Positions 1-57,283 of a DNA stretch of 57,283 nt are shown here, piece by piece; position 1 is the first letter of the stretch; each line of letters opens with the position of its first letter. A program made the translations under genes and the position numbers. The notes beneath the pieces were generated by a model. It saw only the letters and a list, made by a program, of their open reading frames with translations, was not told the origin of the DNA and made no database searches. The DNA comes from Acidobacteriota bacterium (lineage in GTDB: Bacteria > Acidobacteriota > Terriglobia > Acidiferrales > 2-02-FULL-67-57). Location: assembly GCA_016210855.1 (NCBI GenBank), contig JACQTJ010000098.1, positions 1 through 57,283 of the forward strand. Reading direction: 5' to 3'.

Positions 1-189
1 GCGTTCAACGAAGCGCTGGATGATGCCCTTGGCCTCATCCTTGCGCCAGTTCTTGATAAAGCCGTCGTAGAAGTGCTCGCCGGCCAGGGCCCGGTTGATC
101 TCCCACTCCTTGTTGGTATCGCCCAGCTCGGTGAAATACACGACCCGATATTTCCGCGAGTAGGTGGCGTCGCGATAAATCTCGAACAT
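1..189 (-). CDS. hypothetical protein, 5' part only (gene runs off the window start)
   Basis: ATG at 189..187 on the minus strand reads MFEIYRDATYSRKYRVVYFTELGDTNKEWEINRALAGEHFYDGFIKNWRKDEAKGIIQRFVER with no stop down to position 1. Composition is coding-like. No family recognised. Confidence 0.45.
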   Translation of the reverse strand, partial: MFEIYRDATYSRKYRVVYFTELGDTNKEWEINRALAGEHFYDGFIKNWRKDEAKGIIQRFVER

Positions 190-275
190 GACCTTGTCAG
201 CTTCGAGCACAGCCTGCCTTTTTCCGCGTCCTAAAATACGGGCAAGATAACAAACGGCGGGCAAAGGGGTCAACA

Positions 276-303
276 AAAAGCCCCCCTAGGGGGGCTTTTT
301 GGT
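276..303 (-). terminator. rho-independent terminator downstream of the activase gene
   Basis: AAAAAGCCCCCC-TA-GGGGGGCTTTTTGG. G/C stem with a T-run on the minus strand (and an A/T run on the plus strand), about 50 nt after the stop at 353. Confidence 0.7.
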
Positions 304-352
304 CTTGCCCACGGAATCGGCGATGAAGGGAACTCTTCTCTGCTCTGCCGGC

Positions 353-3949
<3,597 letters not shown>

Positions 3950-3971
3950 CGGTCCGGCGTCTCTCCCGTTA

Positions 3972-5756
3972 CTAGTGGGCGGTGGTGACGCCGCCGGGTT
4001 GCGGCGTCGCTCCGGTCTTCATCAGGTCGGCCACGTGCAGGACGAAGTTGGCGGCTATGCCGATGACGCCCTTGCGCTTGGGGACCTTGTACAGCGGCCG
4101 TTGCAAGCAGTCGTGCTTCTTCACGAACCCCTGGATTTCTTCGAGGGTGTAGCCGGTCGAAGCCAAGGCCTGGGCAAACTCGCGCTTGGCCTTGACCTTG
4201 GCCTCCCCCAGGGCCATCTGCGCGCGGCTGTGGGCGTTGATTTCGCCTTCCCCCGAAGTCTCGATGGGGAGGAAGATCATGTCCTTGTAGTGGGCCACCA
4301 CGGCCGACTGGGCCCCGTCGGACTGGGTCGAAGGCATGCAGCCGAAGGGCTTGAGGGAGAGCACCATGTGGCAGATTTCCTTGTTCGAGTAGTAGATGTT
4401 CTTGGCCACTTCCAGATGCCCTTCCCCGCCGCCGGCGCGGGAGTTGTAGTAGGGGTGGCCGATACGCTGCAGCTCGTACTGGTCGGTCAGGCCGTGGGCG
4501 ACGCCGCCCAGGGCGTCCTTGATGCGGTGGTACTCGCGCCGGAAGACGGCCTCGGCAAACTTCAGGGTGGCCAGCTTCTGGTAGTAGTTGCGCTGGATGG
4601 CGAGCTTCTTGCCGATTTCCCACTTGCCGGGCAGCTCCAAGTTGTCGTCCAAGCCGCGGCGGTCCTTGGTGGCCTGCACGGCCTGGTGGAGCATGTACAT
4701 GATCCAGGTGCCGATGGGCTCGACCAGGAGCTCGGCACCCTCCCTGTGGAGGAACTGGAACATGTTGAAGTTGCCGTCGCCCTCGGTGGTCTGCGCCCAG
4801 AACTCGCCCGTGACCTTGACGATGGGCTTGACCCGGGTGCGGTCGACGTTCACCGAGTTCAGCCGCTCCCGTACGTGGTCGAGGTGGGGCAGGTACTCGT
4901 TGGCGAAGAGCTGCGAAAGGAACTTGCCCAGGTACTCGGCCGTGGGCGCTAGGCCGGCTTGGCGGACGAAGTGCGACCACGTGCCCCCATTGAGCTGCCA
5001 GGGGCGCTTGCGCTTGATGACGCTGTGCAGGTAATCCATGACTTCCTCGAGCACAGCATCGGTTTCACCGGCGTTCACTTCGTAGGGCCGGATCAGGTGG
5101 GCGACTTCGTTCACCAGGTCGCCGATGTTCAACCCGTTCAGTATTCCGAGGAAGAAATCCAGGTTCATTTCCAGCCCGGCTTCCATGTCCGACTGGCTCA
5201 AGCCGCCTGACTGCTGGAAGAGGATGACCCGGAAGCCGTCGAAGCCGGAGTTGCGCAGGGCCAGGCGATATTCGGCCTCGTACATGCCGAAACGGCAGGG
5301 GCCGCAGGCACCGGCGGTGAGAAAGATGTAGCGGTCAGCGATTTCTTTCTTCGAGAGACCCTTCTCTTCGAGCTTCTGCAGGTACTGCACCAGGTTGCCC
5401 ACGGTGAAATAGGTGGGGTTGCACTGCCCGTTGTTGCCGTACTCTTTGCCGAGCTGGAAGGCGGCCACGTCCGGGGTGGGGACGACCTCGGTCTGATAGC
5501 CCAGGCCTTCGAAGGCGGCGTGGACGAGCTTCTCGTGCTTCCAGGTCAAGCCGCCGAAGAGCAGTGTGGTGGTGCCGCGTTCGGCCTTGGTGAAGGGTCG
5601 CTCGACGGGCTTGTGGAAGTGGTGGGCCTGCTTGCGCTGAACGCCGTACTCCTTCTCCAGGCGGAGACGCTCGGCTTCCAGGCGGCGCCGAATCATCTGC
5701 TCGGTGCTCGAAATCTGCACCAGGTTGGTGTTGACGGGCTGGAAGGAAGTGCTCAT
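3972..5756 (-). CDS. 2-hydroxyacyl-CoA dehydratase D-component-like protein (594 aa)
   Basis: Family-typical motifs GNNGQCNPTYF and LTAGACGPCRFGMYEAEY. Strong SD (GAGGTGAAAGGA) before the ATG at 5756. The stop lies 22 nt upstream of the activase start. Confidence 0.8.
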   Translation of the reverse strand: MSTSFQPVNTNLVQISSTEQMIRRRLEAERLRLEKEYGVQRKQAHHFHKPVERPFTKAERGTTTLLFGGLTWKHEKLVHAAFEGLGYQTEVVPTPDVAAFQLGKEYGNNGQCNPTYFTVGNLVQYLQKLEEKGLSKKEIADRYIFLTAGACGPCRFGMYEAEYRLALRNSGFDGFRVILFQQSGGLSQSDMEAGLEMNLDFFLGILNGLNIGDLVNEVAHLIRPYEVNAGETDAVLEEVMDYLHSVIKRKRPWQLNGGTWSHFVRQAGLAPTAEYLGKFLSQLFANEYLPHLDHVRERLNSVNVDRTRVKPIVKVTGEFWAQTTEGDGNFNMFQFLHREGAELLVEPIGTWIMYMLHQAVQATKDRRGLDDNLELPGKWEIGKKLAIQRNYYQKLATLKFAEAVFRREYHRIKDALGGVAHGLTDQYELQRIGHPYYNSRAGGGEGHLEVAKNIYYSNKEICHMVLSLKPFGCMPSTQSDGAQSAVVAHYKDMIFLPIETSGEGEINAHSRAQMALGEAKVKAKREFAQALASTGYTLEEIQGFVKKHDCLQRPLYKVPKRKGVIGIAANFVLHVADLMKTGATPQPGGVTTAH

Positions 5757-6006
5757 CGTCCTTTCACCTCACGGCCGAAATTGCCAACGCCGGGCGGGGA
5801 CACACGCCTACTCGAATCTTTCTCCCTACAGCTGTGCCCGGTACACACCCTACTTCCGAGCCTAATGGTGAGGCAGCCTGGCCGGCCAGTAAACCCCTTT
5901 GCAGCGAATGGCAGGATATGTGGCCTGAATGGTGCTGAAGGAGGATGTTTTGGGGTTTAACCCGTTATCTTTCAAGCCGTTAGGGAAACTTGGAGGTGTC
6001 GGTAGG

Positions 6007-6324
6007 CTAGCTCTTCTCCAGCGCGAGAGCCTTCTTCAGGTTCCAGGTCAGCTCTGTGGAGAGTTCGGTAATCTCCATCCCTTCGGCGACGATGATTTTG
6101 CAGGAGAGTACCTGGCGGGGGGCTTCCTGGCCGCCGGGCATCTGGTAGGCGACCCGGCAGGTCTGGCACTCCTGGTTCCAGCAGAAGCGCCCGTAGGGGA
6201 TGGTTTCTGGGCTCAGGTACTGGAAGCACCGCAGGAGCATGTTCTTTTCCGGCACTTCAAAGGGTTTGCCCAGGATTTTGATTTGCACCAGGCGTTCGTA
6301 TGGCCGGAATGGACCTACGCCCAC
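6007..6324 (-). CDS. small 2Fe-2S ferredoxin-like protein (105 aa)
   Basis: GTG start preceded by GAGGGGG. Cys pattern C-x4-C-x2-C (CWNQECQTC) plus a distal Cys (LSCK). Beta-grasp-like N-terminus IKILGKPFEV. Confidence 0.6.
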   Translation of the reverse strand: MGVGPFRPYERLVQIKILGKPFEVPEKNMLLRCFQYLSPETIPYGRFCWNQECQTCRVAYQMPGGQEAPRQVLSCKIIVAEGMEITELSTELTWNLKKALALEKS

Positions 6325-6397
6325 GACGCCCCCTCAGGCAAAAACAAGAAGTGGAGTGCTCTCACCTCTCCGCTCGCCGGGTGTGGCCACCGTGAAG

Positions 6398-7342
6398 CTA
6401 GGCAAGGGCGTCGAGCAGGGGCTGGATATCGCGCCGGAAAATAGTGTCCAGCGTAGCCTGCGGCTCCTCGCTCAACACGCCTTTCTGGCGCAAGTACTCT
6501 TCGTAGGTCGGTACTTCCATCTTGAAGAAGACGCCGATGGGGAGCCGCTCGGAATCCTCCTCGGACTTGAGCAGGGCCTGGGCCTTCTTCCGCGACACTT
6601 CACCGGAATCGGAGGGGTGGTGCACGACCGGGTCGTAGTCAGTCTCTTCCAGCTTGAGCAGGCGGGACTGGCTCTTGTCCTTGCCCTCGTACCAGGTCTT
6701 GGTGTGCAGGTCGTTGTAGGTAGGGCAGGTCTGGAAGATATCGATCAGGGCGCTGCCGCGGTGGCGGATGCCCTGGGCGATGAGCTCGGCCAAATGCTTG
6801 ACGTCGAGCGCGTACCCCCGGGCCACGAAGGTGTAGCCGCAGGCCAGCCCCAGAGCCACCGGGTTGAGGGCCTCCATGATGGAGGCTTCCGACATGGACT
6901 TGGTTTTCATTCCTTTCTTGATGGTGGGCGAGGCCTGGCCCTTGGTGAGCGCATAGACGTCGTTGTTGAACACCAGGTAGGTGATGTCCAGGTTGCGGCG
7001 GCCGCCGTTGACGAAGTGCCCGGCGCCGATGCCGTAGGCGTCGCCGTCGCCGCCCACGCCAATCACGGTCAGCTTGTGGTTGGCGAGCTTGAGGCCGGTG
7101 ACCGAGGGCATCACCCGCCCGTGCAGGGTGTGGAAGCCGTAGGTGTGCATGTAGTGCGGGGTCTTGCCGGAGCAGCCGATTCCGCTCACCACCACCACCT
7201 GGTGCGGCGCCAGCTGCAGCTTGGCCAGCGCCATCTGCAAGGCGGTGACGATGCCGAAATCGCCGCAGCCCGGGCACCAGTCGTTGTGGACCTCACTCTT
7301 GAAGTCTTTGACGGTCAGCGAGGGAGCTGTAACGGTAGCCAT
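6398..7342 (-). CDS. korB: 2-oxoacid:ferredoxin oxidoreductase, beta (TPP-binding) subunit
   Basis: WCPGCGDFG, GIGCSG and GGDGD..IG motifs. SD GGAGTGGAGG. 12-nt gap after korA. Confidence 0.92.
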   Translation of the reverse strand: MATVTAPSLTVKDFKSEVHNDWCPGCGDFGIVTALQMALAKLQLAPHQVVVVSGIGCSGKTPHYMHTYGFHTLHGRVMPSVTGLKLANHKLTVIGVGGDGDAYGIGAGHFVNGGRRNLDITYLVFNNDVYALTKGQASPTIKKGMKTKSMSEASIMEALNPVALGLACGYTFVARGYALDVKHLAELIAQGIRHRGSALIDIFQTCPTYNDLHTKTWYEGKDKSQSRLLKLEETDYDPVVHHPSDSGEVSRKKAQALLKSEEDSERLPIGVFFKMEVPTYEEYLRQKGVLSEEPQATLDTIFRRDIQPLLDALA

Positions 7343-7354
7343 GCCTCCACTCCT

Positions 7355-9322
7355 TCAGCGGTTGTAGCCCGGCGGCAGCGGCACCAGGGGCGGGGCCATC
7401 CGGCCGAACTTCTCGCGCAACTCCACCAGGGCTTCGACCTGCTCGCGCCCGTAGGTCGGCCCCACCACCTTCCCTTCGGAGAGCAGGATCTCCTCCCCAG
7501 CCCCTTGCTGGGCGGCTTCGAGCCCGGCCACAATCTCATCTTCCGAAAAGGGGTGGCCGTCGTACTTGTGCACGCGATGGTGAACCTCGATCCCGGTCTT
7601 CTCCCGCACCAGGCTCGCCAGTTGGCAGGAGTAGTTCGATTCCACGCACAGCACCTTCGCGGCCCGCTTCAGCAGCCACGCCACGCGCTGGGCCGGGAAA
7701 GGATGCAGGAGGCGAATTTGCAGAAAGCTGGTGCGCTTGTGGTCGGGGTCGAACCGGGCCAGGGCGTCGAGGATGGCGCCTTTGGTCGAGCCCCAGCTCA
7801 GCACCAGCACCGGGGCGTCATCCCGTCCGACCAGGGTCAGCTTCTTCGTCTCTGGAATCTCGGCTTCGACCAGTGCCATCTTCTTCATGCGCTTGCTCAT
7901 CATGGTGAGGCGGTTGCCGATGCCCTCGGTGATGTGGCCCACCTGGTCGTGCTCGTCGCTGGTGGTCCAGAAGATGGTGCCTTCCTGGCCGGGAATGGCT
8001 CGGGGACTGATGCCGGACTGGGTGAAGCGGTAGCGGTAGTAGTCGCCGTTGCCCTGGGCGGGGTCGAACAGCTCGCCGCGGTCGATTCGCAAGCCGCTCA
8101 TGTCGAACGCCGGCAGGCTGCCGTACTGAGTGGCGAGGTGCTTGTCGAGCAGGAGGATGACCGGCAGCTGGTAGCGGTCGGCGTAGTTGAAGGCGTCGAA
8201 GGTGTCGTAGAAGCACTCGCTCAGGTCGCCCGGAGCCAGCACCATGCGGGGGATGTCGCCTTGGCCGGCGTGCAAGGCAAAGCGCAGGTCGCCCTGCTCG
8301 TGGCGGGTCGGCAAACCGGTTGAGGGGCCCCCGCGTTGGTAGAGGCAAACCACCGGCCCGGGGGCCTCGGTCATGGCGGCAAAACCCAACCCTTCCGGCA
8401 TCAGGGCAAAGCCCGGCCCGGAGGTGGAGGTGGCGGCGCGGACTCCACCATGGGCGGCCATTACCGCGGCGTCGACCGCTGAAACCTCGTCTTCCGTTTG
8501 CAGCACCACCAGGTTGTACTTGTTCTGGTGCTCTTCCAGATAGACGCTTTCGTCAGTGGCCGGGCTGATCGGGTAGTAGGTTTGCACCCCGCAGCCTGCC
8601 CTGAGCTTGGCCATGCCCACCGCCTGGTAGCCTTTGAGCATGATCTGCTTGTCGCTCGAGGCCCGCTGCGGGCGCGGGGTCGGCCTGAAGGCCAGACCCT
8701 TGAACTCTTTCTGGGCATACTCGTAGCCAAACCGGGCACAGTTCACATTGGTTTCTCCCACCCGGCGCGCCTTGCCTCCAAACCCTGACATGATGACTTC
8801 AGCCACGGGCTCGAACGGAATCCCCATCAAGCCGGCCGAGGCCCCCAGGGCAGCGGTGTTGTTCATGATGCGGTACTCGTGCGCCTGGCCGCCCTTGCCG
8901 GCCTGGGTGAGGGCCTTGCCCACCATTTCGCTGTACGGGATGGGACAAAGCTTGACCTCGCGGTTCCCCAGGCGCTCCTTGACCCGCTCCACCATCTCGG
9001 GCTCGAGCAGGATGCCGCCCCCGGCGGCCACCCGCTCCACGTGACCCCGGTGGGCCGGAAATTCGTGGTAGAGGTCGCCGAGCAGCGTCTCTTCGTCCAG
9101 GGCGGCCAGCAGGTGGACCTCATCCAGGTGAGACCGCACCGAGAAGTCAGCCACCCGCAGGCGGTAGTAGCTGTGCTTGCCCTTGATGTTGGAGTGGTAC
9201 TCGATATTGCCGAAGACGCTGTAGCCCAAACGAGACAAGGCCTTAGCCAGGATTTCGGCCCCCAGGTTGATTCCGCTCCCCTGTGGGCCGCCGATCATCC
9301 AGGAAAAGCTCGCTCCCGGCAT
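7355..9322 (-). CDS. korA: 2-oxoacid:ferredoxin oxidoreductase, fused gamma/alpha subunit
   Basis: N-terminal gamma-like module (GGPQGSGINLGAEILAKA) followed by an alpha module (YYPISPATDE, GGPSTGLPT). SD AGGGAGGA before the ATG at 9322. Confidence 0.92.
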   Translation of the reverse strand: MPGASFSWMIGGPQGSGINLGAEILAKALSRLGYSVFGNIEYHSNIKGKHSYYRLRVADFSVRSHLDEVHLLAALDEETLLGDLYHEFPAHRGHVERVAAGGGILLEPEMVERVKERLGNREVKLCPIPYSEMVGKALTQAGKGGQAHEYRIMNNTAALGASAGLMGIPFEPVAEVIMSGFGGKARRVGETNVNCARFGYEYAQKEFKGLAFRPTPRPQRASSDKQIMLKGYQAVGMAKLRAGCGVQTYYPISPATDESVYLEEHQNKYNLVVLQTEDEVSAVDAAVMAAHGGVRAATSTSGPGFALMPEGLGFAAMTEAPGPVVCLYQRGGPSTGLPTRHEQGDLRFALHAGQGDIPRMVLAPGDLSECFYDTFDAFNYADRYQLPVILLLDKHLATQYGSLPAFDMSGLRIDRGELFDPAQGNGDYYRYRFTQSGISPRAIPGQEGTIFWTTSDEHDQVGHITEGIGNRLTMMSKRMKKMALVEAEIPETKKLTLVGRDDAPVLVLSWGSTKGAILDALARFDPDHKRTSFLQIRLLHPFPAQRVAWLLKRAAKVLCVESNYSCQLASLVREKTGIEVHHRVHKYDGHPFSEDEIVAGLEAAQQGAGEEILLSEGKVVGPTYGREQVEALVELREKFGRMAPPLVPLPPGYNR

Positions 9323-9344
9323 TCCTCCCTGCCTCCGACTCAGG

Positions 9345-9409
9345 CCACAACTGTGGTTGCTTGTCCCGGCGACGCCGCGGACACAGACAGGCAGTCTACC
9401 ACAACTGTG
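9345..9409. promoter_or_regulatory. two copies of the 12-mer CCACAACTGTGG/C (5-2-5 inverted repeat) upstream of korA
   Basis: CCACAACTGTGG at 9345..9356 and CCACAACTGTGC at 9399..9410, 54 nt apart. Both lie in the 135-nt gap between the htrA stop and the korA start. Confidence 0.4.
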
Positions 9410-9457
9410 CTGAGGTCGGCGAGGGCGCCGCCTTCGGCGGGGGACAGCGAAGGCAGC

Positions 9458-10999
9458 CTACTGCGGCAGGGTGCCACCCAGATAGAGCCCGCTCCAGCCT
9501 TCCCCGGCCGGGCGCTTCAGCCAGAAGACTACGTCGCTGCCCGGTGCCAGTCGCCGCCGGATGGCGGCAAACTCGGCCCGGGTGCGCACCCGCTGGTGGT
9601 TGACCTCGAGGATGAGGTCTCGGGGCTGGAGCCCGATTTCGTCGGCAAAGCTGCCCGGCTCCACCTCCGTCACAAGCAGCCCCACCTCGTCCCGGTCGAT
9701 CCCGTAGCGCTGGGCCTGCGCGGCGCTCAACTCTTCCAAGTCCATTCCCAGCACGCTGCTTTCCGGCTCGCTCCCGCGCCCTCCCGGACTTTCCCCGAGC
9801 AAGTCGGCGAAGACTTCGCTGCGGTCTTCGACGGCAGCCGTGGTTTCCTGCTCCTTCTTGTCCCGGAGGAAACGGATCCGCACCTTCTGCCCAATCGGGG
9901 TAGTCGCTACCTTGTTCACCAGGTCGTCCCCCGCGCGGATGGGAGTGTCATCCACCTGGATGATCACATCGCCGCGGCGCAGGCCGGCCTTGTCGGCGGG
10001 ACTGCCGGGGCGCACATCTTCAATCAGCACCCCCTGGGTGGCTCCGAAGCTGCGCAGGATGGCCTCGTTCTCGCTGGCCGTGGCGCGGAAGCTGACCCCA
10101 ATCGAGCCGCGCACGATCCGCCCGTGCTTGACGATTTCGTTGTACACCTCCGCCGCCAGGTTCGACGGCAGGGCAAACCCGATCCCGGCATTGCCGCCCC
10201 ATTGCTGGGTGATGATGGCGGTGTTGATCCCAATCACCTCCCCGGCCATGTTGACCAGCGGCCCTCCCGAGTTGCCCCGATTGATGGCGGCGTCGGTCTG
10301 GATGAAGCGCTGGAACTGGGCGCGCGGCGAGAAAGACGGCCGGCCTTTGTAGCTGATGATGCCGGCCGTCACCGTGGCCTCCAGCCCGAAGGGGCTGCCA
10401 ATGGCCAGCACCCAGTCGCCTACCTGCGCGGCGTCGGAGTTGCCGATCTTGGCCGCCGGCAGCTTGCGGTCGGCCTCGATCTTCACCACCGCCACATCTG
10501 TCTCCCGGTCATGCCCCACTACCTTCCCCCGGTAGCTCTTGGTTTCGCCGGCCAGGCGCACTTCGATTTTGTCGGCCCCCTCGACCACGTGGTAGTTGGT
10601 CAGGATGTAGCCCGCCGGGTCCACAATCACCCCCGAGCCCAAGTTGCTCTCCCGGAACCGCTCCGGAGGCCCAAATTCGAAAAACCGCTCGAAGAAGTCG
10701 AACGGGTCTTGCTGCCCCGGCGACCGGCGCGGCCGCCGACCCTGGGTGGTCACCACCGACTCCGTACTGATATTGACCACTGCCGGTTCCACTTTCTTGG
10801 CCACTTCGGCAAAGAGCGACGAGAGTTGGACCGGGGACGGTATGCTCAGGGGCTGGGCTCCCCCAGCGGGGTTGTCTCGGGCGGCCCGCACGCCGTTCGA
10901 AATCAACGTGCCCAGCAGGATCCCCACCGCCAGCGTCACCAGCACAGCCAGTTGAGTCTCCCACTTCCCCCTCCACTGCCTGCGGACCTGTTTTTCCAT
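9458..10999 (-). CDS. htrA: HtrA/DegP-family serine protease with two PDZ domains
   Basis: Trypsin-like catalytic motifs (TNYHVV, DVAVVKI, GNSGGPLV) and two PDZ-like segments. Start moved to the ATG at 10999 (MEKQVRR), which has a GGGGAGGA SD. The track start at 11032 is a TTG. Confidence 0.9.
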   Translation of the reverse strand: MEKQVRRQWRGKWETQLAVLVTLAVGILLGTLISNGVRAARDNPAGGAQPLSIPSPVQLSSLFAEVAKKVEPAVVNISTESVVTTQGRRPRRSPGQQDPFDFFERFFEFGPPERFRESNLGSGVIVDPAGYILTNYHVVEGADKIEVRLAGETKSYRGKVVGHDRETDVAVVKIEADRKLPAAKIGNSDAAQVGDWVLAIGSPFGLEATVTAGIISYKGRPSFSPRAQFQRFIQTDAAINRGNSGGPLVNMAGEVIGINTAIITQQWGGNAGIGFALPSNLAAEVYNEIVKHGRIVRGSIGVSFRATASENEAILRSFGATQGVLIEDVRPGSPADKAGLRRGDVIIQVDDTPIRAGDDLVNKVATTPIGQKVRIRFLRDKKEQETTAAVEDRSEVFADLLGESPGGRGSEPESSVLGMDLEELSAAQAQRYGIDRDEVGLLVTEVEPGSFADEIGLQPRDLILEVNHQRVRTRAEFAAIRRRLAPGSDVVFWLKRPAGEGWSGLYLGGTLPQ

Positions 11000-11031
11000 A
11001 AGGGTCCTCCCCTGGATACGGCGAACCGCCA

Positions 11032-11040
11032 ATTATAACA
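11032..11040 (-). promoter_or_regulatory. extended -10 element (TGT-TATAAT) for htrA
   Basis: Minus strand reads TGTTATAAT about 25 nt upstream of the SD/ATG. The -35 region is weak and A/T-rich. Confidence 0.5.
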
Positions 11041-11075
11041 CCTTGTCGGCTCCCGAAAAATTCACTCCCTTTCTT

Positions 11076-11279
11076 GGTAGTGGGTCATTCTTGACGTTCA
11101 CGCCGTCAGGGCACGCCTTCAGGCGTGCCAACCGCCAGCTCCCGTGACGGCGGCTTCAGCCGCTGAGGTGGGGCCTCAGGGGCTAAAGCCCGTGCTTCCA
11201 GGGCAGCGCTGGCGGCAATGGCTGGAGCCATGCCCTGACGAGGCGGCTTTGTTGGCAGCATGCAAATTGTCCCACTACC
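11076..11279. mobile_element. 204-bp MITE-like non-autonomous element
   Basis: Terminal inverted repeats GGTAGTGGGTCA (11076..11087) and TGTCCCACTACC (11268..11279) match at 11 of 12 positions. They are flanked by perfect 8-bp direct repeats CCTTTCTT (11068..11075 and 11280..11287). The interior has nested inverted repeats (CGTCAGGGCA 11104.. / TGCCCTGACG 11231..) and a perfect hairpin GGCACGCC-TTCA-GGCGTGCC (11110..11129). No ORF. Confidence 0.75.
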
Positions 11280-11285
11280 CCTTTC

Positions 11286-12221
11286 TTAGACAGCTCTCCC
11301 GCCCAAAGGGTTAGCTGAGGCCGGCGCGCCGGGCAGTTCCGGTCCTGGCGGTGCCTTCAGTTCCGCCAACACCACCCCTGCCAGGATCAACCCTGCCCCC
11401 ACCAGCCCGCGCGGACCCAGGCGTTCTCCTAGAACCAAGTACGAGGTCAGCGCGGCGAACACCGACTCCAGGCTGTAGATCAGGGCGGTGTGCGTCGGCG
11501 AGGTGAGCTGCTGGGCCCAGGTCTGCACCGAGAAGGCCAGACCGGTGCCCAGAACTGCGGTCACGCCCAGGGCCAGCGCCAGCCGTCCCGTCCAAGCAAT
11601 CTCCACCTGTTCGAGACCAGTCAGACCAGCCAGCGGTACCGAGGCGGCGCTCAAAGCGAGCGCGGCCACCATCTGCCAGATGGCCAGTCCGGCAAAGCCG
11701 TGCCGCGGCACGTAATGCCCGACCGCCACGATGTGACCCGCGAAGGCTATGGTGCAGAAGAGCGTGATCATCTCGCCCCGGCCCACCGTGAACGCCCCCG
11801 CTGGCACGGTCAGCAAATAGACCCCGAGCGTTGCCGCCCCCACGCCCGCCGCCACCAAGAGTCGCACCCGTTGCCGGAAGACCGCGGCGGCAATCACCGG
11901 CACCAACACCAGCGTCCAGGCGGTGAGGAAGGCGGACTTGGCCGGTGTCGTGTACTGCAGCCCTACGGTTTGAAAGGCGAAACCCGCCCACAAAAAGGCC
12001 CCCACCAGAAACCCGGCCCGGGCCACCCCGCCCTGCCCCCATCCTCGGCGGCGGCCGAAAACCAAGAGCAGCAAGGGCGCGGCAATCGCGAACCGCAGCA
12101 GGATGAAAAGCAACGGGGAAACATCGGCGAGCGCGGCCTTGATGACGACGAAGGTGGTTCCCCAGATGAGGGTGACGCCGACCAGGGCCAAGTCGGCTTT
12201 CAGGCGGGGTGGCAGCAGCAC
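11286..12221 (-). CDS. EamA/DMT-family transporter
   Basis: About ten hydrophobic helices in two EamA-like halves (LIWGTTFVVIK...). GTG start. Confidence 0.85.
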   Translation of the reverse strand: MLLPPRLKADLALVGVTLIWGTTFVVIKAALADVSPLLFILLRFAIAAPLLLLVFGRRRGWGQGGVARAGFLVGAFLWAGFAFQTVGLQYTTPAKSAFLTAWTLVLVPVIAAAVFRQRVRLLVAAGVGAATLGVYLLTVPAGAFTVGRGEMITLFCTIAFAGHIVAVGHYVPRHGFAGLAIWQMVAALALSAASVPLAGLTGLEQVEIAWTGRLALALGVTAVLGTGLAFSVQTWAQQLTSPTHTALIYSLESVFAALTSYLVLGERLGPRGLVGAGLILAGVVLAELKAPPGPELPGAPASANPLGGRAV

Positions 12222-12233
12222 GAGCGGGCCGGG

Positions 12234-13907
12234 CTATTGCTTCTCGTACACGATCTTGCCACCCACCATCGTGAGCAGCACTTCGGTGCGCAGGATTTCG
12301 CTGCCTGGCATCTCGGTAATGTCCTGCGTGAGCACCACCAGGTCGGCGAACTTGCCCGGGGCCAGCGTGCCCTTGCGGTGGTCTTCGAATTCCGCGTAGG
12401 CGGAGCCCCAGGTGTAAGCGCGGATGGCGTCGGCAATGCTGACTTTTTCCTCCGGGAGCCAGCCGCCCAGCGGCCCGCCCTCCTCGAACTCGCGGCTGAC
12501 GCTGGCATACAGCCCGCGCAGCGGGTTCAGGGGCTCGACCGGGAAATCGGTCCCGAAGGCCAGCAGGCCGCCGGCCTTCGCCACCGAGTTCCAGGGGTAG
12601 CCCTCGTATTCGCGCTCCGCACCCAGGATTTTGGGGGCCCAGCGCATGTCGCTCAGCAGGTGGGAAGGTTGCATAGAGGCGACCACCCCGAGCTGCTTGA
12701 AGCGAGGAACTTCGTCGCGGTCGAGGAATTGGGCGTGCTCGATCTTGTGGCGGGGGTTGCGGCGGTTGTTGGTCTTCTGCGCTGCCGCGAAAGCGTCGAG
12801 GGCCACCCGGTTGGCCCGGTCGCCGATGGCGTGCAAGGCGATTTGAAAGCCGGCGGCGTCCCGCTCCAGCACCATCTTCTTCAGCCGCTTAAGTTCGATG
12901 AGCAGCAGCCCGCGGTTGTTCGGATCGTCCGCAAAGGGCTCAAGCATGGCCGCGGAGCGCGAGCCGCCGCTGCCATCGGTGACCCCCTTGAGGGCGCCTG
13001 TCTTGAGCCAGGGGTCGGTGGTGCCGCCCTCCTGCCGCTTTCTCTCTAACTCCTCGAGCGGCTCGAGGAAAGGCAGCCACTCCGTCACCCGCAGGGTCAG
13101 CTTGCCTTCTTCTTTCAACTCCTTCAGAGCCAGGAAGTCTTCCCAGGAAGAGTTGTCCTGCACGGAGGTGATTCCGTACCGCGCCGCTTCCGCCAGGACT
13201 CGCTCGAGAGCCTGCTTGCGCTCCTCGCGCGTGGGTGTGGGGATGAGTCGCTCCACCAGGTCAATGGCGTTGTCTTTCAGCCAGCCCGTGGGCTCGCCGC
13301 TCCCGTCTTTGACGATGTCTCCGCCCCAGGGAGGCACCGTGTCCCGGGCAATGCCCGCCTTGGCCAAGGCGAGTGAGTTCACCACCACCGAGTGGCCATC
13401 CACGCGGCTGAACAGCATCGGATGCTGGGTTGAGAGCGCGTCCAAATCAGCGCGCGTGGGCACGCGATTCTCTTTCCAGAGAGATTCATCCCACCCGGCT
13501 CCCGTGATCCATTCCTCCGCCGGACGCTGCTCGACCCGGGCCCGAATCCGCTCTTGGAACTCGCTCCGGGAGCGCGTCCCCACCAGGTTCACACGGGAGA
13601 AACCCAGCAGGCCGAGGCTGCCGGACCCGAAGTGGGTGTGGGCGTCGTTGAAACCGGGCATCACAAACCTGCCTTTGAGGTTGATGATCTTCGTCTGCGG
13701 CCCCACCCAGTGCTGGATCTCGTCATTGGTGCCCGCGGCCACGATCTTCCCCTGGGCAATGGCCAGGGCCTCGACCCGGCCCAGACGCGGATCCACCGTG
13801 TAGATGTTTCCGTTCTTGAGGACCAGGTCCACGCCGGCCGTTTGGCCGCCCAGCGACACCGCCCCCGCAAGGCACACAACCGCCAGCCAGAAGAGTCGCT
13901 GCTTCAT
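12234..13907 (-). CDS. amidohydrolase-3 family metallohydrolase (YtcJ-like), secreted
   Basis: FNDAHTH metal motif, HAIGD and later His/Asp motifs. Start set at MKQRLFWLAVV (signal peptide) with SD GGTGGAGGA. ATGA overlap with the upstream M20 gene. Confidence 0.85.
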   Translation of the reverse strand: MKQRLFWLAVVCLAGAVSLGGQTAGVDLVLKNGNIYTVDPRLGRVEALAIAQGKIVAAGTNDEIQHWVGPQTKIINLKGRFVMPGFNDAHTHFGSGSLGLLGFSRVNLVGTRSRSEFQERIRARVEQRPAEEWITGAGWDESLWKENRVPTRADLDALSTQHPMLFSRVDGHSVVVNSLALAKAGIARDTVPPWGGDIVKDGSGEPTGWLKDNAIDLVERLIPTPTREERKQALERVLAEAARYGITSVQDNSSWEDFLALKELKEEGKLTLRVTEWLPFLEPLEELERKRQEGGTTDPWLKTGALKGVTDGSGGSRSAAMLEPFADDPNNRGLLLIELKRLKKMVLERDAAGFQIALHAIGDRANRVALDAFAAAQKTNNRRNPRHKIEHAQFLDRDEVPRFKQLGVVASMQPSHLLSDMRWAPKILGAEREYEGYPWNSVAKAGGLLAFGTDFPVEPLNPLRGLYASVSREFEEGGPLGGWLPEEKVSIADAIRAYTWGSAYAEFEDHRKGTLAPGKFADLVVLTQDITEMPGSEILRTEVLLTMVGGKIVYEKQ

Positions 13908-15166
13908 TCCTCCACCCCCGCGAGCACGACCAGCACCAGGAGAATCCGCTTCAAGCCCACCTCGCGCCCCGCCGGGTCGTACCACTCTCGCAGCGAATGC
14001 GAGGCCCCGCTGCGGCCGCCGCCGCCCACAGCCACGGCTTCGATGCCGAGCGAGATGGGGACATTGGCGTCGGTCGAGGAGCGCTGGATGCTGGTCTTGA
14101 TCCCCAGGTGGTTGTCCACGGCACGGAAAACCTCGATGATGCGGGCCGTGGGCGGCAACTCGCCCCCGGGCCGCTGGCCGATCACCTTGACCTCCGCTTC
14201 CAGGGGCCCGCCGGGGGTGCGGGCCCAGGTGTTTTCCTCCGCCACCGCTTCGGCTACCGCCGTCCGCAGGGCGGATTCGAGCCGCTCGATTTCCGATTCC
14301 ATCTCCGAGCGGATGTCGACCTTGAGCGAAGCCTGGTAGGGGATGGCGTTGACCGCCGTGCCGCCCTCGATCTGGCCGATGTTGAGGGCTGTGCGCGGCT
14401 GGGTGGGAATCGGAGCCGCGGTCATTCGGGTGATCGCCCGGGCCAGAGCCTGGATCGGATTGGGCAGGCCGAAGTCAGCCCAGCTGTGTCCGCCGGGGCC
14501 GCGGATGATGATTTCGAAGCGCTTGCTGCTCAGCGCCTTGGCGGTCAGCCGTTCGGCGTTTGAGCCGTCCACGGCGATGGCGGCGCGTACCCGGCGCCGC
14601 AGGGCTCCGTCCGAGAACAGCGCCTGCATCCCCCGCAGGTTCCCTTCCCCTTCTTCGCCGACGTTGGCGACAAAAAGCAGCGTTGCTTCCGTGTGCAAAC
14701 GGCTCTCCTCCAGGGCTCGCGCCAGCGCCAGCAGCGCCGCCAGCCCGGCCCCGTTGTCGGCGATCCCCGGCCCCACCCAGCGGTCGCCCTCCTTGCGGAC
14801 TTCAATCTCGGTCTGGGGCGGGAACACCGTGTCGATGTGGGCCGAGACCAGAACCAGGTGGTCCGGGTCGAGCCCAGGCCGCTCCCCGAGCACGTTGCCG
14901 ATGCCGTCCCGGCGGACCTGCTCCAGCCCCACGGCCCGGAACTGCTCTTCCAGGTAGCGGGCGCGCTCCTCTTCGTGGAAAGGAGGAGCGGGAATGGAGG
15001 TGAGCCGGATTTGCTGCTGGAGGATCCATTCGCTTTCGCGGACGAAAAACTCCGTCGCCCGCTGCACCGCGGGCAGCTTCTCCACCGCTTCCACGCTCAA
15101 TTCGGCTGCGGGCAACTGCGCGCTCATAGAAACCAACAGGCTGAAAACGACTCCGCTAAACCCCAT
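13904..15166 (-). CDS. M20-family metallopeptidase/deacylase
   Basis: SAHIDTV, GIADNGAG and NVGEEGEGNLRG motifs typical of the M20/PepT/ArgE clan. N-terminal signal-like segment. Confidence 0.85.
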   Translation of the reverse strand: MGFSGVVFSLLVSMSAQLPAAELSVEAVEKLPAVQRATEFFVRESEWILQQQIRLTSIPAPPFHEEERARYLEEQFRAVGLEQVRRDGIGNVLGERPGLDPDHLVLVSAHIDTVFPPQTEIEVRKEGDRWVGPGIADNGAGLAALLALARALEESRLHTEATLLFVANVGEEGEGNLRGMQALFSDGALRRRVRAAIAVDGSNAERLTAKALSSKRFEIIIRGPGGHSWADFGLPNPIQALARAITRMTAAPIPTQPRTALNIGQIEGGTAVNAIPYQASLKVDIRSEMESEIERLESALRTAVAEAVAEENTWARTPGGPLEAEVKVIGQRPGGELPPTARIIEVFRAVDNHLGIKTSIQRSSTDANVPISLGIEAVAVGGGGRSGASHSLREWYDPAGREVGLKRILLVLVVLAGVEE

Positions 15167-15217
15167 CTCGTGCGCTCCCCGTTCTCCCCGGGGTGGCGGG
15201 CCTCGCCGGAAAAACTC

Positions 15218-16462
15218 CTAGCGCGACCCGGTGCGGGCCGCGGTGCCACACAGAGCCAGGATTTCGTCTTCGGTGAGCAGGCGGTCCGACTGCTTGGCCG
15301 CCCGGAGAATCCGCTCCACCACTTCTTCAGTCGGGCTGACGCCCCGCTTTTCCAGCCAGTAGATGACGTTCGACTTCCCGCTCATGGGGCCGATTTCGAT
15401 GATCTGGTCCAGCCCGAAATAGTGGGAGGGCACGCCGGAATAGACCGTGTTCGCCAGCTTGGCGTCGTTCTTCTTGTAGGCCTTGATGACCGCGGCGGCA
15501 TGCACCCCGGTGGCGGTGCGGAACGCATCACTCCCCAGGACCGGGTAGTTGTGCGGGATGGTGACGCCGGTGGCCTGCGCGACCTTCACACAGTAGTCGC
15601 GCAGCCGGCTCAGGTCGCGGTCAATCACCCCGGCCAGCTTCAAGTTGACGAGCATCAGGTCCATCGGGGTATTGCCTACCCGTTCGCCCAGGGCCAGCGC
15701 GCAGCCGTGCACCTGGTCGGCCCCGGCTTCGTAGGCGGCCAGGCTGTTCGCCACCGCCAGGTCGCGGTCGCGGTGGCCGTGCCAGTCGACGCGGATTCTC
15801 TGCCGGCTGGGCTTGACCACCTCTTCGAGGACGAACCGCACTAGCCTCCGCACTCCGCCAGGGTTGGCGTGCCCGACCGTATCGCACAGCACCACGGCCT
15901 CGGCGCCGCAGCCGATGGCCGTGGTGTAAAGCTTCTTCACCGTCTCCGGGTCGCAGCGGATGGTGTCCTCGGTCACGTACATTACCGGCAGGCCCAGGCT
16001 GCGCGCGTAGGTGACCGCCTTCTCGGTGGTGCGCAGCAGGAAGTCCACGCTCCAGTCCTCGGCATAGCGCCGGATGGGGCTCGAGCCCAGGAAAGTCGCG
16101 GCCTCGATGGCAAGGCCCACTTTCTGGCAGACTTCCCCCAAGGGGCGGATGTCGTCCTCGTGGGTGCGGACGGCGCAGTTCGGGCGGATCCTGAGGCGGG
16201 ACTGCACGATCTCCCGCGCCAGCCGCTCGATATCGGCCCGGGCCCGCGGCCCGGCCCCGGGCAGGCCGAGGTTGACCGAATCGATGCCCAGCTCCTCCAT
16301 CAGGTGGAGGATTTCAATCTTGTCTTCGATCGAGGGGTCCTTGACCGAGGGCGACTGCAGGCCGTCGCGCAGGGTTTCGTCGTCGAGTAGGTACGCCCGA
16401 CCCCGGGGCAGCTCTGGCCCGCCTTGCAGGTTCCAATCGTAGATCAGGTCGTCGTAGTTCAT
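15218..16462 (-). CDS. LeuA/HMGL-like (DRE-TIM) synthase/aldolase, no C-terminal regulatory domain
   Basis: LDDETLRDGLQSP motif, plus HGHRDRDLAVANSLAA and TGVHAAA motifs. 414 aa. Confidence 0.75.
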   Translation of the reverse strand: MNYDDLIYDWNLQGGPELPRGRAYLLDDETLRDGLQSPSVKDPSIEDKIEILHLMEELGIDSVNLGLPGAGPRARADIERLAREIVQSRLRIRPNCAVRTHEDDIRPLGEVCQKVGLAIEAATFLGSSPIRRYAEDWSVDFLLRTTEKAVTYARSLGLPVMYVTEDTIRCDPETVKKLYTTAIGCGAEAVVLCDTVGHANPGGVRRLVRFVLEEVVKPSRQRIRVDWHGHRDRDLAVANSLAAYEAGADQVHGCALALGERVGNTPMDLMLVNLKLAGVIDRDLSRLRDYCVKVAQATGVTIPHNYPVLGSDAFRTATGVHAAAVIKAYKKNDAKLANTVYSGVPSHYFGLDQIIEIGPMSGKSNVIYWLEKRGVSPTEEVVERILRAAKQSDRLLTEDEILALCGTAARTGSR

Positions 16463-16474
16463 CGTGCCCGCCCC

Positions 16475-16756
16475 CTAGTAGCGCAGCACGTAGGAGCGTG
16501 GCAGTTCGTTCGGGTCCGGCCGGTAGAGGGTCTTGCAGTGTTCGCAGCGATAGATCTCGGCCTTCGGGCCCACGAGCTTTTCTACTTCTTTCGGGTAGTC
16601 GTAGTAGCGCTTCAAATGTCCGGCACAAACCTTGCCCTTTGCATCCTTCTCGTCACAGGCGCGCTGGCGGGGCTTGCGGGTCTTGATCTTGATTTCCGGC
16701 GCGGGCGAAGGAGCCCCGGCGGGGGTGCTCGGGGCAGGCGTGGCAGCTTCAGCCAT
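16475..16756 (-). CDS. small Lys-rich zinc-ribbon-like protein
   Basis: ATG at 16756 with an AAGGAG SD (the track start at 16795 is a GTG). Cys pairs RACDEKDAKGKVCAGH and RCEHCKT. Confidence 0.5.
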   Translation of the reverse strand: MAEAATPAPSTPAGAPSPAPEIKIKTRKPRQRACDEKDAKGKVCAGHLKRYYDYPKEVEKLVGPKAEIYRCEHCKTLYRPDPNELPRSYVLRY

Positions 16757-16797
16757 CCAGGTCAGCTCCTTGGTGCCGTCATTCAACCCAGCCACGA

Positions 16798-17586
16798 TTA
16801 TACTGAATCCGCCCGGCTTTGGGCAGGCGGGAGTTCGTCGGGATAGTCGACCGAAACCAGGTAGAGCCCCTCGGGCGGGGCGGTGGGCCCGGCCTGGGAG
16901 CGGTCGCGGGCTTCCAGAATGCGTCCAATGTCTTCGGGCTGGAACCTTCCCTTCCCCACGTCCAGCAGCGTCCCCACCATCTTGCGCACCATGTGACGGA
17001 GAAACGAACGCCCCCGCACCGTGTAAACGAGCTCCTGTTTCTCCAAGCCCCGCTCCAGGCGTGAGGAAAAAACCGTCCGGGTCTTGCTCTTCTCTTCCTC
17101 TTCCGGATCCCAGGAGCCGAACGAGCTGAAGTCGTGCTCGCCTTCGAAGAGCGGGGCCGCTCGCGCCATGGCGTCCTCATCGAGCGGAAACGGGTAGTGG
17201 TAAACCTGCCGCCACTCGAAGGGTGGGCAAATGGTTGCGCGCAGGATGCGGTAGCGGTAGGTTTTGGCCGCGGCGTGCCAGCGGGCGTGGAAGTCAACCG
17301 GCACCTCGTCCACCGCCAGCACCCGGATGGTTGCCGGCAGCAGGCTGTTCAGCGCCCGCTGCAGGTTGTCCGCCGGAATCTGGGTGCGGGTCTTGAAGTG
17401 GGCCACCTGGCCGAGGGCGTGCACGCCGGCATCGGTGCGGGCGGCGCCGTAGAGCCAGGTCTTCTCCTGGGTAATCTTGCGGAGCGTGTCCGCGACCGTA
17501 CCCTGCACGGTGGGACGGTCGGGCTGGATCTGCCAGCCGTAGAACTCGCTGCCGTCGTAGGCAAGCGTTAGCTTCAGGTTGCGCAC
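16798..17586 (-). CDS. truA: tRNA pseudouridine(38-40) synthase
   Basis: RNLKLTLAYDGSEFYGWQ and AARTDAGVHA (catalytic Asp) motifs. Start placed at the GTG at 17586. The track's TTG at 17631 would add PPLPPLPPLL, which is encoded by a repeat tract. Confidence 0.85.
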   Translation of the reverse strand: MRNLKLTLAYDGSEFYGWQIQPDRPTVQGTVADTLRKITQEKTWLYGAARTDAGVHALGQVAHFKTRTQIPADNLQRALNSLLPATIRVLAVDEVPVDFHARWHAAAKTYRYRILRATICPPFEWRQVYHYPFPLDEDAMARAAPLFEGEHDFSSFGSWDPEEEEKSKTRTVFSSRLERGLEKQELVYTVRGRSFLRHMVRKMVGTLLDVGKGRFQPEDIGRILEARDRSQAGPTAPPEGLYLVSVDYPDELPPAQSRADSV

Positions 17587-17597
17587 GAAAGGATTAT

Positions 17598-17688
17598 GAA
17601 GCAGAGGAGGCAGGGGAGGCAAAGGAGGCAAGAAGGAGGACGCAAGGAAGCAAGGAAGCAGGGAGGCAAGGAAAAGGCCGACCGCGGG
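17598..17688. repeat. 91-nt T-free purine-rich tract of degenerate GGAGGCAAG/GGAAGCAAG units
   Basis: No T on the plus strand from 17598 to 17688. A partial inverted complement, CTCTGCCTCTGTGCCTCCTTGCCTC, lies at 17704..17728 next to the pyrE stop. Confidence 0.8.
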
Positions 17689-17727
17689 TGTGCTTTTCTA
17701 GTTCTCTGCCTCTGTGCCTCCTTGCCT

Positions 17728-18303
17728 CTAGGCTTCTGGCCTACTGCCGGGCTTCTCGACCGGCTGGCCGGCGCGGCAAAGCGGGCAGTCGGCGGCCGCG
17801 AAGGTCTCGAGCTTCTGGGCGAGCAGGGTGCGCAGGGGGACATCGAGCTTGAGTACGCCGCCGCTGCGGTCGAGCACAGCGGCCACGCCGACAACGGTCC
17901 CGCCGGCCCGGCGGATCACGGCCAGGGTTTCGCTGGTCGAGCCGCCCGTGGTGAGCACGTCTTCGGCGACCAGAACCCGCTCGCCGGACTTCAGGGGAAA
18001 CCGGCGCAGGGCCATCCTTCCTTTGGAGTCGCGCTCGACGAACACCGCCCGGGCCCCGAGCTGCCGGGCCAACTCGTAGCCCAGCACGATGCCTCCGAGC
18101 GCCGGCGCCGCCACCACATCCACCGGCGTCTCGGCGAACAACTGCGCCAGGGCGTCCGCCAGGCGCGACGTCTGCACCGGATGCTGAAACAGCAGCGCGC
18201 ACTGCACATAGATGGGGCTGTGCAGGCCGGAGGAGAGCTGGAAGTGGCCGCGGCGGATGGCGCCGGTACTCTCGAGCAGCTTTTCGACTTCGGCCGGTGT
18301 CAC
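17728..18303 (-). CDS. pyrE: orotate phosphoribosyltransferase
   Basis: PRPP-binding motif VLVAEDVLTTGGS. Start set at the GTG at 18303 (VTPAEVEKLLE), because the track's N-terminal extension contains a consensus promoter and a repeat element. Confidence 0.88.
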   Translation of the reverse strand: MTPAEVEKLLESTGAIRRGHFQLSSGLHSPIYVQCALLFQHPVQTSRLADALAQLFAETPVDVVAAPALGGIVLGYELARQLGARAVFVERDSKGRMALRRFPLKSGERVLVAEDVLTTGGSTSETLAVIRRAGGTVVGVAAVLDRSGGVLKLDVPLRTLLAQKLETFAAADCPLCRAGQPVEKPGSRPEA

Positions 18304-18323
18304 GGTTCCCCTGGTGTGAGGGC

Positions 18324-18353
18324 AGCCTAGCGGCGCGCTTCCACGCTTGTCAA
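18324..18353 (-). promoter_or_regulatory. sigma70-type promoter of pyrE
   Basis: Minus strand has TTGACA (18353..18348), an 18-nt spacer, then TAGGCT (18329..18324). This is about 20 nt upstream of the GTG start. Confidence 0.55.
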
Positions 18354-18366
18354 GCAAAGAGCGTCT

Positions 18367-18459
18367 GTCATTCTGAGCCCGCAGGGCGAAGAATCTCAAT
18401 CTGAAGTATTAGGCACCGTTTGAGATCCTTCGCCCCGAAGCTTCGGGGCTCAGGATGAC
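18367..18459. repeat. compound palindromic (REP-like) element: two inverted copies of GTCATYCTGAGCCC-hairpin-GGGCGAAGRATCTC
   Basis: Left unit 18367..18397 on the plus strand. Right unit 18459..18422 on the minus strand (GTCATCCTGAGCCCCGAAGCTTCGGGGCGAAGGATCTC). Each unit has its own GCCC/GGGC hairpin, and a 24-nt spacer separates them. Confidence 0.8.
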
Positions 18460-20651
18460 AAGCCGGGGGAATGGGCGAAATAGAGGCGGAAGGGCTCGAA
18501 GGCCTGGCGGAGCAGCTCCAGGTATTTTTCTCGGTCGTAGCTCGAGAAGCCGTTGAGCAGGGTAAAGGGCCGGGCGCGCTCGGTGGGCAGAGCGGCGTCA
18601 GCCTGGGTGATGACGTATTCGATGGCTTCACCCGGGCGCAGCTGGACCCCGCAGGCTTCGAGCGCCTGCGCCGCCACCGCCACCAGGCTGGCTTTCTGGT
18701 AATCGCCTGGCGCCTGGGTCAGGCGCTTGCGGATGATGAGCTCCTCCCAGCTCACTTTCCCCGCCCGCAGCCGCTCCTCGAAGCGGGCCAGGACTTCAGC
18801 GGCCTCGGCGAGCTTCTGCCGGTAGGAGTTGGCGTCGTGGGCCTCGGCGAACAGCCGGAGCACTTCCTCCTGCATGCGGGCAACCAGCGGAGGCGCGTCG
18901 TGCCGGCGCACCTCGAGGCCGCGCACTTTGATGCGGTTGCTTCCGGCAAACACCCCGAAGTAGCGGTTGGGCACGGACACGGCGGCGTTCTGTCGGGAGG
19001 GCAGGAAGACGATGTACTTGTACACGCCTTCCAGGGCTACGGGCAGGTCGGTGGCGGCCTCGATGGCCCGGGCCAGCTCTTCGTAGTCCTGGCGGGTGGC
19101 CCCCGGCTTCTCGACCCAGAGCGAATCCACGATGGCGTGCAGCAGGCGGAAGCCGGCCCGCTCGCTGACTTCCTTCGCCACCAGCAGCTTTTCCCGCCCG
19201 AAAGCGTTGATGGCTTCGTGGGCCTCGATGCGGCCGAAGCGAGCGTTCTTGTAGCCGAGGTAGCCGAAACAGGTGACCAGCAGCCACTTCAAGGCGTTCT
19301 GGCGGTCGTCGTAGCGGCGGCGCTCGCTTTCCTCTCTCGCCTCGTGCATGAGTTGCTTGTAGCGGGCGCGCTTTTCGATGATGGGCGCGACCGTCTGCGG
19401 CACCAGGCCCCGGCGCCGTCGGCAAATCCCGTAGCCGATCTCCGGCACCCGGGCCGGGCAGCCGCAACGGCAGTTGACGGTCTCGGGGGAGACGTTGAAG
19501 CGCGCCATGATGCTGGGGAACATGGAGGCGAAGTCGAGTTCCCCCACGTTTTCGTGGAAGCCCAGGATGGGCTTGAAGACCAGGCCGCCGCGGTCGGTGA
19601 GCAGCAGCTGGCGAGCGGTTTTGAACTCCTCCGGCTCGCGCTTCTGCCAGGGGATAAGGATGTGCTGGCGGCAGGCGAGGTCGAGCTGCATAGAGGTGAT
19701 GCCAGTGCCGGTCGAGGTGCGAGCCATGTACTGCAGGGGGAGCTTGGTCAAGCGCGAGAGCTCGAACAGCCCCTCCAGGTTGGTCTCGCCCACGGCGAAA
19801 GAATTTTTGCGGTCAATGTGCAGCCGGCCGAACAGGGTGGTCGAGCTGTCCTTGAAGACAATGCGCCCGTAGGAGAAATACGACCGGGCCCGCTTGTGGT
19901 GGGCGGCGCAGGCGGGGTCGCGGTTCAGGGGCAGCGGACAGTCCAGGCGCTCGGCTGCCTGGAGCAGGCGCGGCAGCAGGAACGAGTCGCCCCAGTCGGT
20001 GAGCAGGATATCGGGGTCGTCCTGGCGGAGCCGCCGGGCGAGGGCCGCCAGCAGTTCCCGCGGGTCGTCTTCGGTGAGCACTTCGACGCGGTCTTCCACG
20101 CACACTTCAAGCCCGCCGCGGTGGCCGTGCTGGGGAGTGATGGATTCGCCCTCGAGCCGCCACTCCATCACCGTGAGCGGCGGCAGTTCGTACTGCGTGG
20201 CCCAGGGGTCGTCCTCGACCCTGAGCGCGCGCACCCGGTCGGCCTCGTCCACCTCGAGTGCGCAGCGGGCCAGCGGGAAGACGCCTTTCTCGTAGGCATA
20301 GAGCGCGGGCAAGGAAATGTCGCAGTTGAACAGCTCTGCCCGCGGTGCCTGGCGGTGCACCCAGCGGGCCACGGCCGCAAACTGCACCGGGCGCCGGACG
20401 CCCACCTCGAGGACCGTCTGCCAGACGCCGCTCCAGAGGTCCTGTCGCTCCACCCAGTCGAGCCGCACCGGGAACTCGGCGGCCAGCCGGGGGGTGAGCT
20501 GGGCGATCTTGTCGAGCGGGCCGCCCACGTAGAAGCAGGGCGTGAAGTCCGTGTCCACGAGGCGCCGGCGGCGCCCGGCGGCCTCAATCGTCCACAGCAC
20601 CATCCCCTCGGGGCTCGGGTAAAGATCGAGCAGCCAGGTTTCGACCCGCAT
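18450..20651 (-). CDS. family-B DNA polymerase, archaeal-PolB-like, exonuclease motifs degenerate (733 aa)
   Basis: Motif A [11 protein letters not shown]. Motif B region [22 protein letters not shown]. Motif C region [11 protein letters not shown]. N-terminus [16 protein letters not shown] resembles the archaeal PolB N-terminus. Start set at the ATG at 20651, which has a GGAGG SD. Confidence 0.85.
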   Translation of the reverse strand: [733 protein letters not shown]

Positions 20652-20907
20652 CAGTAGCCTCCAGACTTCGTAGCCGTGCCGCGAGAGCGCGAATCTCTTT
20701 TTGCTGCTCCAGGAGCAGCGACAGAAAAACAGCGTCGAGCGGATCCCAGGGCGTCTCGAAAGAGCCCGCGGCGGCGTAGTACTTGACCCGCGCAAACAGC
20801 TCGTCAAGCACCTGCTGGTCTTCGCGGCGCAGGGCGCGCCGGTACTTGGCGAAGCGCGCCTGGGTCTGCTCGATCAGCTGGTGAAAAGTCGCGACCGTGC
20901 GTCCCAT
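20584..20907 (-). CDS. hypothetical helical protein (107 aa), middle gene of the polymerase operon
   Basis: ATG at 20907 preceded by GGGAGGTGG. Reads MGRTVATFHQLIEQTQARFAKYRRALRREDQQVLDELF... with helix-like periodicity. No family recognised. Confidence 0.6.
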   Translation of the reverse strand: MGRTVATFHQLIEQTQARFAKYRRALRREDQQVLDELFARVKYYAAAGSFETPWDPLDAVFLSLLLEQQKEIRALAARLRSLEATDAGRNLAARSLPEPRGDGAVDD

Positions 20908-21523
20908 GCTCCACCTCCCTGGTCTTCGCTTCGCGCAGACACAGCCCTGCCGGGCTCTCCTCCAGGCGATAGGCTTCGGTGGCCTGCCGCTCGAGCTCCC
21001 CGCGCAGCCAGGTGCCCAGCGGACTCAGGCGCGGCGGTGCGTCGGAGAAAATCAGCGCCGTCAGGCCTTGCTCGGGCCAGCGCCGCAGCTCGTCCAAGCT
21101 GCGGGTGAAAGCCGCCTTGGCCTCGGCGGCCGGCAATTCCTCGTCGTCGAAGATGTCCGGCATGCCGGCCACCACCACCCGCCGGGCTCGAAAGCGCCGA
21201 GCGGCGGCCGGGGTGCGCTCGATGAGCTCGGCCAACTGGAAGCAGGTAAAGGCGCGGGAGATGCGCACTCGCCCGAGAAACTGCGCCGGCGGACGTCGGC
21301 ACTGTTCGGCGAAGACCACCAGCCGGTAGGGGTTGAAGCAGTTGGCCGCGTCCAGGAATAACACCACTTCCCCACGCAGGAGCGGCGCTGCCAGGAAATA
21401 ATGCGACAGGCGCGAGCTTTCCGGGTGCCCGGAGAGCACAAACAGGCCAGGGCGGCTTGAAAGCGTCCCGAGCAGGCAGCGGGCCGGGCCGGTGAAAGCC
21501 GGGGCCGGAACAGGCAGTGACAT
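20804..21523 (-). CDS. RadA/Rad51/RecA-fold protein lacking the Walker A lysine (ImuA-like logic)
   Basis: Core strands VVLFLDAANCFNPYRL, RVRISRAFTCFQLAELIE and RVVVAGMPDIFDDE resemble the RadA/Rad51 core. The P-loop position reads SGHPESSRLS. Start set at the ATG at 21523 (MSLPVPAP) behind GAGGTGG and a consensus promoter. Confidence 0.6.
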   Translation of the reverse strand: MSLPVPAPAFTGPARCLLGTLSSRPGLFVLSGHPESSRLSHYFLAAPLLRGEVVLFLDAANCFNPYRLVVFAEQCRRPPAQFLGRVRISRAFTCFQLAELIERTPAAARRFRARRVVVAGMPDIFDDEELPAAEAKAAFTRSLDELRRWPEQGLTALIFSDAPPRLSPLGTWLRGELERQATEAYRLEESPAGLCLREAKTREVEHGTHGRDFSPADRADPGALRQVPARPAPRRPAGA

Positions 21524-21540
21524 TGACCACCTCGAGGGGA

Positions 21541-21569
21541 TAATAGGCGAATAAAAAGCGAAAGTCAAG
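21541..21569 (-). promoter_or_regulatory. near-consensus sigma70 promoter of the RadA-like/PolB operon
   Basis: Minus strand has TTGACT (21569..21564), a 17-nt spacer TTCGCTTTTTATTCGCC, then TATTAT (21546..21541). The spacer contains the direct repeat TTCGC-N6-TTCGC. Confidence 0.65.
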
Positions 21570-21583
21570 CCCCCCGCAAATCT

Positions 21584-21612
21584 TGCATCTCCTGGGCGTT
21601 GGTGCTAGGATG
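21584..21612 (+). promoter_or_regulatory. sigma70-type promoter of the DnaQ-like exonuclease gene
   Basis: TTGCAT (21584..21589), a 17-nt spacer, then TAGGAT (21607..21612), 20 nt before the ATG at 21633. Confidence 0.55.
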
Positions 21613-21632
21613 GCCCGACTTTTGGGCTCCGG

Positions 21633-22472
21633 ATGAACTTGCGTCGCTATAAGAACCTCGTCCCTGACTCCCCCCTGCACCGCCAGCTTGAGAGCCTGCT
21701 GCTCGCCAATGGCGGCCGGGTGTCCGCGGCCACGGTTTGCGAAGAGGTTCTGCTGCTGTCCGGCACCGACTCGAGCCTGGCCAAGGTGCTCGTGCAGGGC
21801 CTGATCGAAGACGACCCCCGCCTGCGAGTCTCGGACGGCGGCGTGGAGTGGGTCGAGCCGAGGCATGAGACCTGGCGGGCCTGCCGGTGCTTTGTGGTGG
21901 TGGACGTCGAGACCACCAACGGCGGCCGGGGCGAGCAGCACATCATGGAGATCGGGGTGTGCAGGGTCGAGGACGGGCGCCTGGAGCGGGAGTGGTCGTC
22001 GCTGGTTAACCCCGGCCGGCCGATTCCCTACTGGGTGCAGCAGCTCACCGGGATCACCGACGCCACCGTGCGGACGGCGCCGCCCTTCGAGGAAATCGTC
22101 CCGCGGTTGCTCGAGGAGCTGGAAGAAGCCATCCTGGTCGGCCACCACGCTCGCTTCGATATTGGCTGCCTGAACGCCGAGTTTGGCCGCTTGCTCGGCA
22201 AACGCCTGGGGAACCCGTACCTGTGCACCGCCGAGCTGGCACGGCGGTTCCTCCCCGGCAGCGAGAACTATCGGCTCCAAACCTTGAGCCAGTGGCTGCG
22301 TCTAACCCACGAGCGGCCCCACCGGGCCGGCTCGGACGCCCGGGCGACAGCCGAGCTGTTCTGCCATCTGCTGGCCAGGGGCGAGCTTCCCTGGGGCGAC
22401 TACCTGCGGCCGCGGGTGAGCCCGCCGCCCGGGCAGAAGATAAGTGAAACGAATTCCCCGGCCTTTTCGTAA
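21633..22472 (+). CDS. DEDDh 3'-5' exonuclease (DnaQ/epsilon-like) with an ~85-aa N-terminal extension
   Basis: Exo I VVVDVETTN, Exo II GHHARFDIGCL and Exo III HRAGSDARATAELF are all intact. The N-terminal 85 aa is a separate small domain. Confidence 0.85.
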   Translation: MNLRRYKNLVPDSPLHRQLESLLLANGGRVSAATVCEEVLLLSGTDSSLAKVLVQGLIEDDPRLRVSDGGVEWVEPRHETWRACRCFVVVDVETTNGGRGEQHIMEIGVCRVEDGRLEREWSSLVNPGRPIPYWVQQLTGITDATVRTAPPFEEIVPRLLEELEEAILVGHHARFDIGCLNAEFGRLLGKRLGNPYLCTAELARRFLPGSENYRLQTLSQWLRLTHERPHRAGSDARATAELFCHLLARGELPWGDYLRPRVSPPPGQKISETNSPAFS

Positions 22473-22530
22473 CTTGGTACAGTCCGAAGCGTCGGACTCA
22501 CGGACTGATCTTCAGGTGAGGAGTGCAACC

Positions 22531-24354
22531 ATGTCGATTCTTTCTTGGCGTCGTGGAGGTGTGAGCCTGCTGCTCGGGCTCGGGTTGGTGGGAGGGCCAG
22601 CGGGCGTGCAGGCGCAGACGTTTGATTACAGCCAGGGGCATTCCCACATCCCGTATTTGTACCGCCCCTACACGCCCCCGCCGGTTCCCCAGCCCACGCT
22701 GGCGAACTCGCCACGTGTAAACGACCTTATCCGCCAGGGCAAGCTCTATCTTTCGCTCCAGGACACCATCTACCTCGCCCTCGAGAACAACCTGGATATC
22801 GCCGTGGCTCGCTATGAGCCCTTCATCGCCGCCAGCGAACTGCTGCGCGCCCGCGGCGGCTTCGTCACCGGGACCGGGATTGGTCCCTTCGGGGTGAGCG
22901 GCGCCGCCCTCGATGGTCGTGTGAGCAGCAACCTCTGGATCGAGCGCAGCCGCTTCCCCCTGAACAACCCGTTTTTGACCGGCGCGGGCACGCTGGCCGC
23001 CCCCAAGTTCAACCGCAACCTGGCGACGGGGGATTTCTCCTACACGCAGGGGTTCACCACCGGCACCGCCTTCCGCATCGGCTATGAGAGCCAGCGCAGC
23101 TTCACCAACCCCAGCGGAAACTTGTTTAACCACAACATCCAGACGGGCCTCTCCGTGGCAGTTTCGCAGCCGCTGACCAACGGCTTCGGGTTTGCCCAGA
23201 ATGCCCGGGCTATCCGCGTGGCCAAGAACAACCGCCAGATCAGCGACCAGACCTTCGCCCAGCAGGTGATGGACATCGTCTCCCGGGTCAAGACGGCCTA
23301 CTGGGAGCTGATCTTCGCCCGCGAAGACGTCAAGGTGAAGGAGCAGTCGCTGGCCCTGGCCGAAAAGCTCTACCGGGACAACAAGCGCCAGGTCGAGATC
23401 GGCACCCTGGCCCCCATCGAAGTGGTGCGCGCCGAGTCAGAAGTGGCCCGCACCCGCCAGGACCTGATCGTGTCCCAGACCAGCCTCCTGCAACAGCAGA
23501 TCGTGATGAAGGACCTGGTCAGCAAGAACCCCACCGAGCCGCTGCTGGCGTTGATCGAGATCGAGCCCACCGACCGCCCCGATATCCCCGACGTGCCGGA
23601 AGTGATTCCGGTCCAGGACGCCATCCAGATCGCCATGGAGCGGCGCCCCGAGGTGATCAGCGCCCAGCTCGACATCCAGAACCGCAACCTGGACACCAAG
23701 GCAGCTCGGAATGCTCTCCTCCCCAGCGTCGAGGCCTTTGCGTTCTACACCGGAGTGGGGCTGTCCGGGCTGGGTCGGTTCTGTGCGGACCCGCGGTTTT
23801 CTGTTTCCTCCTGCCCTGTCCCACCGACGGTCGCAGAAAGTACAGGTCTGGGCCGTTCCGTCACCCGCGCCTGGCAAGGCGACTTCCCCGACTATGGGTT
23901 CGGCATCAACATCAGCCTGCCCATCAAGAACCGCGTGGCCCAGGCGGACGCCGCCCGGGCCGAAATCGCTCAGCGACAGTCGGAGACCCGCTACCGGCGC
24001 ACCGTCAATTCCATCGTCGTCGAGGTGCGCAACGCCCAGATTGCCCTGGAGCAAAACCGGGCCCGGATTGACGCCGCCATCAAGTCCCGGCAGCTGTTTG
24101 AAGAGACCCTGAACGCCGAGGAAAAGAAGTTCCAGCTCGGGGCTTCAACCATCTTCCAGGTCATCCAGGCCCAGCGCGACCTGGCTCAGGCCCGCAGCCT
24201 CGAGGTGCGCGCCCTGGTGGATTTCAAGCGCACCCAGGTGGACTTCGACCGCGCTCTCGGCCGCACCCTCGAGCGCAGTAACATCTCGCTCGACGACGCC
24301 AAGACCGGGGTGGTCACTGCCCGCACCAGCAGCGGCAGCTCCGCGCCGTTCTAG
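22531..24354 (+). CDS. TolC-family outer-membrane efflux protein
   Basis: Start at MSILSWRRGGVSLLLGLGLVGGPAGVQA (signal peptide) with SD GGTGAGGAG. Duplicated helix/beta repeats with typical LSLQDTIYLALENNLDI and Y..L.A motifs. Confidence 0.88.
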   Translation: MSILSWRRGGVSLLLGLGLVGGPAGVQAQTFDYSQGHSHIPYLYRPYTPPPVPQPTLANSPRVNDLIRQGKLYLSLQDTIYLALENNLDIAVARYEPFIAASELLRARGGFVTGTGIGPFGVSGAALDGRVSSNLWIERSRFPLNNPFLTGAGTLAAPKFNRNLATGDFSYTQGFTTGTAFRIGYESQRSFTNPSGNLFNHNIQTGLSVAVSQPLTNGFGFAQNARAIRVAKNNRQISDQTFAQQVMDIVSRVKTAYWELIFAREDVKVKEQSLALAEKLYRDNKRQVEIGTLAPIEVVRAESEVARTRQDLIVSQTSLLQQQIVMKDLVSKNPTEPLLALIEIEPTDRPDIPDVPEVIPVQDAIQIAMERRPEVISAQLDIQNRNLDTKAARNALLPSVEAFAFYTGVGLSGLGRFCADPRFSVSSCPVPPTVAESTGLGRSVTRAWQGDFPDYGFGINISLPIKNRVAQADAARAEIAQRQSETRYRRTVNSIVVEVRNAQIALEQNRARIDAAIKSRQLFEETLNAEEKKFQLGASTIFQVIQAQRDLAQARSLEVRALVDFKRTQVDFDRALGRTLERSNISLDDAKTGVVTARTSSGSSAPF

Positions 24355-24367
24355 GTTCCCTTCCCGA

Positions 24368-24416
24368 CCCCCGAAGGCAGCCGGACCGCACTCCTCCCGG
24401 CGGCCTTCGGGGTTTC
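24368..24416 (+). terminator. rho-independent terminator after the TolC-family gene
   Basis: CCCCCGAAGGC ... GCCTTCGGGG, a 10-bp perfect outer stem followed by TTTCG. Confidence 0.6.
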
Positions 24417-24444
24417 GACTGCTCGACCCCCAGCATTGGTTTGC

Positions 24445-24473
24445 TTGCGTGCCCCAGGCCGCTGCATTATGAT
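24445..24473 (+). promoter_or_regulatory. candidate promoter of the mutase cluster
   Basis: TTGCGT, a 17-nt spacer, then TATGAT, about 30 nt before the icmA ATG. Confidence 0.45.
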
Positions 24474-24505
24474 GAGTCGAGTCTCGGGCGCAGGAGCCGA
24501 CCCCG

Positions 24506-26212
<1,707 letters not shown>

Positions 26213-26245
26213 AAACATCGGCAAGGCTGCGGCTGAGTGTTCCCT

Positions 26246-26386
26246 ATGCGAGGGGAGGCGTGGCTGGCTCCTATCCACGATGCAATTGTGCTAACGTATT
26301 TGCGCCTTTCCGGGGTCAGAGTCGGCTTGCTGATCAACTTCAATGTTGAGGTTCTGAAGGACGGCATTCGGCGCTTTGTCGTTTAG
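26246..26386 (+). pseudogene. C-terminal relic of a GxxExxY-family (PD-(D/E)XK-like) gene
   Basis: The frame reads [46 protein letters not shown]. This matches the conserved C-terminal ~40 aa of GxxExxY proteins (..PIH.AQLLTYLKLSG.KLGLLINFNV..IKDGI.R.V). The N-terminal two-thirds is absent. Confidence 0.75.
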
Positions 26387-26420
26387 AAGATTCACCACAA
26401 AGGACACAGAGGCCCCCAGG

Positions 26421-26825
26421 ATGACCGAGAAGAAGATTCGGGTGCTGATTGCCAAGCCGGGATTGGACGGGCACGACCGCGGTGCCAAGGTCATCGCCCG
26501 CGCCCTGCGCGACGCCGGCATGGAGGTCATCTACACCGGCCTGCGCCAGACCCCGGAGCAAATCGTCAGCGCCGCCGTGCAGGAAGACGTGGATGTCGTC
26601 GGCCTCTCTATCCTCTCCGGCGCTCACATGGTCATCCTGCCGCGGGTACTGGAGCTGCTGCGCGAGAAAGGCGTGGCCGACCAGGTTACTCTCATCGCCG
26701 GCGGCATCATCCCCGACGGGGACATCGAGCTCCTGAAGAAGGCCGGGGTGGCGGAAATCTTCCAGCCCGGGGCCTCTTCGCAGGAGATTATCGACTTCAT
26801 TCAGCAGCGCGTGAAGCAGCACTGA
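26421..26825 (+). CDS. icmB: acyl-CoA mutase small (B12-binding) subunit
   Basis: [34 protein letters not shown] contains the DxHxxG cobalamin-binding motif. Start set at MTEKKIRV (26421). Confidence 0.88.
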
Positions 26826-26828
26826 CGC

Positions 26829-27437
26829 GTGTCTTCTTCCCTCCGCTTCCACCGCGAACAAGAGGCTGTCCGCATCGAGCTGGCCAGCCCCGACGGCCTC
26901 CCCCGCCTGAGCGCTTCCCTGCTCGAGCAGCTGGACGCCGAGCTGGCCCGGCTCCTGGCTGACCCCACCTGTCACGGCATCGTGATTCACGGCAGCGAGA
27001 AATGTTTCGCTGCCGGGGCGGAGATCGCCGAAGTGGCGGCCCTCGGTGGCGTGACAGCGCTGGCGTTTGCCCGTCGCGGCCAGTTCCTGTTTGACAGGCT
27101 GGCTGGGGCGGGCAAACCCGCGGTTGCGGCGGTGAGCGGCTACTGCCTGGGGGGCGGATTCGACCTGGCCTTGGCCTCTCAGTGGCGCGTGGCGACTCCG
27201 GACGCCATCTTCGGTCACCCCGGCCCTACGCTCGGTTTACTGACCGGCTGGGGCGGTACGCAGCGCCTGGCAGCGTTGATCGGGCAGGGCCGCGCCCTCG
27301 AGTTGCTCCTCGCCAGCGATCCCGTGCCCGCTGACCGGGCTCTTGCCCTCGGGCTCGTGGACGAGCTCGTCCCTCAAGAACAGCTCCTGCCGCGGGCGCT
27401 CAAACGTGCCCGCCAACTGGCGCACACGCAGACTTGA
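26829..27437 (+). CDS. short crotonase-superfamily protein (202 aa)
   Basis: GTG start 3 nt after the icmB stop. Crotonase motifs FAAGAEI, AVSGYCLGGGFDLAL and GWGGTQRL. Lacks the usual C-terminal ~60 aa. Confidence 0.8.
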   Translation: MSSSLRFHREQEAVRIELASPDGLPRLSASLLEQLDAELARLLADPTCHGIVIHGSEKCFAAGAEIAEVAALGGVTALAFARRGQFLFDRLAGAGKPAVAAVSGYCLGGGFDLALASQWRVATPDAIFGHPGPTLGLLTGWGGTQRLAALIGQGRALELLLASDPVPADRALALGLVDELVPQEQLLPRALKRARQLAHTQT

Positions 27438-27494
27438 CCCCTTGGCGGGAATGAATTAACGTTCCCCTGCCCCGCGCTTCAAAATTGCACTGAG

Positions 27495-28649
27495 ATGCCT
27501 AACCGGGTCGCCATCATCGGCGTCGGCTGCACGCCCGCTCAGCCCACCACCCCCTATCTTTCTTTCAAGGAGTTGATGTTCCAGGAGGCCGAGCGCGCCT
27601 ACCTGGACGCGGGCATCGAGGCCAGCGAGGTGGAATCCTTCGTCACCTGCGCCGAAGACTTGAACGAAGGCCTCTCCATTTTCGACGAATACACCCCGGA
27701 CCAGCTGGGGGCCGTGCAAAAGCCCATGCACACCCTAACCCAGGACGGCCTGCACGGCATTGCCGACGCGGTGATGCAGATCCAGAGCGGTCTGGTGGAG
27801 CTGGTGGTGGTCGAGGCCCACAGCAAGGCGTCGAACATCCTCACGCCCGAGTGGATTCTTGATTACGCCGTGGATCCAGTCTGGAACCGCCCGCTCGGCT
27901 TCAACCCGCACGCCATCGCCGGCCTGGAAATGAACGTCTTCCTGCACGAGACCGGCATCACCCCCGACCAGTGCGCCCACGTCACCGCCAAGAACCGCAC
28001 GAACGCCCTGCGCAATCCGCTGGCGGCGTACCCGGCCCGCACCGCCCCGGGCGACGTGGCCGATTCCCCTTACGCTTTCTACCCGCTGCGGGAAACTGAG
28101 ATGGCCCGGACCGCCGACGGCTGCGTGGTGGTTGTGCTCGCGAGCGACGATCGCGCCCGGGCTGGCAAGTCCCAGCCCGTGTGGGTGCGGGGCGTCGGCT
28201 TCGCGAACGACAGCTCCACGCTTGAATCGCGCGACTGGATCCGGGCCGAATACTGCCGGGTGGCGGCGCAGATGGCTTACCGCCAGGCCGGCATCCACAA
28301 TCCCGGCCGCGACATTCACCTCTTCGAAGTGGACGACACCTACGCCTACAAGGAGCTGCAGCACCTGGTGGCCCTGGGCCTCTACTCCCGGCCGGGCGAC
28401 GCCGGCCGCGCCGTGGCCAGCGGCGTGACCAAGCCGAACGGGGAGACTCCGGTGAACGTCTCCGGCGGGGCCCTGGGGATGGGCCTGACGCTCGAAGCCA
28501 CAGGGCTCTACCGCGTTGCCGAGCTCGTGGCCCAACTTCGCAAGCAAGCCGGCGCCCGGCAGCTCCCCCACGCCAAAGTCGCCTTGGCGCAGTCCTGGCG
28601 CGGCGTGCCGACCACGAGCGGGGCCGTGGTGGTGCTGAGTTCAGAATGA
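27495..28649 (+). CDS. SCP2/thiolase-fold protein lacking canonical catalytic residues
   Basis: Thiolase-like layout (VAIIGVGCTP..., NVSGGALGMG..., VAELVAQLRKQAGARQ). The Cys nucleophile position reads TQDG and the GHP position reads GLT. Confidence 0.8.
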   Translation: MPNRVAIIGVGCTPAQPTTPYLSFKELMFQEAERAYLDAGIEASEVESFVTCAEDLNEGLSIFDEYTPDQLGAVQKPMHTLTQDGLHGIADAVMQIQSGLVELVVVEAHSKASNILTPEWILDYAVDPVWNRPLGFNPHAIAGLEMNVFLHETGITPDQCAHVTAKNRTNALRNPLAAYPARTAPGDVADSPYAFYPLRETEMARTADGCVVVVLASDDRARAGKSQPVWVRGVGFANDSSTLESRDWIRAEYCRVAAQMAYRQAGIHNPGRDIHLFEVDDTYAYKELQHLVALGLYSRPGDAGRAVASGVTKPNGETPVNVSGGALGMGLTLEATGLYRVAELVAQLRKQAGARQLPHAKVALAQSWRGVPTTSGAVVVLSSE

Positions 28650-28659
28650 GCCGACCACG

Positions 28660-29832
28660 ATGAGCATGCGTCGAGTAGCGGTGGTCGGGGCGGGCATGAC
28701 CAAGTTCATGCGGCGCGCCCTGGAGACGCCGAAGGAGCTGGCCTGGCTCGCAGCCAAGGGGGCGCTTGATTCGGCCGGGATGACCCTCGACCAAATCCAG
28801 GGGGTCGTGCACGGCACCGCCCCGGACGCCTTCGACGGCCTGCACATGAAGGGCGAGTACCTCTCGGAAGGCTCGGGCGGCTGGAAGAAGCCCTACCTGC
28901 GCTGCTACGTGGGCGGCGGCACCGGGGTCTACGCCATTGCCCAGGGCTGGTTCCAGGTGGCCTCGGGGCTGTTCGATACCGCGCTCGTCGTCTGCGAAGA
29001 GAAGATGTCCACTTGCCTGCCCCACCCGCAGGCTGCTTTCCTCACCATCTTCGACAACATTACCGAGCAGCCGCTGAAGCCGAACCTGCTGTGGATTTTT
29101 GCGCTCGAGCAGAACCGCTACATGGCCCGGCACGGCATCAGGGTCGAGGAGATTGCTCGCGTCTCGGTCAAGAACAAGCGCAACGCCCTCGGGCATCCCT
29201 CCGCGCAGCTCGGCGCGGAGCTCACGGTGAAAGACGTACTGGCGTCGGAAATCATGGCCTGGCCGGTACACCGGCTGATGGTCAGCCCCACCAGCGACGG
29301 TGCCGCCGCCGTAGTTCTTGCCGCGGAAGACGTTGCCAAGCGCGTCACCGACAAGCCGGTCTGGATTCAGGGCGTGGGCTGGTGTCTGGACACCACCTAT
29401 TGGACCAACCGAGACCTCTACTACCCGGAGTACGTGGAAAAGGCCGCCTGGATGGCCTACCACATGGCCGGCATCCGCGAGCCGCGCCAGGAAATCAACA
29501 TCGCCGAGCCCTACGACCCCTTCGCCTACAAGGAACTGCATCATTTGGAGGGCCTGCAACTCGCCCCCAAGGGTAAGGCCCCCCAACTGCTCGCCGACGG
29601 CGTCTTTGACCGCGACGGCGACCTGCCCTCCTCCCCCTCGGGCGGGCTGCTTGGGGTCGGCAATCCCATCGCCGCCGCCGGTACGATGAAAGTCTGCGAG
29701 CTCTTCTGGCAACTGCGCGGCGAAGCCGGGCCGCGCCAAGTGCCAGGCAAGCCCAGGCGCGGTGTGGCCCAGGCATGGGGCGACTTGATGCAAGTGGGCA
29801 CGGTGGTGGTAATGGGGACGGCGCAGCTATGA
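28660..29832 (+). CDS. SCP2/thiolase-fold protein lacking canonical catalytic residues (second copy)
   Basis: VAVVGAGMTKF..., SGGLLGVGNPIAAAGTMKVCELFWQLRGEAGPRQVPG closely follows SCP2-thiolase consensus. The Cys position reads GGTG and GHP reads GNP. Confidence 0.8.
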   Translation: MSMRRVAVVGAGMTKFMRRALETPKELAWLAAKGALDSAGMTLDQIQGVVHGTAPDAFDGLHMKGEYLSEGSGGWKKPYLRCYVGGGTGVYAIAQGWFQVASGLFDTALVVCEEKMSTCLPHPQAAFLTIFDNITEQPLKPNLLWIFALEQNRYMARHGIRVEEIARVSVKNKRNALGHPSAQLGAELTVKDVLASEIMAWPVHRLMVSPTSDGAAAVVLAAEDVAKRVTDKPVWIQGVGWCLDTTYWTNRDLYYPEYVEKAAWMAYHMAGIREPRQEINIAEPYDPFAYKELHHLEGLQLAPKGKAPQLLADGVFDRDGDLPSSPSGGLLGVGNPIAAAGTMKVCELFWQLRGEAGPRQVPGKPRRGVAQAWGDLMQVGTVVVMGTAQL

Positions 29833-30377
29833 GCGGAGAGCCCCGTACCGTTCGCGGCACGCCGCTTGAGCTGGCGGACCTGAAGAAAGGCAAAGTCTTC
29901 ACAACGGCCTACGTGCCCAAGATTCAGTATGCCTGGGACACGGGCGTGGCCATCGGCCGCTATCTGGAGGAACTCAAGAACGGCCGGCTCATCGCTCGGC
30001 GCTGCCAGCGCTGCCAGCGAACCATGGTTCCCCCGCGGATGTTCTGCGAGCGCTGCTTCCGCTCCACCGACGAGTGGGTCTACGTCCAGGACACCGGCAC
30101 GGTGAACACCTTCTCGCTCTGCTACGTCTCCTGGGACGTGCGCCGACTGAAAACGCCGGAGATCCCGGCGGTCATCGAGATCGACGGCGCCTCACCGGGC
30201 ATGGGCATCATGCACGTGTTGGGCAAGGTCAACCCCAAGCAGGTGCGCGTGGGTATGCGGGTGCGCGCCGTCTGGAAGCCGCCCCCCCAGCGCACCGGAA
30301 GCATCACCGACATCCTCTACTTCGCCCCCATCAAGGGCAAGACGACCAAAGTGGGGACCGCGAAGAAACCCCGATGA
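29829..30377 (+). CDS. DUF35 Zn-ribbon/OB-fold protein
   Basis: ATGA overlap with the upstream gene. Zn ribbon CQRCQRTMVPPRMFCERC followed by an OB-like segment. Confidence 0.8.
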   Translation: MSGEPRTVRGTPLELADLKKGKVFTTAYVPKIQYAWDTGVAIGRYLEELKNGRLIARRCQRCQRTMVPPRMFCERCFRSTDEWVYVQDTGTVNTFSLCYVSWDVRRLKTPEIPAVIEIDGASPGMGIMHVLGKVNPKQVRVGMRVRAVWKPPPQRTGSITDILYFAPIKGKTTKVGTAKKPR

Positions 30378-30838
30378 AGACACCGAAGAACACGGAGACG
30401 CGAACCTGGCCCGGGGCGATACCCCTGGAGTCGCTCTACACCGCCGGCCTGGGCGGACAGGTTTTCTTCAAGGCCCTCAAGGAGCGGGGCGAGATCGTCG
30501 GCACCCGCTGCGCGTCCTGCAAACAGGTGTACGTCCCGGCGCGCGTCTTCTGTGAACGCTGCTTTGCGGAGTTGAGCGAGCAGGTCACGGTCAGGCCCCA
30601 AGGCACGCTGGTCAGCTTCACCTTCAGCAACTTCAACCGCGACGCCCAGCCGCTGGCCAGGCCCCAGGCCCTTGCGCTGGTGCGCCTGGACGAGGCCAGC
30701 ACTGTTCTTCTCCACTATCTCCTCAAGGTGACCGACCCCACGCAGGTGTCGATCGGCGCCCAGGTCAAGATGGTCATCAAGCCCAAGGCCAAGCGCACCG
30801 GTTCCATCCTCGACATCGAAGGGTTTGTCCTCGCCTAG
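30374..30838 (+). CDS. DUF35 Zn-ribbon/OB-fold protein (second copy)
   Basis: ATGA overlap with the upstream gene. Zn ribbon CASCKQVYVPARVFCERC followed by an OB-like segment. Confidence 0.8.
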   Translation: MKTPKNTETRTWPGAIPLESLYTAGLGGQVFFKALKERGEIVGTRCASCKQVYVPARVFCERCFAELSEQVTVRPQGTLVSFTFSNFNRDAQPLARPQALALVRLDEASTVLLHYLLKVTDPTQVSIGAQVKMVIKPKAKRTGSILDIEGFVLA

Positions 30839-31401
30839 TGCCCGAGAGATTGACGGAATTGGTTCGGGCTCTCCTTGAAACCGAGACCGACTGGGAGTCC
30901 GTTTCCCGGGGTAGCCTCATCGGCTGGCTGGTTTTCTACGCCCTGTTTCTTCTGCATGCAGCCACGGACGACGACGGCTTCCTGCTGATTGACCACGTGA
31001 ACCTTATCGTCCACGAAGCTGGCCACCTGCTCTTCGGCTGGTTGGGGATGACCCTCGGTCTCTACGGCGGCACCCTGCTGCAGTTCCTCGTCCCTCTGGC
31101 CCTGGGACTCTACTTCTGGCACGAGCGGAAGACCGCAGCGGTGGCCTTCGTCGTCTTCGTGCTTTTTGAGAACTGCCTCTATACCTCCGTCTACATGGCC
31201 GACGCCCGCGCCCAAGGGCTGCCGCTGGTAACAGTGGGCGACCCCGATGCCGGTGGGCATGACTGGAACCAGATCCTCTCCCGCTGGGGCCTGCTGGGCT
31301 ACGACACCAAGCTCGCCGCTCTGGTGCGCGTCTGCGGGTGGCTGGGGATGCTGGCCACCCCCGCCTGGCTCATCCATCGCCACCGCCAGACAGAGCCGTA
31401 A
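30838..31401 (+). CDS. polytopic membrane protein with an HExxH motif
   Basis: GTG start overlaps the preceding TAG by 1 nt. Four to five hydrophobic helices. IVHEAGHLLFG lies at a helix boundary. Confidence 0.6.
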   Translation: MPERLTELVRALLETETDWESVSRGSLIGWLVFYALFLLHAATDDDGFLLIDHVNLIVHEAGHLLFGWLGMTLGLYGGTLLQFLVPLALGLYFWHERKTAAVAFVVFVLFENCLYTSVYMADARAQGLPLVTVGDPDAGGHDWNQILSRWGLLGYDTKLAALVRVCGWLGMLATPAWLIHRHRQTEP

Positions 31402-31474
31402 CCGAGAAGCCTCTTCCGCCCGCAGCCGCCTCGGGCTATGCTTGCAGGGAAACAAGAGCAAAAAGGAGGGAGCC

Positions 31475-31864
31475 ATGGCTCGGATGGTTCGGACCCTAGG
31501 AGCGGGGTTGTGTCTGGCCGCCGTGTTCTTCGCCGGAGTGGCCGTGGGGCAGCAGAAGTACGGCGAGCCCAAGACGGTTCTGCACGTGGTGGCGCTGAAG
31601 TGGACGCCGGAGGCCACCGACGGGCAGAAGCAGCGCGCCCTGGATGGCATCAAGGACATGGCCGCCACCATCCCCGGCATCAAGAACATCTGGCTCAAGA
31701 CCGACCGGGTACAGCCGCGCGAGTATAGCGCCGCCTTCGCCATCGAGTTTGAGAGCCGCGAAGCGGCCGACGCTTACGCCGAGGATCCGGCGCACGAGCA
31801 GTGGTATCAGGTTTATCTCCCCCTGCGCGCCGAAAGCCGCTCCCTGCAAGTGACGAATCCCTGA
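31475..31864 (+). CDS. Dabb (stress-responsive alpha/beta barrel) domain protein with a signal peptide
   Basis: AGGAGGG SD before the ATG at 31475. VLHVVALKW...GIKNIW...HEQW pattern. Confidence 0.75.
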   Translation: MARMVRTLGAGLCLAAVFFAGVAVGQQKYGEPKTVLHVVALKWTPEATDGQKQRALDGIKDMAATIPGIKNIWLKTDRVQPREYSAAFAIEFESREAADAYAEDPAHEQWYQVYLPLRAESRSLQVTNP

Positions 31865-31875
31865 GGGCAGAACGA

Positions 31876-32331
31876 GTGCGCACCCGCTCCCATCGGCCGG
31901 AAGGCACGGAGAGTTCCCCGGATTTTGTGGATACCACCGTCCGGGTGCGCTACGCCGAGACCGACCAGATGGGTGTGGCCTACTACGCCAACCACTTCAT
32001 CTGGTTCGAGCTGGGGCGGACGGAGTTCTTCCGCCGCCGCGGCTATACCTACCGGGAGCTCGAGGAGCAGGAGGGCTGCTACATCATCGTCGCCGAGGCT
32101 CACTGTCGCTACCACTCCCCGGTCGGCTACGACGAGGTGCTCACCGTCCGCACCCGCGTGAAGCAGGCCCGCACTCGGGTGGTGATCTTTGGCTACGAAA
32201 TCTTGACGGGCGACGGGCGGAAGGTCGCCAGCGGCGAGACTCTCCACGTCATCACCGACCGCGACGGCAAGCCCCGCAGCCTGCCCGAGCGCTACCGCCA
32301 GGCCTTGCTCGCCCCTCTAGCCGTGCGGTGA
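31876..32331 (+). CDS. YbgC/4HBT-family acyl-CoA thioesterase
   Basis: VRVRYAETDQMGVAYYANHFIWFE hot-dog signature. The start is uncertain (GTG at 31876 or GTG at 31927). Confidence 0.8.
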   Translation: MRTRSHRPEGTESSPDFVDTTVRVRYAETDQMGVAYYANHFIWFELGRTEFFRRRGYTYRELEEQEGCYIIVAEAHCRYHSPVGYDEVLTVRTRVKQARTRVVIFGYEILTGDGRKVASGETLHVITDRDGKPRSLPERYRQALLAPLAVR

Positions 32332-32340
32332 GAGCGAACC

Positions 32341-33846
32341 ATGCTGATAGAACTCACCGGGAACAACCTCAGCGTCGAGCAGTTCCAGCGCGTGGTGTTC
32401 GACCACGAGAAGGTGGCGCTGGCAGGCTCGGCCCGGAAGGCAGTGGAGCGCTCGCGGGCGGTAGTTGAAAAGCTGATCGCAGAAAATGCCGTGGCCTACG
32501 GCATCACCACGGGCTTCGGCGACCTGGCCCGGGTCCGGATCGCCCCCGAGCAGTTGCGGGCCGTTCAGGTGAACCTCTTGCGCAGCCACTCGAGCGGCGT
32601 GGGCGAGCCGCTCCGTGAGACCGAGAGCCGGGCCACGGTGCTTCTGCGCGCCAACGTTCTGGCCAAAGGCTATTCAGGTGTGCGCCCCGTTGTCATCGAA
32701 CGCCTGTGCGAGATGCTCAACCGTGGCGTCCACCCGGTGATTCCTTCCCGGGGTTCGGTGGGCGCGAGCGGCGACCTGGCCCCGCTCTCCCACCTGGCTC
32801 TGGTGCTGCTCGGGGAAGGGGAAGCCTTCTACGAAGGGGCGCGCCTGAGCGGGCAGGAAGCTCTCCGCAAGGCCGGCATCGAAGCGATTCAACCCGAAGC
32901 CAAAGAAGGCCTGGCGCTCATCAACGGCACCCAACCGTCGCTGGCGGTAGGCCTGCTGGCGTTGCTGGAGGCGGAGAATCTCGTGGACACAGCCGACGTG
33001 GCCGCGGCCCTTTCCCTCGACGCCCTGCGGGGCACGCCCGTAGCTTTTGATGAGCGCATCCAGGCCCTGCGCCCCTTTCCGGGCCAGGCCCAGACGGCGG
33101 GCAACCTGCGACGGCTCAACGAAGGCAGCGAAATCCGCCAGTCGCACCTCGCTTGCGAGCGCATCCAAGACGCTTACAGCTTGCGCTGCACTCCCCAGGT
33201 GCACGGAGCGGTGCGGGACGCGCTCGGCTACACCCGCCGCATCTTCGAGATTGAGCTCAACAGCGGCACCGACAATCCCTTGGTGTTCGCCGAGGACGGT
33301 GAGGTGCTTTCGGGCGGCAACTTCCATGGCCAGCCGCTGGCCCTGGCGCTCGACGTGGTGGGGATTGCCCTGGCTCAACTCGGCAACATCAGCGAACGCC
33401 GCACCGAGCGGCTCATCAACTCCAGCCTGAGCGATCTGCCGCCGTTCTTGACCCGCCAGCCCGGCCTGCATTCCGGCTTTATGATGGCCCAGGTCACCGC
33501 CGCCGCCCTGGCCTCCGAGAACAAGGGCCTGGCCCATCCCGCCTCCGTGGATTCCATTCCCACCAGCGGCAACGAAGATTTTGTCCCGATGAGCATGGGG
33601 GCAGCGCTCAAGGCCGGGCGGATTGCCGACAACGTCAGGACCATTCTGGGGGTCGAGCTCCTGTGCGCCTGCCAGGGGATTGACCTTCTGGCGCCGCTCA
33701 AGACCGGGCGCCTGGCGGCGCAGGCGCACACGGCGGTGCGCCGCGTGGTCCCGATGCTCGAAGCCGACCGCGTGCTCTCCCCCGACATCGAAGCCCTCCG
33801 CCAGCTCATCTCCGATCGAACCTTCCAGAAGCTGCTGGCCTCGTAG
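32341..33846 (+). CDS. hutH: histidine ammonia-lyase
   Basis: MIO-forming GASGDLAPLSHL motif. The selectivity pair reads S-H (LLRSHSSGVG), as in HALs. No hutU or hutI in the window. Confidence 0.9.
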   Translation: MLIELTGNNLSVEQFQRVVFDHEKVALAGSARKAVERSRAVVEKLIAENAVAYGITTGFGDLARVRIAPEQLRAVQVNLLRSHSSGVGEPLRETESRATVLLRANVLAKGYSGVRPVVIERLCEMLNRGVHPVIPSRGSVGASGDLAPLSHLALVLLGEGEAFYEGARLSGQEALRKAGIEAIQPEAKEGLALINGTQPSLAVGLLALLEAENLVDTADVAAALSLDALRGTPVAFDERIQALRPFPGQAQTAGNLRRLNEGSEIRQSHLACERIQDAYSLRCTPQVHGAVRDALGYTRRIFEIELNSGTDNPLVFAEDGEVLSGGNFHGQPLALALDVVGIALAQLGNISERRTERLINSSLSDLPPFLTRQPGLHSGFMMAQVTAAALASENKGLAHPASVDSIPTSGNEDFVPMSMGAALKAGRIADNVRTILGVELLCACQGIDLLAPLKTGRLAAQAHTAVRRVVPMLEADRVLSPDIEALRQLISDRTFQKLLAS

Positions 33847-33897
33847 GCAGACCCGTTCCCGCGCCTCGTCTTTCGACTTTCAGTTCTCGGTTTCTAT

Positions 33898-34923
33898 TTA
33901 GGCGAGGGAGCGGCGGAGGAAGGGGAGGAAGCGCACGGCGGCCCAGTAGCTGAAGGGTGGCTTCCCGAGCGTGTAGTGGCCGCAGGGGAGCAGCAACCGT
34001 TCGTGCGCGATTCCCCGCCCCGCCAGCGCCGCCCAGACTTGGTTCGAGAACTCCGGCAGGAAGGAAAGGTCGTAGCGGCCAGAAACCAAGAGGACCTTTT
34101 TGTCCGTGCCCCTCATCCGCGCCACATAGGGGAAGGGGCTGATGGGCGCCCAGAAGTGGCGGATTTCATCAGCGCTCACCTGCCCGGCCAGGCCTGCCCA
34201 GACATGGGCGGTGGTCATCCCGGTGCGCACCACGTCGCCGAAATAGGTCGAGACGTGCAGGAACACGCCGGCCCGCAGCGCCGGCTCGTGGGCCAGGGTG
34301 ATGAAGGCCACCGAAGACCCGATGCTCGTGCCCAAAATCCCGAGCCGGGTGTAGCCCTGCTGCTCGAGCCAGCGCACCGCCCGGCGCGCATCGAGCACCG
34401 CCTGCCGCGAGGCCTGCAAGGTCAGGCCGATGTTCGGGCTGACCATGTAGTCGGCGCGGTCCAGCCCGGCCGGCATGCGCCGGTCGTGGTAGGGCAGGCT
34501 CAGGCGCAGGGCGCTGATGCCGACACGGTTGAGTGCCCGGCAGATGTTTACGTGCCCGTCCGGGTCGGCATTCCACTGCGGCAGCGCCAGCACGGCCCGC
34601 TTCGAGCCCGGCTGTCCGTTGCGCGGCTCTGCCGGAAACCAGCGGGCCGACACCAGGTTGTTCTCCGGGAAGGGAGAGGTGAGAGCGCTCGGGAAGGTCA
34701 AGAGGCCGTCGTGGAGCTGGTACCAGTCGGCCGGCCCGGTTGAAAAGAACCGGTCGCTCCCCGCCAGGGCCTGGTCGGAGTAGCGCCGGAGGAAGCTGCG
34801 AGGGTCGTCGCGCGCCGGGTCGCCCCCCAGGTGCTCAATGCCCCAGGCGAAGGGATAGGTCCGGCGGCGCGTCTCAGCGCGCCAGTAGCTGCGCTCCAAT
34901 TGCTGAATGACTTGCCTGAGCAT
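33898..34923 (-). CDS. alpha/beta-hydrolase-fold protein
   Basis: Start set at the ATG at 34923 (MLRQVIQQLE). Nucleophile-elbow-like GTSIGS. The upstream 309 codons of the track ORF are antisense to the GT2 gene and intergenic DNA. Confidence 0.75.
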   Translation of the reverse strand: MLRQVIQQLERSYWRAETRRRTYPFAWGIEHLGGDPARDDPRSFLRRYSDQALAGSDRFFSTGPADWYQLHDGLLTFPSALTSPFPENNLVSARWFPAEPRNGQPGSKRAVLALPQWNADPDGHVNICRALNRVGISALRLSLPYHDRRMPAGLDRADYMVSPNIGLTLQASRQAVLDARRAVRWLEQQGYTRLGILGTSIGSSVAFITLAHEPALRAGVFLHVSTYFGDVVRTGMTTAHVWAGLAGQVSADEIRHFWAPISPFPYVARMRGTDKKVLLVSGRYDLSFLPEFSNQVWAALAGRGIAHERLLLPCGHYTLGKPPFSYWAAVRFLPFLRRSLA

Positions 34924-35103
34924 GGCGTCGTCTCGCCGATTATTGGTGGAGTCTCGCGAAGTGTCAACGTGCTCTTCCCTCGGGCTCACCCGGTCTGGCT
35001 CAGCTCGCCCGACGTGGCGCCCCAGCCCGCCTGGGGCAGGTCGGCCTCGACGCTTGCCCAGAAATGCGATTTTCGTCCTCAAAACGCCCTCCTCAAAAAA
35101 CAC

Positions 35104-35139
35104 CCGCAGAAACCGCAGAGTCCGCGAAAACCGTAAACA
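35104..35139. repeat. four tandem degenerate 9-mers CCGCAGAAA/CCGCAGAGT/CCGCGAAAA/CCGTAAACA
   Basis: Read directly. Lies in the 342-nt divergent intergenic region, next to two CCTCAAAA copies at 35078 and 35091. Confidence 0.6.
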
Positions 35140-35265
35140 AGGGTGGGGCTGGATGCTACGGGCTAGGGACTGGAGGACAAGCAGGACTTCGAGAGCGTCA
35201 GGGCGTCTCGGTACCGTCAAACTACATTTGCCCGAGCCAATTTGCGATAATGCGCCGCGAAACGG

Positions 35266-36066
35266 ATGAACCGACTCACCGCGACCCTGATCACCCGCAA
35301 CGAAGAGAAGAACCTCCCCCGCGCCTTGGCCTCGCTCGCCGGCCTGGCCGATGAGATCGTGGTGGTGGACTCGGGCAGCACGGATCGCACGTGCGCGGTC
35401 GCCCGCCAGCACGGCGCCCGCGTGGTGGAGCGCGCCTGGACAGACTTCAGCGACCAGAAAAACTTCGCAGCCGCCCAGGCCAGCCACGACTGGATCCTGA
35501 ACCTCGATGCCGACGAGGAACTGAGCCCGGAGCTCCAAGCCGAGGTTCGGGGCTGGAAGGAGGAGACGCCGGCGGCGGTCGCCTACGCCATGCCCCGCAA
35601 GGCCCGCTACCTGGGCCGCTGGATTCTTCATTCGGGTTGGTACCCGGACCGCAAGGTCCGGCTCTACCGGCGCGACCGGGCCCGCTTCGTCGGGGCCCTG
35701 CACGAATCGGTTGCCGTGGAAGGGCCTGTAGGGCGCTTCCGAGGTGACTTCTACCACTATACCTTCGCCACGCTGGCCGAGCATGCAGCACAAATCGACT
35801 CCTATACGACGCGCGCCGCCGCGCAGCTTTTCGCTCGCGGCCGCCGCCATTGGCTGCTGCCGCTGGTCTTCAGCCCCCCCTGGATGCTGCTGCGCACCTA
35901 CGTCCTCGAGCAGGGCTTTCGTGACGGCGTGGCTGGCTGGTGGATTGCGCGCCTCACCGCACGGGCCAGTTTCCTGAAGTACGCCAAGCTCCGGCGCCTG
36001 GTGCGAGGAAGCCGACTTGGCGAAAAGGCCCCCCTACCCACTCCGCCCGCTCCGAGGCCTCGGTGA
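35266..36066 (+). CDS. family-2 glycosyltransferase
   Basis: TLITRNEEKNLPRAL...VVVDSGSTDRT...LNLDADEE motifs. Confidence 0.88.
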   Translation: MNRLTATLITRNEEKNLPRALASLAGLADEIVVVDSGSTDRTCAVARQHGARVVERAWTDFSDQKNFAAAQASHDWILNLDADEELSPELQAEVRGWKEETPAAVAYAMPRKARYLGRWILHSGWYPDRKVRLYRRDRARFVGALHESVAVEGPVGRFRGDFYHYTFATLAEHAAQIDSYTTRAAAQLFARGRRHWLLPLVFSPPWMLLRTYVLEQGFRDGVAGWWIARLTARASFLKYAKLRRLVRGSRLGEKAPLPTPPAPRPR

Positions 36067-36887
36067 CCGCCGCCCTGGTGTTCCTCTTCGGGTTGTGCCT
36101 GGGCAGCTTCCTGAACGTTTGCATCCACCGGCTGCCGAAGGGTGAGTCGGTAGTGCGGCCGCGGTCGCATTGTCCGCGCTGCGGCCAGCCCATCGCCGCT
36201 TACGACAACATCCCGCTCCTGAGTTACCTGGTTCTGGGGGGGCTGTGCCGTCACTGCCGGGCGCCGATTTCTGTTCTCTACCCGGTGGTGGAGTTGCTCA
36301 CCGGGCTGGCGCTGCTGTTGGCATACCGGCGCTTCGGGTTCTCTCCCGGAGCGCTGAAGGTCGCCCTGCTGGCCGCCGCCCTGATCGTTCTCTTCTTCAC
36401 CGATCTACGCGACCGCCTGCTGCCGGATCGCATTACCCTCCCGGGCATGGCTGCCGGGATTCTCTTCGCCCTGTGGCTGCCGGTTGGAGACGGAATGGCC
36501 GGGCTGCTGTGGAGCCTGCTGGGCCGCAGGCCGGCGCCTCCCATCCTGCTCTCGCTCGGCGACGCTCTGCTGGGGGCGCTGCTCGGCGGCGGCCTGCTTC
36601 TCGGGCTGCGTCAAGCCTGGCTCCTCGTGCGGCGCATCGAGGCCATGGGTTTGGGGGACGTCAAGATGATGGTGATGGTGGGACTTTTTCTTGGCTTGAA
36701 GCTCACCTTGCTTACCCTGGTCCTGGGTTCGCTGGTGGGTACTGTGGTGGGCGGACTGTTCATCGCGCTGGCCCGGAAGGGAAGCCAGTACGAGCTCCCC
36801 CTCGGGACCTTCATGGCCCTGGCCGCCCTGGTGGCCCTGTTTTGGGGCCGGGCGCTGCTCGGGGCCTACCTGAACTTGTTCCCCTGA
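36063..36887 (+). CDS. pilD: prepilin peptidase (A24 family)
   Basis: GTGA overlap with the GT2 stop. LGSFLNVCIHRLP, CPRCG...CRHC zinc motif, and GLGDVKMM catalytic Asp motif. Confidence 0.88.
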   Translation: MTAALVFLFGLCLGSFLNVCIHRLPKGESVVRPRSHCPRCGQPIAAYDNIPLLSYLVLGGLCRHCRAPISVLYPVVELLTGLALLLAYRRFGFSPGALKVALLAAALIVLFFTDLRDRLLPDRITLPGMAAGILFALWLPVGDGMAGLLWSLLGRRPAPPILLSLGDALLGALLGGGLLLGLRQAWLLVRRIEAMGLGDVKMMVMVGLFLGLKLTLLTLVLGSLVGTVVGGLFIALARKGSQYELPLGTFMALAALVALFWGRALLGAYLNLFP

Positions 36888-37005
36888 GTCGGGGCCGACC
36901 AGAGCGGAGCGTTGCGGAGTTTCGCCTTGATTTCACCCTCTGCCAGAGGTAAACTTGTTCTAGAGCGGCGCCAAAGAGCGTTGAGCTGAAAACGAGGTGA
37001 CGCCT

Positions 37006-37584
37006 ATGAAGAAAGCCATTGGATTGCTCAGCGTGCTGCTGCTGGCCGCCGGGTTCGCCTGGGCGCAGTCGCAGCAGCTGAGACTTGGCGAGCTGGCGCG
37101 GAAGGTTCGCACCGAGCGGGCCTCGAGAGACCTGTCCCGCGTACCCTTCTTTACCAACGACACCCTGCCCAAGCAGGGCGGAATCTCAGTAGTGGGAGGG
37201 GCTGGGGCAGCAGCTGCCGGCGAAGCTGGAGCCGCGGGCGCCGAAGGGCAGACGGCGGCCGCCGGGAGCGAGCCTCCCCAGTGCGACGAGCCATGCTGGC
37301 GCGGCAAGTTCCGCGAACAGCGGGCGAAGATTCAGACGGCGCAGCGCGAGCTCGACATCCTGCAGCGCGAATACAATTTGGCCCGCACCCAGTACTACCA
37401 GGATCCCAACCAGGCGATGCGGGAGCAGTATTCAGGCACCGGCGCCGGGGGAAACCAGCTTCAGCAGCTGCTGAACCAGATGAACGACAAGAGGGCTGAG
37501 ATCGAGCGGCTCCAGGGCGAGCTCGGCGAACTGGAAAACCAGCTGCGGCGTGAAGGCGGCCAGCCGGGCTGGGCGCGCGAGTAG
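37006..37584 (+). CDS. secreted coiled-coil protein
   Basis: GAGGTGA SD. Signal peptide MKKAIGLLSVLLLAAGFAWA, then an Ala/Gly-rich linker and a C-terminal heptad-like region. Confidence 0.6.
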   Translation: MKKAIGLLSVLLLAAGFAWAQSQQLRLGELARKVRTERASRDLSRVPFFTNDTLPKQGGISVVGGAGAAAAGEAGAAGAEGQTAAAGSEPPQCDEPCWRGKFREQRAKIQTAQRELDILQREYNLARTQYYQDPNQAMREQYSGTGAGGNQLQQLLNQMNDKRAEIERLQGELGELENQLRREGGQPGWARE

Positions 37585-37603
37585 ATCTTCGGATCTGTCG
37601 CTG

Positions 37604-37635
37604 AGGCCGCTCCCGGTGAGCGGCCTTTTCTTTTC
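37604..37635 (+). terminator. rho-independent terminator
   Basis: AGGCCGCTC-CCGGT-GAGCGGCCT followed by TTTCTTTTCT. Confidence 0.75.
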
Positions 37636-38382
37636 TCAGGACTTTCGGCCCTGGTGCAGGGCCACGGTCCCACCGGTCCACAGCTGGTAGCTCACCGCCG
37701 TGAACCCCGCCAGTTCCATCCAGTGGGAGAACTCCTCGCAGCCGGGGAACCGCTCCACTGAGGCGGGCAGGTAGCTGTAGGGGGTTCGGGCCCCGGAGAC
37801 GGCATAGCCAATCCAGGGCAGCAGCCGCCGAAAGTAGAACCTGTAGAGGGCGGCGAACAGGCCTTCCTGCGGAAGGGCAAACTCCAGGATGGCCACTTCG
37901 CCGCCCGGCTTCAAGACTCGATGCATTTCCTCGAGCCCGCGGCGATAGTTGGCCAGGTTGCGGAAGCCGAAGGCCACGGCCACCGCGTCGAAACTCCGGT
38001 CGGCGAAAGGGAGCATCAGAGCGTCGGCTTCTATCAGCCCGACCCGCCGCCCCGCGGCCTTTTTTGCCGCCCGCACCAGCATGGGATGGACAAAGTCGCA
38101 GCCGACCACGGCGCCGGCGCTCACCCGGCGGAGGGCGAGCGTCAAGTCGGCTGTGCCGCAGCAGAGGTCGAGGGCCCGGCTGTCGGCAGCGGCCAGTGGC
38201 GCGGCCAGGGCTTGCGCGGTGCGACGCCGCCAGACCTGGTCCAGGGAAAAAGAGAGCAGGCGGTTGAGCAGGTCGTAGCGGGGCGTGATGCGGGCAAACA
38301 TCTTCCGCACGTACCGCGCAGTGTCTTCTTCTCCGCGGACGCCTTCCGCCCGAGTCCCCGGCGGGAGGTTTTTCTCGCTCAT
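37636..38382 (-). CDS. ubiE: demethylmenaquinone/ubiquinone methyltransferase
   Basis: MFARITPRYDLLNRLLSF and LDLCCGTADL SAM motif. Confidence 0.88.
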   Translation of the reverse strand: MSEKNLPPGTRAEGVRGEEDTARYVRKMFARITPRYDLLNRLLSFSLDQVWRRRTAQALAAPLAAADSRALDLCCGTADLTLALRRVSAGAVVGCDFVHPMLVRAAKKAAGRRVGLIEADALMLPFADRSFDAVAVAFGFRNLANYRRGLEEMHRVLKPGGEVAILEFALPQEGLFAALYRFYFRRLLPWIGYAVSGARTPYSYLPASVERFPGCEEFSHWMELAGFTAVSYQLWTGGTVALHQGRKS

Positions 38383-39506
38383 CGGGTCGACGCTGCCCGG
38401 ATCAGGTCCCGGAGGGCGGCGAGCACGGTCGCCCGGGGCAGGCCGCCGGCGACCTCCACCCGCCCGATGCCCCGGGGCAACACAAAGCGGAGCTCACCGT
38501 CCTGCTTCTTCTTGTCGGCGAAGAGCTGCGCGTAGAGGCGCTCGGCCGGCAGTCGGGGCAGGTCCGGGAGCCGTCCCATCGCCCCCGCCAGGGCGACGAT
38601 GCGTTCCGCCGTGGTCGGCGCGAGACGGCCCAGGCGTGCGGCCAGGCGAGTGGCGGCGATCATTCCCCAGCCCACCGCCTCGCCGTGCCGCAAGCCCCGG
38701 TAGTCGCTGAGTGTCTCCAGGGCGTGCCCCACCGTGTGTCCGAGGTTCAGCACCCGGCGCAGGTTCTGCTCCCGCTCGTCCCGGGACACGATTCCTGCCT
38801 TCAGTCGGATCGAGCGCTCGAGTACAGTGCGCAGAGCCCGCGGCTCACGGGCCAAGACGGCCTTAAGGTTCTTTTCCAGGAACTGGAACAATCCCGGGTC
38901 GCCGATGACGGCGCATTTGACCACTTCGTAGAGCCCCGCCCGGTACTCCCGGGCTGACAGGGTCTCGAGCGTTCGGGGATCCACCAGGACCGCCAGCGGC
39001 TGGTGGAACGCTCCCAGCAGGTTCTTGCCGCCCCGCAGGTTCACGCCGGTCTTGCCCCCAATGGCGCTGTCGATCTGGCCCACCAGCGTTGTGGGGATTT
39101 GCAGGTAGGCGACGCCCCGCATGTAGCTCGCGGCCAGGAAGCCGGTGACGTCGCCCACCACTCCTCCGCCCAGCGCCGCCAGCACGGCGCCGCGGTCGGC
39201 CCCGCGCCGCAGCAGCTCACCCGCCAGCTGCTCGACCGTGGACAGGCGCTTCCCTTCTTCGCGGTCGTCCATCATCAAGGCCTGTAGGCGCAGCCCCGCC
39301 GAGCGTACCCCGGGGGCGAGCTCCGTTCCCCACAAAGCCCACACCCGGGGCGAACTGACTACGAACAATTGCCGACAACCGGGTCGCAGGCGCTTGAGCC
39401 GCCGCCCGGCCTGCCGGAGCAGGCCGCCGCCGACCCAGACGGGATAGCGGGCGCTCGCGGTGCGCACCCAGATAGGTGCAGCTCGGATGATTCCTGGACT
39501 CCTCAT
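38379..39506 (-). CDS. aroB: 3-dehydroquinate synthase
   Basis: GGGVVGDVTGF, IPTTLVGQIDSAIGGKTGVN and LNLGHTVGHALE motifs. 4-nt overlap with ubiE. Confidence 0.9.
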   Translation of the reverse strand: MRSPGIIRAAPIWVRTASARYPVWVGGGLLRQAGRRLKRLRPGCRQLFVVSSPRVWALWGTELAPGVRSAGLRLQALMMDDREEGKRLSTVEQLAGELLRRGADRGAVLAALGGGVVGDVTGFLAASYMRGVAYLQIPTTLVGQIDSAIGGKTGVNLRGGKNLLGAFHQPLAVLVDPRTLETLSAREYRAGLYEVVKCAVIGDPGLFQFLEKNLKAVLAREPRALRTVLERSIRLKAGIVSRDEREQNLRRVLNLGHTVGHALETLSDYRGLRHGEAVGWGMIAATRLAARLGRLAPTTAERIVALAGAMGRLPDLPRLPAERLYAQLFADKKKQDGELRFVLPRGIGRVEVAGGLPRATVLAALRDLIRAASTR

Positions 39507-39550
39507 CGCCTCGCGCTAGTTATACCACCACTGGCGGAGCGGCAAATCAG

Positions 39551-39579
39551 TTGAAAGACCTCCAAGGGCTGGCTATCAT
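39551..39579 (+). promoter_or_regulatory. candidate promoter of nadB
   Basis: TTGAAA, a 17-nt spacer, then TATCAT, about 24 nt before the ATG. Confidence 0.5.
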
Positions 39580-39602
39580 CGTCTCCAGCGTGAAGGACCC
39601 TC

Positions 39603-41207
39603 ATGAAAGCCGGCGAATCCCGGGAGACCGACTACCTGGTTATTGGTTGTGGCATCGCCGGGCTGCGCGCCGCCATGGAATTGGCAGCTGCGGGCAAGGT
39701 TCTCGTCCTTAGCAAGGCTGAGCTTAGCGAATCCGCCACTCAATATGCCCAGGGTGGCATCGCCGCTGCCCTGAGCGACGAAGACGAAGTCGGCCTCCAC
39801 TACCAGGACACCCTGAAGGCGGGCGACGGCCTCTGCAACGAGGCCGCTGTGCGTCTCCTCGTCGAAGAAGGCCCGCGGTACATCCAGGAACTGATTGAGT
39901 GGGGCACGGCCTTCGACCGGGAAGGCACTCGCCTGGCCTTCACCCGCGAAGGAGCCCACAGCCGCTCCCGGGTTCTGCACGCCCACGGCGATTCCACCGG
40001 CCGGGAGATCGCCCGGGCCCTTTTCGCCCGCGCCCGCGACAGAGTCGAGCTCGCGCCTTTTGTGTTTACCACTGACCTGTTGGTGGAGGATGGCCGTGTC
40101 TCAGGCGTCCGGGCCCTGGACGAGCAGCGCCACAGCCTCGTCGAAATCCGCGCCCGGGCCGTGCTGCTCGCCACGGGGGGCCTGGGGCAGGTTTACGCCG
40201 AAACTACCAACCCGGCGGTCGCCACGGGCGACGGGGTGGCCATCGCCTACCGCGCCGGGGTGGTGCTGCAGGACATGGAGTTCGTGCAATTCCACCCCAC
40301 GGCGCTTTACACTGCCGACGCCCCTCGTTTTCTACTCTCCGAGGCCCTGCGCGGAGAAGGCGGCTGTCTGCGCAACGTAGACTTGGAGCGCTTCCTGCCT
40401 CACTACCACGAGGCTGGCGACCTGGCGCCGCGCGACATTGTCAGCCGCGCCATCATGACCGAGCTGGAGCGCACCGGGGCGGAATGCGTCTATCTTGACC
40501 TGACCGGGCTCGACCCCGAGCACGTCCGGGCCCGTTTCCCCCGCATCCACCGCACCTGCCTCGAGTACAACCTCGATGTCACCACCGATCTCATCCCAGT
40601 CCGTCCCGCCGCCCACTACGCCATGGGCGGCGTGGCCACGGACCTCGAGGGCCGCACTTCCCTGCCCGGGCTCTTCGCCGCCGGCGAAGTCGCCTGCAAC
40701 GGCGTGCACGGGGCTAACCGCTTGGCCAGCAACTCCCTGCTTGAAGGGCTGGTGTTCGGCGCCCGGGCCGGCCAGGCTATGGCCCACGAACAGGTGGCCG
40801 GCAGGAAACGACCGGCGGGTCACCCAGGCCGAGGGGAGGCTGCTTCGCCGAATCAAGCCAGCGTCGCCTCTGGGACACAGAATCTTTCCAAAGACAACGC
40901 GAAAAGGCGGGTGGCGGGGATTCGGGCGGTGATGTGGGACAAGGTCGGAATCATCCGCCGCGCGGCCACGCTCCAGGCCGGGCTCGAGGCTCTGGCCCGG
41001 GTGCCGCGGCCTCTGCCGCTCTCACCGGGCCGGGCAGACTATGAAGAAAGCAACCTGCGCACCGTGGGGGAAGTGATTGCCCGCTGCGCCCTGGCCCGGG
41101 AAGAGAGCCGCGGCGCCCACTACCGGACCGACTTCCCCTTCAAGGACGATGAGCGCTGGGGGAAGCACTCCCACATCGCCCCCGACCAGCCGGTCAGCTT
41201 CGCGTAA
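39603..41207 (+). CDS. nadB: L-aspartate oxidase
   Basis: DYLVIGCGIAGL FAD motif and typical HYAMGGV and RGAHYR motifs. Confidence 0.92.
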   Translation: MKAGESRETDYLVIGCGIAGLRAAMELAAAGKVLVLSKAELSESATQYAQGGIAAALSDEDEVGLHYQDTLKAGDGLCNEAAVRLLVEEGPRYIQELIEWGTAFDREGTRLAFTREGAHSRSRVLHAHGDSTGREIARALFARARDRVELAPFVFTTDLLVEDGRVSGVRALDEQRHSLVEIRARAVLLATGGLGQVYAETTNPAVATGDGVAIAYRAGVVLQDMEFVQFHPTALYTADAPRFLLSEALRGEGGCLRNVDLERFLPHYHEAGDLAPRDIVSRAIMTELERTGAECVYLDLTGLDPEHVRARFPRIHRTCLEYNLDVTTDLIPVRPAAHYAMGGVATDLEGRTSLPGLFAAGEVACNGVHGANRLASNSLLEGLVFGARAGQAMAHEQVAGRKRPAGHPGRGEAASPNQASVASGTQNLSKDNAKRRVAGIRAVMWDKVGIIRRAATLQAGLEALARVPRPLPLSPGRADYEESNLRTVGEVIARCALAREESRGAHYRTDFPFKDDERWGKHSHIAPDQPVSFA

Positions 41208-41229
41208 GACACCTGAGTCCGGCCTTCGC

Positions 41230-42180
41230 CTACTCCCCCGGCCAGCGCTGCGCGAGGCGGGCGATGGTTTCCAGCACCACCTCCCCGACGATTTCGAAGC
41301 TCCGGGGGCTGAGCTTGTCGAGGGTGTCTTCGCGGGTGTGCCAGTAGCGGTTCCCCGGGCCGTAGTCCAAATCAATCAGATCCACGGCCGGGACACCGGC
41401 GTGCACGAACGGCAGGTGGTCGTCCTCGACCCCCGTCTTCTCCTCGAGGAAGTGTGCCCCATAACCCTTGTCGCGGGCCACCTGCCAGACCAGGTCGGTG
41501 AGCCAGGGAGTGGAGTTGAGGTCTCGCCGCACATTGAGGTTTTTGTCGCCGATCATATCCACCACGATGACCGCCTTGAGGCGCTCGAGCACCCCGGCGC
41601 CCTTCCAGGCCTGAACTTGGTGCCGGCTGCCGTAGAGCCCATCGCGGGGACCCCACTGTCGAAAGGCTTCTTCACCATCGAAAAAAACCACCCAGATGGT
41701 CACCGGCTTGGATGGACGACGTCCGAGCACCCGCGCCAGCTCCAACAGCAGCCCGGCGCTCGAACCCCCGTCGTTCGCCCCCACGAAGTCTTCCTGCCGC
41801 AGGGTTTCGTAGTGCCCGGCCAGCACCACGATGTCCTGCGAGCTACCGGGGATCTTTCCGATGATGTTCTTGAGAAACGTGGGCGCTGGACGCTCGGAAT
41901 TGAATTCTTTCGGATACGGGGGCTCGACGCCAAAGTCCACTTCTTCGACTTCGAGCCCGGCCTGGCGCAGTTGGCGGATGATGTAGTGTTGCGCAGCCCG
42001 GTGGGCGTCGGAGCCAGGCGGCCGCGGCCCGAGCTTCACCAGGCTCCGCACATGTTCGAGCGCCCGCGCCCCGCTGACGCCCGCGGCGGCCAACTGACCC
42101 GCTTCGGGGTTCCCAGGCAGAAGAAGACCGGAGGTGGCAGCCCCCAGCAGAAACAGAGTCCCCCAGCGGGGCCGCATCAA
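41230..42180 (-). CDS. M28-family aminopeptidase, secreted
   Basis: Signal peptide. GANDGGSSAGLLLELAR and FFDGEE motifs. Confidence 0.85.
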   Translation of the reverse strand: MMRPRWGTLFLLGAATSGLLLPGNPEAGQLAAAGVSGARALEHVRSLVKLGPRPPGSDAHRAAQHYIIRQLRQAGLEVEEVDFGVEPPYPKEFNSERPAPTFLKNIIGKIPGSSQDIVVLAGHYETLRQEDFVGANDGGSSAGLLLELARVLGRRPSKPVTIWVVFFDGEEAFRQWGPRDGLYGSRHQVQAWKGAGVLERLKAVIVVDMIGDKNLNVRRDLNSTPWLTDLVWQVARDKGYGAHFLEEKTGVEDDHLPFVHAGVPAVDLIDLDYGPGNRYWHTREDTLDKLSPRSFEIVGEVVLETIARLAQRWPGE

Positions 42181-42986
42181 TTATTGGCCTCGACCTGGGC
42201 GGCGGCGCGGGCCTGTCGTCGCCAGCTCACCAGGGAGGAGACGCCGATGCCCACGAGATAAAGCCCGATCATGGGCAGGGCGAACACGGCCATGGTGAAC
42301 GCGTCGGTGGTGGGGGTAATCACGGCCGCGACGACTACAATGGCGAGCACGGCGTGCCGCAGGTAATGGATCATGAAGCGCGGCGTCACCACGCCCAGCC
42401 AGGAGAGGATGAAGATCAGGACCGGCAGTTCGAAAATGACTCCCATCCACAACACCATCGTCAGCCACAAGCTGAAATACTCGTTGATGCTGATGAGCGG
42501 CTCGAAGAGCTCCCGGCCGAACTGGAGCAGGAAGGTCAGAGTCAGAGGCAACACCACCCGATGGGCGAAATAAGCGCCCATCATGAACAAGACGGAGGAG
42601 GAAAGAATGAACGGCAGCACGAAGCGGCGCTCGTGCCGATAGAGTCCCGGGGCGACGAACAACCATACTTGCCAGAAGATGACCGGGGCGGCCAGAAAGA
42701 TGCCCGCATACAGCCCGACCTGCAAGGCGAAGCGGACGGGGACGAGTGGCCCGGTAAAGATCAACCGGTGCGGCATCCCCACCTGGTCGAACGCCGCTTG
42801 GATGGGAGCCGCCAGGAAGGCGTAGATCTCCCGCCAGAACACGAACCCCAGGATGCAGCACACCGCCACCCCCACTAGGCAATAGATGAGGCGCTGGCGG
42901 AGCTCGGCCAAGTGCTCGAAAAACCCCATGACTTCCACCTTGTCGGGGGAGGCCTCGTCTGACGGAGGGTCAATACCGGCGGGCAT
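42177..42986 (-). CDS. tatC: twin-arginine translocase subunit TatC
   Basis: FFEHLAELRQRL and six hydrophobic helices. The start could instead be the Met 19 codons downstream. Confidence 0.9.
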   Translation of the reverse strand: MPAGIDPPSDEASPDKVEVMGFFEHLAELRQRLIYCLVGVAVCCILGFVFWREIYAFLAAPIQAAFDQVGMPHRLIFTGPLVPVRFALQVGLYAGIFLAAPVIFWQVWLFVAPGLYRHERRFVLPFILSSSVLFMMGAYFAHRVVLPLTLTFLLQFGRELFEPLISINEYFSLWLTMVLWMGVIFELPVLIFILSWLGVVTPRFMIHYLRHAVLAIVVVAAVITPTTDAFTMAVFALPMIGLYLVGIGVSSLVSWRRQARAAAQVEANN

Positions 42987-42988
42987 TG

Positions 42989-43228
42989 TCAGGAGCCGAC
43001 CGGGGGCTTGCGAGGTTCAGTCGGAGATGAGTCCGGCTCAGGCGTCGCCTCCCGCTCCAGAGCCCGAACCTCGTCTTCGATGGTGGTGCGCAAGTCGTTC
43101 GACGCCCGGCGGAATTCGGCCAGACCGCGTCCCAGGGTGCGGCCCAGTTCGGGCAGGCGGCGGGGCCCGAACAGCAGCAGCGCCAGCAGGAGGATGAAGA
43201 GAATCTCGGTGAAGCCGAGCGGGCCCAT
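42989..43228 (-). CDS. tatA: twin-arginine translocase subunit TatA/E
   Basis: LLALLLFGPRRLPELGRTLGRGLAEFR. Confidence 0.9.
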   Translation of the reverse strand: MGPLGFTEILFILLLALLLFGPRRLPELGRTLGRGLAEFRRASNDLRTTIEDEVRALEREATPEPDSSPTEPRKPPVGS

Positions 43229-43285
43229 CGCTTCCTCTCTCCTGGCATCTTAGGGGTGCGGAGCAGGCGTGTCAAGGAACGGCGG

Positions 43286-43314
43286 TTGGGGCTTTTCCTC
43301 GCCTGTGCTATACT
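43286..43314 (+). promoter_or_regulatory. candidate promoter of the Ctp protease gene
   Basis: TTGGGG, a 17-nt spacer, then TATACT. Confidence 0.45.
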
Positions 43315-43348
43315 CGAGCCGACGGACAGCGCCGGGGGTCTAACCTAA

Positions 43349-44965
43349 ATGGAGCGCGAGGAGAGAATGCAATCCGGAAAACGGGGCGTGTGGTTGGCAG
43401 TGGCGGTCGTGGCGCTCTCGGCCTCTCTCGGAGGCCTGTATGGCTCCCGGGTGCAGGCCACGGTCGCCGACAACTCCGACACCCAACAGGCGATACGCAC
43501 CTTCACGAAAGTGTACGCCGTCGTGGAGCAGAACTACGCCGACCCGCTGGACCCTGACCGGGCCATGTTCCAGGGCGCCATCCCGGGCATGCTGCGCTCT
43601 CTCGATCCCCACTCGAGCTTCCTGGACTCGCGCTCCTATTCGCTGCTGCGCGAAGAGCAGCGCGGCCATTACTACGGCGTGGGCATGCAGGTGGCTCCCC
43701 GCGACGGCCGCACCATCGTGCTGGCTCCCTTCGTGGGCTCCCCCGCCTACAAAGCCGGCTTGCGGCCTGGCGACATCATCTACCGCGTGGACTCCACCCC
43801 TACCGAGAACCTCAGCACTCCGGAGGTTGCCGACCTGTTGAAGGGGCCCAAGGGGACTGTGGTTCGCGTCCAAGTGCTCCGCGAGGGGCACGACCAGCCA
43901 TTGGAGTTTGTCATTACGCGCGACGAAATCCCCCGGCTGAGCGTTGACTTTTTCTTCCAAATTCGGCCTCGTGTCGGCTACATCCGCCTGGCCGGCTTCA
44001 ACGAAAATACCCACCAGGAGCTGCGCAAGGCCATGGACGGCCTGGACGCCGACCGCCTGGAGGGCTTGATCCTTGACCTGCGCGGCAACCCCGGCGGCCT
44101 GCTCACTGAGGGCGTGGCCGTGGCTGACATGTTCCTCGCCAAGAACCAGCTCATCGTCTCCCACCGCGGCCGAGCTCAGCGTCCGCGCAGCTATCACGCC
44201 ACGGGGGGAAACCAAGGGCGGAACTTTCCTCTGGTGGTCCTCATGGACCGCTTTAGCGCCAGTGCCGCGGAGATTGTCGCCGGCGCGCTCCAGGACCACG
44301 ACCGGGCTCTTATTCTGGGCGAAACCAGCTTTGGGAAAGGCCTGGTGCAAACTGTCTATCCCCTCAGCTACAACACCGGCTTGGCGCTCACCACCGGGCG
44401 CTACTACACCCCCAGCGGGCGCCTCATCCAGCGCGATTTCAGCTCCGTCTCTCTCTACAATTACTACTACGGCAACGACCGCAAGAATGACAACCACGAC
44501 GTGCATACCACCGACAGCGGCCGCACCGTTTACGGCGGTGGCGGCATCACTCCCGACGTCGAGCTGCCCCAGCCCGAACCCGGCTCCTTCCAGGAATCCC
44601 TCCTCCAGAAATTGATCATTTACCCTTGGGAAGTAGGCATCGGCGACTTTGCCAAGCGCTACGTGGCCCGGCACGAGGAAGTCCCCCAGAACTTCGAGGT
44701 GGACGAGGCGGTGCTCGACGAGTTCCGCCGCTACCTGGACGAGCGCGACGTCCGATTCGGCGAGCCCGACATCCAGGAAAACCTGGACTGGCTGAAGCTC
44801 AAGATTAAGAAGGAAATCTTTACCTCGGCGTTCGGGCTGGACGAAGGCCGCCGCGTGGCCCTCTCCGGCGACCCGGTGGTGCGCCGGGGAGTCGAACTCC
44901 TACCGCAGGCGAAAGCCCTGGTCGAAAACGCCCGCCGCGTCATCGCCCGCCAGCAGCAGCCCTAG
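43349..44965 (+). CDS. S41 carboxy-terminal processing protease
   Basis: PDZ segment (GLRPGDIIYRVD). LILDLRGNPGGLL and SASAAEIVAGALQD catalytic motifs. Confidence 0.9.
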   Translation: MEREERMQSGKRGVWLAVAVVALSASLGGLYGSRVQATVADNSDTQQAIRTFTKVYAVVEQNYADPLDPDRAMFQGAIPGMLRSLDPHSSFLDSRSYSLLREEQRGHYYGVGMQVAPRDGRTIVLAPFVGSPAYKAGLRPGDIIYRVDSTPTENLSTPEVADLLKGPKGTVVRVQVLREGHDQPLEFVITRDEIPRLSVDFFFQIRPRVGYIRLAGFNENTHQELRKAMDGLDADRLEGLILDLRGNPGGLLTEGVAVADMFLAKNQLIVSHRGRAQRPRSYHATGGNQGRNFPLVVLMDRFSASAAEIVAGALQDHDRALILGETSFGKGLVQTVYPLSYNTGLALTTGRYYTPSGRLIQRDFSSVSLYNYYYGNDRKNDNHDVHTTDSGRTVYGGGGITPDVELPQPEPGSFQESLLQKLIIYPWEVGIGDFAKRYVARHEEVPQNFEVDEAVLDEFRRYLDERDVRFGEPDIQENLDWLKLKIKKEIFTSAFGLDEGRRVALSGDPVVRRGVELLPQAKALVENARRVIARQQQP

Positions 44966-45021
44966 GCCGGTCTCCCCTTCGGTTGCTCCAACAAGCCTGT
45001 GCTAGAATAGCTGGTTCGAAT

Positions 45022-45097
45022 GGGCGGCTAGCTCAATTGGGAGAGCGCCGCGTTCGCAACGCGGAGGTTGCCGGTTCGAGCCCGGTGCCGTCCACCA
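45022..45097 (+). tRNA. tRNA-Ala (anticodon CGC), CCA encoded
   Basis: Cloverleaf folded by hand: acceptor GGGCGGC/GCCGTCC with the G3:U70 Ala identity pair, anticodon loop TTCGCAA, T-loop TTCGAGC. 76 nt. Confidence 0.9.
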
Positions 45098-45203
45098 GCT
45101 CCCTTCCCTTCCAAAGGGCCCTCGTCTAGTTTCGCAGGCGCTCCCCCGCCCTAGCTCCACTTGGAAGCTCTCGCGGAAGTAGAGCCGCTCGGTCATGGCC
45201 GGC

Positions 45204-46391
45204 CTATCGCAGGGCCTTGCTCAGGACGTCAAGGTATTTCATCCCGCTGCCGGTGTTCAAGAGCACGACCACGTCGTCTCGGCCGATGACCCGGCTCTCG
45301 ATCAACCGGGGCAACGCCGCCAGCGTGGCCGCGCCCTCTGGGCAGCCGAAGATCCCTTCTTGGCGGGCCCAGGCGCGCACCGCAGCGAGAATGTCTTTGT
45401 CGCTCACGGCGATGGCCGCCCCGTGGCTCCGGCGGATGGCGTCGAGAATCAGGAAGTCGCCCAAGGGTTTCGGCACGCGCAAGCCTGCGGCAAGGGTGCG
45501 GGCCCACTTCCAGGGTTGCGATTGGCTCTTTCCCTGCTCGAAGGCACGAACCACGGGGGCACAGCCGCTGGCCTGGACAGCAATCATCTTGGGGCGCGCC
45601 GGCCCAATCCAGCCAAGCGCTTCCATTTCTTCAAAGGCCTTCCACATCCCGATCAAGCCCACGCCGCCGCCCGTCGGATAGAGGATGGCGTCAGGCAGGC
45701 GCCCGCCGAGCTGCTCGTAGAGCTCGTAGCCGAGCGTCTTCTTGCCTTCCACGCGGTAGGGCTCCTGGAGGGTAGACATGTCGAACCAGCCTTCGCGCTG
45801 CTTGCGCTGGGCGAGCAGGCGGGCGCAGTCGCTGATCAATCCATCCACCAGAATCAGGCGCGCGCCGTGGGCCTGGCATTCAAGCCGGTTCGCCCGCGGG
45901 GCGTCTTTCGGCATCAGGACGTAGGCTTCCAATCCGGCGCGGGCGGCGTAGGCGGCTAGCGCCCCGCCGGCGTTCCCGGCCGTGGGCAGGGCCAGCTTGC
46001 GCGCTCCCAGGGCGCGAGCCTGCGAGACGCCCGTCGCCAGCCCGCGGGCCTTGAAGGTCCCGGTGGGATTCGAGGACTCATCCTTCAAATACAGCTGCGC
46101 CAGGCCGCACTCCGCTCCCAAGCGTGGAAGCAGGAGCAAGGGCGTCCCGCCTTCGCCGAGAGCGACCGCTTCGCTGGCTTTTCCCGGAAGGACTTCCTCG
46201 TAGCGCCACAGGTCGCGGCGGCGTCCGGCCAGGCCTTCGCGGGTCAACGTGCGCCCGGCCCGCACCAGGTCGTAGCGGGCGAGCAGCGGCCCGCCGCAGG
46301 AGCACAAGTTCTGCAATCGGTCGGCGGGAAGAGTGGCCCGGCAGCGGGAGCATTCGAGATGAGTAAGGGCGGAGTCGGCCATCAGAGACAA
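45204..46391 (-). CDS. thrC: threonine synthase
   Basis: N-terminal Zn-ribbon-like CSRC...CSCG, PLP-lysine motif NPTGTFKARG, and a Gly-rich loop. Confidence 0.9.
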   Translation of the reverse strand: MSLMADSALTHLECSRCRATLPADRLQNLCSCGGPLLARYDLVRAGRTLTREGLAGRRRDLWRYEEVLPGKASEAVALGEGGTPLLLLPRLGAECGLAQLYLKDESSNPTGTFKARGLATGVSQARALGARKLALPTAGNAGGALAAYAARAGLEAYVLMPKDAPRANRLECQAHGARLILVDGLISDCARLLAQRKQREGWFDMSTLQEPYRVEGKKTLGYELYEQLGGRLPDAILYPTGGGVGLIGMWKAFEEMEALGWIGPARPKMIAVQASGCAPVVRAFEQGKSQSQPWKWARTLAAGLRVPKPLGDFLILDAIRRSHGAAIAVSDKDILAAVRAWARQEGIFGCPEGAATLAALPRLIESRVIGRDDVVVLLNTGSGMKYLDVLSKALR

Positions 46392-46470
46392 AGACAGCGC
46401 AGTCTAGCAAAGGGCCCGCGCGCGGGACAAGGCGGGCGGCTCTCGAGGCGCGTGCTATGATGACCGAGGA

Positions 46471-47313
46471 ATGAAGACGGCCATTCGGCTGCTGGCTATT
46501 GACATTGACGGCACGCTCCTCGATAGCCGCTTCGAGCTTTCCGCGGCCAACCGAGAAGCGGTGGTGGCGGCCCACGGTCGCGGGGTGGAAATCGTGCTGG
46601 TCACCGGGCGCCGCTTCGCTTTCGCCCGCTCCATCGTGGAGCAATTCCCTATGGAGCTGACCGTCATCGCGAGCAACGGGGCGCTGGTAAAATCAAAGGA
46701 TGGAGCCACGCTGTGGCGCCAGCTGCTACCCCGGGAACAGGCCCGCGCCGTGCTTCGAGCCGCCGGACCGGAGCGCGGACGGGCCCTGCTGCTCTTCGAC
46801 CGCGACGGGAAGGGCCAGATCGTCACCGAAAACACCGACCCGGCCCACGCGCCCGTCGAAGGCTACTTCGAGCGGAACCGGGCTTACCTGATGGAGGTTA
46901 AGCCGCTCGAAGAGGCGCTTACGGAAGACCCGATCCAGGTGCTGTTCGTCGGAGGAGTGCAGCCGATGCGGGCCCTCGAGCAACAGCTCCTGCAGGCGCC
47001 CTGTGCGAGCGCCATCACTGTGGCCCGGGCCGAGTACCCGCGGCGCGACTTCACCCTGCTCGACGTCCTTGACTGCGGCTGCAACAAGGGCCGAGCCCTG
47101 GCCCGCTGGGCGGTCAGCCGTGGCCTGCTCCGCGAGCAGACCATGGCCATCGGCGACAACTGGAACGACCTGGAGATGCTCGAATTCGCCGGCCTCCCCG
47201 TGCTCATGGAAAATAGCAGCGAGGAGCTCAAGCAGCGGGGCTGGGCGGTCACAGCCAGCAACGACGACAGCGGCGTGGCCACCGCCGTCCGCAGGTACGT
47301 GCTTTCCTCCTAG
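46471..47313 (+). CDS. Cof-type HAD-IIB phosphatase
   Basis: LLAIDIDGTLL, VTGR and GDNWNDLEM motifs. Confidence 0.88.
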   Translation: MKTAIRLLAIDIDGTLLDSRFELSAANREAVVAAHGRGVEIVLVTGRRFAFARSIVEQFPMELTVIASNGALVKSKDGATLWRQLLPREQARAVLRAAGPERGRALLLFDRDGKGQIVTENTDPAHAPVEGYFERNRAYLMEVKPLEEALTEDPIQVLFVGGVQPMRALEQQLLQAPCASAITVARAEYPRRDFTLLDVLDCGCNKGRALARWAVSRGLLREQTMAIGDNWNDLEMLEFAGLPVLMENSSEELKQRGWAVTASNDDSGVATAVRRYVLSS

Positions 47314-47924
47314 CGAGGCGCCGAGCCGGGCGGCGGAGGCACGGGAGGCGCCTGCGGCGGCGTGCCGCTGCCCGGAGGCTGCCCGCTTCCATCCTGGGTC
47401 GGGTCGTAGATGAACTCCCACTCGGAGTAGCGGCCGTAGCCGTGGTAAACCCGGATGGCGCGGGCCTGGCTGTGGCTGGCCACCCCGGCCAGGGGCAACG
47501 TGCTCTCGCCTGTTTCGGACTGGCCCGAGCCCCGAGGCGCTTCCCGCTCGTTCGCGGTGCGGCCGCTCTCCGGCTGTCCAGCCGGCCCCTGCCGGGTCAG
47601 GGAGCCGATGAACTCGCCGCTCGGGCCAACGCGGATCAGGCGCCAGCGCCCGTCCGGGGTCATGGGGTCGCGGAACTCGCGGCGCAGGAAGCCGCGCTCG
47701 TTCGTGCGCAGCAGCTCTTCGAGAGTGCGCGGGTAGCGGCCGAAGGCGCGGTAGAATCGCCCGATGGCCCGCCGGTACTGCTCGCCGCGGAAGATGAGCT
47801 CCTCCTCTTTTTCGCGCTGGCCCTGGGTGACGAAGCGAGGGACAGCCGTAGAGAGCGAAATCAGAACGAGCGCAGCCAGCAGCAGAACGATGAGCAAGGC
47901 GTAGCCGGACTGGCGCGAGCGCAT
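47310..47924 (-). CDS. prepilin-like (pseudopilin/minor pilin-like) protein without Glu+5
   Basis: MRSRQSGYALLIVLLLAALVLISL is an N-terminal prepilin-type segment. The C-terminal region is Pro/Gly-rich. Confidence 0.6.
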   Translation of the reverse strand: MRSRQSGYALLIVLLLAALVLISLSTAVPRFVTQGQREKEEELIFRGEQYRRAIGRFYRAFGRYPRTLEELLRTNERGFLRREFRDPMTPDGRWRLIRVGPSGEFIGSLTRQGPAGQPESGRTANEREAPRGSGQSETGESTLPLAGVASHSQARAIRVYHGYGRYSEWEFIYDPTQDGSGQPPGSGTPPQAPPVPPPPGSAPR

Positions 47925-47925
47925 C

Positions 47926-48444
47926 TCAGGGCTGCTCCAGGGAAACCACCCAGCGCTGGTTCCCCACTAGGTCTTCCACTTCCACGCTCTCGTTCCGCAC
48001 TCGCGCCAGGCGATACCGTTTCAGGATGACGTCGCCTTCGGCGGCCACGTAGATTTCATCGCCGTCGGTCAGAAAGACCTGGCGCTTGCCGCCCGCGCTG
48101 CTCTCGACGAACCCGTAGAAGCGCACCGGAGCTGGCCGCGGCGGGGCGGCTGCCGGAGGTGCCGCTGCGGTCGCAGCCGCTTGAGCCGGCACCGACGCTG
48201 CCTGGGCGGCGTACTCGAAGATGTTGCGGCGGGGGCCCGAGGACACTCCCTTGGTCGGATCGCGCCGGGCAATCTCCAACAAGGAGTCGGGAAAGGCCAA
48301 GACTCCCGCTCGTGTCCCTGCCGGAACCCGCGCTGCCTCCCTTTCCGGAGTGGCCGCCGCCGGAGAAGACCGCCGCAGCACATTGATGCTCACAAGTATC
48401 CCGACAAGCACCAGCAGCATGCCGAGTTTGGCCTTTTGTGTCAT
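47926..48444 (-). CDS. PilP/GspC-like pilus assembly protein
   Basis: N-terminal TM helix, an Ala/Pro-rich linker, and a C-terminal beta domain (VRFYGFVESSAGGKRQVFLTDGDEIYVAAEGDVI). Sits after pilO. Confidence 0.5.
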   Translation of the reverse strand: MTQKAKLGMLLVLVGILVSINVLRRSSPAAATPEREAARVPAGTRAGVLAFPDSLLEIARRDPTKGVSSGPRRNIFEYAAQAASVPAQAAATAAAPPAAAPPRPAPVRFYGFVESSAGGKRQVFLTDGDEIYVAAEGDVILKRYRLARVRNESVEVEDLVGNQRWVVSLEQP

Positions 48445-48995
48445 GCCGCGCCTCGTCGGAAGTAGGTGATCAAGCGCATCTCCAAACGCACCTGGCCGCC
48501 CCGCGCGCTTGCCAGGGTCAGGCTGCTGGTGAGGTAGAAGTGCGGCGAGCGCTCGAGCTGCTCCAAATAGTCGAGCAGCTCGTCGTACTGGCCCTGGACG
48601 CTCGTGGCCATGTCCACGCGCAGCAGCCCGGGCCGCAACCTCTCCACACCCGTCTGGTAGGAGACCCGCCCCAGAAAAACGCCAGAATTCTGGGCGACCT
48701 CCTCGAGCTCGGCTGCCACTGCGGAGAATCCGGTGCTCTCCGGCAGGAACCGCTCGCGGCCGAACTGGTCAAGCCGGGGCCCGAAGCCCGGGGCAAGTTC
48801 CCGCACCCGCTCGAGCCGCGCCACCTCGGCAGCGCGCGCCGCCACCTCCTGGGCCAGGTGTTCGACCTGGGCGGGTTCGGTTTCGAAGGGCCCCACTGGA
48901 CGCCGCACCCAGCCGAAATACGCCCCAGCATCGAGAGCGAGCAAGGCCACGAGTCCCAGGGTGATGCCGTGGCGGACAGCGAACAGGCGATTCAT
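48441..48995 (-). CDS. pilO: PilO-like pilus assembly protein
   Basis: One TM helix plus a coiled coil and ferredoxin-like domain. Position in the pilMNO order. 4-nt overlaps on both sides. Confidence 0.65.
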   Translation of the reverse strand: MNRLFAVRHGITLGLVALLALDAGAYFGWVRRPVGPFETEPAQVEHLAQEVAARAAEVARLERVRELAPGFGPRLDQFGRERFLPESTGFSAVAAELEEVAQNSGVFLGRVSYQTGVERLRPGLLRVDMATSVQGQYDELLDYLEQLERSPHFYLTSSLTLASARGGQVRLEMRLITYFRRGAA

Positions 48996-49567
48996 TGTCC
49001 TGGCCCCTGCATGTAAACGGCGCTGACGCGGGCCACCACGGGATCCGACTCCGGATTCTCGGCCCGCGTCTGGGAGTGCAGCTCAATTTCGCGGAACTTC
49101 TGGCCCTCCTCAAGGGCGCGCAGGAAGCGGATGACAGCTTGGGGTGATTCCCCGCCCACCTGCAGCTCCACCTGCAAAGGGCCGTCTTCGCGCAGGCTGG
49201 GTGAGAGCGTAAGGATGCGCACCCGCGGGGGCAGCCGCTCCTCAAGGTCCGAGAACAGTTGCGCCCAAGAGAGATTCTTCTGGCGGATGAGTCCGTTCAT
49301 AAACCGGACTCGCTCGAGCAATGCCTGTAGGGCCGGGTGCTGCAGCTCGCTCTCCAGTCGCTCCTGCTCCTTGATGAGCCGGGCCTGCTCGGCCTTGAGC
49401 TCGCGCATCCGCGACTGCGCGGTCCTGCGCTCCTGCCACAGGCTTCCGGCGTTGACCCCTACCCAGACGGTTGCCCCCAAGGTAACCACGGCCAGCAGGC
49501 CGACGGTCAGCAAGAAGCGCCGGTAGGGGACAAACGGCGCGCTGGCCAGATTGATGGCGCTTCTCAT
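48992..49567 (-). CDS. pilN: PilN-like pilus assembly protein
   Basis: INLASAPF N-terminal motif, a TM helix, then a coiled coil. Confidence 0.7.
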   Translation of the reverse strand: MRSAINLASAPFVPYRRFLLTVGLLAVVTLGATVWVGVNAGSLWQERRTAQSRMRELKAEQARLIKEQERLESELQHPALQALLERVRFMNGLIRQKNLSWAQLFSDLEERLPPRVRILTLSPSLREDGPLQVELQVGGESPQAVIRFLRALEEGQKFREIELHSQTRAENPESDPVVARVSAVYMQGPGQ

Positions 49568-50526
49568 CCCATCTCTCCGCGGACCCAGCCGAGGCTCGGA
49601 AGCAGTCGCGCGTCCGGGCTGGCGCCCGACATCGGGGACGGTGGCAGATCAAAGTCTGCGGGATTGAACTCCGTCAGCGTGCAGCCCACCTCGTGCTGCA
49701 GCTGCCGTGCCAGCCCCGAGCGACTCCCGACCGCTCCGGCCAGCACCGCCTCGCTGACCGACTGGCCCCACTGGTCCTGGAAATAAACCAGGGCCGGATA
49801 GATCTTATCGAAAAGCCGCTCGTCGTCCGAGGAATCTTCCCCGATCGGCAGGGGGAGGCTGCGGAACAGCCGCACGGCACCCTCTTGCGCCACGGCCAGA
49901 CTCAACGAGGTGCGGTCGCGCTTAACCAGGAGTCGCGGGGAAGCTCCCCAGACATCCATGCCCCCCAGGGCCGCCAGCGTCGAGAGCGTCACCCACCCGG
50001 GCTGCAACCCCAGCCCTTCCAGACACTCTTCATACTGCCGCAACAAGTTGCGCAGGCAGACGGCCACCAGAACTTGCTGTCCGCCGGAGTGCCCCGGGTG
50101 GGTCTCAAAGGCAAGAGCCGCCGTGCCGACGTCGAACGGGAGGTCTTTGCCGAGCCGCCAGCGCAGCATGGCATCCAGCTCCGCGGAACTCTTCCCCACC
50201 TGGTCAAACTCAAGGACAGCGACGCGCGCCACCAGGTCGGGCACGAGCAAGACACAGCGCCGGTGTCCATCAGCCACATCGCCGAGCACCGGCTCCAAAG
50301 CCTGACGGAGAGCGGTGGGGTTGGCGATATTCTCGGCGAGTGGCGCCGGGCGGACGGCGCCTTCGGGGAGAGAACGCGCCGCCCAGGCCTCTACGTGCCC
50401 CCCACGGTGTCGCACCGCGACCACGTAGTCGGCAGCCACCTCGCAGACCAGGGGAACGTCTCCTGGAGAGGACAGCCAGTTCGCCAGGCGACGAAGAAGC
50501 GAGAGGTGGGACCGAGCCAGGGCCAT
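49564..50526 (-). CDS. pilM: PilM-like actin-fold pilus assembly protein
   Basis: Start set at the ATG at 50526 (MALARSH), 5 nt after the pilB stop. Length and position fit PilM. The upstream part of the track ORF overlaps pilB. Confidence 0.65.
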   Translation of the reverse strand: MALARSHLSLLRRLANWLSSPGDVPLVCEVAADYVVAVRHRGGHVEAWAARSLPEGAVRPAPLAENIANPTALRQALEPVLGDVADGHRRCVLLVPDLVARVAVLEFDQVGKSSAELDAMLRWRLGKDLPFDVGTAALAFETHPGHSGGQQVLVAVCLRNLLRQYEECLEGLGLQPGWVTLSTLAALGGMDVWGASPRLLVKRDRTSLSLAVAQEGAVRLFRSLPLPIGEDSSDDERLFDKIYPALVYFQDQWGQSVSEAVLAGAVGSRSGLARQLQHEVGCTLTEFNPADFDLPPSPMSGASPDARLLPSLGWVRGEMG

Positions 50527-50531
50527 GCCAG

Positions 50532-52157
50532 CTACACCGTCTCGATGAAGGTGACCTTGTTCAATTCGCGCAAGGTGGTGATGCCAGCGCGGACCTTCTC
50601 CACGCCCGACTCCCGCAGGAAACGCATGCCTTCCTGGCGGGCGGCGTGCTTGATTTCCGAGGTGGGCTTGCGGGCAACGATCATCTCGCGGATGGGGTCG
50701 CTCAGGTCGAGCAGCTCGCAGATGGCGGTACGGCCGCGGAAGCCGGTGCCGTGGCATTCGACGCAGCCCGTGCCTTCGTAAAAGGGCACGCCCTTCCACT
50801 GCTCGTAGGGGAGGCCGCACTCTTCCAAGACCTCGCGCGGATAGCGCACGGCGTGTTTGCAGTTCTCGCAGATGACCCGCACCAAGCGCTGGGCGAGGAT
50901 GCAATTCAGGGCGGAGACGAAGTTATAGGGCTCCACGCCCATGTTGAGAAAGCGCCCGATAACGTCGACGACGTTGTTGGCGTGGACGGTGGTGAACACC
51001 AGGTGGCCGGTCAGCGCCGACTGGATGGCGATCTGGGCGGTCTCGAGGTCGCGGATCTCGCCGACCATGATCTTGTCCGGGTCGTGCCGCAGGATGGAGC
51101 GCAGGCCGCGGGCGAAGGTCAGGCCCTTGCGCTCGTTCACCGGGATCTGGGTGACGCCCTTGATCTGGTACTCGACCGGGTCCTCAATGGTGAGGATCTT
51201 GTCCTCATCGGACTTGATCTCGGAGAGCGCGGCGTAGAGGGTGGTGGTCTTGCCGCTGCCTGTGGGCCCGGTGACCAACACCATCCCGTAGGGCTCGCGG
51301 ATGTAGCGGCGGAACTTCTTGAGCTCCGCCTCGGCAAAGCCCACCACGTCCAGGTTCAGGGTGCGGAACTTTTCGCTCAGGGATTCCTTGTCCAGGATGC
51401 GCAGCACCGCATCTTCGCCGTGAATGGAGGGCATGATGGAAACGCGGAAGTCGATGGGCCGGCCCTTATAGCGGACGCGGAAGCGCCCGTCCTGGGGGAC
51501 ACGGCGCTCGGCGATGTCAAGCTCGGACATCACCTTGATGCGCGAAATGATGGCGGCGTGCCATTCCTTGGCGAGCGGAGCCATGGCGGGGTGGAGCACC
51601 CCGTCAATTCGGTACTTGACCACCACTTCGCTGTCCCCGGTTTCGATGTGGATGTCGCTCGCCCGCCGCTCCAGAGCGTTGAAGATGGTCGAGTCCACCA
51701 GGCGGATGACGGGGCTGTTGTCGGTGTCGCGGGTGAGTCGCTCGCCGGAGATGGTTTCCTCGCTCTCGTCCGTCTCCCGCACCACGTCCAGCCGAAAACC
51801 TTCGGTCACCTCTTCCAGCACTCGCTGCGACTGCTCGCTTTTTTTGAGGATGTCGGCGATCTGCTCCCGGGTGGCCACCTTGACCACTACATTCCGTCCC
51901 AAGCGCACGGCCAGGTCGTCGGCCACGAAGAATTGGCTAGGGTCGGCCATGGCCACCACCAGAGTCCCGTCGGTGGCCTCGAGGGGGATGAAGTTGTGCC
52001 GGAACATCAGATCCACGGGGATCAGGCGAAAGAGGTCGGAGTCGATGCGCTGCCGGGTGAGGTCCACGAACTCACAACGGTAGCGGGCGGCGAGTTGCCG
52101 GGCGCGTTCGACTTCGTCCGGCACCGGGCTGGTGGGATGGGGGGGGTCGGTGGACAT
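50532..52157 (-). CDS. pilB: type IV pilus / type II secretion assembly ATPase (GspE/PilB family)
   Basis: Walker A GPTGSGKTTT, Asp and His boxes, and a tetracysteine motif CENCKH...CVECHGTG. Confidence 0.92.
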   Translation of the reverse strand: MSTDPPHPTSPVPDEVERARQLAARYRCEFVDLTRQRIDSDLFRLIPVDLMFRHNFIPLEATDGTLVVAMADPSQFFVADDLAVRLGRNVVVKVATREQIADILKKSEQSQRVLEEVTEGFRLDVVRETDESEETISGERLTRDTDNSPVIRLVDSTIFNALERRASDIHIETGDSEVVVKYRIDGVLHPAMAPLAKEWHAAIISRIKVMSELDIAERRVPQDGRFRVRYKGRPIDFRVSIMPSIHGEDAVLRILDKESLSEKFRTLNLDVVGFAEAELKKFRRYIREPYGMVLVTGPTGSGKTTTLYAALSEIKSDEDKILTIEDPVEYQIKGVTQIPVNERKGLTFARGLRSILRHDPDKIMVGEIRDLETAQIAIQSALTGHLVFTTVHANNVVDVIGRFLNMGVEPYNFVSALNCILAQRLVRVICENCKHAVRYPREVLEECGLPYEQWKGVPFYEGTGCVECHGTGFRGRTAICELLDLSDPIREMIVARKPTSEIKHAARQEGMRFLRESGVEKVRAGITTLRELNKVTFIETV

Positions 52158-52166
52158 CGTGGTCTC

Positions 52167-53411
52167 CTAGCGCACCAGGGTTCCCATGGAAAAGATGGGC
52201 AAATACAGGGCAATCAAGATTACCAACACCGTTCCCGCCACCACCAGCAACAGCAGCGGCTCCACCAGTGCCAGCAGCGCCGCCAGCTGGGCGCTCAACT
52301 CCTCCTCGTAGAATTCCGCCACGCTGTTGAGCATCTGGGGGAGGGCGCCTGTGCTTTCGCCCACTTCGACCATCTCGGTAAGGAGACCCGGGACGACGCC
52401 GGTGGCGGCCAGGGCGGCGTGCAGGCTCTGACCCTCGCGCACCTGCCGGGTGGCACTGGCGACGGCGCGGCGCAGGACCGGGCTTTCCATAGCGCCGCCC
52501 GCGACTTCGAGCGAGGCGACCACCGGGATGCCGCCGGCAAGCAGCGTGCTGAGCGTGCGGCAGAATTGCGCCAGACGGAACCGCAGCAGGATGCCGCCCA
52601 CCACGGGCAGCTTCATCCGCATCTGGTCGAGCGCGCGCGCCCCGGCTTCGGTGCGGGCAGCCAGCAGACCAGCGGTCACCAGCGCTCCCGCCAAGAGCGC
52701 CACCAGCAGGACAGAGTCCTTCACCTGCAGGGCAAACGCAACCACCATCACCGTCAAGGCCGGCAGGACGGCATTCATCTCCGTGTACAGCCGGGAGAAC
52801 TGGGGGATGACATAGATGATGACAAAGCTGAGCACGACCGCCGAGACCAGTACCAGCAGAGCGGGATAGACGAGGGCAGTGAGCAGACGGCGGCGCACGC
52901 TGCTCGTAACCTTAAGGTAGCTGACGTAGTAGTCGAGTACGCCCGCCAAGTTGCCGCTGCGCTCGCCGGCGAGCAGGGAGGCGGTGTACACCGCGGGAAA
53001 GACTCCCTGAGCCTCAAAGGCCTCCGACAGCGAAGCGCCTCCGTGGACGCGCTCGCGAACTGCGGTGAGCAGGGCCCGCAGGGCCGGACGGGCCGCCCGT
53101 TCGGCCAGCAGTTCGAGTCCTCGCAGAATGGGCAGGCCGGCGCGGATGAGGGTAACGAACTGCTGGTTGAAAAGCAGGAAATCGTTGCTGGGCAGCCGCC
53201 GGCGCGCTGGCCAGCGCCAGCGGATGCCAGAAACGGCGTTGGCCCGCACCGAATAGATGAGCAGGCCCTTTTGAGCCAGCCGCCGGCGCACTTCGGCTTC
53301 CGACTCGGCCGACTCCACCTGCACGGAAACCTGGCCGCGGGCGTCCGCTACCTTGCAGACAAACTCACCCATCGGGTCCCTGATCCCAACCGCAACCTGT
53401 GAGTCTAGCAC
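52167..53411 (-). CDS. pilC: type IV pilus / type II secretion platform protein (GspF/PilC family)
   Basis: Duplicated GspF domains (FNQQFVTLIRAGLPIL; FCRTLSTLLAGGIPV). 414 aa. Confidence 0.9.
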   Translation of the reverse strand: MLDSQVAVGIRDPMGEFVCKVADARGQVSVQVESAESEAEVRRRLAQKGLLIYSVRANAVSGIRWRWPARRRLPSNDFLLFNQQFVTLIRAGLPILRGLELLAERAARPALRALLTAVRERVHGGASLSEAFEAQGVFPAVYTASLLAGERSGNLAGVLDYYVSYLKVTSSVRRRLLTALVYPALLVLVSAVVLSFVIIYVIPQFSRLYTEMNAVLPALTVMVVAFALQVKDSVLLVALLAGALVTAGLLAARTEAGARALDQMRMKLPVVGGILLRFRLAQFCRTLSTLLAGGIPVVASLEVAGGAMESPVLRRAVASATRQVREGQSLHAALAATGVVPGLLTEMVEVGESTGALPQMLNSVAEFYEEELSAQLAALLALVEPLLLLVVAGTVLVILIALYLPIFSMGTLVR

Positions 53412-53452
53412 CGGGCGGGCCGCGAAGGAAAGTCGAAGGCCTCGAAAGCCCC

Positions 53453-54109
53453 TCAGGAGGGGCCTTCGTCGAGCCAGGCAGTCCCGGGCGGCACCCGCAA
53501 CCGGAAGAGGTCCGGCGGCAGTGGTTGGCCTTCCCGCCAGCGGCGGAAGTGGAATTCCATCAGGCTGCCATCGCGCTGGCGGATTTCGATGCGCAGCACC
53601 TGGTAGCGGTCGTTGAGGTCGAGCCAGACTTCTTCGAAGGCCTGCTTTTTGGAACGGGCGCGGCCGCGCAACTGCCAGCGGACGGAGCCCTCAAGCTCGT
53701 GGACGCGAACCAACTGCATTCGGTCGAACATTCTTTCCAGTTTCACCCGCCCGAGCAGCAGGGCAAAGGTCGCTTGCCATTCCGGGGCCTGCTTGATGCG
53801 CTGGCGGCGGGCTTGCTGCTCGGCGGGGACGTAAAGGTAGGCGTATTCCCCATCCGTCAGGAAAAGCTTTGGCTCGGGAGAATCGTAGTCCCAGCGCATG
53901 CGGCCAGGCTTCTGGAAGTAGACGCGGCCCGATTCGACCAGGGTGGTCGAGCCCAGGGTGTAGCGCTGCACGAAGTGGGCTTCGAGCGTCCGGGTGCGGT
54001 TGTAGTGCTGCTCGACGCCTTGGACGATTTCCTTCAGGCTCGGCTCGGCGGGGGCGGCCGGGCCGCCAAGTAGCAAGCCTACCAGCAGAGAGGCCAGCTG
54101 CCGGCTCAC
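53453..54109 (-). CDS. LolA-like outer-membrane lipoprotein carrier fold protein
   Basis: Signal peptide and typical F.Q......G.VYFQKPGRMRWDY motif. Confidence 0.75.
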   Translation of the reverse strand: MSRQLASLLVGLLLGGPAAPAEPSLKEIVQGVEQHYNRTRTLEAHFVQRYTLGSTTLVESGRVYFQKPGRMRWDYDSPEPKLFLTDGEYAYLYVPAEQQARRQRIKQAPEWQATFALLLGRVKLERMFDRMQLVRVHELEGSVRWQLRGRARSKKQAFEEVWLDLNDRYQVLRIEIRQRDGSLMEFHFRRWREGQPLPPDLFRLRVPPGTAWLDEGPS

Positions 54110-54993
54110 TTTTCCCGTCCTAGGGTGGAGGTGGTGATGGGGCTCTGGGGGTCGAGCCGAACGCGCCCCTGCGGGCCGAGACGGTATGGATAGCCCACAG
54201 GATCGGCCGGGAGCCGCCGCAGGAGACCGGCGGCGACAAGCTCCTGGAAAGACTGCGCCGGCTTGCCGGTCTGCTTCCGGTAGCGCTCGAGGAGGGTGTG
54301 GAGGATTTCGATGTCGTCATCCACCTGAAGACCGGCCAGATGATCGAGGGCATTGTCGCGGACCATGCGGTCCTTGGTGCTGTTGTAGAGCTCGGTCCAG
54401 AGGAAGCGGGCCCAGCGACGGCTGCCGCCCTCGGCAGCGATCTGGGCGGCCATGACCCGCATCCAAGGGCCGGCTCCTGGCTTGTCGGCCCCGCTGTAGA
54501 AGGCCTCGGCGGCCCGCGAGTAGTCCTTCAGGCTGCGGTAATAGACGAAGCCCAGGTCGTACCACAGGCGCCAGTCATCGGGGTGCTGCTGGAGGCCCTT
54601 TTGAAGCAAAGCAATGGCCTTTTCGGGCTGGCCGGGCCCGCGGGGGGGCTCCTCGGTCAGGAAGATGGAGCCGAACCGATAGGCCCAGATGAACTCGGGG
54701 TCGAGGGTGGTGGTGATGTCGAGCAGGGGATAGAGAAGCGTGTAGCCCTGCGTCCCCAGGCGCTCGCGGCCGAAGTGCTGCACGGCCCGGGTCCAATAGA
54801 TGCAGGCCAGCAGGCCGTCGTAGCCCATCGCCAGCCGCTTGACCCACTGAGGCGAAGACAAGTAGAGGAGCTGCTGCTCGGTGCCCCGGTCCGCCAAGGC
54901 ATCGTCGATGCACTTCTGTAAGCAGACGATTCCATAACCACCCACAAGGGCGACGAGCACTGCCCCCGGGAGCCAGCGACGGACAGGAATCAT
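54106..54993 (-). CDS. membrane-anchored TPR-like protein
   Basis: N-terminal TM helix and TPR-like repeats (AIALLQKGLQQHPDDWRLWYDLGFVYYRSLKDYSRAAEAF). Confidence 0.6.
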   Translation of the reverse strand: MIPVRRWLPGAVLVALVGGYGIVCLQKCIDDALADRGTEQQLLYLSSPQWVKRLAMGYDGLLACIYWTRAVQHFGRERLGTQGYTLLYPLLDITTTLDPEFIWAYRFGSIFLTEEPPRGPGQPEKAIALLQKGLQQHPDDWRLWYDLGFVYYRSLKDYSRAAEAFYSGADKPGAGPWMRVMAAQIAAEGGSRRWARFLWTELYNSTKDRMVRDNALDHLAGLQVDDDIEILHTLLERYRKQTGKPAQSFQELVAAGLLRRLPADPVGYPYRLGPQGRVRLDPQSPITTSTLGREK

Positions 54994-54998
54994 GACAG

Positions 54999-55775
54999 CT
55001 ATTTCAAGTTGCGGTTCTGCAGGATGAGGGCGCTCGCCGCCAGCACCAGACCGATGTAGAGGGCGGCGTAGGCGGTGTTCAGCCAGACGAGGGCGGCCGG
55101 GACAGGCTGGCCGTGGGCGACGCTCGAGATGACGTTGAAGTTGCGGAAGTTGGGGACTAGGTAATAGACGGCGTTGGTGACCAACCCAAGCCAGGGGATC
55201 TCAACGAAGCGGGTCAGCTCGCGGATGTCGTCGGCCAGGCTGCCGCCAATGAATAGTCCCAGGGTGAAGGCGGCCGAGAGCACCGGCGAGGAGAAGCTGG
55301 AGAATAGCAGGGCCAGGGCGGTAACCAGCAGCAGCTCGAGAAAGACAAAGTAGATGGCCACCAGCAGATAGGTGTCGGGCCCCGCCAAGCTGCGCTTGAC
55401 GTAGTACAGCGCCCCGTAGAAGCCCACGGTCATCAGGGCGATGTTGACGAACAGCGTCAGCCCCAGGCCGCAGAACTTTGCCAGGATGAACTCACTTCGC
55501 CGCACCGGCTTGGCGAACAACACATAGAGAGTGCGCTTGTCCATTTCCTTGTAGACCAGCCCGATGCCGATGAAGATAGCGATGGCCAGCCCGAAGAACG
55601 TCATCGCAGTCAACCCCAGGTTCACCACGATGAGCTCTTCGATCTGGATGGAGATCTGGCCAAAGAGGACGGCGGTTCCCATCAGCAACAGGGCGAAGAC
55701 AATCAGGTTGTAGAGGACGCGGTCGCGCACTGCTTCCCGGAACGTGTTCAGGGCGATGACCGCCACTCGCTGCAT
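54999..55775 (-). CDS. ABC-2 type transporter permease
   Basis: Six hydrophobic helices. N-terminal FREAVRDRVLY motif typical of NosY/GldF-like permeases. Confidence 0.8.
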   Translation of the reverse strand: MQRVAVIALNTFREAVRDRVLYNLIVFALLLMGTAVLFGQISIQIEELIVVNLGLTAMTFFGLAIAIFIGIGLVYKEMDKRTLYVLFAKPVRRSEFILAKFCGLGLTLFVNIALMTVGFYGALYYVKRSLAGPDTYLLVAIYFVFLELLLVTALALLFSSFSSPVLSAAFTLGLFIGGSLADDIRELTRFVEIPWLGLVTNAVYYLVPNFRNFNVISSVAHGQPVPAALVWLNTAYAALYIGLVLAASALILQNRNLK

Positions 55776-55778
55776 GGC

Positions 55779-56729
55779 CTAGAGCCTCTTGATGAGGTCA
55801 GGCACCTTTTCGGTGCCGAACTCCTGGAAGAAGTAGTCTTCCAGGGAGGGGCGCACCGGGTTCACGGCCACCAGGCGGCCCTGTTTCTGGCGGACGCACT
55901 CGATAACGGCGTAGAGCTTGTCGTCGGGGACGGTCAGGTTGAGCTTGTCGCCGGCGATGCGCACCCCGTCGGTGAGCCGGCGCAACTCTTCGACCAGTCC
56001 CGGGGAGGGCTGGGCCACCACCACCTCGCTGGCCTGCACCTTCATCTTCAGGATGTCGTCGAGTCCGCCCAAGCCATGGAGGCGGCCGCGGTTCAGGATG
56101 GCGACGCGGTCGCAGAGGGCCTCGACATCCGGAAGCACGTGCGTTGAGAAGCAGATGGTCTTGCCGGCGGCGTGCAGTTCCAGGATGAGGTCGCGGACCT
56201 CGCGGCGGCCGACGGCGTCCAGGCCCAGCATCGGCTCGTCGAGGAAGACCAGGTCGGGGTCGTTGATGATGGCCTGGGCGATGCCCACTCGCTGCAGCAT
56301 CCCGCGGGAAAAGTTGCGCAGGGCCACGTCGGCGGCTTCGACCAGACCCACCCGTTCGAGCAGCTCGCCGACACGACGCCGGCGCTCGCTGCGGGACTGG
56401 CCGAAGAGCTGCCCGCAGTAGTCGAGGAACTCCCGCGCGGTCAGGTAGTCGTAGAAGTAGGGGGACTCAGGGAGGAAACCGATGCGCTGGTGGGTCTCAA
56501 TGTTCTCGAAGGGCTGTCCGAGCAGCCGGGCGGTGCCGGCAGTGGGATAGATGAGGCGCATCAGCAGCTTGAGGGTGGTGCTCTTCCCGGCCCCGTTCGG
56601 GCCCAGCAGTCCGAAAACCTCGCCAGCTTGAACGGTGAGGTCCAAATGGTCCAGGGCGCGGCGGTAGCTCTTCCGCCAGAAGCCGCGGGGATAGTCCTTG
56701 GTGAGATTGATAATCTCAATTGCGACCAT
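55779..56729 (-). CDS. ABC transporter ATP-binding protein
   Basis: Walker A GPNGAGKST, signature FSRGMLQR and Walker B LVFLDEP. Confidence 0.92.
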   Translation of the reverse strand: MVAIEIINLTKDYPRGFWRKSYRRALDHLDLTVQAGEVFGLLGPNGAGKSTTLKLLMRLIYPTAGTARLLGQPFENIETHQRIGFLPESPYFYDYLTAREFLDYCGQLFGQSRSERRRRVGELLERVGLVEAADVALRNFSRGMLQRVGIAQAIINDPDLVFLDEPMLGLDAVGRREVRDLILELHAAGKTICFSTHVLPDVEALCDRVAILNRGRLHGLGGLDDILKMKVQASEVVVAQPSPGLVEELRRLTDGVRIAGDKLNLTVPDDKLYAVIECVRQKQGRLVAVNPVRPSLEDYFFQEFGTEKVPDLIKRL

Positions 56730-56795
56730 ACTCGGACACTTCCCTGGATTCTAGCCAAAAAAAGAGAACCCGCCAAGCGCTCCTGCCCAGGTCCG

Positions 56796-57283
56796 CTAGC
56801 GGCCCGGCTTGCCCTCCGGCCGGCCGCCAGGGGCGGTGCCCCTGTGCTCATCGAGCCACCGGGCCACCTGCTCCGGCTCGGTGAACTCGCCGCCCAAGAG
56901 CGCGAGAACCAGGTCGTGCGACAAGACGGTGTTGAACGGGGGCTCGTAGGTGACAGCCCGGGTCTGTCCCGGCAGGCGGAAAAGAAACGGGACGCGAGGG
57001 TCGCGCTTCCCGTCCAGGCTGACCGACCCGGGCCAGGCATGGTCCGAGGAGAGCAGAATCGCGGTTCGCTCCCAGAGGCTTGCCTCCTCCAGAGTTTGGC
57101 GCAGCTCGGCCAGGGTGCGGTCGACGAGAGCCAGGTTATCCAAATACCAGCCTTTGGACTGCCGGACGTCCCCGAACTCCCCGGTGCGGCGATCGTAGAT
57201 GGGGGGACCATGCGGCACGGGGACATGCACGAAAACCAGCCCGAGGGCGGCATCCCCGGCCATTTTGCGAGCGCTGGCGTGAA
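56796..57283 (-). CDS. sulfatase/alkaline-phosphatase-superfamily protein, C-terminal part (runs off the window end)
   Basis: LVFVHVPVPHGP and LLSSDHAWPG motifs. The frame stays open upstream of the track's Met to the window end. Confidence 0.6.
   Translation of the reverse strand, partial: HASARKMAGDAALGLVFVHVPVPHGPPIYDRRTGEFGDVRQSKGWYLDNLALVDRTLAELRQTLEEASLWERTAILLSSDHAWPGSVSLDGKRDPRVPFLFRLPGQTRAVTYEPPFNTVLSHDLVLALLGGEFTEPEQVARWLDEHRGTAPGGRPEGKPGR

Follow-up and report, generated by a model that had tools for sequence, protein, structure and literature searches.

Introduction

The window analysed here, a stretch of 57,283 nucleotides from an acidobacterial genome (contig JACQTJ010000098.1), contains three overlapping genes encoding a RadA/Rad51-like protein, a small helical protein and a family-B DNA polymerase, and raises the question of which system these genes form and what it does in the cell. 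The original prediction recognised no described system of this composition, and hesitated between a mutagenesis module and a recombination-coupled one. The locus, from a Terriglobia-like acidobacterium, is very probably a bacterial operon encoding a PolB2 mutasome (type "1a, iRadA-PPB2-PolB2"), for which LexA-controlled, error-prone damage tolerance is proposed.

Judged by its sequence, the system is already known rather than new, the trio corresponding in one feature after another to the iRadA-PPB2-PolB2 operon, known since 2013/2014; this is one of the grounds that the original prediction, which recognised no described system, had itself named for its refutation. Makarova and Koonin (2013) are said to be among those who described this prokaryotic operon, and Dpo2 of Sulfolobus is, according to reports by Feng et al. 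(2020, 2022), the catalytic subunit of the archaeal system. The linkage of the three genes in archaea and some bacteria, at times together with lexA, was described by Makarova et al. 2014 (PMC4104785). Timinskas, Timinskas and Venclovas 2025 (PMC11791011) modelled the operon products as a heteropentameric "PolB2 mutasome", a PolB2:iRadA:PPB2 = 1:1:3 complex obtained from AlphaFold-Multimer and AF3 models, and described the operon typing, the MGRT arm, the D(K/R) motif and the iRadA docking motif. Type 1a entries from Terriglobia and Acidobacteriota with the same gene order are found in supplementary file 1 of that paper, which also reports that the bacterial operon was acquired from archaea by horizontal transfer.

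Organisation of the operon

The three open reading frames are located on the minus strand exactly where they had been placed (Table 1), all the peptide strings quoted from them occur in the sequence, and the chosen start codons are backed in each case by homologue alignments. Neighbouring genes overlap, by 68 nt between PPB2 and PolB2 and by 104 nt between iRadA and PPB2, where the end of the former is overprinted on the latter in a different reading frame, a difference from the PolB2 mutasome as described. As proposed, both downstream genes have a Shine-Dalgarno sequence embedded in the preceding gene (GGGAGGTGG for PPB2, within iRadA; GGAGG for PolB2, within PPB2). The GC-rich hairpin that follows the PolB2 stop codon, possibly the transcript end of the operon, was not called by the terminator scan because it has no T-run.

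Table 1. Features of the operon and of its promoter, with positions in the window
Feature	Position	Strand	Description	Basis
iRadA	20804..21523	-	predicted inactivated RadA/Rad51-fold protein, 239 aa from ATG	profile, AF2, Foldseek
PPB2 (arCOG07300 / Pfam DUF8156)	20584..20907	-	107-aa helical subunit	PF26485 homologues, MGRT arm
PolB2	18450..20651	-	family-B DNA polymerase, 733 aa, with an apparently decayed 3'-5' exonuclease domain	PF00136, NF004416
GC-rich hairpin	18432..18449	-	immediately 3' of PolB2 stop codon	-23.2 kcal/mol, z = -4.0 vs shuffles
-35 hexamer TTGACT	21563..21568	-		promoter scan; TTGAC kept in most acidobacterial homologous loci
-10 hexamer TATTAT	21540..21545	-		promoter scan; homologous-locus consensus TAnnnT
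putative LexA operator (SOS box) TTCGCTTTTTATTCGCC	21546..21562	-	fills entire 17-nt promoter spacer	

The RadA-like protein

The relation of the first protein to RadA/Rad51 is marginal when its sequence is searched alone (Pfam Rad51, E=0.015), but becomes significant both with the family profile, which matches P. furiosus RadA with E=1.3e-7, and by structural comparison. Thus, the 50 best Foldseek matches of its AF2 model (pLDDT 87.5, pTM 0.79) are all DMC1, Rad51 or RadA proteins (E ~3e-9, TM 0.60-0.66, probability 1.00). The folded core comprises residues 10-198, followed by a disordered C-terminal tail (~200-239) that is encoded in the PPB2 overlap. After strand beta1, the P-loop position reads G32-H-P-E-S-S, without GK[ST], in agreement with the predicted Walker-A-less state; moreover, where RadA has its Walker B Asp (LLIVDS), the alignment shows the A/T of VVVAG/VVLTG in the iRadA family and Ala in the protein of the window. 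The N-terminal helical (HhH) domain is also missing, the protein beginning about 10 residues ahead of the first core helix. By sequence and model, iRadA is a predicted RadA/Rad51 fold lacking the ATPase motifs Walker A and Walker B.

These features bear on the recombination-coupled synthesis considered in the original prediction, and more broadly on a role in replication restart. The RadA-like protein, placed on single-stranded DNA or D-loops, would then recruit PolB2 to extend invading strands, or would regulate origin-independent initiation. The fold of the first protein speaks for such a role, an SOS-controlled promoter is also compatible with it, and Makarova et al. 2014 (PMC4104785) raised stalled-fork processing or alternative initiation, the latter for archaeal loci linked to orc1/cdc6. 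However, this reading is weakened because iRadA has lost Walker A, Walker B and the N-terminal domain used for filaments, and the published models place PolB2 on the same iRadA surface that a filament needs (PMC11791011). Orc, helicase and primase partners are absent from the bacterial loci, and archaeal genetics and biochemistry (for the latter, PMC8764526) favour targeted mutagenesis and translesion extension. A recombination or restart function is therefore improbable, and of the two roles first considered the mutagenesis one is the likelier.

The small subunit

The second gene product belongs, as judged by its sequence relatives, to the PPB2/DUF8156 family: all 120 homologues of the 107-aa protein carry PF26485, and the family profile matches 2312 representative clusters. 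Its N-terminus reads MGRTVATF, with M1, G2, R3 and T4 invariant in 33/33 aligned homologues. The AF2 model (pLDDT 76) consists of an extended N-arm followed by helices at residues 8-25, 28-47 and 56-94.

The polymerase

The assignment of the third protein to the family-B polymerases of archaeal type is borne out by its matches to PF00136 (E=5.5e-37) and to NF004416 (PRK05761.1-2, "type B DNA-directed DNA polymerase"; 1e-120, 404 bits), its closest solved relatives being archaeal PolBs (~1e-53). In a blastp comparison of its N-terminal 400 aa, identity was 50% to the published Terriglobia PolB2 MBZ5699581.1 (6e-124) and 42% to an Ignavibacteriota PolB2. Archaeal PolB2 sequences gave 33-38% (1e-59 to 1e-77) and Pfu PolB 25% (2e-22); the Pfu reference used is in agreement with the P. 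abyssi chain in its segments Exo II and Exo III. These identities suggest that the protein groups with the PolB2 of archaea and bacteria and not with another class of PolB.

The 3'-5' exonuclease domain appears to be decayed, its active-site residues having been lost. The conserved DxE of Exo I is absent; the Asp of Exo II is replaced by L225, since GDSFLLP stands where the references have GDNFDFP/GDSFDFP; and the Tyr of Exo III has disappeared through a deletion of ~33 aa, D280 alone being kept. The Pfam DNA_pol_B_exo1 model gave no match to PolB2 at E<=1. In the polymerase domain, the motif A Asp (D373) is retained and motif C reads H505-A-I507-V-D509-S, with IVD in place of DxD. [I/L]VD is found in 22/22 aligned homologues, and IVD/LVD is the state listed for PolB2 in the table of PMC11791011.

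Motif C with IVD instead of DTD, together with the degenerate Exo I, II and III, could also be taken to mean that the polymerase is a catalytically dead relic and the trio merely a regulatory or structural DNA-binding complex, "inactivated polymerase" having been the interpretation of 2008-2014 (PMC4104785). This reading is very unlikely: Dpo2 of S. islandicus and of S. solfataricus, with a similar substitution (IID), are robust polymerases, and the S. islandicus enzyme is an active, exonuclease-less extender (PMC8764526). Furthermore, D373, D509 and the block KWLLVxxFGYxGYKNARF show little or no variation among the 22 homologues aligned, and therefore selection on catalysis is indicated.

PolB2 also carries the D(K/R)GG motif (D353-R354-G-G); among homologues D353 never varies, the next residue is R or K, and GG comes after it. 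Just ahead of it lies a Rad51-type docking segment, EEFKTA (F343-K-T-A346), whose archaeal PolB2 counterpart is EEFKTAKELLVCDKGG, and which is a candidate iRadA-docking motif. In a fraction of systems, iRadA or PolB2 ends in a clamp-binding motif (PMC11791011). In this lineage, differing in this from the systems that possess it, the canonical beta-clamp motif (QLxLF) is absent from the C-termini of both iRadA (...PAPRRPAGA) and PolB2; Anaerolineales iRadA proteins, by contrast, terminate in QPRLF.

A candidate SOS operator within the promoter

The predicted promoter TTGACT-17-TATTAT (21568..21540) was recovered, matching 10/12 consensus positions; the scan found 3 sites of such quality in the region vs 0.1 expected. 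The spacer between its hexamers is occupied by the direct repeat TTCGC-N6-TTCGC, whose period is 11 bp. The sequence TTCGCTTTTTATTCGCC is conserved in about 20-21 acidobacterial operon promoters, with 16/17 positions invariant in 21, and the proteins encoded downstream of these 21 operators are only ~50% identical. In metagenome contigs, the identical 17-mer precedes lexA (three times), recA, Y-family polymerase genes (IMS, four), DinB_2 (six), UDG (three), Fpg and iRadA itself (five). Given the genes in front of which it stands, this 17-mer is probably the acidobacterial LexA (SOS) box. Binding of LexA would follow from this regulon logic and from the likeness of TTCGC-N6-TTCGC to the GTTC-N7-GTTC direct-repeat box.

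No lexA gene was found within the window. In other clades, lexA lies at most ~5 kb upstream in 19/80 loci, mostly directly before iRadA and on the same strand. In this respect the acidobacterial lineage differs from the PolB2 mutasomes described, as lexA is not adjacent and control is apparently exerted from the spacer operator. The putative operator inside the promoter spacer, not described in the PolB2 mutasome papers, would be an addition to the known system.

Conservation and genomic context

The synteny survey supports the trio as a unit, with the order iRadA-PPB2-PolB2 on one strand in 69/71 GTDB loci from at least 8 phyla and PolB2 alone in the other 2, the 71 informative loci being those whose upstream DNA extends for 1.1 kb or more. 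Neighbourhoods vary between phyla, and the trio stays constant. Here, the housekeeping flanks and the matching composition that had been noticed were confirmed: the operon is accompanied by pyrE (TIGR01367, 206 bits vs a cut-off of 150), a TolC-family OEP gene and truA, and GC around it is flat (0.65-0.69).

The possibility that the trio belongs to a mobile element or serves anti-phage defence by means of PolB (cf. casposons, pipolins and DNA-synthesising defence systems) could draw on the family-B polymerases known from self-replicating mobile elements and on the horizontal passage of the operon from archaea to bacteria (PMC11791011), but it is extremely remote given the housekeeping flanks and flat GC, the absence of integrase, Cas1 and terminal repeat, the constancy of the trio in differing neighbourhoods, the promoter operator common to lexA and recA, and the lack of a defence match in PADLOC, which has no iRadA or PPB2 models and whose sole match, for PolB, is with a "homing endonuclease" model and covers the polymerase region, all of which agrees with the low rank first given to a defence role.

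A divergent gene (21633..22472), unmentioned in the original prediction, separates the operon from the TolC-family gene and encodes a 279-aa DEDDh exonuclease. The intergenic region that separates it from the operon is 109 nt long and contains the candidate operator.

Comparison with other polymerase systems

The PolB2 mutasome accounts for the locus in its composition, with the same three families in the sole gene order reported for bacteria. The likeness extends to the MGRT arm, the IVD/LVD motif C, the D(K/R)GG motif after a Rad51-type docking segment, the dead exonuclease, the iRadA without ATPase motifs or N-terminal domain, and probably a link to the SOS response.

The bacterial ImuA-ImuB-DnaE2 mutasome is similar in being a LexA-controlled cassette, in which a RecA-family protein, often ATPase-dead, is combined with an accessory protein and with a polymerase that is non-essential and error-prone (PMC12926913). 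However, it has no homology to the trio beyond the RecA superfamily: its ImuA is RecA-like and not RadA/Rad51-like, its polymerase is the C-family DnaE2, and its adaptor ImuB is an inactive Y-family protein with a RecA-NT motif. Membership in this system was rejected, the polymerase here belonging to family B (PF00136) and the middle protein being a 107-aa DUF8156 protein and not a Y-family fold.

In E. coli Pol V (UmuD'2C-RecA), a polymerase is likewise bound to a recombinase-family protein via an oligomerisation-like motif, and the N-terminal arm of a small subunit is inserted near the active site, whereas eukaryotic Pol zeta resembles PolB2 as a damage-induced, proofreading-less B-family "extender". 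Both differ from the PolB2 mutasome in protein families and stoichiometry, the RecA of Pol V being an active recombinase and the partners of Pol zeta being Rev7, Pol31 and Pol32. E. coli Pol II (PolB) shares the family-B fold and SOS induction, but it consists of one subunit, in which the DEDDy exonuclease is active and the C-terminus carries a clamp motif. An E. coli-type Pol II was rejected on account of the degenerate exonuclease motifs and of the best Pol II model, NF004421, scoring 80 bits vs a cut-off of 570.

Proposed function

Most likely, the operon serves LexA-repressed, damage-induced translesion synthesis, with PolB2 acting as a mismatch or lesion extender; both LexA binding and the translesion activity in bacteria are what we infer. 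That the trio would be a PolB-based counterpart of the known mutasomes, devoted to damage tolerance and mutagenesis, had been anticipated by the original prediction as one of two options, matches the published interpretation (PMC4104785, PMC11791011) and agrees with the ATPase-less RadA fold, the exonuclease-dead PolB2 and the candidate SOS-type operator.

In undamaged cells, LexA would be bound on the direct-repeat operator and would block RNA polymerase, because the operator fills the spacer between -35 and -10. After DNA damage, RecA-stimulated self-cleavage of LexA would free the promoter, giving rise to a single mRNA from which the three overlapping genes would be translated from their own Shine-Dalgarno sites. 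PolB2 would then dock on the ATPase-dead iRadA via the Rad51-oligomerisation-like beta-alpha motif EEFKTA, the assembly, and presumably its stoichiometry at this locus, being as in the model of Timinskas et al. 2025. The resulting proofreading-less complex would allow damage to be tolerated in an error-prone manner, chiefly through the extension of primer ends that are mismatched or lie opposite a lesion, an activity shown by archaeal Dpo2.

A further possibility concerns the divergent neighbour. It could be imagined, although this is improbable, that in this Terriglobia lineage one LexA operator co-regulates two face-to-face promoters, that of the PolB2 mutasome and that of the stand-alone DEDDh (DinG/Cho-type) 3'-5' exonuclease, and that the latter trims or proofreads the primer ends of the mutasome in trans. 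If this were true, a bacterial B-family translesion polymerase would have its editing nuclease supplied by a separate, co-induced gene.

The PolB2 mutasome and the operon in the window

PolB2, an inactivated RadA and a small helical protein of arCOG07300 have been described as a predicted operon found in archaea and in 'several bacterial genomes', in some of which lexA belongs to the operon too, and the operon was inferred to act in the response to DNA damage (Makarova et al. 2014, PMC4104785). The names iRadA and PPB2 were given by Timinskas, Timinskas and Venclovas 2025 (PMC11791011), who proposed one transfer from archaea to bacteria, reported iRadA-PPB2-PolB2 as the only bacterial gene order, and identified an MGRT arm in PPB2 and, in PolB2, a D(K/R) motif preceded by an iRadA-binding segment similar to that used for Rad51 oligomerisation. 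The PolB2:iRadA:PPB2(3) pentamer presented in the same work is a model, and its supplementary file 1 types operons from Acidobacteriota and Terriglobia as '1a (iRadA-PPB2-PolB2)'. The bacterial group has been named G2/PolB2 in a 2026 survey (PMC12926913). The operon studied here is an ordinary member of this system, whose operon type, archaeal origin, composition and probable role had already been published; the original prediction was wrong in recognising no described system of such composition, and, with acidobacterial examples already in the published data set, the operon is a minor discovery.

The three overlapping minus-strand reading frames lie exactly where they had been placed, sharing 104 nt between genes 1 and 2 and 68 nt between genes 2 and 3, and the Shine-Dalgarno sites of gene 2 (GGGAGGTGG) and gene 3 (GGAGG) are indeed located within the preceding gene. 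The near-consensus promoter was recovered by a promoter scan, matching 10/12 consensus positions, with 3 sites of this grade in the region versus 0.1 expected in shuffles. The uniform composition is borne out by an even GC content across the window (0.65-0.69). The description of the flanks as housekeeping genes holds for pyrE (TIGR01367, 206 bits; cut-off 150) and the TolC-family OEP gene, accompanied by truA, an HMGL-like synthase and methylmalonyl-CoA mutase, but it had overlooked a divergent DEDDh exonuclease gene. Immediately 3' of the PolB2 stop codon, and 33 nt from the listed pyrE start, there is a GC-rich perfect hairpin lacking a T-run (-23.2 kcal/mol over a 46-nt segment, z = -4.0).

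Features of the PolB2 operon region and of related loci (L011-L072 as listed, PolB2 loci from GTDB genomes; L203, close relative with a near-identical neighbourhood)
Feature	Source	Position	Strand	Details
Gene 1 (iRadA)	window	21523->20804	minus	239 aa
Gene 2 (PPB2)	window	20907->20584	minus	107 aa
Gene 3 (PolB2)	window	20651->18450	minus	733 aa
iRadA frame within PPB2	window	20804..20907		
iRadA frame within PPB2	L203	3522..3628		
Promoter-like site of operon	window	21568..21540		TTGACT-17-TATTAT
Promoter spacer (putative LexA operator)	window	21562..21546		TTCGCTTTTTATTCGCC
TTCGC-N6-TTCGC, exact	window	21547..21562		
TTCGC-N6-TTCGC, exact, second	window	37313		
Promoter-like site	window	21517..21544	plus	GTGACA-16-GATAAT
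DEDDh exonuclease gene	window	21633..22472	plus	279 aa
Hairpin	window	18432..18449	minus	GCCCCGAAGCTTCGGGGC
pyrE ORF start	window	18399		
Inverted second module	L011	4000-4049		
Inverted second module	L014	3967-4016		
Inverted second module	L018	3968-4017		
Inverted second module	L025	3873-3922		
PolB2 alone	L042	4368-6551		
PolB2 alone	L071	4956-7256		
iRadA ending in QPRLF or QLRLF	L043, L045, L050, L051, L053, L054, L072; P0071-P0074			
lexA-promoter palindromes	L022, L052, L055, L067			upstream of lexA
lexA-promoter palindromes	L031, L035-L037, L047			
Metagenome contigs with operator 17-mer	L083, L105, L123, L157, L175, L192 and others			TTCGCYTTTTNTTCGCC

iRadA

Searched as a single sequence, gene 1 matched Rad51, RadA and KaiC only marginally in Pfam, NCBIfam and PDB (Rad51 in Pfam, E=0.015), and its MutM matches (E ~0.004) are spurious, so that its affiliation had to be sought with a family profile and a structure model. 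The profile, built from 35 homologues, matches the ATPase domain of P. furiosus RadA (E=1.3e-7). The AlphaFold2 model, built on the homologue alignment (pLDDT 87.5, pTM 0.79), is confident except for residues 200-239, which are encoded within the gene 2 overlap, and its top 50 Foldseek matches in PDB are all DMC1, Rad51 or RadA (E ~3e-9, TM 0.60-0.66). The predicted relationship to RadA/Rad51 is thereby settled. The P-loop position reads GHPESS, and the residue aligned to the RadA Walker B Asp (LLIVDS) is Ala/Thr; the ATPase motifs are lost, Walker A among them as first noticed.

The iRadA frame extends 104-107 nt into PPB2 in a different frame, and the overprinted tail of about 35 aa is disordered; the tail looks conserved only because PPB2 is conserved. 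A canonical beta-clamp motif is absent from the C-termini of the iRadA and PolB2 of the window. By contrast, the last five residues of iRadA proteins of the Anaerolineales type are QPRLF or QLRLF. This beta-clamp-binding pentapeptide corresponds to what Timinskas et al. 2025 call the 'shuttling clamp motif', and the lineage of the window lacks it. Clamp motifs have been found in just a fraction of PolB2 systems (PMC11791011).

PPB2

All 120 sequence homologues of gene 2 carry PF26485 (DUF8156). Gene 2 itself, when scanned directly against Pfam and NCBIfam, returned only noise (AtzH-like, HpxZ), because the Pfam copy scanned has no PF26485 model. Residues 1-4, MGRT, are invariant in 33/33 aligned homologues, and the structure model has three helices behind an extended N-terminal arm. 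Foldseek searches of this model against PDB yielded no match under E=2, and hence no solved structural relative; the likeness to a sigma-factor N-domain reported previously (PMC11791011) was not reproduced.

PolB2

Gene 3 encodes, as had been proposed, a family-B polymerase (PF00136, 5.5e-37). The curated model that it matches best is NF004416 (PRK05761.1-2, 'type B DNA-directed DNA polymerase'; 404 bits, 1e-120), whereas models of the E. coli Pol II type score it at 80 bits or less, and its nearest solved relatives are Thermococcales PolBs (~1e-53). When the N-terminal 400 residues were compared with reference PolBs from the supplement of PMC11791011, identity reached 50% with the Terriglobia PolB2 MBZ5699581.1 (6e-124), 42% with an Ignavibacteriota PolB2 (2e-107) and 33-38% with PolB2 of Thermoplasmatota, Thermoplasmata and Nitrososphaera (1e-59 to 1e-77); for a Pfu PolB sequence taken from outside that supplement, it was 25% (2e-22).

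The motif A Asp (D373) is retained, and motif C reads H505-A-I-V-D509-S, with Ile in place of the first Asp of DxD; [I/L]VD is found at this position in 22/22 aligned homologues. D353-R354-G-G is invariant or nearly so, and the preceding segment contains F343-K-T-A346, a Rad51/BRC-type FxxA motif; archaeal PolB2 has the same pattern (EEFKTAKELLVCDKGG). The exonuclease motifs are degenerate: Exo I is without the conserved DxE, the Asp of Exo II (GDSFLLP) is replaced by L225, and a deletion of some 33 residues has removed the Exo III Tyr. Every defining feature of a PolB2 mutasome that can be checked by sequence or monomer structure is present.

Synteny and distribution

One genome per GTDB species was scanned; at least 597 relatives were found and the best 80 loci were examined, 71 of which are informative in that the DNA upstream of PolB2 extends over 1.1 kb or more. 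The synteny expected for the trio was found in 69 of these 71, iRadA and PPB2 having the same strand and order. PolB2 stands alone in the other two (L042 and L071), where the upstream sequence, at least 4 kb long, lacks an adjacent iRadA or PPB2 as well as any MGRT ORF. Among the best 80, hosts belong to Acidobacteriota, Nitrospirota, Chloroflexota, Bacteroidota/Ignavibacteria, Thermodesulfobacteriota, Verrucomicrobiota, Armatimonadota and others. A search of 1.84 billion proteins with a PPB2 profile retrieved 2312 representative clusters (50% identity, E<=1e-3); therefore, the system is common in environmental bacteria. The public gene call of L203 omits PPB2 entirely, since in this lineage iRadA overlaps it by about 100 nt and gene callers can skip it, so automated surveys may undercount complete operons.

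A putative LexA operator

Of the best 80 loci, 19 have a lexA homologue no more than about 5 kb upstream of iRadA, and in most of these, chiefly from Nitrospirota and Thermodesulfobacteriota, the two genes are immediate neighbours with lexA first on the same strand. The Nitrospirota operon is lexA-iRadA-PPB2-PolB2. Several lexA promoters among the 19 loci contain GAAC-N4-GTTC-like palindromes, those of Nitrospirota being exemplified by GGTGAACAAATGATCACC (GAAC-N4-GTTC-like) or TGTAACATTTTGTGACA; therefore, the same operon would be wired to different LexA-box types across phyla. No adjacent lexA exists at the operon of the window or its acidobacterial relatives.

What is added here to the published system is a conserved acidobacterial promoter-spacer sequence, a putative operator. 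It lies precisely between the -35 and -10 hexamers, and 16/17 positions are invariant across 21 loci whose encoded proteins are just ~50% identical. When metagenome contigs were scanned for the 17-mer, at least 120 matches were obtained; among those listed, the commonest downstream gene encodes a DinB_2/DinB-superfamily protein (MTIGQSMLxEFDQEMxNTRK...; 6 contigs), followed by iRadA (5), a Y-family polymerase (4), LexA (3), UDG (3), recA (1) and fpg (1), these family assignments being confirmed by Pfam. In the lexA promoters of such contigs, the 17-mer is likewise flanked by -35 (TTGAC-like) and -10 (TAnnnT) elements. Such a gene set is a classic LexA-regulon signature, and the DinB_2, UDG-family and Fpg/Nei glycosylase genes are candidate members of the acidobacterial SOS regulon. 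The presence of one 17-mer in lexA, recA and Y-family polymerase promoters suggests that the operon would be LexA-repressed and damage-induced.

In the operator, TTCGC occurs twice in direct orientation with a period of 11 bp, which resembles the alphaproteobacterial LexA box GTTC-N7-GTTC. Going by the title of their 2006 article, Mazon et al. are said to have found that Acidobacterium capsulatum acquired an alphaproteobacterial-type lexA. Allowing one mismatch, TTCGC-N6-TTCGC occurs in the window about as often as expected (8 matches versus 6.7), and of its two exact matches only that in the operon promoter matters. In four loci, the operator of the operon is preceded, at a distance of 16 nt, by a second, inverted -35/operator/-10 module, so that the two stand back to back; no convincing ORF was found leftward of the inverted module.

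The divergent exonuclease (PF00929, 2.5e-31) is of the DEDDh/DnaQ type, and its best NCBIfam matches are the DinG exonuclease domain and PRK07883 'DEDD exonuclease domain-containing protein' models. Taking into account the promoter-like site on its strand, its transcription start would fall within the putative LexA operator, which the two transcription units may share. As a conserved partner it was rejected, being absent from all of the best 80 GTDB loci; the pairing is conserved only in L203.

Proposed role and alternatives

Dpo2 of S. islandicus, with the motif IID, is a robust polymerase devoid of exonuclease activity, able to elongate termini that are mismatched or lie opposite a lesion (Feng et al. 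2022, PMC8764526). The operon is very probably a PolB2 mutasome operon with a damage-induced, error-prone role in lesion extension, in agreement with the probable role in damage-induced mutagenesis that has been published and with the PolB-based damage-tolerance module that had been envisaged. Following DNA damage, LexA would be cleaved, the operon would be transcribed as a single unit, and the PolB2/iRadA/PPB2(3) complex would assemble and extend past lesions in an error-prone manner, each of these steps being less certain than the reading as a whole.

A module for recombination-coupled synthesis or restart is unlikely, taking into account that the iRadA ATPase is dead and the filament domain is missing. 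That the trio acts as a catalytically dead regulator is very improbable, being contradicted by the biochemistry of Dpo2 and by the conserved catalytic residues of PolB2. A mobile element or defence system is less probable still, being contradicted by the housekeeping flanks, flat GC, putative SOS operator and the lack of any defence assignment by PADLOC.

Significance

The value of this PolB2 mutasome operon is that of a clean, chromosomal, apparently SOS-wired example of a system without a bench-studied bacterial member. The TTCGC-N6-TTCGC operator, as an SOS-box candidate, can be used to map the SOS regulon in Acidobacteriota that have not been cultured, and to test directly whether LexA controls bacterial PolB2 mutasomes even when no lexA gene lies next to them.
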